From assembly GCA_037137555.1 (NCBI GenBank), contig JBAXKA010000001.1, positions 1,874-65,873 of the forward strand: a stretch of 64,000 nucleotides of DNA. Reading direction: 5' to 3'. A program made the position numbers and the translations under genes. Origin of the DNA: Candidatus Moraniibacteriota bacterium (lineage in GTDB: Bacteria; Patescibacteriota; Minisyncoccia; Moranbacterales; UBA2206). Below the pieces are notes generated by a model. It saw only the letters and a list, made by a program, of their open reading frames with translations. It did no database searches and had not been told where the DNA came from. Below, piece by piece: positions 1 through 64,000 of this stretch; within the stretch, counting starts at the first letter, position 1; every line of letters begins with the position of its first letter.

Positions 1-348
1 TTTATCAGCATTAATGCCAAATTCTTCCAAGATATGATCGGCACGAAAGCGACTTCTACATTTCTTGCAATCAACTTGCGGATCGTTGAAACCACCAACA
101 TGACCAGACGCTACCCAAGTTGTCGGATGCATAAAAATTGCACTATCCAATCCCACGACATCATCGCGAAATTGCACCATTGTTTTCCACCAAGCATCAC
201 GAATATTATTTTTTAAAAGTGTTCCGTAATGACCATAGTCATAAATGGCTTGCATACCACCATAAATTTCTGATGATGGATAAACAAATCCCCGCCTTTT
301 GCAAAGTGATGTAATTTTCTCCAATATTATTTCTTTTTTTTCTTCCAT
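1..348 (-). CDS. glyQS: glycine--tRNA ligase, N-terminal part (partial; the rest lies upstream of the window)
   Basis: Minus-strand translation from the ATG at 348-346 reads [31 protein letters not shown]...[23 protein letters not shown], which is typical of the dimeric GlyRS N-terminus. The ORF runs off the window edge. Confidence 0.6.
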
Positions 349-398
349 AATTTTTTATTAATAAATTAAAAATAGCTTAACGATTTTCTATTTTTTTG

Positions 399-1418
399 TC
401 AATTATTTTTTCCCGCCAGTTGACCACAAGCACCCGTAACTTCTTGCCCCAAACTTTTTCTAATCGTAACACTCATTCCGCCTTTTTCTAGATAATTTTT
501 AAACAAATGCATTTTATTACCCGAAGATGGCATAAATTCTTTTCCTGTTTCATTATAGGCAATTAAATTGATATGCAAAAGTTGGCGATTGCCAATTGAC
601 TTTAAATAAGTTGAAAGTGCATAAGCATCTTCTTCATTATCGTTAATGCCGGAAAGCATTACATATTCCACAAAAACTTGTCTTCTCGTTTTAGTAAAAT
701 AATCCTGCAAGGCTTTCTTTAATTCTTCTAGATTATATTTTTTATTGATCGGCATAAACTGATTTCTCTTTTCATCCGTCGCAAAATGCAAAGAAATTGC
801 CAAATTAATTTGAGGAAATTCTTCTGCTAAAAAATTAATTCCCGCCGGAATTCCTGCTGTCGAGATTGAAATACTTCGTGAGCCAAAAGCAAATAAATTT
901 TTATCCACCAAATCATGCAAACTTTTTTTTACTTCATCCCAATTCAAAAATGGCTCCCCCATTCCCATATAAACAATATTTGTTAATTTATTTTCTTTCA
1001 AGTGTTGTCTCCAAAATAAAACTTGATCGCTAATTTCTTCGGCGGTTAAATTTCGCTGAAAGCCATTTTTTCCTGTTGCACAAAAGCTGCAATTCAAAGA
1101 ACAGCCGACTTGAGAAGAAATACAAACAGACCATTTTCCGGGCATCGGCGAAAGTAAAACAGTTTCTATCTCATTTCCATCAGTCAATACTAAAAGTGCT
1201 TTCAGAGAAAGACCATCGCTAGAAATTAAAACTTTTTTTACATCAAAAGATAAAATCTTAATTTTATTTTCCAATAGTTCACGCAAATTCTTCGGGATAG
1301 TTGAAATTTCAGAAAAACTAGCTATGCCATCTTGATAAATCGCTTTTTGAATTTGACTTAGGCGAAATTTCGGTTCACCATTTTCAATGAGTATTTTTTT
1401 TAAATTTTCGATTTGCAT
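399..1418 (-). CDS. rlmN: radical SAM rRNA/tRNA adenine-C2 methyltransferase (RlmN/Cfr family)
   Basis: A CxxxCxxC cluster (CSLNCSFCATG) and a C-terminal conserved Cys, with RlmN-like overall length and order. Confidence 0.8.
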   Translation of the reverse strand: MQIENLKKILIENGEPKFRLSQIQKAIYQDGIASFSEISTIPKNLRELLENKIKILSFDVKKVLISSDGLSLKALLVLTDGNEIETVLLSPMPGKWSVCISSQVGCSLNCSFCATGKNGFQRNLTAEEISDQVLFWRQHLKENKLTNIVYMGMGEPFLNWDEVKKSLHDLVDKNLFAFGSRSISISTAGIPAGINFLAEEFPQINLAISLHFATDEKRNQFMPINKKYNLEELKKALQDYFTKTRRQVFVEYVMLSGINDNEEDAYALSTYLKSIGNRQLLHINLIAYNETGKEFMPSSGNKMHLFKNYLEKGGMSVTIRKSLGQEVTGACGQLAGKNN

Positions 1419-1440
1419 AAAAAAATTGATTTTACTTTAT

Positions 1441-2529
1441 TTATTCTGTCAAAACTTTTGCAATCAAATCTGCACAATTATTCCAACTAAATCTTTTTAT
1501 ATTTTCATGGCCTTTATTAATTATGTCTTTAATTATTTTTTTATCTTGTGTTAATGTGATAATCGCGTCAGCAATAAGTTTTGGTTCAGACGGATCAACC
1601 AGAAAAGCACTTCCTCCGGAAACTTCAGGAAGAGCAGAGGTATTTGAAGTAATCACTGGCACGCCTTGACTTTGCGCTTCAAGAACTGGCAGACCAAAGC
1701 CTTCATAGAATGTGGGAAATAGAAAAACTTCTGCATTTTTATATAAACACCATTTTTTTGCATCAGCGATAAATCCCACCAAAATAATATCTTTTTTATA
1801 TTCTGATTTTTCAATTCGCTTTTTAATTTCTTTTTCTCCATAACCAAACTTGCCACCCAAAACTAATTTATGTTTGGAATTAGTTTTTTGTTTAAATAAA
1901 TCAAAAGCTTCCACGATTCCCAGAATATTTTTTCGTTTTTCTAGTCGTCCGACAAATAATAGATACGGCTTTAAATTTATAACTTCATTCGCTTCATCCA
2001 AATTCAAGTCTAATTCTTTAGTTTTATTATCATAGCCCTCATAGACTAAATTAATTTTTTCTTCCGAAACTTCATAAAAATTCATTAAATCCATTTTGGT
2101 ATTTCGAGAAACACTGATAATTTTGCTTGCCCAGCGACAAGAACTTTTGATAGATAAACGCATATAGAATCGCTCAAAAGCCGAATAGGCTTCTGGCATA
2201 ATTTCATACTCTAAGCCATGCACCGTTACGATAGTTTTCTTAGGATGGAAAAGTGGCACGGTATGTGCTGGAATAAACAATACATCCACGGGATACAAAA
2301 AAAGTTCCAACGATAATCCAAGCTGTGTCCAGAGACGAGGAAAATAAATTCTTTTTATACGCCAATTTTTTGGCAGAGAAAAATCCACTTTTTGCGTTCC
2401 GCGTAGATATAAAATTACACGATGATCTTTTAGTCGAGTGCGAAGTCGCCTGATTACCTGATAAGAATATTCTTCGATACCAGTTCGTTGTTTTAAAAAA
2501 GCCCTTGAGCCATCAATACCGATTTTCAT
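1441..2529 (-). CDS. GT4-family glycosyltransferase
   Basis: C-terminal EGFGLPVLEAQSQGVPVITSNTSALPE motif typical of the GT-B/GT4 family. Confidence 0.75.
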   Translation of the reverse strand: MKIGIDGSRAFLKQRTGIEEYSYQVIRRLRTRLKDHRVILYLRGTQKVDFSLPKNWRIKRIYFPRLWTQLGLSLELFLYPVDVLFIPAHTVPLFHPKKTIVTVHGLEYEIMPEAYSAFERFYMRLSIKSSCRWASKIISVSRNTKMDLMNFYEVSEEKINLVYEGYDNKTKELDLNLDEANEVINLKPYLLFVGRLEKRKNILGIVEAFDLFKQKTNSKHKLVLGGKFGYGEKEIKKRIEKSEYKKDIILVGFIADAKKWCLYKNAEVFLFPTFYEGFGLPVLEAQSQGVPVITSNTSALPEVSGGSAFLVDPSEPKLIADAIITLTQDKKIIKDIINKGHENIKRFSWNNCADLIAKVLTE

Positions 2530-2548
2530 TAGTTTATAATTTTATAAT

Positions 2549-3556
2549 TTATTTAGATAACATCATTGTCCGCTTATAGAGTTCAAGATTTTCTAGCGCG
2601 ATGCCAATACCTTTGATTACACAATATAGTGCATCATCTGCCACATAGCATGGCACACCGATTGTTTTTGTTATTAATTGATCGAGATTGCGCAGAAGCG
2701 CTCCACCGCCAGAAAGCACCATGCCTTTATCCATAATATCTGCCGCGAGTTCTGGTGGAGTTTCTTGTAGAACTTTCTTAATCGCATTAATCACTTCGCG
2801 CAACTCATCCTGAATGGCTTCTGTCACTTCATTTGATGAAATTCGTACAGTTCTTGGAAGTCCTCCGGTCAAATCTCGTCCTCGCACATCCATATAATCT
2901 TCTTTTACTTGCGGAAGTGCTGAGCCAATTTTTATTTTTACATCTTCTGCTGTGCGATCTCCAATCGACAAGCTATATTTTCGTTTAATGTAATCTGCGA
3001 TTGCTTGATCAATTTTATTTCCTCCCACTCGTGCACTATGCGCTGAAACAATTCCACCCAAAGAAACTACTGCTACTTCTGATGTTCCACCACCAATATC
3101 AATAATCATATTGCCCGCGGCATTATTGATGGGAATTCCGGCACCAATTGCTGCTAAGATTGGCTCTTTTACGACATAAGCCATTTTTGCACCAGCCCTA
3201 ATCGTGGCATCAATGACAGCTCTTCTTTCAGTTGAAGTTACACCGGCAGGAATAGACACCATCACTTCTGGACGAATCAAGCGAAATCTGCCACTAACTT
3301 TATTAATAAAATATTTAAGCATTGCTTCGGTAATTTTATAATCGGCAATCACACCATCTCGCATTGGACGACTTGCCATGATTGTATCTGGTGTTCTTCC
3401 AAGCATTTCCTTGGCTTCATTACCAATTGCCAAAACCTTATTTTCCAAAAGCGAAATCGCCACTACTGATGGTTCGTTGGAAACAATGCCTTTCCCTGGA
3501 ACAAAAACTAAAACATTGGCAGTGCCAAGATCAATTCCGATTTTTCGTACAAGCAT
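2549..3556 (-). CDS. mreB: rod shape-determining actin homologue MreB
   Basis: GIDLGTANVLVFV at the N-terminus, DIGGGTSEVAV, and actin-fold motifs along the whole length. Confidence 0.9.
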   Translation of the reverse strand: MLVRKIGIDLGTANVLVFVPGKGIVSNEPSVVAISLLENKVLAIGNEAKEMLGRTPDTIMASRPMRDGVIADYKITEAMLKYFINKVSGRFRLIRPEVMVSIPAGVTSTERRAVIDATIRAGAKMAYVVKEPILAAIGAGIPINNAAGNMIIDIGGGTSEVAVVSLGGIVSAHSARVGGNKIDQAIADYIKRKYSLSIGDRTAEDVKIKIGSALPQVKEDYMDVRGRDLTGGLPRTVRISSNEVTEAIQDELREVINAIKKVLQETPPELAADIMDKGMVLSGGGALLRNLDQLITKTIGVPCYVADDALYCVIKGIGIALENLELYKRTMMLSK

Positions 3557-3574
3557 GAAATTATCCTAAAAAAA

Positions 3575-4855
3575 TTATATTCTTTTTATATTCGCACCCA
3601 ATTTTTGCAACCGTTCTTCAATTTTTTCATAACCTCTATCAACTTGATAAATTTCTTTGATGGTTGTTTTCCCCTCAGCAATCAGTGCCGCAATAATCAG
3701 TGTTGCGCCAGCACGCAAATCAAAACTAGTAATTATTTTACCTTTTAATTTTGCTGGGCCACTAATCAGCACTCTGTGTGGATCCAAAATTTTTGCCTTG
3801 GCTCCCATTTTTTTCAACTCGCTGATATAATTAAAGCGGCTTTCATATAGCGAGTCATGAATTAGCGTTTCTCCTTCAGCTTGTGTCGCAAGCACACCGA
3901 AAGGCGCTTGCACATCTGATGGAACACCAGGATAAGTTCTCGTATCAATCTTAAAAACAGCTTTTATTTTTTTAGCTGGAATAACTTCGATACTATTTTT
4001 TTCAATTTTAAAATCTGCTCCAAATTCACGCAATTTTTCTAGAACTAAAGCTAAATGTTCCTCTTTGGCGTTTTTAATTTTAATTGCGCTTCCAGTTGTT
4101 ACAGCGAGAATAAGAAAAGTAGCCGCTTCATTAGCATCGGGAATAATAGTATGCGTTGCTTTGTGCATTTTTTTTGTACCAATAATTTCCAGGCTATGCG
4201 TTCCCAGTCCCTTTATTTTTGCACCAAGGGAAATCAAAAACTTTCCTAAATCTTCCACATGCGGTTCGCAAGCACAAGCTTTAATGGTTGTTTTTCCTTC
4301 AAGTGAAGACGCCAATATCATCGCATTCTCCGTAGCCGTTACAGACATTTCTCCCAAAGTAATCCTAGCTGATTTTCTTTTTTGCGCATTAATAACATAG
4401 CCACATTCGTTTTGCAAAATATCCACACCCATCTTACGCAATGCTTCAAAATGTGTGCCAAGTGGACGTGCACCAATCACACAACCACCGGGTCGATAAA
4501 ATTTAAATTTATCAAAACGCGCACTCAAAGCACCCAAAAGTAAAATCGAGGAACGCAACTTTTTTACAGTTTCGGTGTCTATTTTTGCTGGATCAATTTT
4601 TTCATTTTTAATACTAATTTTTCTTTTTCCCAACCATTTGATTTCCGCACCCATGCTAGTCAATATTTCCAACATGCGATAAACATCCTCAATGAGCGGA
4701 ATATTGGAAATAATACATTCCTCTTTTGTCAATAATGTCGCCGCTAAAATTGGGGTTGTCGCATTTTTGGATCCACGCACCTCAATTTCTCCTTGCAATT
4801 TTTTTCCACCAACAATTTCAAATGTTTCCATAATTTTAAGTTTAAAAAAGGCCAC
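3575..4855 (-). CDS. murA: UDP-N-acetylglucosamine 1-carboxyvinyltransferase MurA
   Basis: EIVGGKKLQGEIEVRGSKNA at the N-terminus, about 420 aa and the EPSP-synthase fold pattern. The true start may be the internal Met at 4831 (METFEIVGG). Confidence 0.9.
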   Translation of the reverse strand: MAFFKLKIMETFEIVGGKKLQGEIEVRGSKNATTPILAATLLTKEECIISNIPLIEDVYRMLEILTSMGAEIKWLGKRKISIKNEKIDPAKIDTETVKKLRSSILLLGALSARFDKFKFYRPGGCVIGARPLGTHFEALRKMGVDILQNECGYVINAQKRKSARITLGEMSVTATENAMILASSLEGKTTIKACACEPHVEDLGKFLISLGAKIKGLGTHSLEIIGTKKMHKATHTIIPDANEAATFLILAVTTGSAIKIKNAKEEHLALVLEKLREFGADFKIEKNSIEVIPAKKIKAVFKIDTRTYPGVPSDVQAPFGVLATQAEGETLIHDSLYESRFNYISELKKMGAKAKILDPHRVLISGPAKLKGKIITSFDLRAGATLIIAALIAEGKTTIKEIYQVDRGYEKIEERLQKLGANIKRI

Positions 4856-4904
4856 TTATAAAGTATATTCTATGTGGTATTAAAAATCAAACATTGTGCC
4901 ATAA

Positions 4905-5492
4905 CTAATTTCTAAAAATATTTAAATTATTTTCGTCCAAATCCCATTTAAAAGGATTATTCACAATATAATTACGAATATTATAGAGGGATTTTTCATT
5001 ACAAATAATGTGATCGTGAAATGATTTTTGCCATCCAAAATAGGACAATTTTTTATGGATTATTTTGGTAATGGCAGATTTGAACGATCCAATTATAATA
5101 GGTATTTTTTGATATTGTCGATTTTGTTGGGATTGGGATTGGGATTGTAGGGAACAGGCATGCCTGTTCCCTACGGGTTTCCCTGCGGGTTTCCCTGCGG
5201 GGTTATCGGTAGAATTATTATGGGCGTCATCATTTTTAATTACCAAAATACCATGAACATGATTTGGCATAATAATAAATTCATCTAATACGCAATATGG
5301 AAAATGATTAGGAATTTCTAGCCAACAATTTTTTGCTATCTCTCCATATTCATTTAAATTCATTTTTTCATGTTCAATGTTTCCAAAAAATTCTTCTCTA
5401 TTCTTTGTGCAAATCGTTACAAAATAAAATCCATTCTCAGAATAATTATAATTTTTTAATCTGGTTGGTTTACGGTTTTTTATTTGGGGCAT
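4905..5492 (-). CDS. IS200/REP-associated tyrosine (Y1, HUH) transposase (RAYT-like), carrying an in-frame low-complexity insertion
   Basis: HuH motif HVHGIL and a C-terminal Y-x3-NP-x-KW-like motif (YNIRNYIVNNPFKW). The middle of the ORF (NPAGKPAGKPVGNRHACSLQSQSQSQ) is encoded by a GGGATT microsatellite plus a 26-bp perfect palindrome. Confidence 0.7.
   Translation of the reverse strand: MPQIKNRKPTRLKNYNYSENGFYFVTICTKNREEFFGNIEHEKMNLNEYGEIAKNCWLEIPNHFPYCVLDEFIIMPNHVHGILVIKNDDAHNNSTDNPAGKPAGKPVGNRHACSLQSQSQSQQNRQYQKIPIIIGSFKSAITKIIHKKLSYFGWQKSFHDHIICNEKSLYNIRNYIVNNPFKWDLDENNLNIFRN
5101..5210. repeat. REP-like element copy 1: 28-bp head, (GGGATT)3, 26-bp perfect palindrome TAGGGAACAGGCATGCCTGTTCCCTA, then tandem CGGGTTTCCCTG x2
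   Basis: Read directly from the sequence. Lies inside the RAYT coding region. Near-identical to the reverse complement of 9348-9439. Confidence 0.85.
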
Positions 5493-5515
5493 AATTATTT
5501 GGAAAAAATTTATTG

Positions 5516-5587
5516 TGCCCTCAGTAGGAATCGAACCTACATCTTATCCTTAGGACGGATCTGCTCTATCCATTGAGCTATGAAGGC
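5516..5587 (-). tRNA. tRNA, probably tRNA-Arg (anticodon CCU)
   Basis: Manual fold: acceptor stem GCCTTCA/TGAGGGC, D stem GCTC/GAGC, anticodon loop GTCCTAA, T arm GTAGG-TTCGATT-CCTAC. CCA is not encoded. 72 nt. Confidence 0.55.
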
Positions 5588-5609
5588 CTATTGTAATATT
5601 TTAATTTTG

Positions 5610-5682
5610 TGGACATGAGGAGACTCGAACTCCTTACCTCTTCCATGCCATGGAAGCGCTCTACCAGATGAGCTACACGCCC
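5610..5682 (-). tRNA. tRNA-Ala (anticodon GGC)
   Basis: Manual fold: acceptor GGGCGTG with a G3:U70 pair (the Ala identity element), perfect anticodon stem CTTCC/GGAAG, loop ATGGCAT, T arm AGGAG-TTCGAGT-CTCCT. 73 nt. Confidence 0.8.
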
Positions 5683-5819
5683 GATACTATCAATCACTTT
5701 TCTATCATATCAGCTGTGAATAGTTAGTCAATTTTTTAATTTATCAAATTTTTCCTCGACAGCTTATTTTCTCTGTGCTAGTATATCTATGTTAATAAAA
5801 ACTTAATCAAAAAAAATTT

Positions 5820-6479
5820 ATGAATATCCAGTATTATGGTCATTCTTGTTTTAAGATTTGCTTAAAGCCGGCTGGTCGAGGTCAGAACGAAGTAGTTTTT
5901 TTTATGGATCCTTTTGACAAATCCATCGGTCTTCGTCCACCACAAGGACAAGCGGATTTTGTTTTGGTTTCACATGGTCATCCTGATCATAATAATATTG
6001 AAGCACTGAAAGGCGAACCACGCGTCATTGATTTACCGGGAGAATATTCAGTTAAAGGTGTAAATGTCATTGGCATTTCTTCTTTTCATGACAGTGTGCA
6101 AGGAAAAGAAAAAGGGGCTAATACAATTTTCTTGGTTGATAGCGAAGATATCAAGATTTGTCATTTGGGCGATCTTGGATCTGACTTAGATGAAAAACAA
6201 CTAGAAAAAATTGGCACAGTCAATATTCTGATGGTGCCAATCGGTGGAAAATATACACTGGATTATAAAAAAGCGATTGAAACAATCAAAAAAATTGAAC
6301 CAAACATTATTATTCCGATTCATTTTAAAATGGCTGGCTCGACTGTTGATATCGAAGACGAAAATCAATTCTGTCTTGAAATGGGTTATTGCAAAAAAGA
6401 AAGACCCGCTAAGCTAAATTTGAAAAGCAAAGATTTGGAAGGAAAGAATATGGAAATTATGATTATGGGTATTGAATAG
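5820..6479 (+). CDS. MBL-fold metallo-hydrolase
   Basis: HGHPDH metal-binding motif (VSHGHPDHNN), about 220 aa. Confidence 0.75.
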   Translation: MNIQYYGHSCFKICLKPAGRGQNEVVFFMDPFDKSIGLRPPQGQADFVLVSHGHPDHNNIEALKGEPRVIDLPGEYSVKGVNVIGISSFHDSVQGKEKGANTIFLVDSEDIKICHLGDLGSDLDEKQLEKIGTVNILMVPIGGKYTLDYKKAIETIKKIEPNIIIPIHFKMAGSTVDIEDENQFCLEMGYCKKERPAKLNLKSKDLEGKNMEIMIMGIE

Positions 6480-6493
6480 TTTTTAAAAAAATA

Positions 6494-6787
6494 ATGAGCA
6501 TCCAAAGAAAATTAGAAGAAATTCGCAAGAAACCAGAGCATATCAAAAAACGCTACACCTATATTGCCGTTGCCATTTCCATGTTTTTTATTATACTACT
6601 TTGGTTTTTTTCCATTGCTGATACACTTAAAAAAACTGAATTTACCAAAAAACAAAATGTTTTTGAGGATTTGCAAGTTGAAAAAAAATCACTCAAAGAT
6701 GCCACTGATGATATGAAAAACTCACTGACAGATCTAAATAAAAATCTAAAACAAGCTCCAACTGAAACTAATCAACCCTTAGAATAA
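6494..6787 (+). CDS. small membrane protein, function unknown
   Basis: One predicted TM segment ([19 protein letters not shown]) and a charged C-terminus. Follows the hydrolase gene with a short gap. Confidence 0.4.
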
Positions 6788-6798
6788 AAAATAATATT

Positions 6799-9243
6799 AT
6801 GGAAATGAAAATTGAATTGGAAAACATCCAACCGCGTGAAATAACTGAAGAAATTCAACAATCCTATTTGGATTATGCCATGAGTGTCATTGTTTCTCGT
6901 GCTCTGCCTGATGTGCGTGATGGCATGAAGCCAGTGCATCGTCGCATTCTTTATTCTATGTGGAACACTGGCCTTCGTGCTAATGCAAAATTTAGAAAAT
7001 CTGCGACAGTGGTGGGAGAAGTTTTGGGAAAATATCATCCACATGGTGATGTGGCAGTTTATGATTCAATGGTGCGTATGGCCCAAGATTTTTCTTTGCG
7101 TTATCCCCTCGTCAAAGGTCAAGGAAATTTTGGTTCGATGGATGGAGACTCGGCAGCGGCTTATCGTTACACCGAAGCAAAACTTTCACCAATTGCCGAA
7201 GAGATGCTTACTGATATTGAAAAAAATACAGTTAATTTTGTACCAAATTTTGATGGTCAACATGAAGAGCCGACTGTTTTGCCCGCTAATTTACCCCAAC
7301 TACTCTTAAATGGTTCCATGGGAATTGCCGTTGGAATGGCGACTAACATTCCTCCTCAAAATATTACTGAATTAATTGAAGGGATTGATCATTTAATCGA
7401 TAATCCCAATGCCACAGTAGAAGATCTTTGTGAATTTGTTAAAGGTCCCGATTTTCCAACTGGTGGCATAATTTATAATAAAAAAGATATTATTGAAGCT
7501 TATAGAACTGGTCGTGGAAAAATTCTCACCAGAGCAAAAGCGGAAATCAATGAAACTAAAACTGGTGCATTTCAAATTATTGTAACAGAAATGACCTATG
7601 CCACAAACAAATCAACCATGATTGAAAGAATGGCCGATCTTGTGAAGGAAGGAAAAATTATGGGCATTCGTGATATTCGCGATGAATCCGACAAAGATGG
7701 TGTTCGACTTGTGATTGAATTAAAAAAAGATGCTTATCCTCAAAAAGTGCTCAATAAGCTTTATGATTTAACTGATTTGCAAAAAAATTTCAATGTTAAT
7801 ATGCTCGCCCTTGTTAATGGCATTGAACCAACTGTCCTAAATTTAAAATCAATTTTTGAATATTATATTATTCACAGAAAAGAAGTAATCACTCGTCGCA
7901 CAAAATATGATTTGGAAAAAGCCCGTGATCGTGCCCATATTTTGGAAGGTCTAAAAAAAGCACTTGATCATATTGATGCCGTCATTGAAACAATCAAAAA
8001 ATCCAAAACAAAAGAAGAAGCCCATGTCAATTTGATGAAAAAATTCTTGCTTTCTGACAGACAGACTACGGCCATTCTGGAAATGCGATTGCAAACACTT
8101 GCCGGATTGGAACAAAAAAAGATTGAAGATGAATTGGCTGAAAAATTACGCATCATCGCTGAACTTGAAGCAATCCTAAAAAGTGAAAAGAAAATTCTCG
8201 GCATTGTCAAAAGCGAACTTAATCGTGTGAAGGAAAAATATGGCGACGAAAGAAAAACAAAAATAATTAAATCTGGCGTATCAGAATTTAAGCAAGAAGA
8301 TTTAGTCCCCAACGAAGAAGCAATCATAACGATTTCCAAGGAAGGTTATATTAAAAGAATGAACCCTGCTGTTTATAAAGTGCAAAAACGAGGTGGCAAG
8401 GGCGTGATTGGTGCCACAACCAGAGAGGGTGACGAAGTTGAAAAACTACTTGGTGTTATGACACATGATAATTTATTATTTTTCACTAACAGTGGAAAAG
8501 TTTTTCAAACTAAGTCTTATGAAATTCCAGAATCATCCAGAATTTCCAAAGGACAATCGATTGTTAATTTCTTGCAACTTTCTGGTGAAGAAAAAGTAAC
8601 AGCTATTATTGCTTTCAACAAAGATGATAATTATAAATATCTTTTTATGGCCACCGAGATGGGCACTGTCAAAAAAACTACACTGGAAGAATTTGAAAAT
8701 GTCCGTCGTTCAGGTCTTATTGCTATAAAATTAGACAAGGGTGATGCGCTTCGTTGGGTTAATGCCACAACTGGCACAGATGAAATTGTCATCACAACTT
8801 CACATGGTCAAGCAATTCATTACAAGGAAAGTGATGTTCGCTCTATGGGTCGTGCGGCCACGGGAGTGCGTGGAATTAAATTAAAAAAAGATGATCTTGT
8901 TGTTGGTATGGATGTTTTCTTCAAAGGTCAAAAGGGCAATCAACTTTTAGTCATCACTGAAAATGGTTATGGTAAAAGATCCGATATTAAATATTACAAA
9001 ATTCAAAAACGCGGTGGCTCAGGAATTAAAACAGCAGCGACGACTGCCAAAACAGGAAAGTTAATTGGTGCTAGTATTATCAATGTGGATAATCTTGATG
9101 CAGATTTAATTCTTACTTCCGATAAAGGTCAAATTATTCGTATTCCTCTTGTTAGTGTTTCTATTCTTGGTCGTGCCACACAAGGCGTTCGCGTTATGCG
9201 ACCACAAACTGGCGATAAGGTTAGTGCGATGACGGTTTTGTAA
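6799..9243 (+). CDS. gyrA: DNA gyrase subunit A
   Basis: [26 protein letters not shown], the active-site Tyr region ([11 protein letters not shown]) and C-terminal beta-pinwheel repeats. 814 aa. Confidence 0.95.
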
Positions 9244-9347
9244 AAAAATAAATAGAGATAAGGATCGACATAAACATAATTTGCACGAAAAGAAAAATCT
9301 ACTATCATGCCAAATTATGTTCACGGGTTCTTGATGATTGAAAATAT

Positions 9348-9439
9348 AACCCCGTAATCGTAGGGAACAGGCATGCCTGTTCCCTACAATCCCAATCCCA
9401 ATCCCAATCCCAACAAAATCGACAATATCAAAAAATACC
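9348..9439. repeat. REP-like element copy 2 (inverted relative to copy 1): palindrome, (CAATCC)4, 28-bp tail
   Basis: The reverse complement matches 5101-5210, including the 28-bp segment that in copy 1 is RAYT coding sequence. The CGGGGTTAT flank is shared. Confidence 0.85.
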
Positions 9440-9460
9440 TAATAAATTAACAAAAAAAAT

Positions 9461-10168
9461 ATGCCCAGACCAATTACAACATTGTTTATGCTCACTTCGG
9501 TTGATGGTAAAATTTCAACAGTCAGTAATGACAAATTAGATGTTGATAAAGATTTTCCAAGAATAAAAGGCCTCAAGGAAGGCTTGAAACAATATTATGA
9601 AATTGAACAAGCGACTGATTCACATTCATTGAATTCGGGCAGAGTGTTAGCAAAAGTTGGAGCAAATAAACCACAAAAGAATATTGTAAAACTACCAGTT
9701 AGTTTTTTGATAATTGATAATAAGCCCCACTTGAATTGCACTGGCGTAGATAATTTTCTTAAAAAAAGCAAAAAGCTCTACATCATCACAACAAATAAAG
9801 TGCATCCTGCTTTTCAAAGAAAGACTGCTAATAATTTGGAAATCATCTACTACAAAAACAAAATTGATTTTATTGATTTATTCAGAAAATTAAAACAAGA
9901 ATATGGAATTAGTCGATTAACTATTCAAACGGGAGAAACACTCAACGCAATTTTTTTGAGGAATAAATTGATTGATAAAATTTCACTTGTAATTGCTCCA
10001 GCTTTAATTGGTGGAGAAAATACGCCATCATTGATAGCTGGAAAGTCACTATCTTCTCTCAAGGAGCTTGCCCTGATAAAAGCGTTGAAATTAACCGAGG
10101 TAAAAAAATTAAATGATTCTTATTTAAATTTAAAATACGATGTCATCAATGACACCGAAATCGATTGA
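9461..10168 (+). CDS. dihydrofolate reductase-family protein (RibD C-terminal domain-like reductase)
   Basis: LFMLTSVDGKIS N-terminal motif and C-terminal ISLVIAPALIGGE motif, typical of the RibD_C/DHFR-like fold. Confidence 0.6.
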   Translation: MPRPITTLFMLTSVDGKISTVSNDKLDVDKDFPRIKGLKEGLKQYYEIEQATDSHSLNSGRVLAKVGANKPQKNIVKLPVSFLIIDNKPHLNCTGVDNFLKKSKKLYIITTNKVHPAFQRKTANNLEIIYYKNKIDFIDLFRKLKQEYGISRLTIQTGETLNAIFLRNKLIDKISLVIAPALIGGENTPSLIAGKSLSSLKELALIKALKLTEVKKLNDSYLNLKYDVINDTEID

Positions 10169-10256
10169 TTTTTAAATACACAAACTAAACATTTCCCTTT
10201 TTTTAAAAATAGTGTATACTAAAAATTCGAGTATTATCAATTAATTTTTACGCACT

Positions 10257-11708
10257 ATGTCCACCAATGAAGTTGCTATCAGATTTAATGAAGTTTCTTT
10301 TGAATATTCCCGTGATAAAATCATTCTTGATGATGCTTCTTTTTCTTTGCGTCAAGGAGCAAAAGTAACTTTAATGGGACAAAATGGTGCTGGTAAAAGC
10401 ACGCTATTGGAAATGATCACAGGAGCATTAAAACCAAAATCAGGCACAATTCATGTCGCAAAAAATCTCACTATCGCCTATGCCAAGCAAGTTATTCCTC
10501 GTGACGAATTAGATCTTACGGTGAATGATTTTTTTGCTAAACGCTTTACGGAAAAAATTTATAATCTGACTCCGCGTATTGATAAAGTTTTAAATGTGGT
10601 TAATTTAAAAGCACCGCATGATCGAATTATCAAATCTTTTTCTGGCGGACAACAAGCTCGCTTGCTTCTTGCTTCAGCAATTATTTCTGATCCGGATTTA
10701 TTAATTCTTGATGAACCAACTAACAACCTTGATCCGGCTGGCATTGAGCATTTAACTCAATTTTTAATCAACTCCACAAAAACTTGCTTAGTCATTTCGC
10801 ATGATGCTGATTTTTTAAATTCTTTTACTGATGGCGTTCTCTATTTAGATATTTTTAATCACAAAACCCAACAATATCTCGGCGACTACTATTCTGTTGT
10901 GGAAGAAATTGCCGCGCAAATTGAAAAAGAAAAACGCAAAAATGCTCAATATGAAAAAGAAATTATTGCTAATAAAGAAAAGGCTAATTTTTTTGCAAAC
11001 AAGGGTGGAAAAATGCGACTTGTCGCCAGAAGAATGCGTGACAAGGCAGCGGAAATGGAAGAAGCCAAAGTAGATATTCGAAGAGAAGACAAAGCCATTC
11101 GTCCATTCGAAATACCTTGCCAAGCAGAATTGGGCGGAGAAGTTTTACATATCGATTCTGTTACGATTGTTAAAAATTATGAACCAACGGAAAAAACCGT
11201 CAATGTTTCATTGCGTAAAAATCAGCATCTACTTCTTTCCGGACCAAATGGTATTGGCAAAAGCACCCTACTCGAATCAATTGCCAAAGGAGAAACACTT
11301 AGTGCAAAAATTCTAACTGATGTTCGTGTCGGTTATTATCGCCAAGATTTTTCTACTCTTAATTTTGAAGATACGGTTTATGATTCCCTACTTTCGGTCA
11401 TGAAACTAAAAGACGAAGAAAAAATGCGTTCAGTTGCCTCAGGTTTTTTACTCACAAAAGAATGTGTCTATGCTAAAATCGGCAGTCTTTCTGAAGGTCA
11501 AAAAGGTCTCGTGGCTTTCGCCCAACTCGTTTTGCTTGAGCCGGGACTTTTAATTCTTGACGAGCCAACTAATCACATCAATTTTCGCCATTTACCTATT
11601 ATTGCTAAAGCCTTAGATGAATACACTGGTGCAATGGTGCTCGTTAGTCATGTGCCAGATTTTGTCGCCCAAATTAGAATCGATGAAGTACTTGATCTTG
11701 AAAGATAA
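10257..11708 (+). CDS. ABC ATPase with tandem nucleotide-binding domains (ABC-F-like, no TM domain)
   Basis: Two Walker A motifs (GQNGAGKST, GPNGIGKST), two LSGGQ/LSEGQ signatures, two Walker B (LILDEPTN), linked by a charged region. Confidence 0.8.
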   Translation: MSTNEVAIRFNEVSFEYSRDKIILDDASFSLRQGAKVTLMGQNGAGKSTLLEMITGALKPKSGTIHVAKNLTIAYAKQVIPRDELDLTVNDFFAKRFTEKIYNLTPRIDKVLNVVNLKAPHDRIIKSFSGGQQARLLLASAIISDPDLLILDEPTNNLDPAGIEHLTQFLINSTKTCLVISHDADFLNSFTDGVLYLDIFNHKTQQYLGDYYSVVEEIAAQIEKEKRKNAQYEKEIIANKEKANFFANKGGKMRLVARRMRDKAAEMEEAKVDIRREDKAIRPFEIPCQAELGGEVLHIDSVTIVKNYEPTEKTVNVSLRKNQHLLLSGPNGIGKSTLLESIAKGETLSAKILTDVRVGYYRQDFSTLNFEDTVYDSLLSVMKLKDEEKMRSVASGFLLTKECVYAKIGSLSEGQKGLVAFAQLVLLEPGLLILDEPTNHINFRHLPIIAKALDEYTGAMVLVSHVPDFVAQIRIDEVLDLER

Positions 11709-11744
11709 TTTATTTTATTTTAGTTTTAGTTTAATTTTTTATTT

Positions 11745-12869
11745 ATGGTCTTTTTGCAAATTACTTTTTTTCTCACACTTTTAGTTTTAACGCTTTTTGG
11801 TTCGCATTATTTTTTATATGCATCACTAATTAAATTTTTTCCTTTTTTACATAACTATAAAAAGCTTTTGTTTATTACGCTTTTTTTATTAGCTATTAGT
11901 TTTATTTTGACTTCAATTCTTGCGCATGTGCGTGAAGATTTGGCTACTCGTGCCAGCTATTTACTCTCTGGTTTTTGGCTTGGATTTTTGACCAATCTTG
12001 TTTTGGCTATTTTAATTATTAGTTTTCTTAATTGGCTATTTAAACTAGCTGGTATCAATTTTAATCTCTCACTTATTGCTCTGATTTCTTTTAGTTTAGC
12101 TTTTGTTTTTTCACTTTATGGAAGCTGGAATGCTTTTCAGCCAAGACTGAAAAATATTACAGTTACAATTCCTAATTTACCCGAAAATTGGCAAGACAAG
12201 AAAGTCGTGCAACTCGCAGATGTGCATTTAGGATTAATTTATCGCAAGGATTTTCTGCAAAATATTATTGACCAAATAAATCCCCTCAACCCCGAACTAG
12301 TACTTATTACTGGAGATTTTTTTGATGGCATGGATGGAAAGCTAGATCTTTTAATCTCACCATTAAATAATCTCAAAACTGCTCAAGGAACTTTTTTTGT
12401 CAACGGAAATCATGAAACATATTTGGGCACAGAAAAAACAATTGCCACGCTCGAAAAAAATAAAGTCCAAATTCTTAAAGATCAGGTTGTGGATATTTCC
12501 GGATTAAAACTAATTGGCATTGGTTATCCAGAACGAGATTTAAAAAAAGATATTATTATTACGCTACAAGAATTAAAATCCCAGTTTTTTGGCAAGCCAA
12601 ATATCTTGCTTTATCATTCCCCTACTAACATACACCAATTTGCAGAAAATGGTGTCAATTTACAACTTTCTGGCCACACCCATTTGGGACAAATTTTTCC
12701 TTTTAATCTTATCACGAAACTAATTTATCACGGCTATGATTATGGATTGCACACAATAAACAATTACACAATTTATATTAGTAGTGGTTTGGGTACATGG
12801 GGACCAGCTATGCGCACAAATAGCACTCCAGAAATTGTCGTAATCACATTAAAAAATAAAACCAACTAA
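11745..12869 (+). CDS. membrane-anchored calcineurin-like metallophosphoesterase
   Basis: N-terminal TM helices, then DVHLG, GDFFDG, GNHE, GHTH phosphoesterase motifs. Confidence 0.75.
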   Translation: MVFLQITFFLTLLVLTLFGSHYFLYASLIKFFPFLHNYKKLLFITLFLLAISFILTSILAHVREDLATRASYLLSGFWLGFLTNLVLAILIISFLNWLFKLAGINFNLSLIALISFSLAFVFSLYGSWNAFQPRLKNITVTIPNLPENWQDKKVVQLADVHLGLIYRKDFLQNIIDQINPLNPELVLITGDFFDGMDGKLDLLISPLNNLKTAQGTFFVNGNHETYLGTEKTIATLEKNKVQILKDQVVDISGLKLIGIGYPERDLKKDIIITLQELKSQFFGKPNILLYHSPTNIHQFAENGVNLQLSGHTHLGQIFPFNLITKLIYHGYDYGLHTINNYTIYISSGLGTWGPAMRTNSTPEIVVITLKNKTN

Positions 12870-12883
12870 ACAGGAGGTGTAAA

Positions 12884-13339
12884 ATGAAAAAAATTGTTCT
12901 TTGCATTATTATTCGGCACAGAGAGATTTTGCTTTTGGAATATGAACGGGGATCGCTTATGCTCCCAGGCGGACATATTGAAAAAGAAGAAACTCCAAGT
13001 ATCGCCGCCAGGAGAGAAATTCATGAAGAGCTGGGACTGAAAAATCAGCCCGTTCAAGTCATTGAACTTAAAGATTGGGGAAAGATAAAAGAATACGAAA
13101 AAGTAAGTTATCATCTTTATCTCGCTCATCTGGACAGTTTCGGAAAAGAATTTCAAATGTCTCCTCAAAAAGAAGAAGGCATAAAAAGTTTCATCTGGGT
13201 TAATCCATGGGAATTATTTAGCTCTTGGGAATCCGATGGATTTTGGCGGAATATAAAAATAAGAAATAAGATGACTGAGATCGCCAAAGAAGCCATCGAG
13301 CTTTTTATCAGCCAGCCCATTATTAAAATCATGGTCTAG
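12884..13339 (+). CDS. NUDIX hydrolase
   Basis: Nudix box GGHIEKEETPSIAARREIHEELG. Strong RBS AGGAGG upstream. Locally higher GC than the flanks. Confidence 0.7.
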   Translation: MKKIVLCIIIRHREILLLEYERGSLMLPGGHIEKEETPSIAARREIHEELGLKNQPVQVIELKDWGKIKEYEKVSYHLYLAHLDSFGKEFQMSPQKEEGIKSFIWVNPWELFSSWESDGFWRNIKIRNKMTEIAKEAIELFISQPIIKIMV

Positions 13340-13373
13340 GAAGAGGAGAGATCTATGATAAAAAAACAAAAAA

Positions 13374-13410
13374 ACCGGCCAAAGCTAAACATAGCTTTGT
13401 CGGTTTTATT
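13374..13410 (+). terminator. rho-independent terminator after the NUDIX gene
   Basis: Hairpin CCGGCCAAAGCTA-aaca-TAGCTTTGTCGG followed by a T-run. Confidence 0.6.
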
Positions 13411-13427
13411 TTTTTTAAAAATTTCTT

Positions 13428-14270
13428 GTCATAAAAATATAGCTATGTCATAGTAGCGTTTTCTAGAAATGTCATACCTGCTAAGATATTGAGTTAATCA
13501 TTAAGCTCAATATCAATGTGATCAAAAGCGGAACACAAGGAATTATCCACAAACTAAGAAATAAGACGGGCAACAATAAATTAGAAAATAAACTTTTGGA
13601 AAAAGCCAAAAAACTGCTTAAAAAAAGTATTCTGATTTCGGTCCAACATTAGCAACAGAGAAACTAATGGAACTGAATAAAATCAATTTGGGCGTAACGA
13701 CAATTCGCGAGTTAATGATCGAAGAAAAATATTGGAAACCAAAAGTGAGAAAACAAAATCAAGTCCATAAAGTATATTCCTAATTTCAATCAAAGGTTTG
13801 CAGTTATTCCTACCAAAAAAACTGATTTGCACAAACCACTAACCAAAAATGAAAAAGAAAACCTAGCTAAAATATTTTCCATTCAGTCTAAGCGATAAGT
13901 TAAAAATGATTTCACTATTCAATTTAAAAACACATAGTATCAATTAAAAGAAATTCAACTCACAACCGTTTATCGCAGAGATGAAATTTTGATTGAAGAA
14001 AGATTAGACAATTCGATTCATCTAAGCAAAAAAGCTCAGTATCTTAATTTTGAAAAGTTACCCCAAAGACCTGAAAAAGTTAAAATGAAACTGCTGGCTA
14101 TTACTCCACAAAAAACTTCATGAATACCACCGATCAATCATCCTTGGAGAGTGAGAATGGCAGCTCAATTTAAGCAAAAACAATTAGCCCATAATTCTCT
14201 TGTTTCGCAAGTATGACATTTTAAAAAAACGCGGGGGTATGACATTTCTATATAATTTTGACATACGGAA
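13428..14270 (+). mobile_element. degraded IS element (ISNCY/ISPlu15-like transposase remnant) with terminal inverted repeats
   Basis: A frame-broken translation gives FGPTLATEKLMELNKINLGVTTIRELMIEEKYWKPKVRKQNQVHK, which resembles the N-terminal part of ISNCY-family transposases; several stops and frameshifts follow. Ends: ...TAGAAATGTCATACC (13466-13480) and GGTATGACATTTCTA (14237-14251) are perfect inverted 15-mers. Confidence 0.55.
13495..13800 (+). pseudogene. transposase pseudogene fragment (ISNCY-like N-terminal region)
   Basis: Same evidence as the mobile element above. No intact ORF longer than about 40 codons. Confidence 0.5.
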
Positions 14271-14375
14271 CTAATTATTGACAATTTCTTATATATAATC
14301 TATCCTGATTTCCATTAGCATTTGTATGCTAATAATTGTTCATTAACATTTTTGATATCGAAAGGAAAGCCCACT

Positions 14376-16013
14376 ATGAGAAAAACTATTTTTGGCACGA
14401 TTCTAATTTGTTTTTTGTCTTTATTATTTGTTGGTTCGTTAATGGCAACCGCTCCCCCAGTATTTATTTTGGGGAATATTTTAGTTGATATTCGAGAAAA
14501 TACTTGCAGACCAATTCATGGTCTGGGCATATCTGGACTGGAATATGGGATTCCGCATGTTGATAATCTCATATGTCCGGCAAGATACCCTGGAACAGCG
14601 GGTACTGATTATTTTGTTCCGAGCTCATCACAGTTTCAATCTGCCAAAAGCCTCGGATCCAGAGTGGTCAGACTGCCCTTTGATCTCGGACGCTTAGTCC
14701 CAGGCTCATTGAACATAAATTATGTCCCTGGCAAGGACATTGTGTTCGATCAGGTTTACCTGGGATATTTAAGACAATGCCTAGGGATGGCACAAGATTA
14801 CGATCAACTGCTAATCCTGGACATGCATAATTATCTATACTACATTGATGATTATGCGAAAAAAATATTCTTGATTAATGATTCATTGATTCATCGAGAA
14901 CTATTAAATCAAACATGGACACAGCTCGTGCAGGAGTTTGCAAATAGTCCTGCATTGTTTGGTTATGAAATTATGAACGAACCAAATAAAACCTCCCATG
15001 AATCAAATTGGCTGTCTATTGCCCAATCGGCAATAAATAGAATCAGAGAGGTTGATTCTGACCACTTTGTTTTCGTCAACGGAAAAACATTCAGCAGTGC
15101 TGGCGGATGGCTGAATGCTGAAAATGACAATCTGGAAAAATTAACCGATACAGCAAGCAAACTGGTTTTTACTCCCCATCTATATGCCGATTCCAATTAT
15201 AATGGAAAATACGATGGGGAGATAGACGATTATCCACCAGACGGGTGGAAAAGCGAACTCTATCGATTGGCCTGGGGCGCAATTAAATGGTCACGGGAAT
15301 ACAACAAGCCACTACTTTTTGGCGAAGTTGGCTTCCTGACAAAAACTGATGCGTGGGATATTGTTTTCAAAGAACTCCTGCGTGAATATTTAATGCTTCA
15401 TAATGTAGGAATAATTCTGTGGGCATTAGAACCAGAAGATATTCCTCATCAAGATACATACATTCTTGGCGAGAGCAAGGCCATCGCCAAAACATTTGCA
15501 GAATACTCCACCAAAAAAATAAACTTTCAAAATAGAAATGGTGGGGATTACATTTTCCACAATAACCTCCAAAATGGTTACCAGGTTTATGCCTGGGAAG
15601 GAGTGGCGTCTAGAATACTAGAAGCTGGTGGCTTGGACAATAGTCCAAGTCTAAGCATACACTTCAATGGCAATTGGAGTGATGGCTTTGACATAGCCAG
15701 CAAAAATATCAAAGATGAACACTCTGACTTTGATATTAGAGGCTCCTTGAATGTTTCCTTTTATTACAAAGGGGAAGCGAGTCTCCGAACGAGTTTTTGT
15801 GACGAAAGCATTTCTGGTTGTGGACAAATCATTGTTACACCCAGACAAGCAGAACTCACAAAGATAGAAATTCCAATCACACAACAAATGCTCCCATCTA
15901 GTGGCAAATTTGATCGCATCAAATTTCAAACTGGCGATGGAGCTTTTGTCGGGGATATTATCCTCGATGAAATAATATTAACACCCTGCATTCAAAAAAG
16001 AACGCAGGGTTGA
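14376..16013 (+). CDS. secreted glycoside hydrolase family 5 (cellulase/mannanase-like)
   Basis: Signal peptide/TM (MRKTIFGTILICFLSLLFVGSLMA). The GH5 catalytic acid/base motif FGYEIMNEP and the nucleophile region (FGEVG). Start moved to the Met at 14376, which has a good RBS. Higher GC than the genome background. Confidence 0.8.
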   Translation: MRKTIFGTILICFLSLLFVGSLMATAPPVFILGNILVDIRENTCRPIHGLGISGLEYGIPHVDNLICPARYPGTAGTDYFVPSSSQFQSAKSLGSRVVRLPFDLGRLVPGSLNINYVPGKDIVFDQVYLGYLRQCLGMAQDYDQLLILDMHNYLYYIDDYAKKIFLINDSLIHRELLNQTWTQLVQEFANSPALFGYEIMNEPNKTSHESNWLSIAQSAINRIREVDSDHFVFVNGKTFSSAGGWLNAENDNLEKLTDTASKLVFTPHLYADSNYNGKYDGEIDDYPPDGWKSELYRLAWGAIKWSREYNKPLLFGEVGFLTKTDAWDIVFKELLREYLMLHNVGIILWALEPEDIPHQDTYILGESKAIAKTFAEYSTKKINFQNRNGGDYIFHNNLQNGYQVYAWEGVASRILEAGGLDNSPSLSIHFNGNWSDGFDIASKNIKDEHSDFDIRGSLNVSFYYKGEASLRTSFCDESISGCGQIIVTPRQAELTKIEIPITQQMLPSSGKFDRIKFQTGDGAFVGDIILDEIILTPCIQKRTQG

Positions 16014-16118
16014 TAAAGAAACAATCCCGAAGTGTATATTTTATACTTCGGGATTTTTAATTATTTAAACTCGTTTGTTTCTAGCATAAAGTTTATTTCC
16101 TGAGTTATTAAAAAATAT

Positions 16119-17123
16119 TTAATCCGCTATTAAATTCTTAATAATTTTCACCATAATTTCTTTTTCTTTTGGATCACTTTCTGCGACAAGAAGCGCGAGC
16201 GCCGTGAGAGCATTATCATTAATCTTTCTCTCACCGCTCATACGATAGAGATAATCCGACTTGTCTAGAAAATATACGAACAAAAATGCACCTGAGCGTT
16301 TATTGCCATCAGAAAATGGATGGTCTTTGATCGTGAAATATAAGAGATGTGCCGCTCGATCTTCGATTGTTGGATAGAGTTCTTTTTTGCCAAAAGTTTG
16401 ATAAAGTCCCTTGACAATTCCCTCAAAACTCCCGCCTCTTGCTTGCCCAAATAAATCGCTAGCTTCTTTTTTATTAACTAGCTCTTTTTTCAATTCCAAA
16501 ATTACTTGCAAGCATTTTTTATAGGATAGCACAAATTTAGTTTTTCCGCCCCTCATTTCTTTCAAACTCCCTTTGTCATATTGTTCGAGCATTGTCAATG
16601 TTTTAGCATAAGCAGAAAGTAAATTCAAAATCTCACCAGATTGTCCTGCCAGCAATTCTTTTTTTGACTTTTTTTGCAAAAAATCAATGGTCATTTTTAG
16701 TTCATTGAATTTTTCTTGTGCTTCCATGAGGCGTTTTTCATTAATGACATAGCCTTGTAGCAAATATTTTCTTAAAACATTTGTCGCCCATTTTCTAAAA
16801 TGAATAGCTCTTGCAGAATTTGTCCTGTAGCCCACCGCTAAGATAACATCCAAACCATAAAACATCACTGGTTTATCAGAATTTGCAATGTGCAAAAAAT
16901 GCACATTACTTTTTTCGTCTATTTCTTTGTCGGAAAAAATTGCTTTAATGTGCTTAGCAATGACAGATCTTTCTTTTCCAAACAAAGTTGCAATTTCTCT
17001 TTGTCTAAGCCAGATAGCCTCCTCTTTAAATTGCACTTCCAACTCAACCTCATTTTTCGTGGTTTTATAGATAATAATTTCACCTCTATTGAATTCGTCT
17101 TTTTTTATTGTAGTTTTTTTCAT
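16119..17123 (-). CDS. RhuM-family N-terminal domain fused to a Fic/Doc (Fido) domain protein
   Basis: N-terminus GEIIIYKTTKNEVELEVQFKEEAIWLRQREIATLFGKERSVIAKHIKAIF (RhuM-like). C-terminal Fic motif HPFSDGNKRSGAFL, i.e. HPFx[DE]GN[G>K]R. Confidence 0.7.
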   Translation of the reverse strand: MKKTTIKKDEFNRGEIIIYKTTKNEVELEVQFKEEAIWLRQREIATLFGKERSVIAKHIKAIFSDKEIDEKSNVHFLHIANSDKPVMFYGLDVILAVGYRTNSARAIHFRKWATNVLRKYLLQGYVINEKRLMEAQEKFNELKMTIDFLQKKSKKELLAGQSGEILNLLSAYAKTLTMLEQYDKGSLKEMRGGKTKFVLSYKKCLQVILELKKELVNKKEASDLFGQARGGSFEGIVKGLYQTFGKKELYPTIEDRAAHLLYFTIKDHPFSDGNKRSGAFLFVYFLDKSDYLYRMSGERKINDNALTALALLVAESDPKEKEIMVKIIKNLIAD

Positions 17124-17143
17124 AAAATTTATTTTCTAATCAT

Positions 17144-18256
17144 CTAATTATTTGAACTAGTCTGCTTAGAAATATTTAAAAGCACACCGATTCCCGCCAT
17201 CAGAAAAATAAGAGATGTTCCGCCATAGCTAATAAACGGTAATGGAATTCCTGTGAGTGGAATAATTCCAGAAATGGCTGAAATATTAATGAGGGCTTGA
17301 AAAGTTATCCAGCAAGTAATGCCCACTGCGGTAAGTTGCGAAAAACGATCTGGTGCATTTTTGGCAATCCGAAAACCGATCATGGCAAGAGCTAAAAATA
17401 AAAAAACTAAAATTAAAACTCCGATCAGTCCCAATTCTTCTCCGATAATGGCAAAAATAGAATCGCCGACTGGTTCTGGCAAATAATTAAATTTTTGCAT
17501 GCTATGCCCCAATCCTACTCCAAAAATTCCACCTGAACCAATAGCCAGAAGTGCTTGATTAATTTGATAGCCAATTCCTCGCGGATCTAATTCGGGATGC
17601 AAAAAAACTAAAAATCGATCCATACGATAAGATTCAAATTTAATTAGCAGTGCAAGTGCCGCGAAACCAGAACCAGCAATCATAAACATATGGGAAAGTC
17701 TGGCACCGGAAATAAAAAAAATCGACATAGCAATAAAAATAATCACACCAAGCGTTCCCATGTCCGGTTGTTTTTCCAAAAGAAAACTAACCACACCAAC
17801 CACTGCTAAAAATGGCAACAAACCTTCATAGAAATCCTTCACTTTTTCCGCGCGACTTTCCAGCCAAGCTGACAGATAAATAATAATTGCTAATTTTAGC
17901 ATTTCTGAGGGCTGAAAAGAAAACGGACCAAGTTGCAACCAACGACTCGCACCATAAACTTTGGAGCCGACACCTGGTACAAAAACTAAAATAAGCAAAA
18001 AAATACTCAGAATAAAAAAAGGAAAAGCAATTTTTCTCCAAAAATTATAATTGATTTTTTGAGTTACATATAAAATAAATAATCCTGGCAAAACTCCATA
18101 AAATAATTGATGCTTAAAAAAATAATAAGAATCACCAAAGCGACTACGCGAATAAGCGATGCCAGCCGAAGCAATCATTGCCAAACCAAAAATAACTAAC
18201 AGTGAAGTTATAAATAATAAGTTTTTATTTATTTCATGTTCTTTATATTTTGTCAT
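17144..18256 (-). CDS. SEDS-family peptidoglycan glycosyltransferase (RodA/FtsW)
   Basis: Ten TM helices and the conserved SEDS motifs (PSE, GHSMQKFNYLPEPVGDSIFAIIGEELG). Confidence 0.85.
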   Translation of the reverse strand: MTKYKEHEINKNLLFITSLLVIFGLAMIASAGIAYSRSRFGDSYYFFKHQLFYGVLPGLFILYVTQKINYNFWRKIAFPFFILSIFLLILVFVPGVGSKVYGASRWLQLGPFSFQPSEMLKLAIIIYLSAWLESRAEKVKDFYEGLLPFLAVVGVVSFLLEKQPDMGTLGVIIFIAMSIFFISGARLSHMFMIAGSGFAALALLIKFESYRMDRFLVFLHPELDPRGIGYQINQALLAIGSGGIFGVGLGHSMQKFNYLPEPVGDSIFAIIGEELGLIGVLILVFLFLALAMIGFRIAKNAPDRFSQLTAVGITCWITFQALINISAISGIIPLTGIPLPFISYGGTSLIFLMAGIGVLLNISKQTSSNN

Positions 18257-18905
18257 TTTTTTCTCGCCATTTTTTTATTTCATTATGATTTCCGCTCATA
18301 AGCACTGCTGGCACTGGCCAATTATTAAATTCTTGCGGTTTGCTATATTGTGGATGTTCTTTGTAGTTTTTAATTTTATGGGATTCATTTTTAGCGCTTT
18401 CAGCATTTCCCAATACTCCAGGCAAAAGTCGTGCAACAGAATCAACAATAATTAACGCGGGAATTTCTCCGCCCGTAAGCACATAATCTCCAATAGAAAT
18501 TTCCTCATCAGCAATATTTTTTGCCACTCGCTCATCTACGCCTTCATAGCGTCCACAAATCAAAACCAAATTAGTATATTTTGCCAACCGCTCTGCTGTT
18601 CTTTGTGTATATTTTTTGCCCTTAGCTGAAAAAAGAATTATTCGTGTATTAGCTTTATTTTGTTTTTTAGTAATTATTTTTTTTATTTTCTCAACACAAG
18701 CATAAATCGGCTGAACTTGAAGCACCATTCCTGCTCCTCCGCCATATGGCGTATCATCAACCTTACCATTTTTATCGTCCGTATAATCTCGCAAATTATG
18801 CGTAAAAATTTCAATAAATTTATTTTTTTGAGCACGCCCAATAATTGATTCTTGCAAATAAGAATTTAAAATTTGAGGAAAAATTGTGATGATGTCGAAA
18901 CGCAT
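18243..18905 (-). CDS. trmD: tRNA (guanine37-N1)-methyltransferase TrmD
   Basis: MRFDIITIFPQIL start, SPOUT knot motifs (LICGRYEGVDERV, YVLTGGEIPALIIVDSVARLLPGVLGN). Confidence 0.9.
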   Translation of the reverse strand: MRFDIITIFPQILNSYLQESIIGRAQKNKFIEIFTHNLRDYTDDKNGKVDDTPYGGGAGMVLQVQPIYACVEKIKKIITKKQNKANTRIILFSAKGKKYTQRTAERLAKYTNLVLICGRYEGVDERVAKNIADEEISIGDYVLTGGEIPALIIVDSVARLLPGVLGNAESAKNESHKIKNYKEHPQYSKPQEFNNWPVPAVLMSGNHNEIKKWREKNDKI

Positions 18906-18925
18906 ATTTTTTGGTGATTATTTTC
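18875..18925. repeat. 51-bp direct repeat, copy 1 (contains the authentic trmD start codon and first 11 codons plus 7 bp upstream)
   Basis: GAGGAAAAATTGTGATGATGTCGAAACGCATATTTTTTGGTGATTATTTTC is identical to 21690-21740. Confidence 0.9.
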
Positions 18926-20000
18926 CAGATTTAGTTCGATTACAATTCTTACAAAGCATCTGGCAATTTTTTGAAATTGTTTTTCCGCCTTCGTGCCAAG
19001 GTGTGATATGATCAGCTTCCATTTCTTCTGTTTCAAAATGTTCTTTGCATTTTATGCAAATGCCTTTTTGTTTTTCATAAATTTCCCTTTTTTGTTTATC
19101 TGCAAAAGCACGGATATTTAAATATTTTTCATTTCTTGTCAGAACATAAGGATAAATTCCAGATTTTTTTGTTACATCTTCATCTTGCATTAGTTTTGTG
19201 ATTTCTTCTTCTAATTTTTCAAAATCAACTTCTTGATCTTTGAATCGATTGTATAAATTCCCAAAAGAAACGCCTTTCATTTCTTTGCGATAATTGGGAA
19301 AAACAGCTTTAATCCAATTTATTATGCTTTGAAAATAGAGCCACAACTCATTGGCGTTTGGCTTGTGCTGATTTTCTGCCATATACTGCTCAATGTTTTC
19401 ATCACTAATCCACGAAATAGCCGTTTCTAAATATTCTTGACGAATACTAGAACCATTTAAATAATCACTTCCAATACCATAGGCAGGGCAACCAGATTTA
19501 CTAAAATATCTTTTGGCATCAGTTAACCAAGTGCCAGTATAAATTGCATTTCGCAATTCTTGATCAGTTAATTTTTCACCAGCGATATTAATTGTTTTAA
19601 ACCAATCTAGTTTTTCCTTATCATTTCCCTCGCAAAAATAAACCATAAGTTTATAATTCAAAATTTGCTCTTGCTCTATGTCGGTAAGATTGTGAAAAGA
19701 TAAGTTATTTAGAAAAAAATTGCCTACCACATATTCGCAAATACTAATTGTGCGTTGTTGTCCGTCCAAAACTTCAAAAGTTCCATCTTCATTTTTCACC
19801 CAATACATTACATTTAATGGAAAACTTTTTTGCACAGTTTCAATCACTAAATCTCTTTGCTTATCCTTATACACAAATTCTCTTTGATATTTTGGACGGA
19901 TATTTAGTTTTCCACTATAGCCAACCACACCTTCTTCATCATTATTAGCATACGCATCAACAATTTCTCTGATTGCGATTTCTTGTAGTTTAATTTTCAT
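18918..20000 (-). CDS. DUF262 (ParB/GmrSD N-terminal-like, DGQQR motif) domain fused to a C-terminal HNH endonuclease domain
   Basis: LDGQQRTISI motif. C-terminus CIKCKEHFETEEMEADHITPWHEGGKTISKNCQMLCKNCNRTKSGK is an HNH/zinc-finger nuclease motif. Confidence 0.75.
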   Translation of the reverse strand: MKIKLQEIAIREIVDAYANNDEEGVVGYSGKLNIRPKYQREFVYKDKQRDLVIETVQKSFPLNVMYWVKNEDGTFEVLDGQQRTISICEYVVGNFFLNNLSFHNLTDIEQEQILNYKLMVYFCEGNDKEKLDWFKTINIAGEKLTDQELRNAIYTGTWLTDAKRYFSKSGCPAYGIGSDYLNGSSIRQEYLETAISWISDENIEQYMAENQHKPNANELWLYFQSIINWIKAVFPNYRKEMKGVSFGNLYNRFKDQEVDFEKLEEEITKLMQDEDVTKKSGIYPYVLTRNEKYLNIRAFADKQKREIYEKQKGICIKCKEHFETEEMEADHITPWHEGGKTISKNCQMLCKNCNRTKSGK

Positions 20001-20011
20001 AAATAGTATAA

Positions 20012-20299
20012 TTAAAAGTTATTTTTTCTAGCCAATTCTGGTAATTTTTCAAATTGATTATGTATCAACGCTTCTTTTTTTTCTCTTCTCCAACCTTGCA
20101 CTTGCTTTTCTCGATAAAATGCTTCATCAATTCTAGCATATTCTTCAAAATAAACTAATTTAACTGGCAATCTCTTTTTTGTGTGATTTGCACCTTTTCC
20201 TGATTGATGTTGAGCCAAACGAAATTCCAAATCTTTTGTACTTCCAGTGTAGTAACTACCATCAGCACATTCTAAAATATACATGTATCCTTTACTCAT
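20012..20299 (-). CDS. GIY-YIG nuclease family protein (short, about 95 aa)
   Basis: [31 protein letters not shown]...QGWRREKK. Start set at MSKGYMYIL (20299). The longer 151-aa ORF reads through the repeat array and is an artefact. Confidence 0.75.
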
Positions 20300-20640
20300 A
20301 CCCGTTGGTTGAGCTTGTCGAAACCAATACTTACTAATTCGCAGGTGTTGCCTTCGATAAGCATAGACATTGTGTGTTGCCTTCGACGGGTGTGTTGCCT
20401 TCGACGGGCTCAGGCAACGGGAACGCATCCGTTGGTTGAGCTTGTCGAAACCAACTGTCGAAACCAATCACCTACTCGTTGGTTGAGCTTGTCGAAACCA
20501 ACACTCACACCAATTCGCTGAGTGTTGCCTTCGATAAACTCAGGCAACGGAGAAGGGTGTTGCCTTCGACGGGCTCAGGCAACGGGAACGCATTGTTGGT
20601 TGAGCTTGTCGAAACCAACTATCGAAACCAACACCCACCT
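20300..20640. repeat. array of about 10 hairpin repeat units of two related types in alternating orientation
   Basis: Type A is CGTTGGTTGAGCTTGTCGAAACCAAC (4 near-perfect copies). Type B is GTGTTGCCTTCGACGGGCTCAGGCAACGG (2 full copies plus 3 partial or variant copies). Both share the architecture stem-TCGAC-nn-GCTC-stem, read on opposite strands. Confidence 0.8.
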
Positions 20641-21601
20641 AAATTTTCTTGTTTTTAATTAAAATTCTAAAATATGGACACTTTCCATTTATGCTTAAAT
20701 CTTTTTCATCATCACCTTTGCGAAATTTTATAATCTCAAACTGCTCCGGATTATATTTATCTAAAAAAGTAATCGGCACGCCCATCGTTCCGGCATAATC
20801 CATTGGGATATCTTTTGTCTTATTAATATTTATTGCATCATAATTATCATATTTTGGATAATCTTCTGGATTATATTGTTTGTATAAAATTAAATCTTCG
20901 TGTCGTTTATTTATTTCTAAGTTAGTGAACCAGACAACACCAGAAACTCTAATCATTCCATCCTTATGATCTCCAGCAGTTGCATAATCTTCATAATGCG
21001 TATTAATAAAATGTGCCGCCCCACCATTAAACCCATAGCCTAGCCATAATTTATCATCCTTGATCAATTTAAATATTTCTTTATATGTTATAGCATTTTG
21101 ATGTCCAATAATAATAAACTTCTTATCATACTCAACCAATTGTGCCACATATTCCCGAAACAAAGAAAAAGGCGGATTAGTCACCACGATATCAGCTTGC
21201 TTTAAAAGTTCAATACATTCAGGACTTCTGAAATCACCATTCTTTTTTAAATGCTTGATACCAATTTCTGAAATATCTGGCACTCGATTTTCATTTTTAT
21301 CGCCAATGTATTCCAAATAAATCGCTTTTTCAGAATTATTTTGACTGAACAAATCGACACTTTGATTTTTATAACAAGTTGTGATTAATTTTTTGAGTCC
21401 TAGAAATTCAAAATTATAGGAAAAATAATGAAAAAAATTGCTCACTCTTGGATCATCGCAATTGCAAAAAACTGTTTTGCCCTTGAAATGATTTTTATAA
21501 TGAGCTAACTCTCTAGTGATATCCGCAAGTTGTGTATAAAACTCATCATTTTTGGCTTTGTTGGCTTTATGTAAATTTTGATTGGAAGATTTTCCTGCCA
21601 T
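20639..21601 (-). CDS. N6-adenine DNA methyltransferase, EcoRI-methylase-like family
   Basis: NPPF motif IV (IVVTNPPFSLFREY). N-terminus DEFYTQLADITRELAHYKNHFKGKTVFCNCDDP and C-terminal PMDYAGTMGVPITFLDKYNPEQFEI recall the M.EcoRI family, recalled from memory rather than searched. Confidence 0.6.
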   Translation of the reverse strand: MAGKSSNQNLHKANKAKNDEFYTQLADITRELAHYKNHFKGKTVFCNCDDPRVSNFFHYFSYNFEFLGLKKLITTCYKNQSVDLFSQNNSEKAIYLEYIGDKNENRVPDISEIGIKHLKKNGDFRSPECIELLKQADIVVTNPPFSLFREYVAQLVEYDKKFIIIGHQNAITYKEIFKLIKDDKLWLGYGFNGGAAHFINTHYEDYATAGDHKDGMIRVSGVVWFTNLEINKRHEDLILYKQYNPEDYPKYDNYDAININKTKDIPMDYAGTMGVPITFLDKYNPEQFEIIKFRKGDDEKDLSINGKCPYFRILIKNKKI

Positions 21602-21689
21602 AAAATTGAATAAATTGCTTAATTATTTTCAGCATATCTTTTTTTTATTTTGTGCCGTATTTCTATTATACCAAAACAAATCAAATCTC

Positions 21690-21740
21690 GAGGAAAAATT
21701 GTGATGATGTCGAAACGCATATTTTTTGGTGATTATTTTC
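21690..21740. repeat. 51-bp direct repeat, copy 2 (a dead trmD 5' fragment: ATG then 10 matching codons, then divergence)
   Basis: Identical to 18875-18925. Overlaps the stop codon of the downstream ATPase gene. Confidence 0.9.
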
Positions 21741-23034
21741 TTAAAAACTCCTCAAAAAAGTTTTTTATTTCAATCTTTCCTCCTTCTACCTTTATCTCTT
21801 CCGAATAACCCATCGTAATAAGCTGAGCTTTTTTAAGTTTAAATTTTTTCATCGCTTCTTTCAATCCAGCGATTTCTCTCTCTCTGTTTCCCTCATTCAA
21901 CTCCCAACAAGCATTTATTGCTTTTTCAATTTTAACGCCTTTTCGCAAAAGAAAATCTATTTCATTTTTTCCTTTCCAATAAAAAATATCTTCGCCTTTT
22001 CGACGATATTCTAGAAAAACCATATTTTCAAAAATACGCCCCAAATTTTCACTGAATCGAAAAGAAACTGCTCGATAAATTCCCAAATCAATAACATACA
22101 CTTTCTCCGGATTAGCTTTTTGCTTCAAATAAGAATAGTCAAATAAATTTATTCCTTGAGTTAAAAAAACATCCTGAGCGTAAGTAAAAAATTTATTCGC
22201 CGTAGGTTGAGAAATAGCCAGAGTTTTTTCCGCCCGATAACCGGAAAAGCTAGTAGCAATACTAGTTACTAGGTTTATATAATACTCCTTAATCTTTTTA
22301 GTATCTCGCACATCATATCTCTGCACAATATCTTTTTCGATAATAGAAGAATAATAATCTTTTAAGAGTTGTAATTTATCTTGAACTTTCGAACTCAGAA
22401 CCACGCGTGGAAAACCACCATACCGCAAATATTCCATAAACTGATTTTTCAATGCCGGCAGTTCCCTTCCGCCAGAAAAATTAATTAGCTTTTGTTTATT
22501 TTTAAAAAGCAGAAACTCCCAAAAACTCAAAGGAAATATTTCATTAGTATAAATTCTTCCCGTAAGTGCTGTACCATATTCCTTGGAAAGTAACTTGGAG
22601 GACGAACCAGTTATATAGAATTTTATTCGTTCTTCCCGATCATGGAGACCACGAACAAATTTTTCCCATCCGTCTATATACTGAACTTCATCAAGCACAA
22701 TTAAAATTTTTCCTTCGGGACTGAATTTTTCCAAATAAGCATCCAGCAATTGAGCGAGAAACTCCAATTTCAGTTGTGGTGCGAAGGCTGGCTCTTCAAA
22801 ATTGATATAGAGAGTATTCTCCTTGGGAAGTCCCTGCTCAACAGCTTTTTTTAAAACCTGAAGTAAAATAGTAGATTTTCCTGATCGCCTAATTCCAGAA
22901 ACTATTGAAACTTCTTTGATATTCTTTTGTCGCAACAATTCTTTCACATAGCCAACCCGCTCTATGCCTGTTTCACGCACACCACCCCACAAATTCCAAT
23001 AAGCCAGAATTTCAATGATTTGCACTTTATTCAT
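21733..23034 (-). CDS. AAA ATPase (AAA_14/DUF4143-like, 'ATP-binding protein' family), copy 1 of 3
   Basis: Walker A GIRRSGKST, Walker B ILIVLDEVQY. Paralogous to 36581-37891 and, more distantly, 35226-36365. Confidence 0.75.
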   Translation of the reverse strand: MNKVQIIEILAYWNLWGGVRETGIERVGYVKELLRQKNIKEVSIVSGIRRSGKSTILLQVLKKAVEQGLPKENTLYINFEEPAFAPQLKLEFLAQLLDAYLEKFSPEGKILIVLDEVQYIDGWEKFVRGLHDREERIKFYITGSSSKLLSKEYGTALTGRIYTNEIFPLSFWEFLLFKNKQKLINFSGGRELPALKNQFMEYLRYGGFPRVVLSSKVQDKLQLLKDYYSSIIEKDIVQRYDVRDTKKIKEYYINLVTSIATSFSGYRAEKTLAISQPTANKFFTYAQDVFLTQGINLFDYSYLKQKANPEKVYVIDLGIYRAVSFRFSENLGRIFENMVFLEYRRKGEDIFYWKGKNEIDFLLRKGVKIEKAINACWELNEGNREREIAGLKEAMKKFKLKKAQLITMGYSEEIKVEGGKIEIKNFFEEFLRK

Positions 23035-23167
23035 ACATAAGTATAGTTTAGCAATTTATATCAAAATACTAAAGTATATTTTAGTATTTGTCAAGCGATT
23101 TAATTCGCCCTTTATTTTCAAAAACAACATTTATTCATGCTACATATTCATTATACCAAAACAAATC

Positions 23168-23198
23168 AAAAAAGGCTAACTTTCGTCAGCCTTTTTTA
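23168..23198 (-). terminator. rho-independent terminator after the KH-domain gene
   Basis: Hairpin GGCTGACGAAAGTTAGCC on the minus strand, flanked by A and T runs. Confidence 0.5.
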
Positions 23199-23219
23199 TT
23201 TCACAAAATTTCAATCAAA

Positions 23220-23570
23220 TTAGACAATATCACCAACAACATCATCAATACTTTTTCGCACTTCTTCTCTTGGCTCTCGTGGTTCGCGATCTTCTCTTGG
23301 TTTTCTTTCAGATCCTTCTGGTTCGTTAATTTTAAGATTGACTCTGGCATTATTTCTAGCACCAATCACACGAAGCAAAGTTCGCAAAGCTTTCGCAGTT
23401 GCTCCTTCACGACCAATTATCATTCCCATATCCTCAGGATTGACATCGAGTGTAATAAGCACACCCATCTCATCGATTTTTCTTTCAACCTTAACATCAT
23501 CCGGATTATTTACAACTTGTTTTACAACATACTCAACAAACTCTTTGTCAGTCACTTGAATTGTAGTCAT
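23220..23570 (-). CDS. KH-domain RNA-binding protein (KhpA/YlqC-like), with a charged Pro/Arg/Glu-rich tail
   Basis: VVKQVVNNPDDVKVERKIDEMGVLITLDVNPEDMGMIIGREGATAKALRTLL (GxxG KH core). The opposite-strand 196-aa ORF is low-complexity and was rejected. Confidence 0.65.
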   Translation of the reverse strand: MTTIQVTDKEFVEYVVKQVVNNPDDVKVERKIDEMGVLITLDVNPEDMGMIIGREGATAKALRTLLRVIGARNNARVNLKINEPEGSERKPREDREPREPREEVRKSIDDVVGDIV

Positions 23571-23719
23571 TTTCGTATTTCTAGATTAAAGTTTATATTT
23601 TTTCGTAAGAACGCTTCGGAAGATCGACCACCCACCATCGCTCTATTTTCTTACTTTCTATATTATACTATTTGCTAATTATTCTGTCAAAAAAACAAAT
23701 ACTCTCAAGTTTAAATCTG

Positions 23720-24517
23720 CTAATTAAGTCGTTTTTTGGCAATCCTTTTAAGTTCAAAATTAAATTCCGCAATTGCTTGATCAATCATCGGATCAAAATG
23801 CTCATAAATTTTTTTATTTTTAACAACCACGCTTGCTTCTAAAAGTGAATCGTATGTTCCAGCATCCAACCAAGCACCTTTAATTTTTTCAACTTTAAGT
23901 TCTCCCATTTTCATATAACACCGATTAATATCTGTCACTTCAATTTCTCCTCGTTTGGATGGCTTGAGTTTTTTGGCAATTTTAATAACTTGATTATCAA
24001 AAACATAAAAACCTGTTACAGCAAAATTACTTTTGGGTTTTTTTGGCTTCTCTTCAATTGAAATTACTTTGTCATTTTTATCAAATTCCACCACACCAAA
24101 ACGCTCAGGATCACTTACTTTTTTAGCAAAAACCAAACCGCCTTTTTTGAAATTTTTAATTTTCGCACTTAAATCATCTTCAAAAATATTATCACCCAGT
24201 GCCATCGCTACACTATCTTTGCCAATAAAAGTTTCTCCCAAAATAAAAGCATCCGCCAAACCTTTGGGAATTTTTTGCACACGAAATTCTAAGTGAATTC
24301 CCACTCCTTCAAAAATTGAACCAAGCAAATTAATAAATTGTCCTGAATGTTCCGGCGCAACAATAATTAAAATTTCTTTAATCCCCGCTTTAATTAAAAC
24401 ATTTATTGGATAAAAAATCATTTGTCGATCATAGACTGGCAAAAGTTGTTTGCTTGTTGTTGCGGTCAATGGAAATAATCGCGTTGCTGTTCCACCGGCT
24501 AAAATTATCCCTTTCAT
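23720..24517 (-). CDS. sugar-1-phosphate nucleotidyltransferase (RmlA/GalU-like)
   Basis: MKGIILAGGTATRLFPLT N-terminal signature. Confidence 0.75.
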   Translation of the reverse strand: MKGIILAGGTATRLFPLTATTSKQLLPVYDRQMIFYPINVLIKAGIKEILIIVAPEHSGQFINLLGSIFEGVGIHLEFRVQKIPKGLADAFILGETFIGKDSVAMALGDNIFEDDLSAKIKNFKKGGLVFAKKVSDPERFGVVEFDKNDKVISIEEKPKKPKSNFAVTGFYVFDNQVIKIAKKLKPSKRGEIEVTDINRCYMKMGELKVEKIKGAWLDAGTYDSLLEASVVVKNKKIYEHFDPMIDQAIAEFNFELKRIAKKRLN

Positions 24518-24535
24518 AAAATTTTTAAATTAAAA

Positions 24536-25375
24536 TTAAATCTTAAAAAAATTCTCTGCTGTTTTGTTTGTCATTTTTGCAATAATTTCTTCGCTTGAAT
24601 TTTTTAGCTCAGCAATCTTTTGGGCTATATGCTTTATATAAATCGGCTCATTTCTTTTTCCACGCCTTGGTACTGGTGCCAGATAAGGGCAATCAGTTTC
24701 GAGCATAATTTTCTCAAGTGGAATTTTCCTAATCACATCAAAAATTTCCGCATTTGATTTATTATAAGTGATATTGCCGGAAAAAGAAAATATAAAATTT
24801 TTTCTTGCTAATATTTTTTTTGTAAAATTTAATCGTCCACCAAAACTATGCCAGACAAAATTTAACTCTGGAAATTGAGAAATAATCTCAAAAATATCAC
24901 AATAAGCGTCATCAGACTCGCGATAAATATCCACTATTTCTGGTCGTGATCCACGACAATGCAAAATTACTGGCAACTTTAATGCTCTGGCAAATTCTAA
25001 TTGCAGTATAAAACCTTTTTTTTGTAATTCTTTTTGTTCGTCTGAAATTAAATTTCCATCTGGCATAAAATAATCCAAACCAATCTCGCCAATCGCTCTG
25101 ATTTTTTTACTAGAAGATAACGCTTTAAACTCAGCAATTTTATCAAAACTTTTTTCGCCATATTGCATAAAATAATGCGGATGCAGTCCGATCGAACAAA
25201 AAATATTTTCATATTTTTCAGCTAGTGCCACCGAACGAACACTGCTACCAAAGCTTGCGCCAATATTTATTATTTTTTTTATGCCACCAGAAAAAGCCCG
25301 CGAGATCACTTCATCACGATCTGCGTCAAATTGTTTGTCATCAAGATGGGCATGGGTTTCGATTAGCATAATCAC
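24536..25375 (-). CDS. tatD: TatD-family metal-dependent hydrolase/DNase
   Basis: ETHAHLD start, GLHPH, GEIGLD and ETDCPYL motifs. Confidence 0.8.
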   Translation of the reverse strand: MIMLIETHAHLDDKQFDADRDEVISRAFSGGIKKIINIGASFGSSVRSVALAEKYENIFCSIGLHPHYFMQYGEKSFDKIAEFKALSSSKKIRAIGEIGLDYFMPDGNLISDEQKELQKKGFILQLEFARALKLPVILHCRGSRPEIVDIYRESDDAYCDIFEIISQFPELNFVWHSFGGRLNFTKKILARKNFIFSFSGNITYNKSNAEIFDVIRKIPLEKIMLETDCPYLAPVPRRGKRNEPIYIKHIAQKIAELKNSSEEIIAKMTNKTAENFFKI

Positions 25376-26805
25376 TTAATCCTCCCAAACAAAACCGCAT
25401 CCAGCTTTTTTGTCTCAAGGGCTTTTTTAATTTTCTCGGAAGTTTCTGGCAAAAACGGTTTTAAATATTCTGAAATTACAAATAAATTATTCGCCAACTC
25501 GCTCATGACTTTTTCAAATTCGCTAATATTATTTTTTACAAGTTCCCAGGGTTTTTTCTCTTGCATTTTTTGATTGCTATCTCTAACTATATTTTTTATC
25601 AATTCTAACGCCTGATCTAATTCCATCGTTTCGATTAATTGGCAAAGTGCATTATTTGAAATTATTTTTGATTCGTTGGTCGGTAACTCAAATTTTAAAC
25701 TGCTTTTTTCAAAAAGTTTTATTACTCGCGAAACTAAATTTCCCAAACCATTGGCTAAATCAGCATTATATCTTTCTGTTAATTTTTCCCAAGTAATATC
25801 AAAATCCTCACCAAAATTTGCTCCGACCAAAAGCAAATAACGCGTAGCATCAGTTCCAAATTTCTCCACCATTTCATACGGCAAAATTACATTGCCCAAA
25901 GATTTGCTCATCTTTTTCCCATCAACTATAATAAAACCATTTACAAAAATTTGTTTAGACTTTGGCAACTTGGCCGACATTAACATTGCTTGCCACATCG
26001 CTGATTGTTGACGCAAATTATCTTTGCCACATATCTGCACGACCGGCCAAAATTTTTCAAAATTCTCTAAATTATTTGGCCAACCTAAGGATGAAATATA
26101 ATTCACAAGCGCATCAAACCAAACATATATCACATGATTATCATCACCGGGCACTGGCACGCCCCAAGCCATTTTGCTTTTAAGTCGAGAAATACTAAAA
26201 TCTTCAAGTCCTCGCTCCACAAAACTTCGCACCTCCTTCATTTTTTTTTGTGGCAAAACAAAATCTGGATTATTTTTATATAATTCTAAAAGTTTTTCTT
26301 GATAGGCCGAAAAACGAAAAAAATAATTTTCCTCTTCAATGGTTTCAATCTCCATATTGGGATGATCGGGACATTTTCCTTTTATCAATTCTGAATCCGT
26401 TTTTTCCAATTCACATCCAACGCAATATTTTATTTTATACTTTTTTTTATAAATATCGCCATTTTTCTCGCAAAGTTGCCAAAAAGTTTGCACCGCTTTA
26501 ACATGTTCAATATCCGTAGTTCTCACAAAATTATCATAACTCAAATCAAGCGCTTGTTTTAATTTATTAAATTCCGGCACGATATTATCGCAATATGCTT
26601 GCATATCCAGCTTAAGTTCTTTCGCTTTTTGATAAATCTTTTGTCCATGCTCATCTGTTCCAGTATTAAAAAAAACTACATCGCCTATTTCCCGATGATA
26701 CCTTGCCAAAACATCTGCTTCAACAATCTCCATTGCAAAACCAATGTGCGGTTTAGCATTAACATAAGGCAATGTTGTTGTTATATAAAAGTTATTTTTT
26801 GGCAT
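25372..26805 (-). CDS. metG: methionine--tRNA ligase (compact form)
   Basis: PYVNAKPHIGF (HIGH-like), KMSKSLGN, and a Cys knuckle CVGCELE...CPDH. Confidence 0.85.
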   Translation of the reverse strand: MPKNNFYITTTLPYVNAKPHIGFAMEIVEADVLARYHREIGDVVFFNTGTDEHGQKIYQKAKELKLDMQAYCDNIVPEFNKLKQALDLSYDNFVRTTDIEHVKAVQTFWQLCEKNGDIYKKKYKIKYCVGCELEKTDSELIKGKCPDHPNMEIETIEEENYFFRFSAYQEKLLELYKNNPDFVLPQKKMKEVRSFVERGLEDFSISRLKSKMAWGVPVPGDDNHVIYVWFDALVNYISSLGWPNNLENFEKFWPVVQICGKDNLRQQSAMWQAMLMSAKLPKSKQIFVNGFIIVDGKKMSKSLGNVILPYEMVEKFGTDATRYLLLVGANFGEDFDITWEKLTERYNADLANGLGNLVSRVIKLFEKSSLKFELPTNESKIISNNALCQLIETMELDQALELIKNIVRDSNQKMQEKKPWELVKNNISEFEKVMSELANNLFVISEYLKPFLPETSEKIKKALETKKLDAVLFGRIK

Positions 26806-26822
26806 ATTTTTTATAAAAAAAT

Positions 26823-27515
26823 CTAATAAGCTACCACCACAAATTCCCCTTTAATTTTATCTTTATTTTCCATAAAATAATTCAAAACTTGCGAGACATC
26901 TCCTCGCACAATTTCTTCAAACATTTTTGTCAGCTCGCGTCCGAGAATTATTTTTTTATCTGGTGCGAGACTTTTCAAAAGTTCTAAATTTTTAATAACC
27001 CGATGCGGTGATTCGAAATAACTGACAGGATATTTTTGTGCCACAACTTCCTTGAAAAAAGTTTCTCGCCCTTTTTTATGTGGCGGAAATCCCAGAAAAA
27101 TAAACTTCGTCAAATCAATTCCTGCAATACTAATCATTGCTCCCAATGCTGAAGCTCCAGGAATCGGAACCACTATTATATTATTTTCATAGGCAGTTGC
27201 CACCATTTGTTTTCCCGGATCAGATATGCCGGGAGTTCCCGCATCACTAACTAGCGCCACATTTTTTCCCATTTTTAATTCTTCTATAAAATATTCCAAT
27301 CGTGGTGCCGGCTTCACCGCTCCGCCTGTTTTTTGCATTTGATAAAAAGGCACCGCCTTAGTTGCAATAGCATAATGATTCAACAGTTTTTTAGTTACTC
27401 GCGTATCTTCGCAAATAACAAAATCTACATTTTTCAATGTTTCAATGGCACGAATAGTCATGTCGCCTAAGTTGCCAATCGGTGTGGCGATAATATATAA
27501 TATTCCATTATTCAT
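26823..27515 (-). CDS. rsmI: 16S rRNA (cytidine1402-2'-O)-methyltransferase RsmI
   Basis: LYIIATPIGNLGDMTIRAIETL start, ALVSDAGTPGISDPG motif. Confidence 0.8.
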   Translation of the reverse strand: MNNGILYIIATPIGNLGDMTIRAIETLKNVDFVICEDTRVTKKLLNHYAIATKAVPFYQMQKTGGAVKPAPRLEYFIEELKMGKNVALVSDAGTPGISDPGKQMVATAYENNIIVVPIPGASALGAMISIAGIDLTKFIFLGFPPHKKGRETFFKEVVAQKYPVSYFESPHRVIKNLELLKSLAPDKKIILGRELTKMFEEIVRGDVSQVLNYFMENKDKIKGEFVVVAY

Positions 27516-27752
27516 AATTCAAGCTTAGCCTAAATAGATTTTTTTTTCAAGCCCCTTGACAAAACTAGTATTTAGATATATGTTATCAGGTCAATTCGTT
27601 CTTTTTAAAAAAGAATAAATTTAGTGATTTGCCACAGCAGATAGGTTTTTGATCGATAAAAAGATAAAAACTTTTCTGCTGTGGCGAAACCATATCACAA
27701 ATATCGGCCAAGTCCAACAGTATTTTTTTTTTAGCAAAAAAAGGAGAACAAC

Positions 27753-28292
27753 ATGAAAAATTTAGTAGCAGTATTTTTTTGTTTGTTGGCAATGGTATTT
27801 GTTCCAGCTTTTGCTGGATCAAGTGAAAATCAAATGTGGGTCAGCACCCACAATTACTCCTACACCCAAATGGAAATGCCCTCAGGCATTTCCATGACAG
27901 CGGAAATGACCGCTACGGAATTTGTGATGACTATTCGTGGTGTGGATAGTCTCACGACTTACTTAAGGTTGAATTTGCCAACCGGAACTTCGTCAGTGGC
28001 ATCTCCCGGAGGTCCGCAAACGATCGCTAGGCGCTACGGTTATATCGACGCAGCAGGAAAGTTTAAAAAAAATTCCGCAGGAGATTGGGAAATCTCCGTG
28101 CCGAAAGTAGTGTTATGCCAAGACAAATCTATCAATGCTTTCTTTCCCGCATTGATGATGTATGATGAAAAAAATCCATCTCAGCAAACGGAGGTGGAAT
28201 TGTATCCCAACTCGGAATATTTTAAGTTGGGCAATGGCCTGAAGACTGGCATCGTAAATCATGGCATGGCCATGATGGTCGATTGCCAGTAA
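27753..28292 (+). CDS. secreted hypothetical protein
   Basis: Signal peptide MKNLVAVFFCLLAMVFVPAFA. RBS AAGGAG upstream. Followed by a strong terminator. Confidence 0.45.
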   Translation: MKNLVAVFFCLLAMVFVPAFAGSSENQMWVSTHNYSYTQMEMPSGISMTAEMTATEFVMTIRGVDSLTTYLRLNLPTGTSSVASPGGPQTIARRYGYIDAAGKFKKNSAGDWEISVPKVVLCQDKSINAFFPALMMYDEKNPSQQTEVELYPNSEYFKLGNGLKTGIVNHGMAMMVDCQ

Positions 28293-28308
28293 CTCTTAAC
28301 AACCAACC

Positions 28309-28346
28309 CCGCCTGACATAAATTTTATGTCAGGCGGTTTTTTATT
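28309..28346 (+). terminator. rho-independent terminator
   Basis: CCGCCTGACATAAATTTTATGTCAGGCGG followed by TTTTTTATT. Confidence 0.8.
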
Positions 28347-28439
28347 GCCAAATACTATTGCAATAATGTATAGTATATTTATTCTATCAAGTTTAAAATT
28401 TAAATTTTAATTTTTAAAAAATACTCTCATCAAACTCTT

Positions 28440-28916
28440 ATGATTCTTGCAACCCACGCTCTCACCGGTGCTGTTATTGGAAAAAATATTGATAACCCTT
28501 GGCTTATTATTATTTTAGCGTTAACTATTCATTTTATTATGGACAGTTTTCGCCATGGAGAATATTTTGATGATCGCACAGCTTCAATTAAAACGACTTG
28601 GTGGAAAGTGGCACTTGATTTATTTTTTGCTTTTTCTGTTCTCCTCTCTGCTTTTTATTTCCAGCAATTTAATTTTGAAAAAACATATCACATTCTATTG
28701 GGCTCTTTCTTTTCTATGTTTCCTGATCTCTTAACTGTTTTTTATTGGAAATTTCATTTTAAATTTCTGGAAAAAATTAAAACCTTTCATTCTTTTTGTC
28801 ATAGATATACTCGCTTTCCCAAATATTCCCCCGAACGAATGTGGACAGTTCGTAATGCCATTAATGATATTTTAATTTCCAGCGTTGCTATTATTATGCT
28901 TTTCTTTTTTCTATAA
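28440..28916 (+). CDS. polytopic small membrane protein, function unknown
   Basis: Four hydrophobic segments and no recognisable motif. Confidence 0.4.
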   Translation: MILATHALTGAVIGKNIDNPWLIIILALTIHFIMDSFRHGEYFDDRTASIKTTWWKVALDLFFAFSVLLSAFYFQQFNFEKTYHILLGSFFSMFPDLLTVFYWKFHFKFLEKIKTFHSFCHRYTRFPKYSPERMWTVRNAINDILISSVAIIMLFFFL

Positions 28917-29916
28917 AATCATTTACTGCAAGACTGATAGCTGTCGCAACGGGAATGGCCAAGATCGATCCCATCACGCCACCCAAACGAAGTCCCACCA
29001 AAAGAGCAATAATTGTTGTAACAGGATTTAGTCCGACGGCTTTTTTCATCACCTGAGGAACAATTAAATTATTTTCTAGCTGTTGTGCAATTAAATAAAC
29101 TAATAATGCCAAAAATCCGGTTGTAGGAGAAATTAAAAATCCCAAAATAACACCAGGCACCGCGGAAATTATTGGTCCGATATAGGGAACGATTTCCATT
29201 ACTCCGGCAAAAATTGCCAAAATTAAAGCATACGGAACGCCAACCAAATAAAGTCCAATTGCATCAAGCACGAAAATCATTAACATTAAAAATAGTTGTC
29301 CGAGCATCCACTTGCCAATTTTTTCCTTAATTCGCGTAGTCAAGTCCGCTGCATAAACTTTATATTTATCTGGCGTAACAGAAACAATAAATTTTTTAAT
29401 GCCACTTTCTTCTACTGTCATATAAAAGGCTAAAGAAAAAACCACTACGATAGAAATAAAACCAGAAAAAACACTGGCTGTTTTGGAAAAAATACTTCCT
29501 GATAGGCTTGTTATTGACCCAGTAAAGTTATCTGCCAATTGTTGTAAGTCGAGATTGATATTTTTACTCACAAAAAAATCTTTCAAATGTGCAAATGAAG
29601 CTTCGCCTGTTTGAAAATATCTAGGAAAATTCTGAGAAAAATCTTGAAACTGGGCAATCATTGGTGGAAAAAGAAATGAAATAGCCAGGCCAATTGCTAA
29701 AAATAATAATAAAAATAATCCCAACACACCAACTGTTCGGGGAATTTTTTTTGTTTGTAACCAATCAACTAGCGGATCCATCGCTGAAGTAATAATCACA
29801 GCGATAACTACCAAGGCAATCACATCTAACACGAGATACAAAAACCAGATTGCCAGAAGAACAAAAATAGTTCTGAAAACTATGCCAGTGGAAATTTCGA
29901 TTTCATTTTTTTGCAT
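28894..29916 (-). CDS. AI-2E family transporter (PerM/YhhT-like permease)
   Basis: Eight TM helices with a central hydrophilic loop. MEIVPYIGPIISAVPG motif region. Confidence 0.7.
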   Translation of the reverse strand: MQKNEIEISTGIVFRTIFVLLAIWFLYLVLDVIALVVIAVIITSAMDPLVDWLQTKKIPRTVGVLGLFLLLFLAIGLAISFLFPPMIAQFQDFSQNFPRYFQTGEASFAHLKDFFVSKNINLDLQQLADNFTGSITSLSGSIFSKTASVFSGFISIVVVFSLAFYMTVEESGIKKFIVSVTPDKYKVYAADLTTRIKEKIGKWMLGQLFLMLMIFVLDAIGLYLVGVPYALILAIFAGVMEIVPYIGPIISAVPGVILGFLISPTTGFLALLVYLIAQQLENNLIVPQVMKKAVGLNPVTTIIALLVGLRLGGVMGSILAIPVATAISLAVNDFIEKRKA

Positions 29917-29935
29917 ATATTTTATTATTAAATGC

Positions 29936-31204
29936 TTAGATACTCAATAATTTTTGTAACTTATCGCTATTTTTATGCGGACCAATAATAGCTAAATTTA
30001 ATTTTTTGTTTTGAAAAATATCTTTGGCAACTACTAGAATATCCTCAATTTTCACTTGATCAATTCGTGCAAAAATTTCCGCTCTTTTTAAGATTTCTTT
30101 TCGTGCCAATTCTTGACCGATAAAAAACATCGCTACTTCGTCTGAGGCTTCCATGCCCATCACCATTTTGCCTTTAATATAATTCTTAGCTTTTTGCAAT
30201 TCTTTTTCTGTCACTTTTTCCGTGGCCATTTTCTGATATTCAGCCAGAATAGTTTTCAAAGCCAGTGCCAGATTTTTATGTTCCACTCCAGCTTGTGTAG
30301 CGAGATAACCACATTCTTCAAATGATTCCGTGTTTGTTCTGACATAATAGGCCAAGCCTCTTTTTTCTCGCACTTCCATAAATAATCGACTGGACATATT
30401 ACCACCTAAAATAATAGAAAGCAAGGAAAGTGCAAAACGCTTTTCGCTATATAAATCATACGCTCGCACTCCAAGCACAAGTTGCGTTTGATCGGTTTTT
30501 TTAAATTTAATTTTTAGGGCCGGCGTTTTTTGTTTTTCCACGACTTTTTTAATTTCTGGTTTTTTGCCGTCTGACATTTCCTGAAAATATTTTTTAACTT
30601 GCTCAACGATTTTTTTTTCGTCAAACTTCCCTGCCACACAAATTACTGTGTCATTTGCCAAATAAAACCGCTTGAGATATTTCAAAAAATCTGCCCGCTT
30701 AAAATTGTTAATTGTTTTTTTATAACCAATAATATCTCTCCCCAAATTATTTTCCGGATAAAGCAAGTTTTCAAAAACATCACCCACACTACGCATCGGC
30801 ATATCTTCATACATATTCAATTCTTGAATAATTGTTCCTCGTTCTTTTTCTACTTCTGTTTCTTCGATTTTAGAATGCAAATACATATCCGCCACCACAT
30901 CCAGTGCCACATTAATATGATTAGCATCGACTTTTACATAATAACCAGTTGAATCCTTGGAAGTAAACGCATTAAACTCTCCACCAATCGCATCAAGTTC
31001 TTCAGAAATAGCCAAAGCTGTTGGTCGTTTTTCCGTGCCCTTAAAAAACATATGTTCAATAAAATGTGAAAGTCCCGCCTCTTTTTCATTTTCATAGCGA
31101 CTACCAACACCAACCATTGCCACCACCGTTACTGTTTGCGTTTCAGCCATTGGCACTGTGATAATTCGCAGACCATTTTTTAGTTCTAGTTTTTTGTAAT
31201 TCAT
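29936..31204 (-). CDS. M16-family (pitrilysin/insulinase-like) zinc peptidase
   Basis: Inverted zincin motif HFIEHMFFKGT (HxxEH), about 420 aa. Confidence 0.8.
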   Translation of the reverse strand: MNYKKLELKNGLRIITVPMAETQTVTVVAMVGVGSRYENEKEAGLSHFIEHMFFKGTEKRPTALAISEELDAIGGEFNAFTSKDSTGYYVKVDANHINVALDVVADMYLHSKIEETEVEKERGTIIQELNMYEDMPMRSVGDVFENLLYPENNLGRDIIGYKKTINNFKRADFLKYLKRFYLANDTVICVAGKFDEKKIVEQVKKYFQEMSDGKKPEIKKVVEKQKTPALKIKFKKTDQTQLVLGVRAYDLYSEKRFALSLLSIILGGNMSSRLFMEVREKRGLAYYVRTNTESFEECGYLATQAGVEHKNLALALKTILAEYQKMATEKVTEKELQKAKNYIKGKMVMGMEASDEVAMFFIGQELARKEILKRAEIFARIDQVKIEDILVVAKDIFQNKKLNLAIIGPHKNSDKLQKLLSI

Positions 31205-31263
31205 AAGCTGTAATTTTTTTATAATTAAATTTTTTCAATAAACTATTTCATGTATCCGCAAAA

Positions 31264-32034
31264 TTATGCCAAAATCGTATTTATAATTTGCAAAATATCA
31301 TGTTTATGATTAACAGACAAGGTGCCAAACATTTTTAGCATTTCTAAAAAAACCTTGATATTGTTTTTTGTTATTTCAAAATGGGCGATTTCTTTTGTTT
31401 TGGCAGTTCGTCCAATTAAATTGATTTCCGTTTTTAGCTCTGTAATGGGAAAACATAAATATAACATCGGTTGCGTGCCGACTGCATATTGTTTTTCAGT
31501 AATTTTTATCTCGGTAACTATTTCATATCCATTGAATTTGTGAATTAAAAGAGGATATTTGACCTGAGTATACTCAAAATCAAATCCATTTATATTTCTT
31601 GCTACTGGATGACTACGATCAATTTGCAATTCAGAATTATTATCAATTAAATCATTGTTTTGTATCGAATTAAGATAATTAATAACATTCTCTAGATCTT
31701 TTCTAGATATAATACCCCACTTAAAAAAATACCAAATGTATTCCGATAATTCATAAAGTGCTTTAATCTTTCCATTTGCTCCAATAAATTCCGTGTCTGG
31801 CAATGATGATTCTGCAAGCTTTTCAACTTCCTTTTTAACAACATCATAACCGATTTGCCATTCGACATAATTACTCAAAACAAACCCATCGCGTCTAGTT
31901 GCAACTGGCGTTCCATACTCATTTAAAATTGAACGATTTTTAACGCGAATTTTCCCACTAACAGTAGTTAATAAAATTGGCACTTCAATCTTATGTTCTT
32001 GTTCTTTAATTAAAATTTTTGGCATATTTTTCAC
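31264..32034 (-). CDS. hypothetical protein; candidate restriction endonuclease partner of the upstream methyltransferase
   Basis: No recognisable family. Overlaps the 3' end of the methyltransferase gene by 29 bp on the same strand. PD...E-like residues around PDTEF...YELSEY are weak. Position only. Confidence 0.3.
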   Translation of the reverse strand: MKNMPKILIKEQEHKIEVPILLTTVSGKIRVKNRSILNEYGTPVATRRDGFVLSNYVEWQIGYDVVKKEVEKLAESSLPDTEFIGANGKIKALYELSEYIWYFFKWGIISRKDLENVINYLNSIQNNDLIDNNSELQIDRSHPVARNINGFDFEYTQVKYPLLIHKFNGYEIVTEIKITEKQYAVGTQPMLYLCFPITELKTEINLIGRTAKTKEIAHFEITKNNIKVFLEMLKMFGTLSVNHKHDILQIINTILA

Positions 32035-33172
32035 CTAATTTACTTCCTAATAATTCCCTAAAATAATTATCTATTTTTAGCTTAGCATTAGGAATTTCTC
32101 TAAATTTAAATTTATTTTTTAAAACTGGATTTGTGTGAACACTCTGTGCAATAAAACATTCCTTTATATCATTGAATTTTTCATTATCAATTATTATATC
32201 ACAATTTCCAATAAAATATGGCATTTTATCTGCGTATTGCTTAAAGATATCAATATAACAATAATAGGGAAGTTTTTCCATTAATATATAAACTGTATTA
32301 TAAGTATCAGAATCAATAAAAGTGCGATTGCGCTTAAGTGCGTTTATATCTCTCAATGTCCAAAATTTTGCGACTGGTTTATCGTTTTTATTTAAGTATT
32401 TTTTGTTCGGATATTTTTGAACATAATTAACTATGGTATCAAAATCTTTTAATCGAAAAATACCATCATCTTTTATTTTAAATTTATAATTTTGAATATA
32501 ATCATATGTCATTCCGTCCTGATCCTTTTTATAGAAAGCTACCAAGATAGGAAAGGCCATGCCTCGAGAGGTGCTGGAAAACTCATGACTACTTATAATC
32601 ATTCCGTCAATCAATTTATAATTTCTAGAAAATTTTGAAAGTAACGAAAAATTCGCTTTTTTAATAAGATATGACAACGGATGCAAAACACAAACATAAT
32701 CCGCTCGAAGCTTATTATAAGACAGTAAAAATGACATTCCCAAATCGCGAGTCTTTATATCAAAATCAGTTTTATCTTGAAGTGAACCATCTTTTATGGA
32801 ATTACGGATTATAGACATAGTATCATTGTATGGCGGATTACCAATAACTATAAGTTTTTCATCATTTTCAATTGTTAGATTTTTACGGCAAACATTCAAG
32901 AGTGAATTTTGGCAAATATAATCGATAGTATCAATTGTTTTCTTCGCTTCAAAAATAGCATCTTGATCTATATCTGCACCAACCAATCTTTTTGCAATAT
33001 TTTTTTTTACCAAAAATGAACCATACCCGCAAGACGAATCTAGAATTGTAAAATCTTTTATATCCTTAATATTCTTTTGCAAAATAAGATAGGCCAAATC
33101 AACGATAGTCTCTGGCGTATAATAAGAGCCAAGATTGACAGTGTCTATATGATTTAAATGTTTTTGATCCAT
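32006..33172 (-). CDS. N6-adenine DNA methyltransferase, gamma class (Eco57I/TaqI-like order X-I-IV)
   Basis: Motif X YYTP, motif I LDSSCGYGSFL, motif IV IVIGNPPYN, followed by a long target-recognition region. Confidence 0.7.
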   Translation of the reverse strand: MDQKHLNHIDTVNLGSYYTPETIVDLAYLILQKNIKDIKDFTILDSSCGYGSFLVKKNIAKRLVGADIDQDAIFEAKKTIDTIDYICQNSLLNVCRKNLTIENDEKLIVIGNPPYNDTMSIIRNSIKDGSLQDKTDFDIKTRDLGMSFLLSYNKLRADYVCVLHPLSYLIKKANFSLLSKFSRNYKLIDGMIISSHEFSSTSRGMAFPILVAFYKKDQDGMTYDYIQNYKFKIKDDGIFRLKDFDTIVNYVQKYPNKKYLNKNDKPVAKFWTLRDINALKRNRTFIDSDTYNTVYILMEKLPYYCYIDIFKQYADKMPYFIGNCDIIIDNEKFNDIKECFIAQSVHTNPVLKNKFKFREIPNAKLKIDNYFRELLGSKLGEKYAKNFN

Positions 33173-33183
33173 ACTTATAATTT

Positions 33184-34200
33184 TTATTTATTTTTATTCC
33201 GACTATACCGAATCAATCCGGCAAACGGAATTATTTCTAAACCTTTTTTTTCCAGCTCATCCAAAAATAAATTCATGCCGATTGAATCTGATGAAATGTG
33301 TCCGGCAATCACTACATTGATGTGTGCCGCTTCTGCTGCTTTTCTGTGATCTTCACTTTGATGCATGCCAATAATCGTTCCCACTCCAGCATTCGCCATG
33401 GCTTGATAAATTTCCTTTGAACCTTCCGTGCCTCCAGTAATTTCTGAAGCGACAATTTTTCCAGCCCGATTTTTTTTATCTCCGGAAAAAAGCACCGGTC
33501 CCGCTCCTTGCTTTTTAGCTTCTTGATATTCCGGCACTCGTTCCAGAATTTCCAAAACTTCTCCCACATAACGGGGATTTTCTTTTGCAATTTGTTTTGT
33601 GATAAACTGGGCCACTAAATTATCCGCTGGTGTATGAATATTGATTAAATTTATTTTCAAAAGTCGTGCCGCATCTACCGTCACAAAATGATTAACCGGA
33701 TTTAAGCCCCGTGCCACTTCCGAAATTCTTTTGTGAATCATTTTTTCAGCAATATTAACTGGCACGCCAATTTTTTCCATCAAATCAATTTGCAAATCCA
33801 TCACCGCATCCAGACCAGAAAGTGCCAAGCCCACTGGATGATGATTGATTACCAAATCCACACCAAGCTCTCGTGCCAAAATTAAACCGCCGACAGAGAT
33901 GTCGATGCCCGCCAAGATTTTCTTGATTTTTTTTGCACCGTTGTCATTATGAATCCGCGAATCAGCATACGGATTAGTTAGCCTCTCTTTGTCAAAATAT
34001 TTTTGTTCTTCTTTTGGAAGTTTATTATATTCTGTTTTTTTATGTGCCAAATAATCTTCAATTTCTTTTTTAGTACGAAAATCATTTTTAATTCCCAGCT
34101 CAATGGCTAAATTATAGATTTCTTGGATTAGCATAATATTTTTTATAAAATTTAACTTCAGCTTAATAGAAATTCTAACATAAACCAAAGAACAAAGCAA
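33184..34200 (-). CDS. Nif3-family dinuclear metal centre protein (GTP cyclohydrolase 1 type 2 homologue)
   Basis: LVINHHPVGL and VVIAGHISSDSIGMN motifs with an inserted PII-like middle domain. Confidence 0.6.
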   Translation of the reverse strand: MLCSLVYVRISIKLKLNFIKNIMLIQEIYNLAIELGIKNDFRTKKEIEDYLAHKKTEYNKLPKEEQKYFDKERLTNPYADSRIHNDNGAKKIKKILAGIDISVGGLILARELGVDLVINHHPVGLALSGLDAVMDLQIDLMEKIGVPVNIAEKMIHKRISEVARGLNPVNHFVTVDAARLLKINLINIHTPADNLVAQFITKQIAKENPRYVGEVLEILERVPEYQEAKKQGAGPVLFSGDKKNRAGKIVASEITGGTEGSKEIYQAMANAGVGTIIGMHQSEDHRKAAEAAHINVVIAGHISSDSIGMNLFLDELEKKGLEIIPFAGLIRYSRNKNK

Positions 34201-34204
34201 AATT

Positions 34205-34243
34205 AAAAAAGAGCAGGCAATCAGCCCACTCTTTTTTGTTTTT
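34205..34243 (-). terminator. terminator-like A-run/hairpin/T-run after HepT-1
   Basis: AAAAAAGAG...CTCTTTTTT inverted arms. The same architecture recurs at 37993-38030. Confidence 0.4.
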
Positions 34244-34675
34244 TTATTTTTTAGTTACAAATTCTAAAATATAATGGCAATACTGATTATAGTCACGGAG
34301 ACAATCGCCGATTGAATGATACACTTTTTCTTTATCCACATTATCATATTCATGAACTAACACATTTCTCGTTCCCGCACTTTTGGCAATTTCTTTGGCA
34401 AAATCATAAGGATAAACTTTTAATTCAGCTAAGATTAAAAAAGTCTCCGTATAGGCCAATGGAGTTCTGGATGTCTTTTCTGCCAATTCATAAACAATGT
34501 GCTGATTAATATCAATCGCACGATTAACTATTCTTTCTAGAAATCTCTCGACTGCCGCCAATTTCACTGGGTCACTAGCCACTTCATCAAATGAATATCT
34601 GGCAAACGGCAATAGATTTTGCAATTCGTCTTCAATTAGTGTTATTTTTCTTTGAATAAAAGTTTTATTTATCAT
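34244..34675 (-). CDS. hepT: HepT-like HEPN toxin (DUF86), pair 1
   Basis: HEPN Rx4HxY motif RNVLVHEY. Start overlaps or abuts the MntA gene. Confidence 0.75.
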   Translation of the reverse strand: MINKTFIQRKITLIEDELQNLLPFARYSFDEVASDPVKLAAVERFLERIVNRAIDINQHIVYELAEKTSRTPLAYTETFLILAELKVYPYDFAKEIAKSAGTRNVLVHEYDNVDKEKVYHSIGDCLRDYNQYCHYILEFVTKK

Positions 34676-34681
34676 AATGAG

Positions 34682-35110
34682 TTAGGCTTGAAGTGCTTGA
34701 TTTATTATCATATATTTCCTTTGAGACATTTTCGCTTCAAAATCAAAAAGTGGTTTCGCATCAACAAAATAGCGATAGGATCGCGCACGCAATTCATCAA
34801 ATTCATTGCGCTCGCCATAAAGCATTTTTCCTTGGAATAAGACCTCGTACGCCAATAATGGATTGGCCTTGTTCAAATTCGTCAAATCAATTAAGCCATC
34901 TGAAACATTCAATACGCGAGATAAAAAAGATAACACGGCACTATAGTTATCCATGCTTTCCCCAATATTTTTCTCTTCTGAAGTTAAGATAGCAATATCA
35001 TAATCACTATTTTCTTGCGCTTTTCCGCTGGCACGCGAACCAAAAAGAATGACCATTTTTATGCCCAATTCTGATGCCTCTTTCTTAAATTTTTTATTAT
35101 CAATTTCCAT
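34682..35110 (-). CDS. mntA: MntA-like minimal nucleotidyltransferase antitoxin, pair 1
   Basis: GSxxxG...DxD motif LFGSRASGKAQENSDYDIAI. Start set at MEIDNKK (35110). The longer ORF begins in the 5' UTR. Confidence 0.75.
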   Translation of the reverse strand: MEIDNKKFKKEASELGIKMVILFGSRASGKAQENSDYDIAILTSEEKNIGESMDNYSAVLSFLSRVLNVSDGLIDLTNLNKANPLLAYEVLFQGKMLYGERNEFDELRARSYRYFVDAKPLFDFEAKMSQRKYMIINQALQA

Positions 35111-35225
35111 ATTTCCAATATACCATATATCCAAAAAAAACACAAAAACAAAAAAGAGCAAGCAAATCACCCAATCTTCTTGTTTTATTTTTCTTCTTTG
35201 ATTGTCGGTGGTGCATTACCAATCA

Positions 35226-36365
35226 TTAAGCCACAAAATCATGATAATTATCGCGATTTATTATCGTAAATTCTGATTGCGGATAGCTCTCCATAAATTT
35301 CTTCGGATAAGGCGCATGTGTTTTTTTCCACTTGAATTCATAGGCATGATATTTTCCACCACTATCTTCGATATAATCAATCTCACTACCAGTATAGGCT
35401 CGCCAAAAATAACTCGTCGCTATTACTTCTTGATATTTTATTTTCTTCATCCTTTCGACTACTAATAAATTCTCAAACAGTGCGCCTTGATCATTGCGAT
35501 CATTCATTGCATTAAGGTTATCAATGAGAATATTTCTAATACCAAGATCATAAAAATATATTTTATCCTTTTTGGTGATTTCTTTGCGTGGATTTTTTGA
35601 CAAGGCTGACAGGCGAAAAATAACAAAAGACTTTTCCAATAAATCAACATACCTGTTCACCGTCTCACTGCTCAGCTCCAGACTATCGGCCAATTCATTA
35701 ATAGAAACTTCCTGTCCGATCTGAAAGGCCAGCAACTTCAGCAATTTATATATTTTATCAGATTTCTTAATCGATTCCAGTTCCAAAATATCCTTATAGA
35801 GATACGAGGTAGCAATTTCTTCTAAAAGTTTCTTTTTATTTTTCAAATTCTCCATAGTGAAAACTTCCGGATATGCTCCATGAATTAAAAAATTATCGAG
35901 ATAGCCACCGAGTTCAAATTCATTATGATAACTGGATAATTCCAAAAATGATAATGGATAGAGAGTATATGTCCAAACTCTGCCAGTTAGTGGTTCTTTT
36001 ATTTTATTTGCCAATTCAAAGGAAGATGAGCCAGTCACAATTATTTTCAAATCCTTCATTCCATCAGCCAAAATTTTCAAATTAATTCCAATATTTTCAA
36101 TCCTTTGCGCCTCATCAATAAATAACAATTCGTAACCGCTTACAAGTGATTTCAGTCTAGAAAGATCACGACTACTCAACACATCGTGGTATTTTTTCTC
36201 ATCAGCATTGATTTTTAGGGTTTTCAAATTAAGCCTGCTAATTATTTGATTCACTAGCGTCGTTTTTCCCACCTGCCTGGCGCCATAAACAATCACAATT
36301 TTATTGCTTTGAGTTAATTTGCCTATTATTGGCTCCAAAATGGCTCTTTCAATTATTTCAACCAT
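35226..36365 (-). CDS. AAA ATPase (AAA_14/DUF4143-like), copy 2 of 3
   Basis: Walker A GARQVGKTT, Walker B LLFIDEAQ. Confidence 0.75.
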   Translation of the reverse strand: MVEIIERAILEPIIGKLTQSNKIVIVYGARQVGKTTLVNQIISRLNLKTLKINADEKKYHDVLSSRDLSRLKSLVSGYELLFIDEAQRIENIGINLKILADGMKDLKIIVTGSSSFELANKIKEPLTGRVWTYTLYPLSFLELSSYHNEFELGGYLDNFLIHGAYPEVFTMENLKNKKKLLEEIATSYLYKDILELESIKKSDKIYKLLKLLAFQIGQEVSINELADSLELSSETVNRYVDLLEKSFVIFRLSALSKNPRKEITKKDKIYFYDLGIRNILIDNLNAMNDRNDQGALFENLLVVERMKKIKYQEVIATSYFWRAYTGSEIDYIEDSGGKYHAYEFKWKKTHAPYPKKFMESYPQSEFTIINRDNYHDFVA

Positions 36366-36416
36366 AAATATTAGCGTTAATTTTTAAGGCTAATATTAAA
36401 TATTAGCGTTAATATG

Positions 36417-36445
36417 ATTATATTACCTAACCGCTTTTCTGTCAA
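36417..36445 (-). promoter_or_regulatory. near-consensus sigma70 promoter (TTGACA, 17 nt, TATAAT) for ATPase copy 2
   Basis: Minus strand reads TTGACAGAAAAGCGGTTAGGTAATATAAT. Downstream in the 5' UTR there are two direct AATATTAGCGTTAAT copies and a 17-bp palindrome CTAATATTAAATATTAG at 36366-36414. Confidence 0.6.
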
Positions 36446-36580
36446 ATTTTCGCTAAAAATGGATGAATTATAGCCTGATTTTTTAGCACAAAAAAAGAAT
36501 CCACGCCGAGGCGGGATTCTTTTTTTTATTTTTTACTGAATTTGATAAAAGGTACTTGACCCCTTTTTTCTTTATCACTT

Positions 36581-37891
36581 TTATTGCAGTAACCAACGCC
36601 AAACAGGCATAACAACGATCTCTCCACTTTCCATTCCAACTGAATCTTCCTCGCTTTCAGTTAGAATTAATGCTTTTTTCAGACCTAGCTCGCGCATAGC
36701 CGATACCGTGGCATTAATTTCTCGCTCGCGAGTTTCAAATTTTTCTAGCGATACGCAAACTTGAATTATGGCTTCTATTTTCTGTTTTTTTCTGATCAAA
36801 AAATCAACTTCGAGATTATTTTTTGTTTTATAATAATATACTTCTTCCTCTTTTTTTAATAAGTGCAAAAAAACCAAGTTTTCCAACAATTTTCCACGAT
36901 CTTCATTAAAGCTAAAACTTATAGCATTACGCAATCCCAAATCTGACGCATACACTTTGCGCGGATTAACAGCCTGCTCCTTCAAAGAATAGGCAAATTT
37001 TGGCAGGAAATAAAGCAGGAAAGGCGTTGTCAAATATTCGGAAAAACGCTCGACTGTTGAAAGGGGGATTTTTAAAAAATCCTTCACTTTATTGTAAGAC
37101 ATTAGAGCGGAGATGTTAGTCAAATAAAATTTTGTCAAAATCCTCAATTTCTCAGATTGCCTTATCTTAAACCGACTCAGCAAATCTCTGTTTATAATGT
37201 CCTCGAAATAATTGCGCAGAATCGTGTTTTTATCCTCTGCTGTTTTCAAAAAAACTGTTTTTGGCATACCGCCAAATTTCAAATATTCCCCAAATAGCTC
37301 CTTTATTTTTGCCTTTTGCCTTACAATACTAAGTTGATCAGAAATTTCGATTTTATTAAAAATCAAAAATTCCGCAAAAGTCAACGGATAGATTTTTAAA
37401 GTCAGTTGCCGTCCGGTCAAAACCGTGCTCAACTCAGAATTGAGTAAATGAGAATTGCTTCCGGATACAAAAATCGACGCCACTTTTCTTTCATGTAAAC
37501 TATTCACGAATTTTTCCCAGCCAGGCACATTTTGAATTTCATCCAACAGAATGAGCGGCTTTCCTCCCGGTTTCAAATTTTGCAAATATGTTTCATATAT
37601 CTCACCCAAAAGCTCAGGGGAATATTCGCCCAAGAATCTCGCATCCTCAAAATTGACATACAAAATATCTTGAGGCAAGAATTTTTTTTCTTCCAGCATT
37701 TTTTTGGCAAACTGCAACATCAAAGTTGATTTTCCGCTTCTTCTGATTCCAATAAGCGACACTACTAAGCCAATATTAAAATATCGCTCCATTTTATCAA
37801 CATATTCCTTTCTTTCTATGCCAGTTTCGATCTTTTTTTGCCAAAAATTCCAATCATTGAGAATTTCCAACAACTTTTCATTATTTATCAT
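36581..37891 (-). CDS. AAA ATPase (AAA_14/DUF4143-like), copy 3 of 3
   Basis: Walker A GIRRSGKST, Walker B LILLDEIQ. N-terminus resembles copy 1. Confidence 0.75.
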   Translation of the reverse strand: MINNEKLLEILNDWNFWQKKIETGIERKEYVDKMERYFNIGLVVSLIGIRRSGKSTLMLQFAKKMLEEKKFLPQDILYVNFEDARFLGEYSPELLGEIYETYLQNLKPGGKPLILLDEIQNVPGWEKFVNSLHERKVASIFVSGSNSHLLNSELSTVLTGRQLTLKIYPLTFAEFLIFNKIEISDQLSIVRQKAKIKELFGEYLKFGGMPKTVFLKTAEDKNTILRNYFEDIINRDLLSRFKIRQSEKLRILTKFYLTNISALMSYNKVKDFLKIPLSTVERFSEYLTTPFLLYFLPKFAYSLKEQAVNPRKVYASDLGLRNAISFSFNEDRGKLLENLVFLHLLKKEEEVYYYKTKNNLEVDFLIRKKQKIEAIIQVCVSLEKFETREREINATVSAMRELGLKKALILTESEEDSVGMESGEIVVMPVWRWLLQ

Positions 37892-37929
37892 ATATGTGGG
37901 TTAAGATTAGTCTTTTTTAAACTATATGC

Positions 37930-37957
37930 AGTATAACAAATTCTGTGCTCTTGTCAA
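37930..37957 (-). promoter_or_regulatory. sigma70-like promoter (TTGACA, 16 nt, TATACT) for ATPase copy 3
   Basis: Shares the core TGTCAAATTTTC(C/G)CTAAAAATGG with the promoter at 36417-36445. Confidence 0.5.
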
Positions 37958-38034
37958 ATTTTCCCTAAAAATGGCTTCAATAAAGCAAACAAAAAAGAGC
38001 AAGCATTTCACTCACTCTTTTTGTTTTCTTTTTT

Positions 38035-38457
38035 TTATTTTGACTTTAAAAATTCATCAATATAGATTAAATATTCCTCAAATTGCGAAAGTCCATCCTT
38101 CAGATCTTGAATCATTTTTTTATTATCCACTTTATCATATTTATGCACGACCATATTTCTCAATTTAACTGCCTCCGCAATTTTATAGGAAAAATCGACT
38201 GGTATCACTCCCTTCTCGCCAAGAATAATAAAAGTATTGCTATATGTGTCAGGAATACCAAAATTTTCTTCCACAATGATATGTGAGTTTATATCCAGCA
38301 TAGTATCAACAATCAACTGAAAATTTCTTTCAAAAAATCTTAAGTTTTTAACATCACGCAATATATCAAAAACATCCAGATCTTTAATAGACTCAATTTC
38401 GCCAAGATAATTGACGATGGAACCCATTTTAGATCTTATTAAATCATTATTGAGCAT
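38035..38457 (-). CDS. hepT: HepT-like HEPN toxin (DUF86), pair 2
   Basis: Rx4HxY motif RNMVVHKY. Paralogue of 34244-34675. Confidence 0.75.
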   Translation of the reverse strand: MLNNDLIRSKMGSIVNYLGEIESIKDLDVFDILRDVKNLRFFERNFQLIVDTMLDINSHIIVEENFGIPDTYSNTFIILGEKGVIPVDFSYKIAEAVKLRNMVVHKYDKVDNKKMIQDLKDGLSQFEEYLIYIDEFLKSK

Positions 38458-38857
38458 AAACTTTTTTTAATTTTTTAATTTTATTGGTGATTATACTATC
38501 TCGTATTTCAAAAAGTCGTTTAGCTTCAAAATACTCTTGCATAGTATTGACAAAAAAATATTCATATTCATTTTTAGCGTCATACAAAACTTTATTATTT
38601 TTAACAATTTCGTATTGCAACAATGGTCCGACATTTTTCAAATCAACAACATCGGCTTCTTTCTTGACTAATTGAGATAACTCAATGCTTAGACTGTCTT
38701 TTTCCAAATAATCCAACCCTCTCTCGCCAATAAAACCAAAATCGAAATCACTCATCGGGTGAGTTTTTCCACTAACTTGTGAACCAAAAAGAAGCAATAG
38801 CTTTAGGCCGTATTTTTGAGCAAGTTCTTTAATTTTCTTTTCATCAATTTTTTCCAT
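38447..38857 (-). CDS. mntA: MntA-like nucleotidyltransferase antitoxin, pair 2
   Basis: LFGSQVSGKTHPMSDFDFG. Start set at MEKIDEKK (38857). The 5' UTR is nearly identical to that of pair 1. Confidence 0.75.
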   Translation of the reverse strand: MEKIDEKKIKELAQKYGLKLLLLFGSQVSGKTHPMSDFDFGFIGERGLDYLEKDSLSIELSQLVKKEADVVDLKNVGPLLQYEIVKNNKVLYDAKNEYEYFFVNTMQEYFEAKRLFEIRDSIITNKIKKLKKVYAQ

Positions 38858-38967
38858 ATTTCCAATATACCATATATCCAAAAAAAACACAAAAACAAAA
38901 ACCAGCACAAAAAAGAAGGGAGGGATTACTCGAAAAAAAAGTAGCTGTAAAAAAAACTAGCAAAAGC

Positions 38968-38998
38968 AAGAGCCCCACCTAGGCGGGGCTCTTTTCGT
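38968..38998 (-). terminator. rho-independent terminator (bidirectional in appearance) after the pilin gene
   Basis: AGCCCCACCTAGGCGGGGCT hairpin with T-runs on both sides. Confidence 0.7.
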
Positions 38999-39094
38999 TT
39001 TCTTTATCCATAACGGTAACCAAAATACTCAGAGAAAAACAATAAACCGGAAAAAAACCAAAAGAAGCAGGCGATAAAACCTGCTCCTGCAAGA

Positions 39095-39490
39095 TTAACA
39101 TCCTGTAGGAAATGTTGCTCCAGTAGCACTAATTGTCGTTGTGTTACACGCCACTGGTATGCCAACATATCTTGTAGCAGGAGTAACTGTTGGACTAGTA
39201 ACAAAATCTCCATTAACACAAGCACTCGTAAGTGTAACTGACACACCATCAGGAACAGCGATTACTGCAGTTTGCGTTCCGGTTGTTCCATCACAAAACA
39301 TCGTTATAGCAGGAACCATGCTTTGAGTAGAAGCCTTAAATCCAGAAATTTTCGCTTTTGTTCTTGCAGTATTCAAACTAACCAAAACAATCGAAGCTAA
39401 AATTCCGATGATTGCGATTACGATTAAAAGTTCGATTAATGTAAAGCCCTGTCTGCCGTTAGGCATGACTTTTAAATTTTTATTTTTCAT
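39095..39490 (-). CDS. type IV pilin (class III signal peptide)
   Basis: [25 protein letters not shown] prepilin N-terminus. Cys pair near the C-terminus. Confidence 0.8.
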   Translation of the reverse strand: MKNKNLKVMPNGRQGFTLIELLIVIAIIGILASIVLVSLNTARTKAKISGFKASTQSMVPAITMFCDGTTGTQTAVIAVPDGVSVTLTSACVNGDFVTSPTVTPATRYVGIPVACNTTTISATGATFPTGC

Positions 39491-39643
39491 TTTTTATTCA
39501 CCTGTCTTTCTAGTTAACCTCGCAGTTATTAAAAATAAGTTGCGAAATTTTATTTTTTCTTGCCAAATTTCACTTGATGTGAGTTCTAGCTTCGCCAGAT
39601 TTGGCAAAATTGTTTTCTATATTAAATCTGTTTTTTGTCTTTC

Positions 39644-40009
39644 TTATGGACAGGCAGTGAAATCTGCGCCTGATTCTTTCAGAGTTGCTCCTGTACATGT
39701 TGCTGGAACACCGGCAATTGCTGGAGTTACTGCAACATCAGTAAAACTTCCTGCTCCGTCGCAATTGTTTCTTGCTGGCACGGTAACTGATGGTGGTGGA
39801 GTAATGTTAGTTGTGTCGCCTGTAAGACTATCACATTCATTGACATAAGCTTTTGCCAAGCTGGCTGCTCCTGATTTAAAATCGGCTTGTTTCGCTTTGT
39901 CTCTTGCGCTACTAAGACTAACTAGCACGATCGAAGCTAAAATTCCGATAATAGCAATCACGATTAAAAGTTCGATTAATGTGAAACCCTGCTTATTTTT
40001 ATTTTTCAT
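39644..40009 (-). CDS. type IV pilin, second paralogue
   Basis: [32 protein letters not shown]. The 5' end is nearly identical to that of the first pilin. Confidence 0.8.
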
Positions 40010-40154
40010 ATTTTCACCAACCTTTCTAGTTTTTAATTTTTATTTTCTTTTTATCTCAAATGCTGTCAGAAATCTAAATTTTAACTTTTTCTAGCACGAA
40101 TTCTTTAATCTTTTTTGCCGCAACGACCACAAATAATTTTTCTATTATCCTCTT

Positions 40155-40493
40155 TCATGATGATTTTTTTTCATATAAAAGCATTCCTTTTTTTGAAACC
40201 TTGGTTATAAATGGCTCCTCGAAAGAAAGCTCTTTTTTAAGCTGATTAGGGGTGTAAACAAATAAATCCATCGGAAAAGGTCTCGGGAAGATTGAACCGT
40301 CAATTTCCATGGCTGTTTTTCTATTATCTGTTGTTTCTTTTACCACAAACAAATCTACATCTGAATCTTCCGTTGGCTCACCCCACGCCCAAGAGCCAAA
40401 AAGAATAATTTTTTCCGGCTGAAATTCCTGGACAATTTTGTCCGCCACTTCCTGAATCTTTTTTTCCATTTTCTTTCTGTTTATTACTGCCAT
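40155..40493 (-). CDS. minimal nucleotidyltransferase (MNT, Pol-beta superfamily), third MNT in the window
   Basis: LFGSWAWGEPTEDSDVDLFV motif. Confidence 0.7.
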   Translation of the reverse strand: MAVINRKKMEKKIQEVADKIVQEFQPEKIILFGSWAWGEPTEDSDVDLFVVKETTDNRKTAMEIDGSIFPRPFPMDLFVYTPNQLKKELSFEEPFITKVSKKGMLLYEKKSS

Positions 40494-40681
40494 ATAGTTA
40501 GTCTATTATTACTTTGCTGATCAAATTTTTCAATCATCATCTGTTGGTATTCCACCAAAAGACCTAGTCTATAATTCAAATCTTCCAGTATGGGAATATG
40601 TTTCTTCCATACTTCTCGTTCTTTTCTTTCAGTTTTTTTTCTATCTTTTTTTATAGCTCGCTTTTTCATAAAATTCATCAA
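40484..40681 (-). CDS. small hypothetical protein upstream of, and overlapping, the MNT gene
   Basis: 65-aa ORF, Lys/Arg-rich N-terminus, no HEPN motif. Overlaps the MNT start by 10 bp. Confidence 0.3.
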   Translation of the reverse strand: MMNFMKKRAIKKDRKKTERKEREVWKKHIPILEDLNYRLGLLVEYQQMMIEKFDQQSNNRLTIWQ

Positions 40682-40719
40682 AAATTCTCTCTCTTAATAG
40701 CATAGCACACTTTTAATTT

Positions 40720-41928
40720 TTATTGAATTTGTCCGGCGATATTATAGATTGGCATCAACACTCCAACTGCCATAAAAGCCACACCAATTCCAATAGCGAT
40801 CATCAAAATCGGTTCGATAAGTGTGGACATATTTTTTGCCATCAATTCAACCTCTTGGCCATAAAATTTTGTAATATGTCCCAACACGGAATCAATTTGT
40901 CCAGAATCTTCACCAATCTTGATCATGTGTGCAACCATTGGCGGGATAAGTGGACTTCGCCTGAGAACATCACTCATATTCTCTCCTCGCTTAACACTTT
41001 CCGCTGTGCGTAAAAATAATTCTTCATAAACAGAGCTTCCAACCACGGCACTGACAATTGTCAGTGATTTAATGATCGGAATACCGCCATCCAAAAGCAC
41101 CGCTAAGTTTTCAGAAAATCTGGTAATATAGACATAACGAAACATCACGCCAACAACAGGTAATCTCAGCTTGATTTGATCCCATTCTTTTTTTCCATCA
41201 GCTGTTCCAAGATAATAAACCACACCAGCAACAACACCAGCAACAAGCACGAGCACTGCCCACCAATATTGTGCCATAAAATCACCAGTGGTGATGAGCA
41301 CTTTAGTATACCATGGGACATTCGCTCCCAGCTCCTTAATCATCACGGTTAATTTTGGAATAATCAATGTGATAACCAAAAAAGCAATCACAAAAAAGAC
41401 CACCAGAACAATTAAGGGATAAAGCATTGCGGATTTGACTTTATTGGTCAGATTGTAATTCCTTTCGATATTATCTGCAACATATTCCACGGATTTTTTT
41501 AAATTTCCTGATGCTTCTCCTGATTTAATCACATTCAAAACCAAATTAGAAAAAACTTCTTTATGCTTTGCCAGAGCATCAGAAAGTGGCACACCATCTT
41601 CAATTTCCTTTATAGATTCAGCGAGAATAATTTTCAAATACGCACCACTAGTTTGCTCACTGATCGCTGTAAGTGCCACAACGATTGGCACGCGAGCTTC
41701 AATCAGGATTGCCAACTGTCGGAAAAAAATTACTAACTCCTTATCTGTCACTCTATCATAATATTTAGAAAAAACTTTTTTCGCCAAGCCATCAACTTCT
41801 TCTTCAATTTGAATCGGAAAAAGTTCATTTTTTTGCAAGATTGCCGCTGCCAAATCTCGATTGGCCGCACTCACAACACCAGTATTTATTGTGCCTGCTT
41901 TTGTTTTAGCTTTGAATTTAAATTTCAT
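40720..41928 (-). CDS. pilC: type IV pilus platform protein PilC (GspF family)
   Basis: Two repeats of the GspF domain, three TM segments, about 400 aa. Confidence 0.85.
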   Translation of the reverse strand: MKFKFKAKTKAGTINTGVVSAANRDLAAAILQKNELFPIQIEEEVDGLAKKVFSKYYDRVTDKELVIFFRQLAILIEARVPIVVALTAISEQTSGAYLKIILAESIKEIEDGVPLSDALAKHKEVFSNLVLNVIKSGEASGNLKKSVEYVADNIERNYNLTNKVKSAMLYPLIVLVVFFVIAFLVITLIIPKLTVMIKELGANVPWYTKVLITTGDFMAQYWWAVLVLVAGVVAGVVYYLGTADGKKEWDQIKLRLPVVGVMFRYVYITRFSENLAVLLDGGIPIIKSLTIVSAVVGSSVYEELFLRTAESVKRGENMSDVLRRSPLIPPMVAHMIKIGEDSGQIDSVLGHITKFYGQEVELMAKNMSTLIEPILMIAIGIGVAFMAVGVLMPIYNIAGQIQ

Positions 41929-41952
41929 ATTTATTTTTTTAATTATTACAAT

Positions 41953-43023
41953 TTAATATTTTAAAAGTGTTTCAAAGTTTTTTTGATCCCGTGCATAAAT
42001 CGTTGCCACTTCCAAGGAAACAAAGCCACGACGAACCAAATCAACCAATGCCTTGTCCATTGTAATCATCCCTTCTTGCGAGCTAGTTTCAATCACATTG
42101 GAAATTTGATAACTCTTATTTTCTCGAATTAAATTTTCCACTGCGTGATTTTTAATCATTATTTCCACGGCCGGAATTCTGCCCTCGTCAACTCGAGGAA
42201 TCAGTCTTTGAGAAACCACAGCCAAAAGCACATTGGCCAATTGTGCTCGCACTTGATTTTGCTGATGTGCAGGAAAAACATCCACGATACGATCGATTGT
42301 TTGCGGAGCATCATTAGTATGCAATGTTCCAAAAATTAAATGGCCTGTTTCTGCTGCTGTCATTGCGGCTGAGATAGTATCTAAATCACGCAATTCTCCA
42401 ATCAACACCACATTCGCATCTTCACGAAAAAGACCCTTAAGCGCCGACTGAAAGGAATTTGTATCTTGATAGACTTCTCTTTGATTTATAATTGAACGAT
42501 CCTGCTCATAAACATATTCAATCGGATCCTCGATTGTCAGTATGTGTTTTTCCTGATTTATATTTATATCATTAATCATCGCTGCGAGCGTTGTTGATTT
42601 TCCATGTCCCACGGGGCCAACCAGCAAAAATAATCCTTGAGAAACTTTGGTAAAATCATAAAGAATTTCTGGTATACCCAATTCTTCCAGCGTTTTAATG
42701 TTTCGGGAAATTAAACGAAAAGCAATACTCGTGAAACCTTGCTGAGTAAAAGCATTCACGCGAAAACGCACCTTATCTTCAAAATTATAGGAAAAATCAA
42801 CTTGCCCTTCTTCAGCTAATTGCTTTCTTTTTTCCTCTTTTAAAATAACCTCACAAATTTCTTGTGTAATATTTGGCGTAATAATCTCATCCTGATTGAG
42901 TTGAATGAGTTTTCCATCAATGCGATAAGTCGGATAACGACCAACCACAAGATGCAAATCCGAAGCGCCTCGCTGAGCGGCAATTCTTAATAAACTTTTT
43001 ATTTTTTGTTCAATTCGTAGCAT
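41953..43023 (-). CDS. pilT: twitching-motility retraction ATPase PilT
   Basis: Walker A GPVGHGKST, Asp box, His box (GHLIFGTLHTN), about 356 aa. Confidence 0.85.
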   Translation of the reverse strand: MLRIEQKIKSLLRIAAQRGASDLHLVVGRYPTYRIDGKLIQLNQDEIITPNITQEICEVILKEEKRKQLAEEGQVDFSYNFEDKVRFRVNAFTQQGFTSIAFRLISRNIKTLEELGIPEILYDFTKVSQGLFLLVGPVGHGKSTTLAAMINDININQEKHILTIEDPIEYVYEQDRSIINQREVYQDTNSFQSALKGLFREDANVVLIGELRDLDTISAAMTAAETGHLIFGTLHTNDAPQTIDRIVDVFPAHQQNQVRAQLANVLLAVVSQRLIPRVDEGRIPAVEIMIKNHAVENLIRENKSYQISNVIETSSQEGMITMDKALVDLVRRGFVSLEVATIYARDQKNFETLLKY

Positions 43024-43042
43024 TGTTTTTTTTTAAATTATA

Positions 43043-43426
43043 TTAAGCTAAAATAACCCTAATTTTTTCCAAAACTTCTGATGGTGTAAAATGTGATTTG
43101 ATTAAATAATCTACTGCTCCCAATTGCATACCTTCACTGATTTCTTTTTTTTGACTTAAGTTTGTTAAAAGAAGCACGGGAATATTTTTAAGTCTATCGT
43201 CTGTTTTAATTTGCTTCAATACTTCAATCCCATTGAGGTATGGCATAATAATATCCAGAAGAATCAAGTCGGGAATATTTTTCTCTGCTTGCAGTTTCTG
43301 TGCTCCCTCTTTGCCATCACTGGCACATATTACATCAAAACCAGACTGAATTAATTTTAAATTATAGATATCCATCACAAAAAAATCATCCTCAATAATC
43401 ATTATCCGTTTTTTTTTATTTTCCAT
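43043..43426 (-). CDS. stand-alone response-regulator receiver domain (CheY/PilH-like)
   Basis: DD at the N-terminus, phospho-acceptor Asp (LLDIIMP) and a conserved Lys (DYLIK). Confidence 0.8.
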   Translation of the reverse strand: MENKKKRIMIIEDDFFVMDIYNLKLIQSGFDVICASDGKEGAQKLQAEKNIPDLILLDIIMPYLNGIEVLKQIKTDDRLKNIPVLLLTNLSQKKEISEGMQLGAVDYLIKSHFTPSEVLEKIRVILA

Positions 43427-43459
43427 AAAATTATAAATTAAAAAATAAATCGATTAACT

Positions 43460-45130
43460 TTAATCATTTTCCTCCGCTAATGTCGTAAAATAACATTCTG
43501 TCACCCTCTCTACCTCTTCGATGGTAGTTAGTCCCTGGATAATTTTAAGAGCACCGTCTTGCTCAATTGTCAAAACACCCATTTTTTCTCTTTCTTTTTT
43601 GATTAAATCTTCACTGCCTCTTTTTTCAATAATAATATTTTTCACTGCTTCTGTCACGGGAACTGCTTCATAAATTGCCACTCGTCCTTTGAGTCCTGTT
43701 CCGTTACAAACATCACAACCAGCGCCATGATAAAATTTAATTCCGTCTGCCAAGTTTATCGCATAACTTTCCAATTCTTTGGTAGAAATATTTTTTATTT
43801 TTTCCATCACGCGTTCTTTGATAAAATCAGAAATTTTAATTTCTTCTTTGCATTTTTCACAAATTCGACGCACCAATCTTTGCGCGATCACCATTCGCAA
43901 AGATGATGATAATAAAAATGGTTCAATTCCCATATCGATAAGTCGTGGGATTGCTCCAATTGCTGTGTTTGTGTGCAAGGTAGAAAACATTAAATGACCA
44001 GTTAGAGCCGCATGCACAGCAAGCTCTGCTGTTTCTGCATCGCGAATTTCTCCCACCATAATTACATTCGGATCCTGACGCAAAACTGTTCGCAAACCAG
44101 AAGCAAATGTATAACCGATTTCCGGTTTAATCTGACTTTGATTCATACCTTCAATAAAATATTCCACAGGATCCTCTAGCGTAATAATATTTCGCTCTTC
44201 GCTATTGAGCATTTTCAATAGAGTATATAATGTCGTTGACTTTCCCGAGCCAGTTGGTCCTGTCATTAAAATCATACCATAAGTTTCTTTGATTGCCAAT
44301 GTGATATCATCTCTGGCTTTTCCCACTAAGCCCAAAAGTTCCGTACTACTGGATTCCGCTTCTTTGTCCAATATTCGCATCACAATTTTTTCTCCTCCCA
44401 CAACCGGCAATGACGAAACACGAAAGTCAATATCTTTTTTATTAAAATTAAGTCTAAATCTTCCGTCTTGCGGTTTTCGTTTTTCATCAATTTTTAAATT
44501 AGCCAAAATTTTAATGCGCGAAATTACAACAGGACCAATCTCGAGTGGAAAAATCAAACTAACATGCAAAATTCCATCAACACGAAAACGCACACGATAA
44601 TCCTTATCCATTGGTTCGATATGAATATCGCTCGCTTTTCCCTCTACCGCATGACTAATCACCACTTCAACTAATTTAGTTACTGGGGCGTCCTTTAATA
44701 TCTCTGCTTCATTTTTATCTTTTTTAGTATTTTCATTATTTTTTTCATAGGCATCCTCCTGATCTTTATCATCTTTATATGAATCAAGTGCGTCCTTCAG
44801 TGCTTCACTCGTTTCGTTATAGTGTGCCAATAAAATAACAAAATTTTCTCTTGAAACTTCATAAGTTTCTATCGTCACTTTTTCTTTTTCCGCCACGAAA
44901 TTCAAAGCATTTAAGGCTTCTGTGTTCTCCAAATCAATCATCGCCACCTTTAAAATACCTTCGGATTTTTCGAAAGCCATCATTTCATACTTTTTAGCAA
45001 CTTCACTAGGAATAATATTTATAATATCTCCAGCAATATTTTTTGGCAATTCACTTAAGATATTTTTTTTATTTTCCTGATCATTAAGGCTATCGTTGTT
45101 GCTTTCAATTTTGTCATCATTTTTGGTCAT
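43460..45130 (-). CDS. pilB: type IV pilus assembly ATPase PilB (GspE family)
   Basis: Walker A GPTGSGKST, a tetracysteine motif (CEKC...CDVC) and an N-terminal GspII domain. Confidence 0.85.
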   Translation of the reverse strand: MTKNDDKIESNNDSLNDQENKKNILSELPKNIAGDIINIIPSEVAKKYEMMAFEKSEGILKVAMIDLENTEALNALNFVAEKEKVTIETYEVSRENFVILLAHYNETSEALKDALDSYKDDKDQEDAYEKNNENTKKDKNEAEILKDAPVTKLVEVVISHAVEGKASDIHIEPMDKDYRVRFRVDGILHVSLIFPLEIGPVVISRIKILANLKIDEKRKPQDGRFRLNFNKKDIDFRVSSLPVVGGEKIVMRILDKEAESSSTELLGLVGKARDDITLAIKETYGMILMTGPTGSGKSTTLYTLLKMLNSEERNIITLEDPVEYFIEGMNQSQIKPEIGYTFASGLRTVLRQDPNVIMVGEIRDAETAELAVHAALTGHLMFSTLHTNTAIGAIPRLIDMGIEPFLLSSSLRMVIAQRLVRRICEKCKEEIKISDFIKERVMEKIKNISTKELESYAINLADGIKFYHGAGCDVCNGTGLKGRVAIYEAVPVTEAVKNIIIEKRGSEDLIKKEREKMGVLTIEQDGALKIIQGLTTIEEVERVTECYFTTLAEEND

Positions 45131-45930
45131 TATTTTGCGATAATAAATGGATTATTTCCACTTTTTTGTCCTGGCGAAACATTATTCACATCAATGCTTC
45201 GACTACTTTTTATTTTTCCCACAACCTGTTTATTAAAAACTCCAGTTGCAAAGACAGGATTATTGATATCGCCATCTACTAATCTTTTTAATTCTTTGAG
45301 ATAATTAAATTCCAGCGTGATATTGGCCTGCAAAGACTCACTAATGCTTTGATCTTCTTTTGAAAATGTTTTTATTTCCAGTGTCGACAATGCATTAAAT
45401 CTTTTTAATTTTTGAATCTTATCAATTAAAATTTTTATATTTCCATAATCACCAATAACAGACAACTTCACTTCTAGCTTTCTTGATTCAGCTTTTGGTG
45501 TTATCGGAGCTTGTATTGGAGCATCCGGAGTTAATCCTGGAATTGGATTAACAGAAAGACCAGCTGTAGCAGCCTCAGTAACAGCAACCGCTTCTTTCGC
45601 CTCAGAAATAGAAATATTCAACACTGAGAGAGCACTATCCTTAGACAAAGAATTTAAATTTTCAATAATTTTTTCTTCTTCTTTATCTGATGGAATATAA
45701 CTAAATACAGCCCCATTTTCAAGATAATTGGCCACCAAATCTGCCTTTAATAATTCTGCATTATTTATTGTATTCTCCAAATTTTTTGCCAAACTTTCTT
45801 GTATTAAAAGTTTCGCTTTTTTTTCTCTAACACCATCAAACCCATTTGTGTAAGCAGGATAAATATACCAAATAATCATCGTTATAATTATTACAATCAA
45901 AAATGGTGCTGCTAGTATTTTTATTTTCAT
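45130..45930 (-). CDS. PilO-like pilus assembly protein (single N-terminal TM)
   Basis: TM helix, then a coiled region and a C-terminal domain. Sits in the PilM-N-O order. Confidence 0.45.
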   Translation of the reverse strand: MKIKILAAPFLIVIIITMIIWYIYPAYTNGFDGVREKKAKLLIQESLAKNLENTINNAELLKADLVANYLENGAVFSYIPSDKEEEKIIENLNSLSKDSALSVLNISISEAKEAVAVTEAATAGLSVNPIPGLTPDAPIQAPITPKAESRKLEVKLSVIGDYGNIKILIDKIQKLKRFNALSTLEIKTFSKEDQSISESLQANITLEFNYLKELKRLVDGDINNPVFATGVFNKQVVGKIKSSRSIDVNNVSPGQKSGNNPFIIAK

Positions 45931-45935
45931 ATTTT

Positions 45936-46496
45936 TTATTTAATAGTTATAACTACAGGAAAATTAATTTTATTATTTTTTGTATCAAATTTAGTTTCTC
46001 CCGCAAGCACATTGGAAAAATAATCAAAACTCTTAAAACTTAAAATTTGCTTGGCGATTGTTTCATAGTTATCCGAAAAACAATCCAGGGTAATCGCCTT
46101 TGTTGCATCATCATATTTATAAGAACCAATAAAAACACCTGCTATCATAGCTTCTTCAATTTTTGCAATATCCCGATTACCACTTCGCTCCCTAGCCAAA
46201 AGTTCTTCTGAAATTGTTAATCTGCTCTGAAAATCAACAACTTTACTTGCATCGCTAGCAACAAATCCGAAAGATTTAAGTTTTGAATCATCATCAATAA
46301 GCTTCATGTTATTATCAAGCTGTTTTCCATAAAAAAGCAATCCCCCATAAACCAACAGGATTAACACGAGTACGCCAAGAAGCATACCAATGCCCGCTCC
46401 CAATGCATTACCATCTTCTTTATTTGTGACTAAATTTATATTTGCCATTTTATTTTTATCCCGCGAGATTCCGCTTCGAGCGAAAATATCCAGCAA
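45936..46496 (-). CDS. PilN-like pilus assembly protein
   Basis: Single TM after a short cytoplasmic N-terminus. Located between the PilM and PilO-like genes. Confidence 0.45.
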   Translation of the reverse strand: MLDIFARSGISRDKNKMANINLVTNKEDGNALGAGIGMLLGVLVLILLVYGGLLFYGKQLDNNMKLIDDDSKLKSFGFVASDASKVVDFQSRLTISEELLARERSGNRDIAKIEEAMIAGVFIGSYKYDDATKAITLDCFSDNYETIAKQILSFKSFDYFSNVLAGETKFDTKNNKINFPVVITIK

Positions 46497-46508
46497 GATG
46501 AAATTAAT

Positions 46509-47606
46509 TTATTTATTATTTTTAACTTCTTTTTTAAAATATTCGTCAACACCTTTTAGTGCTGAACCAATCGCTACAGAAAAACCAGCTCGCATTTCAG
46601 AAACCGCATATTCCAATCTGCTGTCGTATCCAATTCCAGAAAGTGGATTGCCGATAACCGTTTTTATTTTCAATTTATTGAAAAAATAACCAGTTAGGCC
46701 AACCATATTAGCCGTTCCACCAGAAAGAATTATTTCAGTTATTTTATCTCTACCCTCTTCTTTATAATATGTTCGGACCATTCTTTCCACTTCTCCTGCT
46801 ATCAATTCCAGTGTATAAAAACTAATCGGCGATTCTGTTGTAAAAAAATTCTTACCAGAAATTTTTAAACTATCAGCTCTCTCAAAATCAATTTGCATTC
46901 CCTTAGCAATTGTATTTGTCATTTCAAATCCTCCTGCGTCAATATTTCTATTAATCCTAATCACGCCCTTTTCTACTAAAATAATATTGCAAATCCTAGC
47001 ACCGATATCCACAATGACAAAGCTTCCAGGATCATTGCCAATAAGCGCACGAGCGATAGAAAAAGTCTCAATATTTATTGATTTTAATTTTAACCCAACG
47101 GTTTTGACTAAATTTTCATATTTCAAAATTTTACTTTTTGACGCTGCTACCAAAAGCACTTTCACTACCATACCAGCACTACTTGTTTCTGTTTTTTTCA
47201 AAACTTCCTTTCTTTCTACAATATCCCAACTAATCACTACATCGTCCAAGGATGTGGGAATATATTTGTGTGCTTCAAATTTAATTGCCTGCTCCATATC
47301 AGCAATTGCCATTTCAGGAAAATCAATCAGCGTTATAAGTCCACCAAAAGATGGCAACGAAGCATATGCATCATCTCCATTAAATTTTGCTTTTTTTATA
47401 ATCTTTTTTATACACGCTGGCAATATAGAATAAAAATATTCGGAATCACTATCTCTTTTACCTAAATTATCACCACGAAGATCCATCCATGCATAATTAG
47501 AAAGCACGGGCTTACCATCAACTATCCTTATTTCTACAATTTTGATTGAGGCTGTCCCCACATCAATACCCAGAAACATATTATTCTTGAAATTAAAATC
47601 AAACAT
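46509..47606 (-). CDS. pilM: type IV pilus assembly ATPase-like protein PilM (actin fold)
   Basis: FLGIDVGTASIKIVE N-terminal actin-like phosphate-1 motif, about 365 aa. Confidence 0.75.
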   Translation of the reverse strand: MFDFNFKNNMFLGIDVGTASIKIVEIRIVDGKPVLSNYAWMDLRGDNLGKRDSDSEYFYSILPACIKKIIKKAKFNGDDAYASLPSFGGLITLIDFPEMAIADMEQAIKFEAHKYIPTSLDDVVISWDIVERKEVLKKTETSSAGMVVKVLLVAASKSKILKYENLVKTVGLKLKSINIETFSIARALIGNDPGSFVIVDIGARICNIILVEKGVIRINRNIDAGGFEMTNTIAKGMQIDFERADSLKISGKNFFTTESPISFYTLELIAGEVERMVRTYYKEEGRDKITEIILSGGTANMVGLTGYFFNKLKIKTVIGNPLSGIGYDSRLEYAVSEMRAGFSVAIGSALKGVDEYFKKEVKNNK

Positions 47607-47638
47607 TGTATAGAATTATATTTTTTATTTTTCTTATT

Positions 47639-48049
47639 TTATGATCTTGAGACAGAAATTAGCATTGTATTTTTATTTATTTTATCATAGGTTACAATAA
47701 CTAAATCGCCCTTTTTGAGATCTGCCAGTTGACCAACAACTGGACTCGCACTTCCAACCATCAACATAACAGGAGTAGCACCATTAATATTGACCACAAT
47801 TGATTCTTGCGGATTTTTTACAGTCAGCGTTTTTTCAGCAATAATCTCTACGCTACCAGTAACAGTTGCAATATTTGCTTTATTTTCTTCTGTATTTTGC
47901 CCAAACAAGTTAGCTGGCTGTTTTTCTCCACCGATAGGTGCTTGCGCCGTACCAGCTTGTTTTTCTTTAATACTCCTAGCAACAAAGAAGATTCCACCGA
48001 AAAGCACTAATAGTGCGAAAGCGATGATAGCAATTTTTTTTCTTTCCAT
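47639..48049 (-). CDS. secreted/membrane-anchored hypothetical protein
   Basis: N-terminal TM (IAIIAFALLVLFGGIFFVA). No known motif. Confidence 0.4.
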   Translation of the reverse strand: MERKKIAIIAFALLVLFGGIFFVARSIKEKQAGTAQAPIGGEKQPANLFGQNTEENKANIATVTGSVEIIAEKTLTVKNPQESIVVNINGATPVMLMVGSASPVVGQLADLKKGDLVIVTYDKINKNTMLISVSRS

Positions 48050-48178
48050 ATTATTTTTTATCTTACTCGCTAAATCGAATTAAAAAAATATTTAATGAGC
48101 AGATTTTTTTATTTTATAAATTATTTTAATTAACTTTTTTATTATATCACATGCTTATTTTTATCGCAATTTATTTTA

Positions 48179-48799
48179 TTATTCTCTCCCTGTACATTCT
48201 CTCGTTCCTCGTTGTCTTACGCAACCATCCGAACAATAGACATCTTTGCAGGTACTTTTAGCACAGTCAGGATTGTCTGGTCGGCAGATGGGTTTAATTG
48301 GCACAGTAGTTTCAGTATTATCCGCATCTTCAATAATAACACTCGCGAAACAAGCCCCCCCCGCAACGCTTCCGCTGAATGGAATAAATGTGCAAGTTTG
48401 CGTACCAATCTGATCAATTGAAAAGGAAAATGGATAACCAGAATAATTCAAACCGTAATCCGCTTTTATTAGTGGCACTGGACCAGTGCAAGAACCAATC
48501 ATTTTATCCGCACCAAAAGAGCTCCACGAAAGACTAGAAATTCCCGGAACAATTATCTTATTTAAAGAAAATGAAACTGAACAAGTTGGCGCAACAACAT
48601 CCTCTGAATTTTTTATTTCGATACTAGCACAATCCTCATTTTTATTTCCCGCAACATACTTCACACCATCCCAACAAGAAATATTTTCAAAAGAAATGGC
48701 GACAGCAGACTGACTTGCCAAAACAAAACACGAAAAAATAAAAATTCCTGCAAACTTTTTTTTATTAACAAAATATTTTTTTGATTTTATTTTATGCAT
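48179..48799 (-). CDS. secreted Cys-rich hypothetical protein
   Basis: Signal peptide. Multiple Cys in the C-terminal 60 aa (CRPDNPDCAKSTCKDVYCSDGCVRQRGTRECTG). Confidence 0.4.
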   Translation of the reverse strand: MHKIKSKKYFVNKKKFAGIFIFSCFVLASQSAVAISFENISCWDGVKYVAGNKNEDCASIEIKNSEDVVAPTCSVSFSLNKIIVPGISSLSWSSFGADKMIGSCTGPVPLIKADYGLNYSGYPFSFSIDQIGTQTCTFIPFSGSVAGGACFASVIIEDADNTETTVPIKPICRPDNPDCAKSTCKDVYCSDGCVRQRGTRECTGRE

Positions 48800-48859
48800 A
48801 TCATTATATTACTACAAATTAAAAAACCTTGCAAGGGCTATTTCTCTTTTTGTTAATTT

Positions 48860-51106
48860 ATGCTAAATTATATTTATCAAACAATCCTGCTTATTATTAT
48901 CCCTATGACCAAAAAGAAAATGGACAAAAAAATACCTCGATTGGAACCGCAATTTCATGATGTTTTGATTTGCAAAAAAAATAATTGTCGGCCATTTCTA
49001 GAAATATTAGTTGAAGAGCCAGAAAATATTTCTCATCAAAATCTGGGAATCCTTGTGGGTATTTTTCAAATCGATGATCATAGTGAAGATTCTTCCTATG
49101 TCGTGAACTATTTAATTTCTATCATAAAAAAGGAATATTTCTCGCATACTAATCGCGGACCAGTGGAAAATTTTGAATCAGCTTTGCACAAAGCCAATCT
49201 TGCTCTTGCCAAATTAGCCACCCATGAAAATATCAATTGGATTGGAAAAATTAATGCTCTTTGCGCTGTAATTGAAAAAAATAATCTTTTGCTTTCTCAG
49301 ACTGGCAATGCTTCAGCTTTTCTTTTGCGTGGTAATACTTTCACAGAAATTACTGAGTTACCCTCTGATGAAGAAAATTCCAATCCATTAAAAACATTTC
49401 AGGATGTTATTTCAGGAAAAATCGAAAAAAATGACAAACTTCTTTTTACCACCAAGGAACTTTTTGATATTTTCTCGCTAGAAGAAATTAAAAAAAGTGC
49501 TATTAAGTTCTCTCGCGAAAATTTTGTCCAATTCATAAACACGGCGCTTGTCAATGAACTCGACCAAGTTGCTACGCTAATTGTTGATATTGATGAAAAA
49601 AGCGAAGAAATAATCAGAAACACACCAGCACAAAAAACGAAAGAAATAAATGCTTTTAGCCAAAATGCTTTCAGGAAAGAACCTTCGCCGAAAACAAAGG
49701 CTCAAGAAAAAGTAAAAGAAGAATCTTTGAAAAAAGAACGCCAAGCCATGTTACAAGAATTGAAAAACGAAAAAAATGATTTTATTGATGAAAAAACTGG
49801 ACACATCTATATTAAAGAAGCAGAAACTGACTCATCGCAAGAAACTCCCACAGAAAAAATCGAATTTGATCCCTCCGCTTTCTTTGGCGAAAAATTTTCA
49901 ACGCTATCAATCTTAAGCATTAAGGCGCTTAAAAAAACAACAAATATTACACGAGATTTTTCACTTTCTCTTTGGCAAAAAAGTCGTTCAAGAATTACTA
50001 AAATAAAGCCTGGGACTAGTTGGATGAAAGATAAATCTATTGATGGACTCATTCTGCTCCTGCAAAAACCAACTGCTCTTTCACTTAAATTTATTATTTT
50101 CCTGAAAAAAAATTGGCGTGATTATAAGACAAGCAAATACTCAGAAATAAAACTAAAAAAAATTCTGCCTAATTTTTCTCGCCTAAAACAAATAATCAAA
50201 AATCTCAACCAAACACAAAAGCTTTCTGCCGTGGCAATATTAATTCTGCTTTTAATTGTGCCTTATTGGATTGCGAAGCTAGGAAATGTGCCCGAAAAAA
50301 AACCGGTCGTTGTCGAAGAGCTTCCGGCGATTGTTTTGCCACTCGAAAAAGATCTCAATGTTTCACGAATTGAAAAATTAAACGAAGTTTATCCAATAAC
50401 CGTTGCTAAAATTATTAATCTTAATAATAAATTTTTTGCCCTGAGTGATACGGAAATTATAGATTTAGAAAATAAAAAAAGTCTTTCAATTCCGAATGAT
50501 TTTCAAAATCCCGAATTATTCTTGGGCATGGATGACTTAAATTTAATCTTTCTAATCAAAAACAATCAAACAATTTCGCTCTCCCCCACAACTGGAAAAT
50601 TTCAAAACAATACGCTAGCACTTTCTTCTGGCGAAAAAATAATTGCTGCCAAAACTTATCTGACCTATATTTATTTACTTGATACAAATAACAGCCAACT
50701 CTATCGCGTGCCAAGAGCTGAAGGTGGTTTTGGCGAAAAAGCTTCCTGGCTTAAAGAAAAACTAGATTTATCCACTGCTACGGATTTCGTTATTAATGAA
50801 AATATTTTTATTATCAACAATCAAACTATTCTAAAATTATTTCGTGGAAAAAAACTTGATTTTTCTATCGAAAATACCGCCACAACAATTTTGCCAGATA
50901 AACTTTATGCCAAAAATACCAGCACTAATTTATATGTTCTTGATAAAGTCAACGCCAGAATAATAAAATTAGATGCTACTGGAAAAATTCTTGCTCAATA
51001 TTATAATCAAGCTATCACAACGACAACTGATTTTTCTGTGAATGAAGATGCTAATTTAGTTTATCTTTTGGATACAACTGGCGTAAAAAGTTTTGAAATG
51101 AATTAA
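48860..51106 (+). CDS. large membrane protein: N-terminal PP2C-like (apparently degenerate) domain, one TM, about 270-aa extracytoplasmic C-terminal domain
   Basis: GILVGIFQIDDH...ALCAVIEKNNLLLSQTGNASAFLLRG...NDKLLFTTKELFD follows the PP2C motif order, but the metal-binding Asp residues appear substituted. TM at LSAVAILILLLIVPYWIA. Confidence 0.45.
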   Translation: MLNYIYQTILLIIIPMTKKKMDKKIPRLEPQFHDVLICKKNNCRPFLEILVEEPENISHQNLGILVGIFQIDDHSEDSSYVVNYLISIIKKEYFSHTNRGPVENFESALHKANLALAKLATHENINWIGKINALCAVIEKNNLLLSQTGNASAFLLRGNTFTEITELPSDEENSNPLKTFQDVISGKIEKNDKLLFTTKELFDIFSLEEIKKSAIKFSRENFVQFINTALVNELDQVATLIVDIDEKSEEIIRNTPAQKTKEINAFSQNAFRKEPSPKTKAQEKVKEESLKKERQAMLQELKNEKNDFIDEKTGHIYIKEAETDSSQETPTEKIEFDPSAFFGEKFSTLSILSIKALKKTTNITRDFSLSLWQKSRSRITKIKPGTSWMKDKSIDGLILLLQKPTALSLKFIIFLKKNWRDYKTSKYSEIKLKKILPNFSRLKQIIKNLNQTQKLSAVAILILLLIVPYWIAKLGNVPEKKPVVVEELPAIVLPLEKDLNVSRIEKLNEVYPITVAKIINLNNKFFALSDTEIIDLENKKSLSIPNDFQNPELFLGMDDLNLIFLIKNNQTISLSPTTGKFQNNTLALSSGEKIIAAKTYLTYIYLLDTNNSQLYRVPRAEGGFGEKASWLKEKLDLSTATDFVINENIFIINNQTILKLFRGKKLDFSIENTATTILPDKLYAKNTSTNLYVLDKVNARIIKLDATGKILAQYYNQAITTTTDFSVNEDANLVYLLDTTGVKSFEMN

Positions 51107-51112
51107 TTACAT

Positions 51113-51964
51113 TTATATTAGATATTTTTTCAAAAGACCCTTAAAAATTTCTTGATAGTTATCAGCTAGTTTTTTCGTTGCTTCAGGACTGAGCGTTAGA
51201 TTTTTCAAATCAGCATAAATCCCTTGTGTTGCAACACCGCTCACTCGCTCAGAAAGTAAGTGCCAAAGATCAGCATAACCGCCAATTTCAATTCCCTGCT
51301 CTGTTTTTATAATTTCTTTTACTCGTGCCAGATTTGGCCAATAACCTTTTTCCAAAAACCAAATTAAATCATAAAAATCTCGTCCACGAAAATCATATTG
51401 ATTAAGAAAGATTTTTCCCTTTCTACCCAAAATTGCTCCAATTTTTCCCGCAAATAAAGTTGGGAAATCATAACTCTCCACCACAAAAAAAAGATTATTT
51501 TTCATAATAGCGGTTTTTTGAGTCGCAAAATGCTCATAATGATTATTTTCTACCTCTATTTTCAAATGCAAGAAATTTGTTTGTGCCTTATTGTCGCACA
51601 ATCCTAATTTTTCCAATATTGGAAATTTTAAAGTAATCACCTTTCCATTGGATTTAATTGATAGTTCAGCATCCGGAAAACCCATTTTTTGAAATCTTTC
51701 CAATAAATCAACAGAAAATGCCTGTGAATCAAACTCCCGTTCCAAATTATCCAAGTCCAAATCTTCCGAAAGTCTGGCGGTTTCGCCCAAAACCCGCAAT
51801 GCCGTTCCGCCAGTAAAAATCAGATTGCTCCATCTGGGTGAATTATAAATAAAATCCAGACAAGCCAAAATCATAAATTCCTTTAATTGAATTTTTATAA
51901 TCTCCCCTGACAGCCTGCCCACTTTGCCATCCCTTACAATTTCTTCTAATTTTTCTAAAATCAT
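51113..51964 (-). CDS. abiEii: AbiEii/AbiGii-family nucleotidyltransferase toxin (type IV TA, DUF1814)
   Basis: NLIFTGGTALRVLGETARLSEDLDLD matches the GGTAL...RxSxDxD signature. Confidence 0.7.
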   Translation of the reverse strand: MILEKLEEIVRDGKVGRLSGEIIKIQLKEFMILACLDFIYNSPRWSNLIFTGGTALRVLGETARLSEDLDLDNLEREFDSQAFSVDLLERFQKMGFPDAELSIKSNGKVITLKFPILEKLGLCDNKAQTNFLHLKIEVENNHYEHFATQKTAIMKNNLFFVVESYDFPTLFAGKIGAILGRKGKIFLNQYDFRGRDFYDLIWFLEKGYWPNLARVKEIIKTEQGIEIGGYADLWHLLSERVSGVATQGIYADLKNLTLSPEATKKLADNYQEIFKGLLKKYLI

Positions 51965-52590
51965 TTATGCTCAATTAATTTAATTAATTTATACACTATT
52001 TGCATTTTTTTTCCCGCAAGATTAAGATATTTTTCAAATTCCAACCAATCTTGCTTAGTAAAAACTTCAAAATTAATTCTTAAATCAAGAATATCATTCC
52101 CAGAAACAATCTTTTTTTTTCTTAATTTCAGACGCAAAAAATCAAATAGTGCCCTTGCCTTAGTTGCTTCATACCAAATCATATCTCCATACTTCTTTTT
52201 CTCAAAACCAGAAAATAACCCAGGATCAATTGAATAATAATTAAAACTACCGAATTGATTTTTGATTGTTGTTGTTTTTTTTGTAGTCATCAGTGAATAA
52301 CCAAAGACAACATCCGTGAGTGCTTGATATTCCTGCAATATAAATTCTGCACTCAAATAGCTCGGCTCAATCAATTTTGTTCCTAAAAATCTAGCATAAT
52401 AGAGAGAGTTATCACTCTTATCAATAAAATTTTTAAAAACATAAAAACCTCTTTTAACAGGCAAGAGTTCTTCTTTTTTTTGCCAATAACTAATATAATT
52501 TCGTAGCGTATTTAAATTAGGCTTATTTAAAGCCTTCCCGAGTGCAGTTTTAGAAATATAGGGCATTCGTTGTATATCCTTTTTTTCCAT
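51961..52590 (-). CDS. abiEi: AbiEi-like antitoxin/transcriptional regulator (by position and size)
   Basis: About 209 aa, immediately upstream of AbiEii with a 4-bp overlap. The N-terminus is predicted helical. Weak by sequence. Confidence 0.5.
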   Translation of the reverse strand: MEKKDIQRMPYISKTALGKALNKPNLNTLRNYISYWQKKEELLPVKRGFYVFKNFIDKSDNSLYYARFLGTKLIEPSYLSAEFILQEYQALTDVVFGYSLMTTKKTTTIKNQFGSFNYYSIDPGLFSGFEKKKYGDMIWYEATKARALFDFLRLKLRKKKIVSGNDILDLRINFEVFTKQDWLEFEKYLNLAGKKMQIVYKLIKLIEHK

Positions 52591-52814
52591 AGATACTTAT
52601 TTTTTTAGTATTTAGTGTCTTAATTATACACTATCAGCCCTATTGTGTCAATTATTTTTCCCTAGCCTTGACTTTTTCCCATTTTTATGCCAAGATATCC
52701 AGTCAATGCAATAATCGTTATTGTAACGACTTGGCTCTAAAATTCAAAGAGCTGAATGGTCGGCTCTTTGACAATTTTTATATAAATTAAAATTTAAAAA
52801 AGGGGGAACGGGCT

Positions 52815-53564
52815 ATGTTATCAGGAATTATCGCAGGATTGAAGAGTTTGTCTGGTTTCGGCGTAGAAGTTGCCGCCGATGCAGCAGTAATAAAAGGAAT
52901 CCCAGCCATATGGGGCTGGCTCAAGAAAAGTAGAGAAACGCTTTCTCCTGAGGCAAAGGAGAAATTAGACAAATTCCTTCTTAGTCCGATTAATTCGGAC
53001 GGAAGAACGAGGGAAGATGAAATGGTTTTTTCCGTTTCATTATTCACATTGCCAGGAGTGCCACAATGGATAAAAGAGCTTTTTATCAAGAAGCACGATG
53101 AGCTCTTGAATCCAGATTTATCAGGAAAGTCTCCTGATGAAATAAAAAAATTAAAAGAATGGGAGAGGAGGGCAAAGGGATTTATTTTCCTTATTGCCAC
53201 CGATCCCACGGTCAAGGAGATTGACGAAAGCAAGCGATTTGTTTTCGCCAAAAAAATATGGTATGGAATTTTTTCAGAAGTTGAAAAACTTCCAAGCGAT
53301 GACGCTCGACTCGAAAAGTTTGAGCGGGACATTTTGCTCTGGGGAAAGAATTACCAGGAAAAAATGTCCAAAGAAGAATTGCTAGAAAAAACTAGCGCCT
53401 TTTTTAAGGAAGCTGATTCCGTAATAGCAAGCGGAATCGACCTTATCTCGGGAAAAATAAATTCCCAATGGGACGAGATTGAAACGCAAAGAGTTGCACG
53501 TAAAAATCTCCCATGGAAGGGAAATGCAACCGAAAAAATATGGGGCTGGCTAATGGATTGCTAG
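52815..53564 (+). CDS. hypothetical soluble protein (first gene of a GC-richer two-gene module)
   Basis: Strong RBS AAGGGGGAA. No recognisable motif. Local GC is clearly above the window background. Confidence 0.45.
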   Translation: MLSGIIAGLKSLSGFGVEVAADAAVIKGIPAIWGWLKKSRETLSPEAKEKLDKFLLSPINSDGRTREDEMVFSVSLFTLPGVPQWIKELFIKKHDELLNPDLSGKSPDEIKKLKEWERRAKGFIFLIATDPTVKEIDESKRFVFAKKIWYGIFSEVEKLPSDDARLEKFERDILLWGKNYQEKMSKEELLEKTSAFFKEADSVIASGIDLISGKINSQWDEIETQRVARKNLPWKGNATEKIWGWLMDC

Positions 53565-53585
53565 TACCCACAATAGGAGGAAAAA

Positions 53586-54791
53586 ATGAACACGATGGGT
53601 TCATTGAGAGCGTTTTTCGCAGCTTTTCCCCGCATGGTACAAGGAGAATTGCGTGGTCTGAGGAATCTGCTTCTGCGGTTAGCAGGAGCACTTTGTTTTC
53701 TTTTTCTTTTCCAGCTGACGATGGACAGTTATATTTTTTCGTCTGTCGTAGGAATTGTTTTGTGGATATTTAGTTTTTTATGGATAGTAAATATCCGCAG
53801 GATAACAAATATGGCAATCGTCGGAGAGGCTTTTGAAGCTCTTCATATAACACCAATAACACCCGCCGAAAGATCAGCTGAAGGGGCTGCCGCAATAGTG
53901 GTCAATCCCCTCAATGATCTTTTCTGGCGGGTTTCGCTGCAACTGTTTTTTTTCATGACAGTTGCAGCGTTAGTTGTTCCGCTGTTACCATTGCGGAACA
54001 ACCCCGCGCTAGTTTTTCTTTTCCCCTTGATGCTAGTCGCTTCGGCGATTGCATTTAGGGGAGCCGTGCTCATCACGGCGAATATATTGTCCGGAATTTT
54101 CATTGCTGGACTAATCATGTTTCATTGCGGGATGTTATTTCTCCCGCAAATTCTATTAATTTTCCCATCATTCGCAACAGAGTATGTTGCGAAGTTCAGA
54201 ACGGGAAATCTCGCTGGCAGAAATGCTAGCGAGCTTGGTGAAATCGTCACAATTCGTGAGCGACAACGCCAAGAAATGGTCGCCGAGGCTATGGGAAAAG
54301 CTCGGCGATGGCAAGAACAAAATCGGGGGAAGCCTCTCCCTGTGGAAATTGAGCGAGACATAGAGGCAGCGAAGCAAGGCCTGAGTCTGGCTGAATTACA
54401 AGCCAGACTCAAGGCCGAAGCCGACGCCAAAGCGAAAGCCGAGGCGGAGGCAAAAGCCAAGGCCGAAAAAGCCGAAGCAGAAGCAAAGGCGAAAGCCCAA
54501 GCTGAAGCCAAGGCTTTGGAACTCCGCCGACAAGCTGAAAAGCTTGAGGCAGAAAAAAACAAAATAAAAACCATCAGCAATGGGTATGTTTTACGCCCTG
54601 CCGATGGTGGCGTCGTCTGCTTGACGATGCAGGCGGGCGACTGGAATGTTTTTCCAGCTAATACAAGAATGAAGGAAGCGGGTGATAAGATTCCAAGGGA
54701 AACCGGAGGGGAAATGTTCGTTTCTAGAGAAACGACCTCATGCTTTTTCCCCTCCCCTGGCACGAGGGAAATCGTGCTAACGAAAAAATAA
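53586..54791 (+). CDS. hypothetical membrane protein with a long Ala/Lys/Glu coiled-coil and a C-terminal globular region
   Basis: RBS AGGAGG. About six TM helices (residues about 25-200), then KAEADAKAKAEAEAKAKAEKAEAEAKAKAQAEAKALELRRQAEKLEAEKNK, then a 70-aa C-terminal region. Confidence 0.5.
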   Translation: MNTMGSLRAFFAAFPRMVQGELRGLRNLLLRLAGALCFLFLFQLTMDSYIFSSVVGIVLWIFSFLWIVNIRRITNMAIVGEAFEALHITPITPAERSAEGAAAIVVNPLNDLFWRVSLQLFFFMTVAALVVPLLPLRNNPALVFLFPLMLVASAIAFRGAVLITANILSGIFIAGLIMFHCGMLFLPQILLIFPSFATEYVAKFRTGNLAGRNASELGEIVTIRERQRQEMVAEAMGKARRWQEQNRGKPLPVEIERDIEAAKQGLSLAELQARLKAEADAKAKAEAEAKAKAEKAEAEAKAKAQAEAKALELRRQAEKLEAEKNKIKTISNGYVLRPADGGVVCLTMQAGDWNVFPANTRMKEAGDKIPRETGGEMFVSRETTSCFFPSPGTREIVLTKK

Positions 54792-54820
54792 ATAACTTTC
54801 AACGAAAGGAGGTGAAAAAA

Positions 54821-54850
54821 GGGCAGACTCAAAATTGAGCTGCCCTTTAA
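54821..54850 (+). terminator. rho-independent terminator (convergent genes on both sides)
   Basis: GGGCAGACTCAAAATTGAGCTGCCC followed by TTTAAAATT. Confidence 0.7.
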
Positions 54851-54880
54851 AATTGTCTATTTTTAAAACTTCTATAAATT

Positions 54881-55576
54881 TCATCTTAATAAGAAATCCA
54901 CTGTTTTAATTGCAATAAATCCAGATAACGCCACAACCAAACCAATAATCGAAGCCACCATTGTTTTCTTGGCTTTTTCAACCATCTTCTCATCCGTTGC
55001 TACTAGAAAATATTGAAATCCGGAAATTATAAATCCAATAATTGCAATAATCCCAACGATACTCAAAAGCCAATCAACAACATTAGTGAGAATACCTTTT
55101 ACTAAATCTGGATTGGCTGGTAATCCTACATCTGGAATATCTAAGTCACCTCCAGATGTTCCACTTTTTGTAGCTGAACAACTAACAGAATCACATGTTC
55201 CAGTGAGTGCACAACTCCAAGTCCATGGACCAGTCCCAGTAACAGAAGTGTTTGTTCCCGTAGAACAAAGATTAGTAGTAGGTTTACTTGTAAATGGACC
55301 AGAAGAACCGCATACACAGAGAGTTGCAGATCCACTTTTTGTAGCCGAACAATTAACGGAATCGCATACCCCAACAGCATCACAACTCCACTGCCACGGA
55401 CCAGCTCCTGTAACAGAAGTGTTATTTCCCGTAGTGCAAAGACCAGTGGTAGGCTTACTTGCGAATGGACCAGAAGAACCGCAAGTACAAGGTGCTGCCA
55501 AAACCTGCTCTGTCATCAAAAACCCACCCCCGAAAACTATCACCATCATCAAAAACAATTTCATTTTATTTTGCAT
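54881..55576 (-). CDS. secreted protein with two tandem about 55-aa Cys-containing repeats and a C-terminal VirB2/TrbC-like (T4SS-pilin-like) hydrophobic module
   Basis: Internal repeat C(T/V)CGSSGPF(A/T)SKPTT(G/N)LC(T/S)TG(N/T)NTSVTG(A/T)GPW(Q/T)WSC...CDSV(N/S)CSATKSG occurs twice. C-terminus VVDWLLSIVGIIAIIGFIISGFQYFLVATDEKMVEKAKKTMVASIIGLVVAL. Confidence 0.5.
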   Translation of the reverse strand: MQNKMKLFLMMVIVFGGGFLMTEQVLAAPCTCGSSGPFASKPTTGLCTTGNNTSVTGAGPWQWSCDAVGVCDSVNCSATKSGSATLCVCGSSGPFTSKPTTNLCSTGTNTSVTGTGPWTWSCALTGTCDSVSCSATKSGTSGGDLDIPDVGLPANPDLVKGILTNVVDWLLSIVGIIAIIGFIISGFQYFLVATDEKMVEKAKKTMVASIIGLVVALSGFIAIKTVDFLLR

Positions 55577-56414
55577 ATTTTTTTATTTTAAAATTTTTAA
55601 CATGTAACATTTTTGCGTTTTTACTTGTGAGCACTTTTTTACCAGTTTCACTTTCAATATCTTTGCGTGCATTCCCCGCTATTCCTCCACCAACGCGTGC
55701 CACGATTTCATTTTCAGCTAAATTTTTCGGCTCGCGTTTTTTGGAAATTTCCATCGTTGCAGTTTCTGCCAGCATATTCAAAACCAATTCCATATTGGTC
55801 ATATTATCTCGCAAATTTTCTTTTTTGAGATTTTTTAAATTTTTATACTCCTTGGTTGTGAGTCCTGTCCACGCCTGAGTAATTTCATTCGTCAAAATAG
55901 CAAATTCCAAACCTTCTTTCACTCCGCGTTTTTCCCACTCATCAGTCAAAGTTTTTCTGATTTCAATACTTTTTAATCTTTGATTAACCCAGTTTTGACT
56001 GTAGCCTTTTTGTAAATAAGTTTTCAACGCACGATCAATCGCTAATTCCGGATCGGCTGTTTCTTCCAGTCTTTCATAGCCCACCCGTGCAAGCCAAAGC
56101 TTGAATGGCTCAGCGTTTGGTGAAGGAATTGATTGGATGAGCCGAAGCATAACTTCAGTGTCCACAGTATCAGTCAAATATAACTTGCCATCGCTAGCCA
56201 ACATTTTCAGTTGGTTACATTTTGTAACCAACTCACTTCCCTCAGTTTTTAAGCGGCTCTTAAACACTTTCCAGTAATTTCTAGGGTCAGTACTTTTAGT
56301 CAGCACTCCTATGACATCAACCACTGAAAAATACCACAACTCTTTTTCCGCATCCCAATGACGACGAATTTGACTGCCTTCGAAAATTGCAACTGTTTTA
56401 ATTTTTTTTTGCAT
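55566..56414 (-). CDS. DinD-like (DNA-damage-inducible protein D) / Bro-N domain protein
   Basis: N-terminus FEGSQIRRHWDAEKELWYFSVVDVIGVLT (Bro-N-like), with middle and C-terminal regions aligning by eye to E. coli DinD (recalled from memory). Confidence 0.55.
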   Translation of the reverse strand: MQKKIKTVAIFEGSQIRRHWDAEKELWYFSVVDVIGVLTKSTDPRNYWKVFKSRLKTEGSELVTKCNQLKMLASDGKLYLTDTVDTEVMLRLIQSIPSPNAEPFKLWLARVGYERLEETADPELAIDRALKTYLQKGYSQNWVNQRLKSIEIRKTLTDEWEKRGVKEGLEFAILTNEITQAWTGLTTKEYKNLKNLKKENLRDNMTNMELVLNMLAETATMEISKKREPKNLAENEIVARVGGGIAGNARKDIESETGKKVLTSKNAKMLHVKNFKIKKYAK

Positions 56415-56567
56415 ATTTTCTTATTTTAAATTTTTAATAATTATTTTTATATTTTTAGTATAGCATAAATAAAAAAAATTAACCAAGCAAAAAAGTATTA
56501 CTTTTTATATACCATAGTATATTAAATAACCTATTTTTTTCAATATTTCAAAAATAATTCCCACAAA

Positions 56568-56948
56568 CTAGATACCTCCCTGTCCAGTCAATAAGGCGTC
56601 CGCCGCATAAATTATCACTAATCCGGAAATTGCCACAACAACACCGAGGATAGAATTAACCATGGCTTTTTTGGCTAGCTTGATCTGTTCCTCCTGTCCA
56701 GCTGATGTGAGATACATTATGCCAGCAATTGCAAAACCAATCACACCAACAATTCCCACGATTCTTAATAACCAATTCAATACACCAGTAAGAATATCGC
56801 TGATAGTTGCACTTGATAGGCCAGTGTTGGTCATAGCACCAGGATCCCATCCTGTTGCCATCGCTATTTCCCCGAAAACAAATAAACCGATTACACTCAA
56901 TCCCACAACTGAAAAAACTTTTTTTATGCTTGTTTTTTTTCTTTGCAT
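56568..56948 (-). CDS. VirB2/TrbC-like (T4SS-pilin-like) small membrane protein, paralogue A
   Basis: Signal/TM, then ISDILTGVLNWLLRIVGIVGVIGFAIAGIMYLTSAGQEEQIKLAKKAMVNSILGVVVAISGLVII. Confidence 0.55.
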   Translation of the reverse strand: MQRKKTSIKKVFSVVGLSVIGLFVFGEIAMATGWDPGAMTNTGLSSATISDILTGVLNWLLRIVGIVGVIGFAIAGIMYLTSAGQEEQIKLAKKAMVNSILGVVVAISGLVIIYAADALLTGQGGI

Positions 56949-57059
56949 TGTATTTATTTTAAATTATTAATTACACTAAAATTATAGCACAAATCTAAAA
57001 ATAAAAACAATCCCAATAAATTGGAACTGTTTTTATTTAAACTAACAAAAATATTTTTA

Positions 57060-57431
57060 CTAGAATGTTCCCGTTCCTTTGAGCATTGCGTTTGCTGCGC
57101 TAAGTGCCACAACACCAACTAATGCCACAATTACTCCAATAATAGAATTAACCATTGCGCGCTTAGCAGCCTTGATTCTGTCTTCGTCTCCCGCTGCTGT
57201 AAGATAGAGAATTCCAGAAATCGCAAAACCAATCACACCAGCAATTCCCACTGCGGTCAAAAGCCACTTCATGATACCAGTTACAATTTCCATCAATGAT
57301 CCTCCTGGAAGATTCGTTCCTCCGCCTGCTGTTGGATCGAAAGCTCCCGTAACGGCACCAAAAACCACAGCTGGCAAAGTCAATGCCAAGAGTGAAGCTC
57401 CGTATGTCAATCCTTTAATTTTATTTTTCAT
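57060..57431 (-). CDS. VirB2/TrbC-like (T4SS-pilin-like) small membrane protein, paralogue B
   Basis: LMEIVTGIMKWLLTAVGIAGVIGFAISGILYLTAAGDEDRIKAAKRAMVNSIIGVIVALVGVVAL, about 60% identical to paralogue A. Confidence 0.55.
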   Translation of the reverse strand: MKNKIKGLTYGASLLALTLPAVVFGAVTGAFDPTAGGGTNLPGGSLMEIVTGIMKWLLTAVGIAGVIGFAISGILYLTAAGDEDRIKAAKRAMVNSIIGVIVALVGVVALSAANAMLKGTGTF

Positions 57432-57470
57432 GAAAACACCTCCTTCTATTTTTATTTTTTATTTTCAAAT

Positions 57471-58634
57471 TTAGCCAGTAATCAAAATTTTTATTTGCTC
57501 GACTGCCACAAGCGAACCGAGGGCAACAATAATTCCAATGATCGCATATGTTCCCATTTTCTTAGCTGTCTTTATTCGCTCATCATCACCATAAGCTGTC
57601 ATATACATACTGCCAGCAATCACTAAACTAATTATAGCAATGATTCCCACAATCGACAAGAGCATTGACAAAACTCTTGTCGCAATATCTTTAATCGTTG
57701 GTGCTCCCTGGAGTTCACTCCCAGGCAAATTGCCTCCCAAAATTTCTTGCACTTGTGCCAAAAATGTTGGTGCCGCAATTACAATCGCCAAACCAATCAC
57801 CGCACCAGTCCAACAATCTTTCGCTCGCTTCAACATTGTAGGATCCCCCGCTGACATCATATACAAAATTCCACCCAACACAATAAAAATAATCGCCAGC
57901 GTAACCACAAAACCTTTCAAAGCAGTCAAAAGCCCAGTCAAAACCCCCTCAATACTATTAAAGTTAAGTGGATTAACAAAAGAAGCAGAGGTGCTACTAG
58001 TGCCCGAATTAGATCCTGTACAATAAGTAGTACATGCGCCCTCCTTTATTGAACCCTTTGCGCATGTTCCATCTGTTTTTGGACTATCGCAAGTTGCAGT
58101 ACTGCCACTACCATCCACACAACATTTGGAGCTTGTGCAATAAGAAGAGCAATCATTATCTTTCTTTTTGCCAACAGCACATTTTCCATCAGCATCAGGA
58201 ACTCCTGGACATTCATTGGGAGTTTTACTTTCATCAACACAACATCCTCCTTTTGTACCACCGCATTTACTAATTTGATTACAAGGTTTTTCTGTTGGTT
58301 TTCCTGATGAGCAACTCCCCCCAGGAAAAACATCCGTACATTTATCCTCACAACACCATTTTTCAGCTGTGGCACACTCCTTGTCAATTGGACTACCATA
58401 GCCAGAACATACAGAAAGATTTCCATCGCAACAACCTTCTTGCGTACCCCTTGTGTATTCAGTGCATTTTTGACAAACCCCCGCAGCTACACAATCACCA
58501 GCAGTTTCAGCTGAATGACATTGATTATTGAAATAACAACAGTCTGGATATGCATTAACAATACCTCCCCCAAAAACTCCCATCAACATAATCACAAAAA
58601 CTGCCAGACTAAAAAAATATTTTTTCTTTTGCAT
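57471..58634 (-). CDS. Cys-rich surface protein fused to two tandem VirB2/TrbC-like pilin modules
   Basis: Signal/TM, then about 180 aa with more than 30 Cys (CCxxNxC, CxxC patterns), then two copies of the W/LLxxxGxxAIIxxVxxGxxYMxxxGDxxxxKxAK module. Confidence 0.5.
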   Translation of the reverse strand: MQKKKYFFSLAVFVIMLMGVFGGGIVNAYPDCCYFNNQCHSAETAGDCVAAGVCQKCTEYTRGTQEGCCDGNLSVCSGYGSPIDKECATAEKWCCEDKCTDVFPGGSCSSGKPTEKPCNQISKCGGTKGGCCVDESKTPNECPGVPDADGKCAVGKKKDNDCSSYCTSSKCCVDGSGSTATCDSPKTDGTCAKGSIKEGACTTYCTGSNSGTSSTSASFVNPLNFNSIEGVLTGLLTALKGFVVTLAIIFIVLGGILYMMSAGDPTMLKRAKDCWTGAVIGLAIVIAAPTFLAQVQEILGGNLPGSELQGAPTIKDIATRVLSMLLSIVGIIAIISLVIAGSMYMTAYGDDERIKTAKKMGTYAIIGIIVALGSLVAVEQIKILITG

Positions 58635-58658
58635 TTTATTTTAAGAATAAATTAAAAA

Positions 58659-60035
58659 TTATTTCATTTCCAACTTCCGAATTCTTTCTTCGGCTGTTCG
58701 CAAGGCATCTGACACACTGGAAATACCTTTGTTCACATTATCAATCATCTCGGCAAAAATTGCTTCTGTTGCCACAGGATCAAGTTGCATCCAATTTTTA
58801 GCTGTCAGATTACCTTTGGCAAAAATGCCTAAATCCATATCGGCTTTTTGTTTTTCAATTAAATCTCTTCTGGCGGCTGGTTGTTTAGTTTTTTCCAAAT
58901 ACGCTTCCGCTGCATCTATTGCACTGACTGGTTTTTTTACGACTGTTGTGGCTGAAGTCGCAGCTGTCAGTGACGCTTCAACTTTTGTTGTGAGATAAGT
59001 CAAAAATTTCCAGGCTTCCGCCACACGAATTTCATTTGTGATTGGAGCTGTTGTGCTTCTTGGATCAACTTCAATAATTTTATTGCCAGCCACTGCATAG
59101 CCCCAATAGTTTGCATAATTAACTGGAACACTAAGATTTACTTGCGGAGCATCGGCCACTGCAAAATTTAATTTTGGTGATTTACTTCGAATAACTGGCA
59201 GTTGCCAAGAATAATTTAGCATCATCGCCAGTGTTCCCTCGGAAAAAGCATCAACAGAATAATGTGATTGTGTATTCCAAGAAAAGTTAGGCGCTCCGCT
59301 TGTGGAAAATTGTGTATAAAAATCCAAGGCCTTTGTGGCACCAGCATCATTGCCAAAAGAAACGCGATTACTTGTGTCTCGCAACCTTGCTCCATTTTGT
59401 AGCATCAACATGCCCAAAACATCGGTTGAACGATTGATATTATAGGCCATTCCCATCGCTGCGCCGGAAGGATTGATTTCTCCAACTGCATTAATTTTTG
59501 TAATTTTTTCGGTTATTGCCACAAATTCATCCCAAGTTTTTGGTGGAGCAGTTACACCCGCCGCATTAAATAAATCTCGATTATAATAAAGTGCGAGCGA
59601 ATTAGCTGAAAGTGGCACAGCAAAAACATCACCTTTGGAAACAAAATCATCGGCACAAACATCCACAAAATCTTTGCGAAATTTTTGTTCTGTCAAGATT
59701 GTTTTTGGTGCAGCAACTATCTTATTCGAAAAAGTTGGCAACCAGGTATTGTGAATTAAAAAAATATCTGGTCCTTTGCCTGACGCCAAAGCATCAATCA
59801 AATCTTTTTCATAAGTCTCAATTCTTTGTTTTTTATAGACAATTTCACCAATATTAGGATTTATTTCACGATAACTTTTGAAAATTTCGCCAAAAGTATC
59901 ACTGTCATCAATCGCCCCCCAAACTTCCAGATTGACTTTATATCTATTCACCGTTGGTTTACATCCACAACCAGAAATAGTCAGGAGACCGATAATTAAA
60001 CAGGCTGTCGAAAATAATTTAAATTTAGTTTGCAT
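58659..60035 (-). CDS. extracellular solute-binding lipoprotein (ABC transporter SBP family 1, sugar-type)
   Basis: Lipobox LTISGCGC, about 458 aa, SBP_bac_1-like periplasmic fold features. Confidence 0.7.
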   Translation of the reverse strand: MQTKFKLFSTACLIIGLLTISGCGCKPTVNRYKVNLEVWGAIDDSDTFGEIFKSYREINPNIGEIVYKKQRIETYEKDLIDALASGKGPDIFLIHNTWLPTFSNKIVAAPKTILTEQKFRKDFVDVCADDFVSKGDVFAVPLSANSLALYYNRDLFNAAGVTAPPKTWDEFVAITEKITKINAVGEINPSGAAMGMAYNINRSTDVLGMLMLQNGARLRDTSNRVSFGNDAGATKALDFYTQFSTSGAPNFSWNTQSHYSVDAFSEGTLAMMLNYSWQLPVIRSKSPKLNFAVADAPQVNLSVPVNYANYWGYAVAGNKIIEVDPRSTTAPITNEIRVAEAWKFLTYLTTKVEASLTAATSATTVVKKPVSAIDAAEAYLEKTKQPAARRDLIEKQKADMDLGIFAKGNLTAKNWMQLDPVATEAIFAEMIDNVNKGISSVSDALRTAEERIRKLEMK

Positions 60036-60040
60036 ATTTT

Positions 60041-60634
60041 TTATTTTTCAAAAATTATTCCAAAATGGAAATGACTAATTTCAATTTCTCGCACAATAGT
60101 TAGACCGCAATCTTTGGCTAATTTTAAAATTTCTGTTTTCGAAATACGCAGATCACTAGTTGGACCGAAAGTTGAATCACCCATATTCCATTCGATAACT
60201 AAAACTTTTCCACTTTTTTTCAAAACACGCACGGCTTCTTCAAAAATTAAATTTTTACTTTTATTTTGAAACAGCATATTGACCAAGCACACCAAATCCA
60301 AACTGTCGGCTTCTAATTTTGATCCACCAGTCATTTCTAAGTTCGCTCGCTTAGTCACTACATTATTAAGTCCCAAAATTTTTGCTTCTGATTCGATGGC
60401 TTCTAATTTTTCTTTTAAAATATCCAAAGCATACACCACGCCACTATCCCCCACTTTTTGTGCCAAGGGAAAAGTGAAATAACCAGTGCCTGCTCCGAAA
60501 TCTCCGATTAACATTCCAGTTGTAATTTCCAGCGTATCAATAATTGCTGAAGGATTAATAAATTTCAAGCCAGAAGATGCTTCGTCTGCTCCACCAAAAT
60601 TATTGCCTGTTATTTTTTTTTCTTGTTTTTCCAT
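60041..60634 (-). CDS. class I SAM-dependent methyltransferase
   Basis: Motif I LIGDFGAGTGYFT. Start placed at MEKQEKK (60634) rather than at the start of the long ORF. Confidence 0.7.
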   Translation of the reverse strand: MEKQEKKITGNNFGGADEASSGLKFINPSAIIDTLEITTGMLIGDFGAGTGYFTFPLAQKVGDSGVVYALDILKEKLEAIESEAKILGLNNVVTKRANLEMTGGSKLEADSLDLVCLVNMLFQNKSKNLIFEEAVRVLKKSGKVLVIEWNMGDSTFGPTSDLRISKTEILKLAKDCGLTIVREIEISHFHFGIIFEK

Positions 60635-60762
60635 TTTAGTTTTTTTTAAAAAAATATTTTTTAATTCTCTACTTCTATATATTACAACTAAATTAAAAAA
60701 ACGACAAGCCAGCATAAACTACAGTCTTTACATAAGTTGTTTTTAATGCTAGCTTTAACTAT

Positions 60763-61287
60763 ATGGAGATTATTACAGCTACAATTGAAGCAAACTTATT
60801 TCTGCTATTTATTGTTGTTTTTTTAATTTTAATTTTGGCACTGATTTGGAATATTTTTTTGCATCTGAGATTGCAGAAAATCGAAACTGCCAATGCCATA
60901 TTTTTCAAAGGAGAAAAAGTTATTAACTTAGAAGAGCTACTTCTTGAACAAGCTAAAAATCTCAAAGTGCTCGACAAAGACATTCAAGAACTCTATGCTA
61001 TTTCTAATGAAATAAACAATTTGGCACTCCGTGGTATTCACAAAGTTTCAGCTATTCGTTTTAATCCTTTCAAGGATGTTGGTGGAAATCAAAGCTTCTC
61101 GATTGCGTTATTAAATGGAAAAAATACTGGCATAACAATCACCGCATTATATACAAAAGAAGGCACTCGAGTTTATGCCAAAGCCATCACAGAAGGTGAA
61201 TCAATTAATTTTCCCCTGACAGATGAAGAAAAAATGGCCATCAAAACCGCTCTCCTGCCAGAAGAACCTAAGAAAATAAAAAAATAA
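60763..61287 (+). CDS. hypothetical membrane-anchored protein (DUF4446-like)
   Basis: N-terminal TM, about 174 aa, divergent from infB. Confidence 0.4.
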   Translation: MEIITATIEANLFLLFIVVFLILILALIWNIFLHLRLQKIETANAIFFKGEKVINLEELLLEQAKNLKVLDKDIQELYAISNEINNLALRGIHKVSAIRFNPFKDVGGNQSFSIALLNGKNTGITITALYTKEGTRVYAKAITEGESINFPLTDEEKMAIKTALLPEEPKKIKK

Positions 61288-61339
61288 AAACGGCTTTAAT
61301 AAATTTGTTAAGTTATAACTTCATTAATTTAAAAATATC

Positions 61340-63121
61340 ATGCCAGAAATTGAAAGAAAAAAAGTTATTCTCCCACCATCAGTCACCGTAAAAAAATTCG
61401 GTGAGCTTTTGACAACGCCCGTTAATATTATTATTACCGAGTTAATTAAAAATGGTATTTTTGCTACTATCAATGAAAAGATTGATTTTGAAACGGCTTC
61501 TATTATTGCCAGCGATCTTGGCTTTGATGCAACGGAAGAAGTTTTTGACGCTGGAGACACAATGACTTTGGAAAAATTGCTAGATATTTGCAAAAGTGAA
61601 ATAAATTCAGGAGAAAATCTCAAATCCCGCCCTCCCGTTGTCACAATATTGGGTCATGTTGATCATGGGAAAACAACACTCTTGGACACAATCAGAAAAA
61701 CTAGCGTCGCCATGAAAGAATCTGGCGGAATCACACAACATATTAGCGCCTATCAAGTAAAAAAGAAAGGTCAACTAATCACTTTTATTGACACTCCTGG
61801 TCATGAAGCTTTTTCTGCAATGCGTGAACGCGGAGTTAGTCTCGCTGATATTGCCGTTTTAGTTGTGGCAGCTGATGATGGAGTGCGACCACAAACCAAA
61901 GAAGTAATTGAATATCTTTTGGCAAAAAAAATTCCAGTTGTTGTTGCCATTAATAAAATTGATAAACCGGGTGTTAATATTCAACGAGTCAAACAAGAAT
62001 TGGCCGAAAATGGAATCCTGCTTGAAGAATGGGGTGGACAAGTGCTTTCATCGAAAGTTAGTGCTAAGCAAAATATTGGCATTGATGATCTTTTAGATAA
62101 TATTTTATTGATTGCTGAAGTGGAAGAATTTAAAGCTAATCAAGAACGAACAGCCCTTGGAATAATTCTGGAAGCGCATCTCGATCCACATAAAGGTCCT
62201 GTTTCAACTATCTTAGTCAAAACCGGAATCCTGAAAGAAGGTCAAGATGTTATCGCTGGAAATACTTTTGGACGGGTGCGCCGACTAGAAGATTTTATGG
62301 GAAAAAGAATTGCTCTGGCTTTGCCTGGCACGCCGGTTAGTTTAATTGGTTTGCATGCCACGCCTAATTCTAATGACATTTTGCAAGTTGTAGCTTCAAA
62401 ATCTATTGGTCAAGCGAAATTAAATGAAGCAAAAATATTTTCTCATGCTGAAAGTGGATCAAACCTAAACACAGAAAAAATTTATTCCAGTCTTGCTAAT
62501 GAAAAAATTGCTAAATTAAATATTATTATTAAATCCGATGTCCATGGTTCACTAGAAGCAATCCAACAAATACTGAGCGAAATAAAATCTGACAAAGTTG
62601 CCATTGATTATGTTGGCACTGGCGTTGGTAATATTACGGAATCAGATGTGCGTTTTGCTGGAAGCTCTAAATCAATTATTTTCGGTTTTAATGTTGAAAT
62701 TACTCCGGTTGCCAAAAGAATGGCAGATGCTAGTAATGTCTTGGTGAAAAATTATAAAATTATTTATGAACTAATTGATGATATTAAAGCTCGTCTGATG
62801 GCGATGCTACCTGACGAATTCGAAAGAGAAGATTTTGGCAAAATGAAAGTCCTCGCTATTTTTAAAACTGGGAAAAAAGACATGATTGTTGGCGGAAAAG
62901 TTACGGCTGGTCGCATTGAAAATAATTCTTCTTTGGAAGTGGAAAGAAACGACACGATTATTGGCAAAGGCGTAATGGGCAATTTGCAATCCAATAAAGT
63001 TGATGTTAATGATTGCAAGATGCCAAATGAATGTGGCATTACTTTTATGGGGGAAACAAAAATTAAAGTTGATGATATTTTAATTTCTTTCAGAGAAAGC
63101 CCTAAGAAAAAAGTTTTATAA
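61340..63121 (+). CDS. infB: translation initiation factor IF-2 (short form)
   Basis: G-domain GHVDHGKTTLLD, DTPGHEAF, NKID, and C-terminal beta-barrel domains. Confidence 0.9.
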   Translation: MPEIERKKVILPPSVTVKKFGELLTTPVNIIITELIKNGIFATINEKIDFETASIIASDLGFDATEEVFDAGDTMTLEKLLDICKSEINSGENLKSRPPVVTILGHVDHGKTTLLDTIRKTSVAMKESGGITQHISAYQVKKKGQLITFIDTPGHEAFSAMRERGVSLADIAVLVVAADDGVRPQTKEVIEYLLAKKIPVVVAINKIDKPGVNIQRVKQELAENGILLEEWGGQVLSSKVSAKQNIGIDDLLDNILLIAEVEEFKANQERTALGIILEAHLDPHKGPVSTILVKTGILKEGQDVIAGNTFGRVRRLEDFMGKRIALALPGTPVSLIGLHATPNSNDILQVVASKSIGQAKLNEAKIFSHAESGSNLNTEKIYSSLANEKIAKLNIIIKSDVHGSLEAIQQILSEIKSDKVAIDYVGTGVGNITESDVRFAGSSKSIIFGFNVEITPVAKRMADASNVLVKNYKIIYELIDDIKARLMAMLPDEFEREDFGKMKVLAIFKTGKKDMIVGGKVTAGRIENNSSLEVERNDTIIGKGVMGNLQSNKVDVNDCKMPNECGITFMGETKIKVDDILISFRESPKKKVL

Positions 63122-63125
63122 ATTT

Positions 63126-63458
63126 ATGCCCGCCAATCGCCTACCAAAAATTAATGAACTTGTACGGAAATATGTCAACGACATTATTCTCAGAGAACTC
63201 TCGCTCAAGAGCGGAGTTTTTTTGACGATTGCCAAGGTTGACACCAGTCCAGATGTTCGCTATACTCGAGTGTTCATTAGTGTTTTTCCTGAAAGTGAAT
63301 TTGCTTATGCCCTGAAAACGCTAGAAAAAGAACGACACAATATCCAGCTACTTCTCAATCAAAAACTGCGTATTAAACCTTTTCCTCGCCTTGAATTTAG
63401 AAGTGATTTCACGGAAAGCGAAGCGGATAAAATTGAAAAGTTGCTGAAAGAACTCTAG
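63126..63458 (+). CDS. rbfA: ribosome-binding factor A
   Basis: 110 aa immediately after infB. KH-like RbfA fold motifs (VRYTRVFISV). Confidence 0.8.
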   Translation: MPANRLPKINELVRKYVNDIILRELSLKSGVFLTIAKVDTSPDVRYTRVFISVFPESEFAYALKTLEKERHNIQLLLNQKLRIKPFPRLEFRSDFTESEADKIEKLLKEL

Positions 63459-63486
63459 AAAAAATTACTGTTTAGCTTTTTTGCTT

Positions 63487-64000
63487 ATGCCTAAATTTGC
63501 CAAAGAATTTCATACTTTGAATTATGCTATCCGTGGCTCAGAAAATATTTTGCTTTTTGCCCACAGCCGACCTGACGGAGATACTGCCGGATCTGTTTTG
63601 GCGTTGCGAGAATACATACAAGTTTTGGGAAAAAATGTTGATATCGCCTGTTTCGATTCTTTTCCAGATTACTTAAGCTCATTTTCTTCCGTGGCTTTTA
63701 TTCATCCTGACAAACTGGATCTGGGAAAATATAAACTTATTATTGCAGCTGATAGCGTTGAACGCGGTTTTGAAAAAATCCTTCCCCTTATTGATACAGA
63801 AATAATTACGGCTATCGTTGATCATCATCCTGACATCACGATTGCTGGCGACATAACTATTATTGATGCGACTTATTCATCGGTTTGCGAGATGGTTTAT
63901 GATTTTTTTATTTCCAATAAAATTGAAATCACCAGAGAAATGTCTATTTTTTTAATGCTCGGCATTATTGCTGACACGGGCATATTACAACATTCCAACA
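63487..64000 (+). CDS. nrnA: DHH-family phosphoesterase (NrnA-like oligoribonuclease/pAp phosphatase), 5' partial within the window
   Basis: LLFAHSRPDGDTAGSVLAL (DHH motif I) and DHH at about residue 100. The ORF runs off the window end. Confidence 0.65.
   Translation, partial: MPKFAKEFHTLNYAIRGSENILLFAHSRPDGDTAGSVLALREYIQVLGKNVDIACFDSFPDYLSSFSSVAFIHPDKLDLGKYKLIIAADSVERGFEKILPLIDTEIITAIVDHHPDITIAGDITIIDATYSSVCEMVYDFFISNKIEITREMSIFLMLGIIADTGILQHSN

What the first reader, a model, noticed from the sequence alone, without database searches (positions are those of the whole stretch)
18918..21601. DUF262-HNH nuclease paired with an EcoRI-family adenine methyltransferase: unusual R-M-like pairing
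DUF262 (DGQQR) plus HNH/DUF1524 architectures are normally GmrSD-type, modification-dependent type IV enzymes that carry no cognate methyltransferase. Here the DUF262-HNH gene shares an island and a strand with an M.EcoRI-like N6A methyltransferase (NPPF motif), with a small GIY-YIG nuclease in between. Either the methyltransferase is an orphan or anti-restriction methylase riding the same element, or this DUF262-HNH protein is a modification-blocked restriction enzyme protected by the methyltransferase. The second option would be a non-canonical type II-like system.
Basis: partly seen in the sequence, partly recalled or inferred. Interest (0 to 1): 0.55.

Follow-up and report, generated by a model that had tools for sequence, protein, structure and literature searches.

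The report
Mobile EcoRI-methylase / ParB-HNH restriction cassette
The DUF262-HNH nuclease and the EcoRI-like methyltransferase form a widespread, already catalogued two-gene restriction-modification cassette, inserted here as a 2.8-kb mobile unit, so the pairing is real and functional-looking but not unusual.

Summary
On the minus strand lie an intact 320-aa EcoRI-family m6A methyltransferase (M, 20639-21601), a small GIY-YIG gene, and an intact 360-aa DUF262(ParB/Srx-like)+HNH nuclease (R, 18918-20000).

The pairing is the rule for this nuclease family. An EcoRI-family M lies next to R on the same strand in 77 of 80 genome loci and in 25 of 25 viral contigs. It lies upstream in all but one of them, often with a 4-bp overlap. 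The pair also sits on small plasmids and on a phage, and one M-R fusion protein exists.

PADLOC's REBASE-derived "Type II restriction enzyme" profile covers R end to end (E 6e-142).

New details found here:
- A 51-nt exact target duplication brackets the cassette, which landed in the start of trmD.
- The GIY-YIG gene and its hairpin repeats are a secondary insertion, absent from all 80 other loci.
- M is 57% identical to M.EcoRI itself, and M.EcoRI nests inside the tree of R-linked methyltransferases. GAATTC is therefore the likeliest target, but this is unproven.
- R is 70-86% identical across bacterial and archaeal phyla and is more conserved than M.

The parts
18875..18925 (.). Direct repeat copy A (51 nt, exact). 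It covers the last two codons and the stop of R, a 12-nt spacer, and codons 1-10 of the functional trmD gene.
   Evidence: the repeat finder family D5. The pairwise alignment shows a 51-nt identical core.
18918..20000 (-). R: a 360-aa nuclease. It has an N-terminal ParB/Srx-like DUF262 domain with an invariant DGQQR motif, a helical middle region, and a C-terminal zinc-finger HNH domain (D330 H331 N345 N354; C315 C318 C346 C350).
20012..20299 (-). Small GIY-YIG gene (95 aa from the ATG at 20299). It is a secondary insertion in the M-R spacer and not part of the conserved module.
   Evidence: Pfam GIY-YIG, E 3e-17. Sequence read. No homolog in any of the 80 related loci.
20304..20636 (.). Array of short hairpin repeats that came with the GIY-YIG insertion: four copies of GTTGGTTGAGCTTGTCGAAACCAAC and several copies of GTTGCCTTCGACGGGCTCAGGCAAC.
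   Evidence: 0 matches expected by chance. The first 25-mer occurs exactly in 64 metagenome contigs.
20639..21601 (-). M: a 320-aa EcoRI-family N6-adenine DNA methyltransferase with an NPPF motif. It is 57% identical over its full length to M.EcoRI.
   Evidence: Pfam PF13651, 461 bits. PADLOC MTase_II PDLC03297. BLASTP against the methyltransferase next to 'type-2 restriction enzyme EcoRI' on an E. coli plasmid.
21665..21685 (-). Promoter-like 21-mer TTTGATTTGTTTTGGTATAAT (extended -10, TGGTATAAT) at the left end of the cassette, 64 nt upstream of the M start codon. A second exact copy lies at 23150-23170, upstream of the AAA_14 gene.
   Evidence: Function is inferred from the consensus only.
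21690..21740 (.). Direct repeat copy B (51 nt, exact). It covers the end and stop of the AAA_14 gene, the spacer, and a remnant of the first 10 trmD codons (ATG at 21720, reading MRFDIITIFP before it diverges).

Best explanation
This is a two-gene, Type II-like restriction-modification cassette in the order M then R.

Proposed mechanism (inferred, not shown): the EcoRI-family methyltransferase N6-methylates adenine in a short target, most likely GAATTC or a close AATT-core relative. The 360-aa nuclease cuts the same target when it is unmethylated. Its C-terminal zinc-finger HNH domain is the catalytic centre. The N-terminal ParB/Srx-like DUF262 domain, with its invariant DGQQR, is probably a nucleotide-binding switch or dimerisation/clamp module. 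The helical middle region probably reads the sequence.

Shown: the cassette is a discrete mobile unit. It was inserted 30 nt into trmD with a 51-nt duplication of the target, which regenerated an intact trmD downstream. A GIY-YIG gene with hairpin repeats later landed in the M-R spacer without damaging either gene.
For: Linkage of M and R:
- An EcoRI-family M lies upstream of R on the same strand in 77/80 genome loci drawn from many bacterial and archaeal phyla.
- The three exceptions are contigs that end 0.8-2.3 kb upstream of R. Two of them (L005, L066) have RhuM or AbiJ genes inserted there; the third (L025) has only 765 bp upstream of R.
- All 25 viral-contig loci also carry M.
- The pair is on small plasmids of Staphylococcaceae, lactic acid bacteria, enterococci and actinobacteria, and on a Flavobacterium phage. 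The record annotation shows a 4-bp M/R overlap.
- One 688-aa protein fuses EcoRI_methylase + DUF262 + HNH.

Classification:
- PADLOC REase_II PDLC03418 covers R end to end (E 5.7e-142). MTase_II PDLC03297 covers M.
- The REase_II profile scores highest for the 360-aa subfamily.

Both genes are intact:
- DGQQR, the D-H...N...N residues and four Cys are invariant across two subfamilies.
- M matches the whole Pfam profile.

Mobility:
- A 51-nt exact direct repeat brackets 2,815 bp and contains the trmD start.
- Comparable flanking repeats of 26-125 nt occur in about 10 other loci.

Target:
- M is 57% identical to M.EcoRI.
- The M.EcoRI clade nests inside the neighbour-joining tree of R-linked methyltransferases. 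Identity to M.EcoRI has a median of 52% and a maximum of 59%, against a median of 58% among the R-linked methyltransferases themselves.
- M.EcoRI keeps 90-93% of the 105 columns that are at least 90% conserved in R-linked methyltransferases.
- GAATTC occurs 12 times in the window against 34.4 +/- 5.7 in dinucleotide shuffles. It is the most depleted 6-mer palindrome among those with at least 10 expected sites.
Against: - No biochemical data are available here, and no open-access paper describing this family as Type II was found.
- I could not name the REBASE prototype behind the PADLOC profile.
- GAATTC depletion across carriers (observed/expected 0.69 in hosts, 0.58 in viral loci) is only modestly below control contigs (0.81) and lies within general palindrome avoidance.
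- Two stretches of M (residues about 78-120 and 190-236) differ strongly from M.EcoRI and could hold specificity determinants.
- The conserved DGQQR motif suggests NTP binding, which is not typical of Type II enzymes.
- In this window the 638-bp GIY-YIG insertion separates R from M, so co-expression is not guaranteed.
Confidence: 0.8

Rival explanations
1. R is a GmrSD-like Type IV (modification-dependent) nuclease, and the methyltransferase is an unrelated orphan or anti-restriction enzyme that happens to ride the same element.
Against: There is no DUF1524 domain. M is adjacent on the same strand in 77/80 and 25/25 loci, often with overlap, and once fused. That linkage is not expected for chance co-travel. 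An m6A-dependent nuclease in an operon with an m6A methyltransferase would be self-destructive. The best PADLOC match is REase_II at 471 bits, against 17 bits for mREase_IV.
Confidence: 0.05
2. The cassette is mainly a selfish mobile element. The HNH nuclease serves chiefly to promote cassette spread or post-segregational killing (homing-like or addiction), and phage defence is secondary.
For: R is 70-86% identical across bacterial and archaeal phyla and is more conserved than M in 97% of locus pairs. Long target duplications flank the cassette here and in about 10 other loci. The cassette is present on plasmids, phages and viral contigs.
Against: This is compatible with, rather than an alternative to, a classical R-M mechanism. 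Insertion sites differ between loci, so there is no single homing site. No intron, intein or recombinase is consistently associated.
Confidence: 0.1
3. In this particular genome the system is decoupled or decaying. The GIY-YIG insertion silenced R, and M now acts as an orphan methyltransferase.
For: A 638-bp insertion with hairpin repeats that could terminate transcription lies between M and R. Most loci have a gap from -4 to about 160 bp.
Against: R keeps every invariant residue of the family and has no frameshift or stop. R starts 12 nt after the GIY-YIG stop on the same strand and can be co-transcribed with it. Fourteen other loci also tolerate genes inserted between M and R.
Confidence: 0.05

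Closest known systems
EcoRI restriction-modification system (M.EcoRI + R.EcoRI, target GAATTC)
   Same: The methyltransferase is a close homolog: 57% identity over the full length and the same Pfam and PADLOC profiles. M.EcoRI nests among the methyltransferases linked to this nuclease family. Both are two-gene Type II modules carried on mobile DNA.
   Different: The nuclease is unrelated. R.EcoRI matches a different PADLOC REase_II profile (PDLC03551) and, from general knowledge, has a PD-(D/E)XK fold. The nuclease here is ParB/Srx-like DUF262 + HNH. Gene order is R then M in EcoRI plasmids and M then R here. Identity of the target sequence is inferred, not shown.
GmrSD / BrxU / SspE family (DUF262 + DUF1524, Type IV or phosphorothioate-sensing nucleases)
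   Different: This protein is about 360 aa rather than about 560-730 aa. Its nuclease domain is a zinc-finger HNH (PF01844), not DUF1524. It has a conserved cognate methyltransferase, whereas those enzymes have none and attack modified DNA (PMC4619093, PMC12707154).
HNH-type Type II restriction enzymes (KpnI, Hpy99I, PacI, SphI, NlaIII)
   Same: All use a beta-beta-alpha-metal (HNH) catalytic site with a Cys4 zinc structural element, and each is paired with a separate methyltransferase (review PMC4081073).
   Different: None of those is described with a ParB/Srx-like N-terminal domain. No sequence similarity beyond the HNH core was found in solved structures.
R-M gene insertions with long target duplication (Helicobacter pylori genome comparisons by Kobayashi and colleagues; cited from memory, not read here)
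   Same: An R-M unit is flanked by direct repeats of tens of bases that duplicate the target (51 nt here; 26-125 nt in other loci).
   Different: The R-M family and the hosts differ. The mechanism of duplication is unknown in both cases.

Membership tests
Type II restriction-modification system | Separate, adjacent R and M genes that are inherited together | tested here: met
   M lies upstream of R on the same strand in 77/80 genome loci, and M accompanies R in 25/25 viral loci. The pair is also on plasmids and a phage with a 4-bp overlap.
Type II restriction-modification system | R matches a profile built from REBASE Type II restriction enzymes | tested here: met
   PADLOC REase_II PDLC03418: residues 1-360 against profile positions 1-372, E 5.7e-142. 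The named prototype could not be identified.
Type II restriction-modification system | R cleaves at or near a defined sequence and is blocked by the cognate methylation | not testable with these tools
   This needs cloning, digestion and methylation-protection assays.
Type II restriction-modification system | Cleavage needs only a divalent metal, with no NTP requirement | not testable with these tools
   The invariant DGQQR of the ParB/Srx fold raises the possibility that NTP is bound.
EcoRI-family N6-adenine DNA methyltransferase (Pfam PF13651) | Full-length match to the family profile above the curated cut-off, plus the NPPF catalytic motif | tested here: met
   461 bits against a cut-off of 26.4, covering profile positions 1-344 of 345. 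NPPF is visible in the translation. The protein is 57% identical to M.EcoRI.
EcoRI-family N6-adenine DNA methyltransferase (Pfam PF13651) | Methylates GAATTC | tested here: inconclusive
   Tree position and conserved-column retention support it. GAATTC observed/expected is 0.45 in the window, but only 0.69 in other hosts against 0.81 in controls.
GmrSD-type Type IV restriction enzyme | N-terminal DUF262 domain with DGQQR | tested here: met
   Pfam GmrSD_N, E 2e-19. DGQQR is invariant.
GmrSD-type Type IV restriction enzyme | C-terminal DUF1524 nuclease domain | tested here: not met
   No PF07510 hit at E<=0.01. The domain is HNH PF01844/HNH_5 with CxxC...CxxxC.
GmrSD-type Type IV restriction enzyme | Stand-alone enzyme with no cognate methyltransferase that acts on modified DNA | tested here: not met
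   A conserved upstream methyltransferase is present. Substrate preference was not testable.

The most novel reading that the evidence does not exclude
The DUF262-HNH family is a nucleotide-gated restriction enzyme that recognises the EcoRI site, or an AATT-core relative. One methyltransferase clade (M.EcoRI and its kin) would then serve two structurally unrelated nucleases. The ParB/Srx-HNH version would be the far more widespread one, moving between bacteria, archaea and phages as a self-contained cassette that inserts with long target duplications. That would make it a modification-blocked member of a domain architecture that the literature treats as modification-dependent.
Probability: 0.3. 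Interest if true: 0.6.

Novelty: new member of a known kind. Interest (0 to 1): 0.35.

Why it matters
DUF262 nucleases are usually read as Type IV, modification-dependent enzymes. This case shows that the 360-aa DUF262+HNH form is instead the R half of a classical-looking R-M pair, so automatic 'GmrSD' labels on such genes are misleading.

The family is large: 522 clusters at 50% identity with E<=1e-30. It is unusually conserved across domains of life. No solved structure of a close relative was found, and no open-access paper describing it was found.

If its target is GAATTC, it would be a clean natural example of nuclease replacement around a fixed methyltransferase.

For this genome the practical message is ordinary. 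It carries one more mobile R-M cassette, inserted next to trmD.

Tried and rejected
1. Assigning the target by palindrome avoidance.
- ACGT is almost absent from the window (2 observed against 72 expected).
- The depletion is not shared by many carriers of near-identical R genes, so it was attributed to something else.
- Summed 4-, 5- and 6-mer scans over 80 loci gave no single standout motif.
- GAATTC depletion in carriers is only modestly stronger than in control contigs.

2. Naming the characterised prototype.
- Searches for DUF262 with HNH, EcoRI family, GAATTC or Type II, and reading of the GmrSD, His-Me finger, ParB-fold and Type II review papers, found no description of this family.

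3. Solved structures.
- Sequence searches hit only HNH fragments, and nothing was found for M.
- Foldseek found no hit with E<=0.001.

4. GIY-YIG as a third component.
- Rejected, because it is absent from all 80 related loci.

5. The AAA_14/DUF4143 ATPase as part of the system.
- Rejected. It is absent from the related loci and lies outside the 51-nt duplication.

6. Looking for an insertion-free relative of the trmD locus.
- Exact-protein look-up returned only another assembly of the same sample.
Full report
**What is there**

The minus strand between 18.2 and 23.0 kb carries these genes in transcription order:
- an AAA_14/DUF4143 ATPase (23034-21733);
- a 320-aa methyltransferase M (21601-20639);
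- a small GIY-YIG gene;
- a 360-aa nuclease R (20000-18918);
- trmD (18905-18243).

- R has GmrSD_N/DUF262 at residues 34-154 (E 2e-19) and HNH PF01844 at residues 315-358 (E 2e-11).
- M matches EcoRI_methylase PF13651 over the whole profile (461 bits) and contains NPPF.
- The middle gene is GIY-YIG (E 3e-17).

The exact R protein is on record from a Candidatus Moraniibacteriota metagenome-assembled genome.

**Is the pairing meaningful?**

Yes. I fetched 80 genome loci that encode relatives of R. They are 69-86% identical to it. They come from Patescibacteria, Bacteroidota, Proteobacteria, Clostridia, Chloroflexota, Melainabacteria, Verrucomicrobiota, Elusimicrobiota and several archaeal lineages.
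- An EcoRI-family methyltransferase lies just upstream of R on the same strand in 77 of the 80.
- The three exceptions are contigs that end 0.8-2.3 kb upstream of R. In two of them (L005, L066) RhuM or AbiJ genes occupy that space; the third (L025) has only 765 bp upstream.
- All 25 viral-contig loci with R also carry M.
- The pair is on small plasmids of Mammaliicoccus, Macrococcoides, lactobacilli, Pediococcus, Leuconostoc, Enterococcus, Gordonia and others.
- Record annotation shows a 4-bp overlap of M and R on a Mammaliicoccus sciuri plasmid and on Flavobacterium phage vB_FspS_laban6-1.
- One 688-aa protein fuses EcoRI_methylase, DUF262 and HNH. A frameshift artefact cannot be excluded for that one.

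**Is the family already known?**

PADLOC's REase_II profile PDLC03418 aligns with R from residue 1 to 360 (E 5.7e-142), and MTase_II PDLC03297 covers M. From my own knowledge, those profiles descend from REBASE reference enzymes.

The profile scores 471-472 bits for the 360-aa subfamily. It scores 283 bits for a second, 386-391-aa subfamily found in Moraxella, Haemophilus, Acinetobacter, Bartonella and the Flavobacterium phage. Whatever enzyme seeded the profile is therefore close to the window's R.

I conclude that this is a catalogued Type II-like R-M family.

I could not find its name, or any open-access paper treating a DUF262-HNH protein as a Type II enzyme. The literature I read discusses DUF262 only in Type IV or phosphorothioate-sensing contexts (PMC4619093, PMC12707154).

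**Anatomy of R**

Two subfamilies about 40% identical to each other were aligned. The following are invariant:
- P36, Q39 and R40;
- the D79-G-Q-Q-R83 motif of the ParB/Srx fold;
- the HNH residues D330, H331, N345 and N354;
- four cysteines (C315, C318, C346, C350) that fit a structural zinc site.

An AlphaFold2 model (mean pLDDT 80, pTM 0.68) shows three parts: a mixed alpha/beta N-terminal domain, a helical middle region (about 190-290), and a C-terminal beta-beta-alpha unit.

The fold composition is therefore GmrSD-like at the N-terminus and classical HNH at the C-terminus, with no close solved relative.

The mechanism is inferred, not shown. HNH cuts. The ParB/Srx domain may bind a nucleotide and act as a switch or clamp. 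The middle region probably reads the sequence.

**What does it recognise?**

M is 57% identical over 320 residues to the methyltransferase encoded next to 'type-2 restriction enzyme EcoRI' on E. coli plasmids.
- In a neighbour-joining tree of 74 methyltransferases, the three that sit next to EcoRI-fold nucleases nest inside the radiation of methyltransferases linked to DUF262-HNH nucleases.
- R-linked methyltransferases are 58% identical to each other (median) and 52% identical to M.EcoRI (median; maximum 59%).
- M.EcoRI keeps 90-93% of the 105 columns that are at least 90% conserved among R-linked methyltransferases. The methyltransferases of the second subfamily and of a Campylobacter coli plasmid keep 81-84%.
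- The R proteins served by these diverse methyltransferases are themselves 74% identical (median). One shared specificity is therefore likely, and GAATTC is the obvious candidate.

Evidence from site counts is weaker.
- In the window, GAATTC occurs 12 times against 34.4 +/- 5.7 in dinucleotide shuffles. It is the most depleted 6-mer palindrome among those with at least 10 expected sites.
- Across carriers the signal is weak: observed/expected is 0.69 in host loci and 0.58 in viral loci, against 0.81 in unrelated control contigs. This lies within general palindrome avoidance.
- Two stretches of M differ strongly from M.EcoRI.

I put GAATTC at roughly 40%, and an AATT-core target in general somewhat higher.

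**The cassette is a mobile insertion**

A 51-nt exact direct repeat lies at 18875-18925 and at 21690-21740, 2,815 bp apart. It consists of:
- the last codons and the stop of the upstream gene;
- a 12-nt spacer;
- the first ten codons of trmD.

The copy upstream of M opens a 27-codon remnant reading MRFDIITIFP before it diverges. The copy after R starts the real trmD.

The ancestral arrangement was therefore AAA_14, 12 nt, then trmD. M-R landed 30 nt into trmD with duplication of the target. The first 8 nt of the repeat (GAAAATAA) also fit the conserved C-terminus of R (…SGK-stop), so that junction may reflect microhomology.

A scan of the other loci found direct repeats of 26-125 nt flanking M-R in about 10 of them. 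The downstream copy often starts 17-27 nt after the R stop.

Right after the upstream repeat copy lies a 21-mer with an extended -10 box (TGGTATAAT). It recurs exactly upstream of the AAA_14 gene.

**The GIY-YIG gene**

It is not part of the system.
- No related locus has a homolog.
- Most loci have an M-R gap from -4 to about 160 bp.
- In the window, the 638-bp spacer holds the 95-aa GIY-YIG gene and an array of two hairpin repeat types.
- One hairpin 25-mer occurs exactly in 64 metagenome contigs. Only three of these have a detectable GIY-YIG homolog next to it.

Fourteen other loci also have foreign genes between M and R. These include RhuM, KilA/DinD-like, Fic, IS200-like, AIPR-like, an ATPase and a NYN-like protein. 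The spacer therefore seems to tolerate or attract insertions.

**Oddities worth recording**

- R is more conserved than M in 97% of locus pairs, and it stays at 70-86% identity across bacteria and archaea. From general knowledge, restriction enzymes normally diverge faster than their methyltransferases.
- The family is large: 522 clusters at 50% identity with E<=1e-30.

**Verdict**

- This is a new member of a known, catalogued kind of R-M system, with a clear insertion footprint.
- The open points are the target sequence, whether a nucleotide is required, and the reason for the extreme conservation of R. These need a REBASE look-up and simple biochemistry.

Noticed in passing
whole window; the two sites are at 4466 and 53498: ACGT is almost absent: 2 sites against about 72 expected from a Markov model. 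It is the most extreme k-mer bias in the window. Several other CPR, DPANN and Clostridia contigs also have about 0 ACGT, while other carriers of the same R-M have normal counts. It therefore probably reflects a different, ACGT-specific system or a lineage trait.
   Followed up: partly
window 18875-18925 and 21690-21740: A 51-nt exact direct repeat brackets the R-M cassette and duplicates the trmD start. This is an insertion with a long target duplication. Similar flanking repeats (26-125 nt) occur in L004, L024, L027, L047, L057, L068, L081, L099, L102 and L107.
   Followed up: yes
window 20304-20636: An array of two short hairpin repeat types lies next to the GIY-YIG gene. The 25-mer GTTGGTTGAGCTTGTCGAAACCAAC occurs exactly in 64 metagenome contigs (L113-L176), mostly without a detectable GIY-YIG homolog. 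It looks like a widespread REP/MITE-like element.
   Followed up: partly
window 21665-21685 and 23150-23170 (minus strand): The identical 21-mer TTTGATTTGTTTTGGTATAAT (extended -10-like) lies upstream of both M and the AAA_14 ATPase gene. It may be a shared promoter, or a footprint of a second insertion event around the ATPase gene.
   Followed up: no
L005, L006, L007, L010, L014, L019, L026, L032, L036, L048, L053, L066, L075 (between M and R): The M-R spacer repeatedly holds unrelated accessory or defence-type genes: RhuM, KilA/DinD-like, Fic, AbiJ, AIPR-like, an ATPase, a NYN-like protein and an IS200-like transposase. This suggests an insertion hotspot inside the operon.
   Followed up: partly
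window 16119-17123 (minus strand) and 21733-23034 (minus strand): Two further defence-candidate genes flank the region. One is a RhuM-Fic/DOC fusion protein (PADLOC PDC-S23, E 2e-116). The other is an AAA_14/DUF4143 ATPase (PADLOC PDC-S01, E 3e-106). Neither is linked to the R-M module in other genomes.
   Followed up: partly
L085 (Moraxella osloensis plasmid), L086 (Flavobacterium phage vB_FspS_laban6-1), P0121-P0240: A second subfamily of the nuclease (386-391 aa, about 40% identical to the window protein) also has an upstream EcoRI-family methyltransferase, here of about 400 aa. It is likewise about 75% identical across very different hosts (Moraxella, Bartonella, Haemophilus, Acinetobacter, Bacteroidota, Cloacimonadota). 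It may have a different specificity.
   Followed up: partly
P0274: A 688-aa protein fuses the EcoRI_methylase, DUF262 and HNH domains. It is either a natural M-R fusion or a frameshift artefact at the 4-bp gene overlap.
   Followed up: no

Follow-up and report, generated by a model that had tools for sequence, protein, structure and literature searches.

The locus studied here raises the question of what a dense cluster of short hairpin repeats is, and what it is doing between the genes of a restriction-modification (R-M) operon. The window, meaning the whole stretch of DNA that was analysed, is 64 kb from a Candidatus Moraniibacteriota (CPR) MAG. The genes around the cluster, and the region that contains it, are as follows:

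18918..20000, minus strand: GmrSD_N (DUF262) + HNH endonuclease, the downstream host gene (REase_II, 5.7e-142)
20001..20638, minus strand: the whole insertion, consisting of array, GIY-YIG gene and an 11-bp spacer, from the methyltransferase stop to the restriction-enzyme ATG
20012..20299, minus strand: GIY-YIG nuclease gene, 95 aa, minimal Slx1/UPF0213 type (PF01541, 6.7e-18)
20639..21601, minus strand: EcoRI-family N6-adenine DNA methyltransferase, the upstream host gene (PF13651, 2.8e-138; MTase_II)

These gene assignments agree with those of an earlier, sequence-only reading of this DNA. That reading had missed that the methyltransferase and the HNH protein are an R-M pair split by the insertion. 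The match of the GmrSD_N+HNH protein to a PADLOC type II restriction-enzyme model covers the entire protein. The array shares its strand with all three genes next to it, and the GIY-YIG gene is the only one between the flanking R-M genes. The distance from methyltransferase stop to restriction-enzyme start is 638 bp here versus 2-10 bp in homologous R-M modules. Sequence comparison thus shows that the array and GIY-YIG gene were inserted into a type II R-M operon, separating its methyltransferase gene from its restriction gene. Every strain sharing the window methyltransferase carries it, and empty sites are found only in R-M homologues at 80-86% identity, where the junctions are free of hairpins. 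No convincing target duplication was seen when the methyltransferase end was compared with the GIY-YIG end and restriction-enzyme start; these ends are A-rich and ambiguous, so no duplication is claimed for the window.

A single 25-nt hairpin design, with the consensus GNTGSY-TTCGR-N4/5-CTCA-RSCANC, makes up the array: between 20303 and 20638 it is present 11 times, in both orientations, as full, variant or partial copies. The array occupies all of the space between the methyltransferase stop codon (20639-20641) and a point 3 nt short of the GIY-YIG ATG (20299), and is built of two tandem composite super-units of ~170 bp (20303-20476 and 20477-20641) with 89% column identity. Neither the super-unit architecture nor the complete filling of the gap had been recognised in the sequence-only reading. 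The units are:

20303..20328, minus strand: hairpin unit A1, gene-strand ATTGGTTTCGACAAGCTCAACCAACG, a forward 'F' unit with one stem mismatch; ends 3 nt before the GIY-YIG ATG
20345..20373, plus strand: decayed B' unit, GTGTTGCCTTCGATAAGCATAGACA..., 5' arm and loop start retained, 3' arm gone
20372..20389, plus strand: truncated B 5' half, which opens an 18-bp tandem duplication, GTGTGTTGCCTTCGACGG
20392..20420, plus strand: complete B unit, GTGTTGCCTTCGACGGGCTCAGGCAACGG, a reverse 'R' unit on the gene strand
20430..20455, minus strand: hairpin unit A2, F on the gene strand
20456..20468, minus strand: half-unit TGTCGAAACCAAT, which repeats 13 bp of A2 in tandem
20477..20502, minus strand: hairpin unit A3, start of the second ~170-bp super-unit
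20522..20550, plus strand: B' unit, loop TTCGATAAACTCA
20557..20585, plus strand: complete B unit with the same sequence as that at 20392
20594..20619, minus strand: hairpin unit A4
20620..20638, minus strand: terminal half-unit TATCGAAACCAAC, then ACCCAC, abutting the methyltransferase stop codon

Two repeat types with truncated units had been described in this spacer, and both are present. Type A (GTTGGTTGAGCTTGTCGAAACCAAC) starts at 20304, 20431, 20478 and 20595, with one mismatch in the copy at 20304, and no match to it with three or fewer mismatches occurred in 100 shuffles. Type B (GTTGCCTTCGACGGGCTCAGGCAAC) starts at 20394 and 20559, B' variants with a TTCGATAA loop start at 20347 (decayed 3' arm) and 20524, and half-A units (TCGAAACCAA) start at 20458 and 20622. 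The proposal that A and B are one design in two orientations also holds, as the reverse complement of A matches the B pattern (GTTGNNTTCGACNNGCTCANNCAAC). In single-stranded oligo form the unit sequences are GTTGGTTTCGACAAGCTCAACCAAC and GTTGCCTGAGCCCGTCGAAGGCAAC. The core TCGANNNGCTC occurs six times in the window versus 0.93 expected, all six within the array, and no hairpin unit was found elsewhere in the 64 kb. Separated by an 11-nt spacer, unit A3 and the B' unit at 20522 make up an imperfect inverted repeat of 31 nt. Distances between units vary irregularly from 13 to 130 bp, and the sequence between them is duplicated as well. Signs of polarity point both ways, the plus strand being favoured by the ACCCAC end and by the half-unit that follows A, and the minus strand by the F-before-R order. 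No single reading frame crosses the window array, stops interrupting every frame, and no promoter- or terminator-like site was found in it (19800-21900 scanned for terminators); the array loops are 11-13 nt long and lack a T tract, unlike those of an intrinsic terminator (GC-rich stem, 3-8-nt loop, T run). A 12-bp repeat, ATTCTAAAATAT (20269 and 20664), falls in conserved MYILEC codons and is probably due to chance.

Closely spaced short repeats beside nuclease genes resemble CRISPR. A CRISPR array was rejected, as had been argued from the sequence, given units in both orientations, irregular spacing, repeated 'spacers', R-M neighbours and no cas genes.

The 95-aa protein encoded next to the array consists of a catalytic domain and a short tail, without a recognisable DNA-binding module. 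PF01541 is its sole Pfam domain, matched over profile positions 1-76 of 78, and the best PDB matches are 1zg2 (9.7e-16) and 1ywl (3.9e-11), both UPF0213, with which it shares the minimal GIY-YIG catalytic domain. Y7, Y16/Y17, G19, R27, H31 and E64 are invariant across 26 aligned homologues. The structure-specific nuclease Slx1 is among its relatives (PMC1564403). Eukaryotic Slx1 cuts branched DNA, and recognition of a hairpin or cruciform by the 95-aa protein is therefore plausible. The family is large, with at least 8000 scored candidates in the homologue search, nearly all at E <= 1e-5, and protein identity holds at ~80% among Bacteroidota, Planctomycetota, Calditrichota and Patescibacteria, which also speaks for mobility. 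Searches with PADLOC and NCBIfam models gave no match to the nuclease, and its membership of a defence system was rejected. A phage or plasmid origin was considered and rejected: megablast of 19000-22000 gave no match in phage records, the 2.9 million viral contigs of IMG/VR held neither a close GIY-YIG relative nor a hairpin match, and all plasmid homologues of the protein are below 50% identity.

To place the array in a wider context, 80 metagenomic loci with ~80%-identical GIY-YIG genes were compared. At least one hairpin unit lies within 600 bp downstream of the gene in 75 of the 80, and 32 also have upstream units; the first 100 bp contain 1.27 units per 100 bp, compared with roughly 0-0.07 beyond 600 bp. 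The association of gene and hairpins is thus real, and extends across many bacterial phyla. A link to the adjacent nucleases, proposed earlier for the GIY-YIG and HNH enzymes alike, is borne out for the former and not for the latter. The window array lies 5' of its GIY-YIG gene; homologous loci mostly have their hairpins 3'. A common setting of these cassettes is a type I R-M operon, where they immediately precede hsdS; Prolixibacter denitrificans is a cultivable carrier. Orientation is balanced (99 F and 97 R units in the 80 loci), with F usually preceding R, and at some loci (L128, L183) the gene is bracketed by inverted F and R units. The '...CGAAGGCAACACCCAC' terminus of the window array also closes arrays at the unrelated loci L120, L126 and L128. 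Loop type follows the class of the nuclease C-terminal tail in 31 of 35, 19 of 20 and 5 of 7 loci for the three tail classes (..AYRD, ..CMNE and ..KNYTQ/KK), a match that may be plain physical linkage since the tail-coding DNA abuts the array.

Each unit has a 6-7-bp stem of freely covarying sequence, starting G-N-T-G, and a 13-14-nt loop with fixed ends TTCGR...CTCA, the invariant bases being TTCG and CTCA; F and R units are one double-stranded site in opposite orientations. In a set of 150 units picked by loop alone, 81% of stem cells are paired, compared with 60% when shuffled (a level reached in none of 500 shuffles) and with 26-54% in slid controls; double-sided stem changes number 203, versus 78 in shuffles. 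The stem covariation suspected from the window copies is therefore real, and the stems are under structural selection. The loop ends and several stem positions are conserved over at least seven phyla. The coding strand shows no excess of wobble pairs (7 G.T versus 8 A.C).

At many homologous loci the array is also part of the reading frame. Tandem-repeat periods are multiples of 3 in 93 of 114 cases (82%), and at ~30 of ~60 loci with readable flanks the GIY-YIG frame crosses the array and ends -9 to +35 nt from the next ATG; at about 20 of the ~60 evaluable loci it stops before or inside the array. The units are read in different frames at different loci. The array is translated in most homologous loci, and some constraint therefore acts at the level of translation.

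Several observations bear on mobility. Among strains with an identical methyltransferase protein, arrays are ~340 or ~437 bp long and differ by whole units, showing that array turnover between strains is rapid. At L183, which also contains a fossil 3' end of hsdM, 28 bp of a tRNA-like 3' end are duplicated exactly around hairpins, GIY-YIG gene and hairpins. At L128 the hsdM end is duplicated over 33 bp with a single mismatch, and loci of the L133 type have 43-bp duplicates whose differences are mostly synonymous, as expected if one copy of the hsdM end travels with the cassette. Where such boundaries are visible the hairpins lie inside the duplications and therefore belong to the inserted element, which makes the earlier suggestion of a pre-existing cluster of homing sites unlikely.

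Hairpins are also found without the gene. A search with the hairpin pattern gave 119 loci among the matches listed, and only four, from Anaerolineae, Roseilinea and Treponema, have the GIY-YIG gene, each within ~150 bp; the gene is absent from the fetched stretch (up to 8 kb) in the other 115. Gene-less copies occur at ~0.03 per kb in the pattern-seeded genomes, mostly Chloroflexota, where they sit in several different MITE-like frames and include gene-less pairs. They are dispersed in Chloroflexota and other phyla in either orientation, and no empty/filled site pair was found for any gene-less copy. The idea of a REP/MITE-like proliferating element thus applies in other phyla, but not in this window, with no copy outside the array.

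The explanation we favour, with about an even chance of being right, is that the hairpin repeats of the array belong to a small, selfish and probably mobile cassette that has the GIY-YIG nuclease as its single gene and acts through DNA hairpins. The units would act as DNA stem-loops extruded from single-stranded or supercoiled DNA, and would be sites recognised and nicked by the GIY-YIG nuclease; nicking would set off the recombination or copying by which the cassette moves or is maintained. Gene-less copies may also arise from the units, as they do from REPs with RAYT or from IS200/IS605 hairpin ends with their transposases, and arrays would grow, shrink and flip through slippage and recombination between units. 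Action on DNA is preferred to action on RNA because the two orientations are equally common, G.T pairs are not in excess over A.C, and gene-less copies take either orientation. Points against the favoured reading are the make-up of the protein, a catalytic domain with only a short tail, the translation of the array at most homologous loci, the 5' position of the window array and its ambiguous flanks, and the many dispersed copies with no GIY-YIG gene in the 8 kb fetched around them.

The main competitor at the RNA level is an operon element, in which hairpins in a polycistronic R-M mRNA stabilise or process the transcript or tune translation, keeping the nuclease and downstream gene expressed. 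The common strand of the array and its three neighbours, without an internal promoter- or terminator-like site, is consistent with this, as is the folding of minus-strand array RNA, which is much better than that of shuffles (z = -6.8). The open frame to the next start codon and the multiple-of-3 periods at homologous loci suggest that coupling of expression matters. Translational coupling cannot, however, explain the window copy, because its half-unit duplications are 13 bp and no frame spans its array. As RNA, F and R units would differ in their loops, but the two are equally frequent and both conserved; the transcribed strand lacks wobble enrichment, and gene-less copies in other phyla take both orientations. 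Only tRNAs reached the gathering threshold of Rfam 15 in the window and 20 related loci. The best sub-threshold scores in a permissive scan, 18.7 and 17.9 bits, are at chance level apart from a weak resemblance to RF02901 (AaHKsRNA41, Aggregatibacter sRNA 41), whose consensus begins CUGAGCUUGCCGAAGC ... UUCGGCAAGCUCAG, the same reverse/forward loop pair. That family is a 187-nt gammaproteobacterial transcript with other parts that are absent here, and the window array is not a member, scoring 17.9 bits against a gathering score of 97. The structured RNA offered as a candidate by the sequence-only reading is thus unsupported, and an RNA-level role appears rather unlikely. A role at the protein level, with the array coding for a C-terminal linker or extension of low complexity on the nuclease (peptides such as GGFENLSHQ and LPEALEG) and palindromy being secondary, would fit the periods and the frames that often reach the next gene. 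Many database proteins of the family owe their length of 110-167 aa to a reading frame that runs on into the array. In the window, however, the array is upstream of the gene, with stops in every frame and 13-bp duplications. Elsewhere units are read in different frames, or the frame stops before or inside the array, and coding explains neither the covarying stems nor the presence of both orientations. This reading is thus highly improbable.

The hairpins could also be selfish or host repeats of a REP/MITE-like kind that spread independently and are used as landing pads by a GIY-YIG gene that inserts beside them as a homing-type element. The many loci with hairpins and no gene would then be expected, as would hairpins inside several different Chloroflexota MITE-like frames, and the L183 insertion site is a tRNA-like T-arm, which is likewise a hairpin and has TTCGA in its loop. 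The position of the hairpins inside visible target duplications argues instead that they are part of the insert. Empty R-M junctions of relatives are hairpin-free, the 64 kb contain no further copy, and loop type tracks the nuclease tail class. Landing pads are therefore also improbable, to about the same degree as an RNA element. Somewhat less probable still is that the units are functionless by-products, that is, unselected scars or slippage products of cleavage and repair or of palindrome instability near a nuclease gene. Such an origin would account for the high variability of arrays among near-identical strains, for half-units amplified in tandem and for decayed units such as that at 20345-20373. 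It does not account for loop ends and stem positions conserved in at least seven phyla with covarying stems, which would be hard to obtain without selection or active copying from a template.

The proposed selfish cassette has a close parallel in REP/REPIN sequences and their RAYT (TnpA_REP) partners, the 'REPtrons', in which short palindromes, single or in inverted doublets, flank one small nuclease-type gene, gene-less copies are dispersed in large numbers in some genomes, and stems covary around conserved bases. However, the partner here is a GIY-YIG protein rather than a Y1/HUH transposase, there is no GTAG/CGTC head, and it is the loop that contains the conserved bases. R-M operons house the gene, and the arrays are often translated in frame. 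REPs number tens to hundreds of dispersed extragenic copies per genome; the 64-kb window has no unit beyond the array, and dispersed copies do occur in other phyla. IS200/IS605 elements are likewise small single-gene units with imperfect hairpins at or near their ends as presumed cis sites, recognised on single-stranded DNA, but have neither multicopy hairpins in both orientations nor target duplications, which are 28-43 bp at some cassette loci. The cassette in turn lacks a Y1 transposase (TnpA) and TnpB, Pfam finding GIY-YIG only. Free-standing GIY-YIG homing endonucleases (T4 Seg, I-TevI) share the placement of a nuclease gene wedged between two conserved co-transcribed host genes, and evidence of spread between homologous loci with flanking sequence carried over. 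They differ in belonging to the HEase/UvrC rather than the Slx1/UPF0213 branch, in length (usually >200 aa, compared with 95 aa here without a NUMOD, zinc-finger or HTH tail), and in lacking the hairpin arrays with which the cassette travels. No reports of cis repeats or mobile behaviour in the Slx1/UPF0213 family were found in the searchable literature, and the full text searched contains no description of a GIY-YIG gene paired with hairpins.

The arrays have practical consequences, as they break metagenomic assemblies, with several contigs ending at an array, and inflate gene calls, so that nuclease 'proteins' of 110-167 aa are annotated whose tails are encoded by repeats. The niche of the cassette between methyltransferase and specificity or restriction genes, together with a frame often open to the next start codon, suggests a parasite or modulator of R-M operons, which could promote the exchange of R-M modules. 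More tentatively, the cassette may represent a new class of mobile element, a GIY-YIG counterpart of REP/RAYT, in which a ~95-aa Slx1-like nuclease is the sole mobility protein, moves a ~0.4-1-kb cassette via its own loop-conserved DNA hairpins with a preference for R-M gene junctions, and mobilises gene-less pairs (the Chloroflexota MITE-like families) in trans. If the nuclease does work on the hairpins, this would be the first prokaryotic repeat or mobile system driven by a GIY-YIG enzyme, and would give a function to the very large, uncharacterised UPF0213/Slx1-like family.

The hairpin array at window positions 20303-20638 and the GIY-YIG gene beside it together make up an insertion within an R-M operon. 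The genes run in the following order on the minus strand:

21733-23034, minus strand: AAA_14/DUF4143 ATPase, just upstream of the methyltransferase
20639-21601, minus strand: EcoRI-family methyltransferase (PADLOC model MTase_II)
20303-20638: hairpin array, between the methyltransferase and the GIY-YIG gene
20012-20299, minus strand: GIY-YIG protein, 95 aa
18918-20000, minus strand: GmrSD_N+HNH protein (PADLOC REase_II, full length, 5.7e-142)
Next, minus strand: TrmD, then FtsW

The methyltransferase and the GmrSD_N+HNH protein make up an R-M pair. Restriction-enzyme homologues with 80-86% identity are found on a metagenome-assembled contig and in Flavobacterium and Gracilibacteria, and in each of these modules the restriction gene directly follows the methyltransferase, with a gap of 2-10 bp. 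Thus, the array and GIY-YIG gene are ~640 bp inserted into what is otherwise a compact module of two genes. No target duplication was identified around the window cassette (the gene plus its array). The insertion is shared by strains whose methyltransferase protein is identical, with arrays of ~340 or ~437 bp in which whole units and loop variants differ, and several of their contigs terminate at the array. Arrays turn over quickly.

The R-M module (18918-21601; comparison loci L209-L212) keeps ~80% identity from CPR phyla to Flavobacterium and Mucilaginibacter (at least 8000 matches at E <= 1e-20), and so itself looks horizontally mobile too. Its restriction enzyme is a 360-aa GmrSD_N/DUF262+HNH protein, which NCBI names just 'DUF262 domain-containing protein' and the PADLOC model calls a type II restriction enzyme. 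The ATPase (PADLOC candidate PDC-S01, 2.7e-106) is absent from the sister strain L207, where the M-array-GIY-R-TrmD-FtsW order is intact, indicating a strain-level insertion or deletion beside the module.

The sequence-only reading described the array as A and B units of one hairpin design in both orientations. The array was recovered as described, and the shared design is borne out: GTTGNNTTCGACNNGCTCANNCAAC is matched by the B unit and, once reverse-complemented, by A. With further units added on inspection, the array contains:

A units, four, at 20304 (one mismatch), 20431, 20478 and 20595: GTTGGTTGAGCTTGTCGAAACCAAC
B units, two, identical, at 20394 and 20559: GTTGCCTTCGACGGGCTCAGGCAAC
B' variants, two, at 20347 (3' arm decayed) and 20524: loop TTCGATAA
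Truncated B half, one, at 20374
Half-A units, two, at 20458 and 20622

These make up a ~170-bp composite present twice in tandem (89% column identity), filling the gap from the upstream gene's stop codon to 3 nt before the GIY-YIG ATG. The unit patterns have no copy outside the array anywhere in the 64-kb window, and zero occurrences in shuffled sequence. On the gene strand, with forward units (F) reading TTCG...CTCA and reverse units (R) in the opposite orientation, the order is F R R F F R F. Repeats of another kind are found in the window's only GC-rich stretch (42-47% GC vs ~33%): a 171-bp tandem repeat (1.9 copies, 80% matches) within a minus-strand ORF at 55160-55483, and 24-bp repeats at 54410-54514 in the neighbouring ORF. 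No rRNA or other Rfam match falls there.

The partner protein is a minimal GIY-YIG domain (PF01541), with the UPF0213 proteins 1zg2 and 1ywl as nearest solved relatives. Its branch, the prokaryotic Slx1-like one, has been described as the fold in its minimal, stand-alone form (PMC1564403). A homology search returned at least 8000 candidates, with E <= 1e-5 in 7998 of those scored; the best 120 are 74-97% identical, with Bacteroidota, Candidatus Kuenenia and Calditrichota among the named sources. The conserved residues of the GIY-YIG motif do not vary across the aligned homologues. Many database homologues are 110-167 aa long, as their gene calls continue into repeat-encoded peptides (such as FDKLSHQ, PSTSSG, GGFENLSHQ, LPEALEG, SAQPP, EVEGS), a first hint that repeats and gene are general companions.

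The array is the characteristic companion of this specific, highly conserved and horizontally spread gene. At least one unit lies within 600 bp downstream of the gene in 75 of 80 metagenomic loci encoding close relatives, with units also upstream in 32; unit density is 1.27 per 100 bp just past the gene vs roughly 0-0.07 beyond 600 bp. F and R units are equally common across these loci, usually in the order F to R. The window, with its array only upstream, has the less common arrangement. Two or three tandem gene copies with near-identical arrays between them are seen in L146, L172, L180 and L184, compatible with unequal crossing-over between arrays or with tandem or rolling-type amplification. 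The C-terminal coding region of the nuclease (FEKLPELA or FDKLPELA; window 20030-20056, minus strand, and L125, L128, L148) resembles an F unit translated as F-D/E-K-L, and in some homologues that very place within the gene is taken by a perfect unit (e.g. GACTTCGACAAGCTCAGTC). The 3' end of the gene may thus be where the repeats come from, or a site that they invade.

The same hairpin occurs as dispersed gene-less copies in other phyla. A pattern-only scan of the genome collection found at least 119 stretches with it; among those listed most are from Chloroflexota, many per genome, and others from KSB1, Bacteroidales, Cytophagia, Saprospiraceae, Treponema, Cellulomonadaceae and Uliginosibacterium, proportions that describe the listing and are no census of the collection. 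The GIY-YIG gene is present in 4 of the 119 listed, always within ~150 bp of the hairpin; the remainder hold the hairpin within various MITE-like frames, frequently as an R-F pair. Additional units away from the seed match number about 0.03 per kb. The MITE-like families (L005, L009, L018, L034, L043, L060, L098, L100 and others) include one of Caldilineaceae/Chloroflexota with ends CTTCTCAATATTTCGGGG ... CCCCAGATTATTGAGAAG around an R-F pair, and a Roseiflexus-type family with ACCTGGACAATC-type ends and a single unit inside. The central hairpin is thus common to several distinct repeat families.

HsdS specificity subunits are encoded downstream of the cassette in 26 of 58 loci, and upstream are found an N6-methyltransferase cluster member (20 of 66), HsdR (6), or a Bro-N, ORF6N, YhcG or Fic protein. 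Genes of the latter four kinds are often found inside type I R-M loci. Target duplications bracket some cassettes as direct repeats on both sides:

L183: exact 28-bp copy of a tRNA-like 3' end
L128: 33-bp copy of an hsdM 3' end, one mismatch
L133 group: 43-bp copies, differing mainly at synonymous positions
L120: 30-bp copies, differing mainly at synonymous positions

The mainly synonymous differences in the last two suggest that one copy came from another R-M locus, travelling with the cassette. In L183 (760-1500), inserted at the tRNA-like 3' end, a fossil type I hsdM 3' end (GACGAAATTCAAAATAATTAAAAAAG) lies just inside the right-hand duplication, and this cassette thus earlier resided in a type I locus; neither ARAGORN nor Rfam calls the tRNA-like sequence (about 765-856). 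L131, L134, L135, L147 and L150 have near-identical cassettes with the same upstream Bro-N gene and arrays differing in 21-bp steps. Their downstream hsdS genes are alike over the first few codons and diverge beyond them, so that the cassette lies where one hsdS allele begins to differ from another.

Selection acts on the structure of the units. The stem covariation claimed from sequence alone holds in 150 distinct units picked by loop alone (143 from GIY-YIG loci and 7 from the window): standard pairs occupy 81% of stem cells (seven pairs) vs 60% in shuffles, a level attained by 0 of 500 shuffles, with slid controls at 26-54%. Double-sided stem changes number 203 vs 78 in shuffles. Stem positions 2 and 5 alternate freely (G-C, C-G, T-A, A-T), several others (G, T, G) are strongly conserved, and the loop ends TTCG and CTCA do not vary because the units were sampled on them. 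F and R units of one array usually have unlike stems, each internally compensated, which favours self-folding of each unit over F-R pairing as the selected feature. Despite this, the thermodynamic optimum of the window array has A paired with B rather than self-folded units. Taken single-stranded, either strand folds far better than shuffles (z = -6.8 for the minus strand as RNA, z = -8.6 for the plus strand as DNA).

Three loop classes track the class of the ~15 residues after the catalytic core:

Tail ...LAxAYRD: loop TTCGAGnnCCTCA, 31 of 35 loci agree
Tail ...LHELAxCMNE: 12-nt cores (TTCGGCTCCGCTCA and relatives), 19 of 20 loci agree
Tail ...KNYTQ/KK: loop TTCGRCARGCTCA, 5 of 7 loci agree

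The window's tail, which the scripted classification left out, resembles the KK-type tail of L120; with its TTCGACAAGCTCA loops the window fits the third class. This match is what loop recognition by the tail would give, and equally what tight physical linkage gives, as the tail codons abut the array.

By analogy with REP/RAYT, IS200/IS605 and the structure-specific activity of Slx1 relatives, the GIY-YIG nuclease may recognise and nick the hairpins as DNA, and nicking would drive movement or maintenance of the cassette, a mechanism to which we give about an even chance. The hairpins could instead act in RNA, as an element of the operon, which is improbable: among gene-strand mismatches G.T (7) is no commoner than A.C (8). 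It is similarly improbable that the hairpins are independent repeats serving as landing pads; gene-less copies do occur, and the duplications of L128 and L183 enclose the hairpins, which are thus part of the insert. Functionless by-products are less probable again, with stems compensated as described.

A protein-coding extension is, for this window, very improbable, because its array, upstream of the gene, is interrupted in every frame and both half-unit duplications have a period of 13 bp, which argues that it is non-coding. Elsewhere, an array downstream of the gene is evidently kept open in frame: across 72 non-redundant loci, 93 of 114 tandem-repeat periods flanking the gene are divisible by 3, as are nearly all of those that lie in hairpin arrays (15, 18, 21, 24 etc.). 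In about 30 of the ~60 loci whose flanks could be read, the GIY-YIG frame is open through the whole array, with its stop falling from 9 nt upstream to 35 nt downstream of the ATG that starts the next gene. The contrast with the window argues that the multiple-of-3 rule is due to selection and not to the duplication mechanism. The open frame perhaps preserves translational coupling to hsdS.

The array lacks the defining features of CRISPR, as the sequence-only reading had concluded, and those of terminators, and it belongs to no Rfam family. The consensus of RF02901 (Aggregatibacter sRNA family AaHKsRNA41) opens with loops in the same reverse/forward pairing (CUGAGCUUGCCGAAGC ... UUCGGCAAGCUCAG), suggesting that the hairpin pair is present and transcribed in Pasteurellaceae too; against window 20477-20549 (minus strand) it scores 17.9 bits, far below its threshold of 97. 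Full-text searches, which reached few subscription-journal papers, found neither a GIY-YIG/hairpin nor a GIY-YIG/R-M-junction element described. REP/RAYT is the system whose arrangement works most like this one, but its defining Y1 transposase and GTAG/CGTC head are both missing here, and the defining features of IS200/IS605 and of I-TevI-type homing endonucleases are likewise absent. A new class of mobile element is possible but rather unlikely; this system is rated as belonging with the known nuclease-associated palindromic repeats, in a new form.

What the first reader, a model, noticed from the sequence alone, without database searches (positions are those of the whole stretch)
31264..33172. 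Compact type II R-M candidate: gamma-class N6A methyltransferase with an overlapping unknown 256-aa ORF
The methyltransferase has motif X (YYTP), motif I (LDSSCGYGSFL) and motif IV (NPPY) in gamma-class order, with a long C-terminal target-recognition region. The downstream ORF overlaps its 3' end by 29 bp on the same strand and has no recognisable family. This matches the expected behaviour of a fast-evolving restriction endonuclease. The pair is embedded between housekeeping genes (M16 peptidase, Nif3), not in an island.
Basis: partly seen in the sequence, partly recalled or inferred. Interest (0 to 1): 0.5.

Follow-up and report, generated by a model that had tools for sequence, protein, structure and literature searches.

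The report
PabI-type base-excision restriction-modification gene pair
The two overlapping genes are a real restriction-modification pair in a Moranbacteria genome. The "unknown" second gene belongs to a known, already annotated family (R.PabI/R.CcoLI) that most likely removes the adenine from unmethylated GTAC sites instead of cutting like a classical nuclease, so this is an ordinary new member of an unusual family.

Summary
Both ORFs exist on the minus strand: a gamma-class N6-adenine methyltransferase (32006-33172) and a downstream overlapping ORF.

The downstream ORF is not familyless.
- It matches Pfam PF09522 (R.Pab1) at E=9e-44 and crystallised R.CcoLI at E=4e-57.
- The catalytic Tyr/His/Asp, the AP-lyase Lys and all ten GTAC-reading residues are conserved.
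- NCBI already annotates the identical protein as [quoted passage not shown].
- Its real start is probably the ATG at 32025 (253 aa, 20-bp overlap, Shine-Dalgarno GGTGA).

The methyltransferase is 46% identical (E=2e-103) to the one upstream of a Campylobacter R.CcoLI ortholog.

The pair is a horizontally acquired two-gene cassette.
- About 40 related Moranbacteria have Nif3 and M16 abutting with no cassette.
- The same cassette, with homology limited to the two genes, sits in unrelated contexts in other bacterial contigs (one labelled Falkowbacteria).
- Both genes are under strong purifying selection (dN/dS 0.05-0.11).

Verdict: a new, uncharacterised member of the PabI-family restriction-glycosylase R-M systems, most likely GTAC/GTm6AC. 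The R-M call is right. "No family", "nuclease fold" and "not an island" are wrong or misleading. Low interest.

The parts
32006..33172 (-). M gene: 388-aa gamma-class N6-adenine DNA methyltransferase, a bacterial M.PabI/M.CcoLI homolog. Predicted product GTm6AC.
   Evidence: ORF. Pfam N6_Mtase 2.7e-6 above cut-off. PADLOC MTase_II PDLC03275 at 1.8e-83, near full length. 46% identity, E=2e-103, to the MTase immediately upstream of a C. jejuni R.CcoLI ortholog. 49% identity to a Campylobacter conjugative-plasmid MTase that is followed by an R.Pab1 gene. dN/dS 0.05-0.06.
31264..32025 (-). R gene: 253-aa PabI-family (HALFPIPE) restriction DNA glycosylase/AP lyase. The maximal ORF extends to the GTG at 32034 (256 aa).
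   Evidence: PF09522 at 8.8e-44. PDB 7cfa R.CcoLI at 4.2e-57 and R.PabI at 5e-16. AF2 pLDDT 90.7; Foldseek TM 0.81/0.88 to 7cfa_A, with only R.CcoLI/R.PabI hits at E<=1e-3. Catalytic, AP-lyase and base-reading residues conserved. Identical protein named R.Pab1 family RE in NCBI. dN/dS 0.06-0.11.
32031..32036 (-). Shine-Dalgarno-like AGGTGA for R, 5 nt upstream of the ATG at 32025 and inside the 3' end of M.
   Evidence: Read directly. Purine-rich SD, spacing and ATG conserved in cassettes L001, L003 and L007.
32006..32025 (-). 20-bp overlap of the M 3' end with the R 5' end. Inferred to allow translational coupling.
   Evidence: The same 20-bp overlap appears in gene calls of L001, L003-L008 and L094.
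31205..33183 (-). Inserted segment (about 1.98 kb) between the Nif3 stop codon and the M16 start codon. Homology to other cassettes spans 31262-33180 only.
   Evidence: Empty sites in relatives: Nif3 stop, then 4-11 bp, then M16 ATG. blastn homology of 79-82% is limited to the two genes. GC 0.288 against 0.349. No flanking direct or inverted repeats.
33184..34134 (-). Upstream flank: Nif3/DUF34-family gene. Its stop codon lies 11 bp before the M start.
29936..31204 (-). Downstream flank: M16 peptidase gene. Its start lies 59 bp after the R stop.
34205..34237 (-). Strong terminator-like hairpin upstream of Nif3. No terminator-like site was found at the Nif3/M or R/M16 junctions on the minus strand (two weak internal minus-strand matches aside), suggesting Nif3-M-R-M16 co-transcription (operon insertion).
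   Evidence: Consensus scan only, so this is an inference.

Best explanation
This is a PabI-family type II restriction-modification cassette of the bacterial M-then-R arrangement. It was acquired horizontally by a Candidatus Moraniibacteriota (Patescibacteria) genome and inserted precisely between the Nif3 and M16-peptidase genes.

Inferred mechanism, from characterised homologs:
- The methyltransferase converts the adenine of 5'-GTAC-3' to N6-methyladenine on host DNA.
- The R protein is a metal-independent HALFPIPE homodimer. On unmethylated GTAC it flips out the adenine and hydrolyses its N-glycosidic bond (Tyr60, His240, Asp243).
- It then cleaves the abasic site by beta-elimination through Lys88, helped by Asp61 and Asn84. 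The resulting double-strand breaks have ends that are hard to religate.
- R translation is probably coupled to M translation through the 20-bp overlap with an internal Shine-Dalgarno. Both genes are probably transcribed with the host Nif3-M16 operon.

Shown here: family membership, predicted fold, residue conservation, M-R linkage, the insertion, and purifying selection.

Inferred, not shown: GTAC specificity, m6A product, glycosylase and lyase activities, translational coupling, and co-transcription.
For: R protein family and fold:
- PF09522 at E=8.8e-44 and PADLOC REase_II.
- R.CcoLI (7cfa) at E=4.2e-57 over residues 14-255 of the 256-aa ORF, and R.PabI at 5e-16.
- AF2 model with pLDDT 90.7 and pTM 0.86. 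Foldseek against the PDB gives only R.CcoLI and R.PabI chains at E<=1e-3, with TM 0.81/0.88 and rmsd 2.3 A to 7cfa_A.

Residue conservation, using the R.CcoLI paper PMC7806768 and the alignments:
- Catalytic Y52/H222/D225 correspond to Y60/H240/D243 here.
- AP-lyase K71 with D53 and N67 corresponds to K88/D61/N84.
- Base readers K17, R19, E47, Q49, I50, Q158, Q164, M166, Y168 and F215 correspond to K25, R27, E55, Q57, I58, Q179, Q185, M187, Y189 and F233. All are identical.

M protein:
- 46% identity, E=2e-103, to the MTase upstream of a C. jejuni R.CcoLI ortholog.
- 49% identity to a Campylobacter plasmid MTase that is followed by an R.Pab1 gene.
- The M-upstream-of-R, same-strand order is the arrangement of the bacterial lineage (PMC4615327).
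- M and R are linked in all 8 contexts examined.

GTAC and methylation in characterised members:
- M.PabI makes m6A in GTAC, and this blocks base excision (PMC4357717).
- Seven cassettes totalling 13.7 kb contain 1 GTAC against about 33 expected from base composition.

Insertion and selection:
- Empty Nif3-M16 junctions in about 40 relatives, and no M or R in any of 80 loci.
- Homology to other cassettes is limited to the two genes.
- Cassette GC is lower than the host GC in four contexts.
- dN/dS is 0.05-0.11.
- The same locus was assembled independently in ENA and Logan data.
Against: - No biochemical or methylome data exist for this or any Patescibacterial member.
- Identity to the nearest characterised enzyme is only about 45-48%.
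- There is a clade-specific insertion of about 9 residues (KKEVEKLAESS region, residues about 64-75) in the beta-sheet next to the active site. This could alter lyase activity.
- GTAC under-representation in the window (33 observed, 47 Markov-expected, 202 by base composition) is no stronger than in close relatives that lack the cassette at this site. It therefore does not show that this copy is active.
- No promoter signal above chance was found.
Confidence: 0.88

Rival explanations
1. One reading: a classical type II R-M in which the 256-aa protein is a fast-evolving PD-(D/E)xK (or HNH/GIY-YIG/PLD) phosphodiesterase with no detectable relatives.
For: Only the operon architecture, an MTase with an overlapping downstream ORF. 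This is equally explained by the PabI model.
Against: The protein has a strong Pfam, PDB and PADLOC family assignment. The confident AF2 model matches no nuclease fold, only HALFPIPE glycosylases. The protein is highly conserved, with dN/dS 0.06-0.11 and over a hundred 90%-identity clusters at 81% identity or more.
Confidence: 0.02
2. A PabI-family R-M with a recognition sequence other than GTAC, or a glycosylase-only enzyme lacking efficient AP-lyase activity, because of the clade-specific insertion next to the active site.
For: About 45-48% identity to R.CcoLI. A 9-residue insertion between Y60/D61 and N84/K88 that is absent in Campylobacter and Helicobacter proteins. The C-terminal ~40 residues of M do not align well with the Campylobacter MTase.
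Against: All ten residues predicted to read G, T, A and C in R.CcoLI are identical, and the lyase Lys/Asp/Asn triad is retained. All characterised members (PabI, HpyAXII, CcoLI) recognise GTAC. The cassettes themselves avoid GTAC: 1 observed against about 33 expected. M aligns at 46% identity through the TRD region to residue 382.
Confidence: 0.08
3. A decayed or domesticated remnant: the genes are retained but no longer act in restriction, for example an orphan methylase with an inactive R, or an R repurposed as a repair glycosylase.
For: R.PabI homologs are frequently disrupted in Helicobacter and Campylobacter (PMC4615327). No activity data exist.
Against: Both ORFs are full length with every catalytic residue. 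dN/dS is 0.05-0.11 for both genes. The cassette is a recent lineage-specific gain, not an ancestral gene. M and R always travel together.
Confidence: 0.04

Closest known systems
CcoLI R-M system of Campylobacter coli (R.CcoLI, PDB 7CFA; Miyazono et al. 2021, PMC7806768)
   Same: - Full-length homology at E=4e-57 and about 45-48% identity.
- Same predicted HALFPIPE fold (TM 0.81/0.88).
- Same catalytic Tyr/His/Asp, AP-lyase Lys71 with Asp53/Asn67, and all ten predicted GTAC-reading residues.
- M gene upstream on the same strand. M is 46% identical to the MTase next to the C. jejuni ortholog.
   Different: - Host is a Patescibacterium rather than a Campylobacterota member.
- R is 253 aa against 237 aa, with a longer N-terminus and a ~9-residue insertion in the active-site-adjacent beta-sheet.
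- M is 388 aa against 355 aa.
- The M/R overlap is 20 bp with an internal Shine-Dalgarno, against a 4-bp overlap.
- No biochemistry is available.
HpyAXII R-M system of Helicobacter pylori (R.HpyAXII; GTAC, limits transformation)
   Same: Same bacterial PabI lineage and M-then-R order. It behaves as a mobile selfish cassette that can insert into operons (PMC4615327; PMC4357717).
   Different: The HpyAXII sequences were not compared directly here. The relationship is inferred through Pfam PF09522 and the published phylogeny.
PabI R-M system of Pyrococcus abyssi (R.PabI, PDB 2DVY/3WAZ; M.PabI)
   Same: The founding member. It has the same fold (TM 0.70-0.84), the same catalytic Y68/H211/D214, and K154 conserved. 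It recognises GTAC and is a metal-independent adenine glycosylase inhibited by m6A.
   Different: - Only about 25% identity.
- The archaeal genes are tail-to-tail, and the archaeal M may not be orthologous to the bacterial M.
- R.PabI has weak AP-lyase activity and lacks the inserted beta-sheet that positions the lyase lysine.
Classical GTAC type II systems (e.g. RsaI/CviQI, with M.CviQI making GTm6AC)
   Same: Same predicted recognition sequence and protective methylation. M.CviQI methylation blocks R.PabI.
   Different: Those restriction enzymes are phosphodiesterases and are unrelated in fold. This statement rests on my own knowledge and was not tested here.

Membership tests
PabI-family restriction DNA glycosylase (HALFPIPE superfamily, Pfam PF09522) | Significant match to the family profile, above the curated threshold | tested here: met
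   PF09522 at 148.9 bits against a cut-off of 25, E=8.8e-44. phmmer to R.CcoLI at 4.2e-57 and to R.PabI at 5e-16.
PabI-family restriction DNA glycosylase (HALFPIPE superfamily, Pfam PF09522) | HALFPIPE fold | tested here: met
   This rests on a predicted structure only. AF2 pLDDT 90.7 and pTM 0.86. The top 16 Foldseek PDB hits are all R.CcoLI or R.PabI chains, and the next hit has E=0.15.
PabI-family restriction DNA glycosylase (HALFPIPE superfamily, Pfam PF09522) | Catalytic Tyr/His/Asp (R.PabI Y68/H211/D214; R.CcoLI Y52/H222/D225) | tested here: met
   Y60, H240 and D243 (253-aa numbering) align and are invariant in 24 homologs.
PabI-family restriction DNA glycosylase (HALFPIPE superfamily, Pfam PF09522) | Mesophile-type AP-lyase lysine (R.CcoLI K71) with D53 and N67 | tested here: met
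   K88 and N84 are invariant and D61 is at least 90% conserved.
PabI-family restriction DNA glycosylase (HALFPIPE superfamily, Pfam PF09522) | GTAC base-reading residues (R.CcoLI K17, R19, E47, Q49, I50, Q158, Q164, M166, Y168, F215) | tested here: met
   10 of 10 are identical in the window protein.
PabI-family restriction DNA glycosylase (HALFPIPE superfamily, Pfam PF09522) | Adjacent M.PabI-homolog methyltransferase; in bacteria, M upstream on the same strand | tested here: met
PabI-family restriction DNA glycosylase (HALFPIPE superfamily, Pfam PF09522) | Sequence-specific, methyl-inhibited adenine excision at GTAC, without a divalent metal | not testable with these tools
   This needs an enzyme assay. 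The only indirect support is that the cassettes avoid GTAC.
Bacterial M.PabI-homolog gamma-class N6-adenine methyltransferase | Gamma motif order (X, I, then IV NPPY) with a C-terminal target-recognition domain | tested here: met
   GSYYTP at 15-20, DSSCGYGSF at 45-53 and NPPY at 112-115, followed by about 270 residues. Pfam N6_Mtase spans 13-272.
Bacterial M.PabI-homolog gamma-class N6-adenine methyltransferase | Homology to methyltransferases paired with characterised bacterial R.PabI homologs | tested here: met
   46% identity, E=2e-103, to the MTase upstream of the C. jejuni protein that is 98% identical to R.CcoLI. PADLOC PDLC03275 at 1.8e-83.
Bacterial M.PabI-homolog gamma-class N6-adenine methyltransferase | Produces GTm6AC | not testable with these tools
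   Needs methylome data.
PD-(D/E)xK or other classical nuclease-fold type II restriction endonuclease | Nuclease fold or catalytic motif | tested here: not met
   No nuclease family in Pfam, NCBIfam or PADLOC apart from the R.PabI-type model. No nuclease structure among the Foldseek hits.
Mobile R-M cassette / genomic insertion | Present/absent polymorphism at an otherwise conserved locus, and the same unit in unrelated contexts | tested here: met
   Empty Nif3-M16 junction in about 40 relatives. The cassette alone is shared with L001, L003 and L007.
Mobile R-M cassette / genomic insertion | Associated mobility genes, target-site duplication or terminal repeats | tested here: not met
   No flanking repeats. 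No integrase or transposase next to it.

The most novel reading that the evidence does not exclude
The Patescibacterial copies form a large clade of PabI-type restriction glycosylases that the held literature does not describe. The top 120 90%-identity clusters listed for this query are all at 81% identity or more to it, and the named ones carry labels such as Moran-, Falkow-, Yanofsky- and Buchananbacteria. The clade carries its own ~9-residue insertion beside the active site. It spreads as a bare two-gene unit that lands exactly in intergenic junctions of housekeeping operons, with no repeats or mobility genes. If the insertion changes catalysis or specificity, or if the insertion mechanism is new, this would be a new variant and not just another member.
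Probability: 0.15. Interest if true: 0.4.

Novelty: new member of a known kind. Interest (0 to 1): 0.15.

Why it matters
Restriction glycosylases are the one known class of restriction enzymes that remove a base instead of hydrolysing the backbone. In the literature held here they are described essentially from Pyrococcus and from Helicobacter/Campylobacter.

This locus shows that an intact, selected copy also sits in ultra-small Patescibacteria and moves between them. That is of modest interest for the ecology of defence and DNA uptake in these epibionts.

For the genome scan, the lesson is practical. The element is already correctly named by NCBI, so it is not a discovery. A "no nuclease fold" test would also wrongly reject this kind of restriction enzyme.

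Tried and rejected
1. **GTAC avoidance as evidence that this copy is active.** GTAC is 0.16x of the base-composition expectation in the window. It is 0.19x in close relatives that lack the cassette at this site, and 0.70 against 0.81 by the order-2 Markov expectation. This is a lineage trait, so it is not copy-specific evidence.
2. **Cross-domain (bacteria to DPANN archaea) transfer.** This was suggested by an NCBI label 'Candidatus Pacearchaeota archaeon' on homolog P0113. That contig (L003) encodes a bacterial GroEL (598 bits against a 582 cut-off) and HtpX. The label is unreliable and the idea was dropped.
3. **Own promoter or terminator for the cassette.** Promoter-like sites are no more frequent than in shuffles, and no terminator lies at the cassette borders.
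4. **Target-site duplication or terminal inverted repeats at the insertion borders.** None were found, only short AT-rich chance matches.
5. **NCBIfam.** It gave nothing for R and only sub-threshold hits for M.
6. **PDB sequence search with M.** It gave only generic Rossmann methyltransferases at E>0.01.
7. **Literature search for PabI in Patescibacteria.** Nothing relevant was found.
Full report
**Observation**

The minus strand carries two ORFs:
- a 388-aa ORF at 32006-33172;
- a downstream ORF at 31264-32034, which is 256 aa from a GTG and overlaps the first by 29 bp.

A long C-terminal region follows them.

The second ORF most likely starts at the ATG at 32025, giving 253 aa and a 20-bp overlap.
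- The GTG lies inside an AGGTGA Shine-Dalgarno 5 nt upstream of that ATG.
- Public gene calls for the identical sequence and for all close homologs are 253 aa.
- The SD-ATG-overlap junction is conserved in other copies.

The same locus was assembled independently in ENA and Logan data, so it is not an assembly artefact.

**What the second ORF is**

It is not familyless.
- It hits Pfam PF09522 (R.Pab1 restriction endonuclease) at E=8.8e-44, 148.9 bits against a gathering score of 25.
- It hits a PADLOC type II REase model at 6.7e-19.
- It matches PDB 7CFA (R.CcoLI of Campylobacter coli) at E=4.2e-57 over almost its whole length, and R.PabI at 5e-16.
- The identical protein is in NCBI as 'MAG: R.Pab1 family restriction endonuclease [Candidatus Moraniibacteriota bacterium]'.

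An AlphaFold2 model built on 24 homologs is confident, with pLDDT 90.7 and pTM 0.86. Foldseek against the PDB returns only R.CcoLI (TM 0.81/0.88, rmsd 2.3 A) and R.PabI chains at E<=1e-3. The next hit has E=0.15. The fold is therefore the HALFPIPE fold of restriction DNA glycosylases, not a PD-(D/E)xK or other nuclease fold.

**Functional residues**

The R.CcoLI structure paper (PMC7806768) defines three sets of residues. The alignments map them onto the window protein (253-aa numbering):

| Role | R.CcoLI | Window protein |
|---|---|---|
| Catalytic (R.PabI Y68/H211/D214) | Y52, H222, D225 | Y60, H240, D243 |
| AP-lyase lysine and helpers | K71, D53, N67 | K88, D61, N84 |
| Predicted readers of G, T, A, C in GTAC | K17, R19, E47, Q49, I50, Q158, Q164, M166, Y168, F215 | K25, R27, E55, Q57, I58, Q179, Q185, M187, Y189, F233 |

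Every one of these residues is identical, and most are invariant across 24 diverse homologs. The one notable difference is an insertion of about 9 residues (roughly residues 64-75) in the beta-sheet that flanks the active site. Homologs labelled Clostridiales, Firmicutes and Rickettsiales have insertions at the same position.

**The methyltransferase**

- Pfam N6_Mtase is weak but above threshold.
- A PADLOC type II MTase model matches nearly end to end at 1.8e-83.
- To test whether it is a bacterial M.PabI homolog, I retrieved a C. jejuni chromosomal locus whose R protein is 98% identical to R.CcoLI. The gene immediately upstream encodes a 355-aa protein that is 46% identical to the window MTase (E=2e-103), aligned through residue 382.
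- Campylobacter conjugative plasmids carry a 49%-identical MTase followed by an annotated R.Pab1 family gene.
- Kojima and Kobayashi (PMC4615327) describe exactly this arrangement for the bacterial lineage: a gamma-type M upstream of R on the same strand.

**Linkage and mobility**

In all eight distinct contexts examined, a homolog of M lies upstream of R. These contexts are the window, L001 (Falkowbacteria), L003-6, L007-8, L089, L090, L091 and L093.

Evidence that the pair moves as a unit:
- Nucleotide similarity between the window and three other Patescibacteria-type cassettes is 79-82%. It stops within a few bases of the M start and the R stop (window 31262-33180), and the flanking genes are unrelated.
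- Eighty loci from related genomes were recovered with the M16 peptidase as bait, and none contains M or R. In about 40 of them Nif3, M16 and the AI-2E-type permease are adjacent. In the closest relatives only 4-11 bp separate the Nif3 stop from the M16 start.
- The pair is therefore a ~1.98-kb insertion into a conserved junction.
- Cassette GC (0.28-0.31) is below host GC in all four contexts.
- No target duplication, terminal repeats or mobility genes were found.
- No terminator-like site separates Nif3, M, R and M16, whereas a strong one lies just upstream of Nif3. This fits the 'operon insertion' pattern already described for this family, but it remains an inference.

**Selection**

dN/dS against three other cassettes is 0.05-0.06 for M and 0.06-0.11 for R, with dS of 0.8-2.1. 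Both genes are maintained by purifying selection. The R protein is not fast-evolving within this clade.

**Specificity**

All characterised members (PabI, HpyAXII, CcoLI) act on GTAC. M.PabI makes GTm6AC, which blocks base excision.

- Seven cassettes, including the Campylobacter ones, contain 1 GTAC in 13.7 kb against about 33 expected from base composition.
- The window has 33 GTAC against 202 expected from base composition and 47 from an order-2 Markov model.
- The same depletion is seen in close relatives that lack the cassette at this site. It reflects lineage history, not this copy.

GTAC specificity is therefore a well-supported inference, not a demonstration.

**Comparison and novelty**

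This is a member of the PabI family of type II R-M systems (restriction glycosylases). It is closest to the Campylobacter CcoLI system.
- The family is small: 347 clusters at 50% identity in 1.84 billion representatives.
- The literature held here describes it from Pyrococcus and the Campylobacterales, with a few scattered taxa. No paper linking it to Patescibacteria was found.
- Metagenome data nevertheless hold many such copies. All 120 clusters listed for this query are at least 81% identical to it, and the named ones carry Patescibacterial or unclassified-bacterium labels apart from the mislabelled P0113.
- A suggested archaeal (Pacearchaeota) host for one homolog does not hold up, because that contig encodes bacterial GroEL and HtpX.

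**Verdict**

This is a correct R-M call reached for partly wrong reasons. The element is a new, uncharacterised but automatically annotated member of a known family, so its interest is low.

Noticed in passing
window 1-64000: ACGT is almost absent from the window: 2 sites against 72 expected (order-2 Markov) and 202 by base composition, z about -10. Related Moranbacteria loci show only mild depletion (0.66-0.78 of the Markov expectation). This suggests strong, genome-specific selection by an ACGT-specific R-M system. The responsible system was not identified.
   Followed up: partly
window 18918-21601 (-): A second type II R-M candidate:
- an EcoRI_methylase-family MTase at 20639-21601 (PF13651 at 3e-138; PADLOC MTase_II at 4e-133);
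- a DUF262/GmrSD_N + HNH protein at 18918-20000 (PADLOC REase_II at 6e-142);
- a 151-aa GIY-YIG ORF (20012-20467) between them.

The DUF262-HNH protein has 57-64%-identical homologs on plasmids of many phyla, in several records next to an EcoRI-family MTase. Specificity is unknown. GAATTC occurs 12 times in the window, against about 22 expected from base composition by my own arithmetic, so it is only mildly depleted.
   Followed up: partly
window 34244-35110 (-): A HepT-like RNase (PF01934) and an MNT nucleotidyltransferase (PF18765/PF01909) form a toxin-antitoxin pair immediately upstream of Nif3. The pair is absent from the corresponding flank in all 80 related loci.
   Followed up: partly
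window 21733-23034, 35226-36365, 36581-37891 (all -): Three AAA_14 + DUF4143 ATPases. The first two were scanned against PADLOC and match the candidate defence family PDC-S01 at up to 2.7e-146; the third was scanned against Pfam only. With the TA pair and two R-M systems, this makes the window rich in accessory and defence-type genes.
   Followed up: no
L014:2951-3259; L012:5924-6000; L013:3118-3191: The same Nif3-M16 junction holds other small inserts in some relatives: 309 bp with a ~100-codon ORF in L014, and 74-77 bp in L012 and L013. The junction seems to be a recurrent insertion or variable spot.
   Followed up: no
L003-L006 (homolog P0113): The NCBI name for this R homolog is 'Candidatus Pacearchaeota archaeon', but the contig encodes bacterial GroEL (TIGR02348, 598 bits) and HtpX. 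The archaeal label is probably a binning or taxonomy error. The cassette there sits beside an MvaI/BcnI-type REase, a LexA-fused MTase, and ParE and HEPN/NTase TA genes.
   Followed up: yes
L091:2059-4765: In a contig whose R homolog is labelled Clostridiales, the system has a variant layout: a 69-aa HTH_26 protein (possible controller), then M (47% identical), then an extra 199-aa ORF of unknown family, then R (56% identical).
   Followed up: no
L009-L050 vs L051-L088: GTAC is about 0.19x of the base-composition expectation in the nearer Moranbacteria relatives, but 0.71x in the more distant ones. This suggests clade-level historical exposure to GTAC-specific restriction.
   Followed up: no
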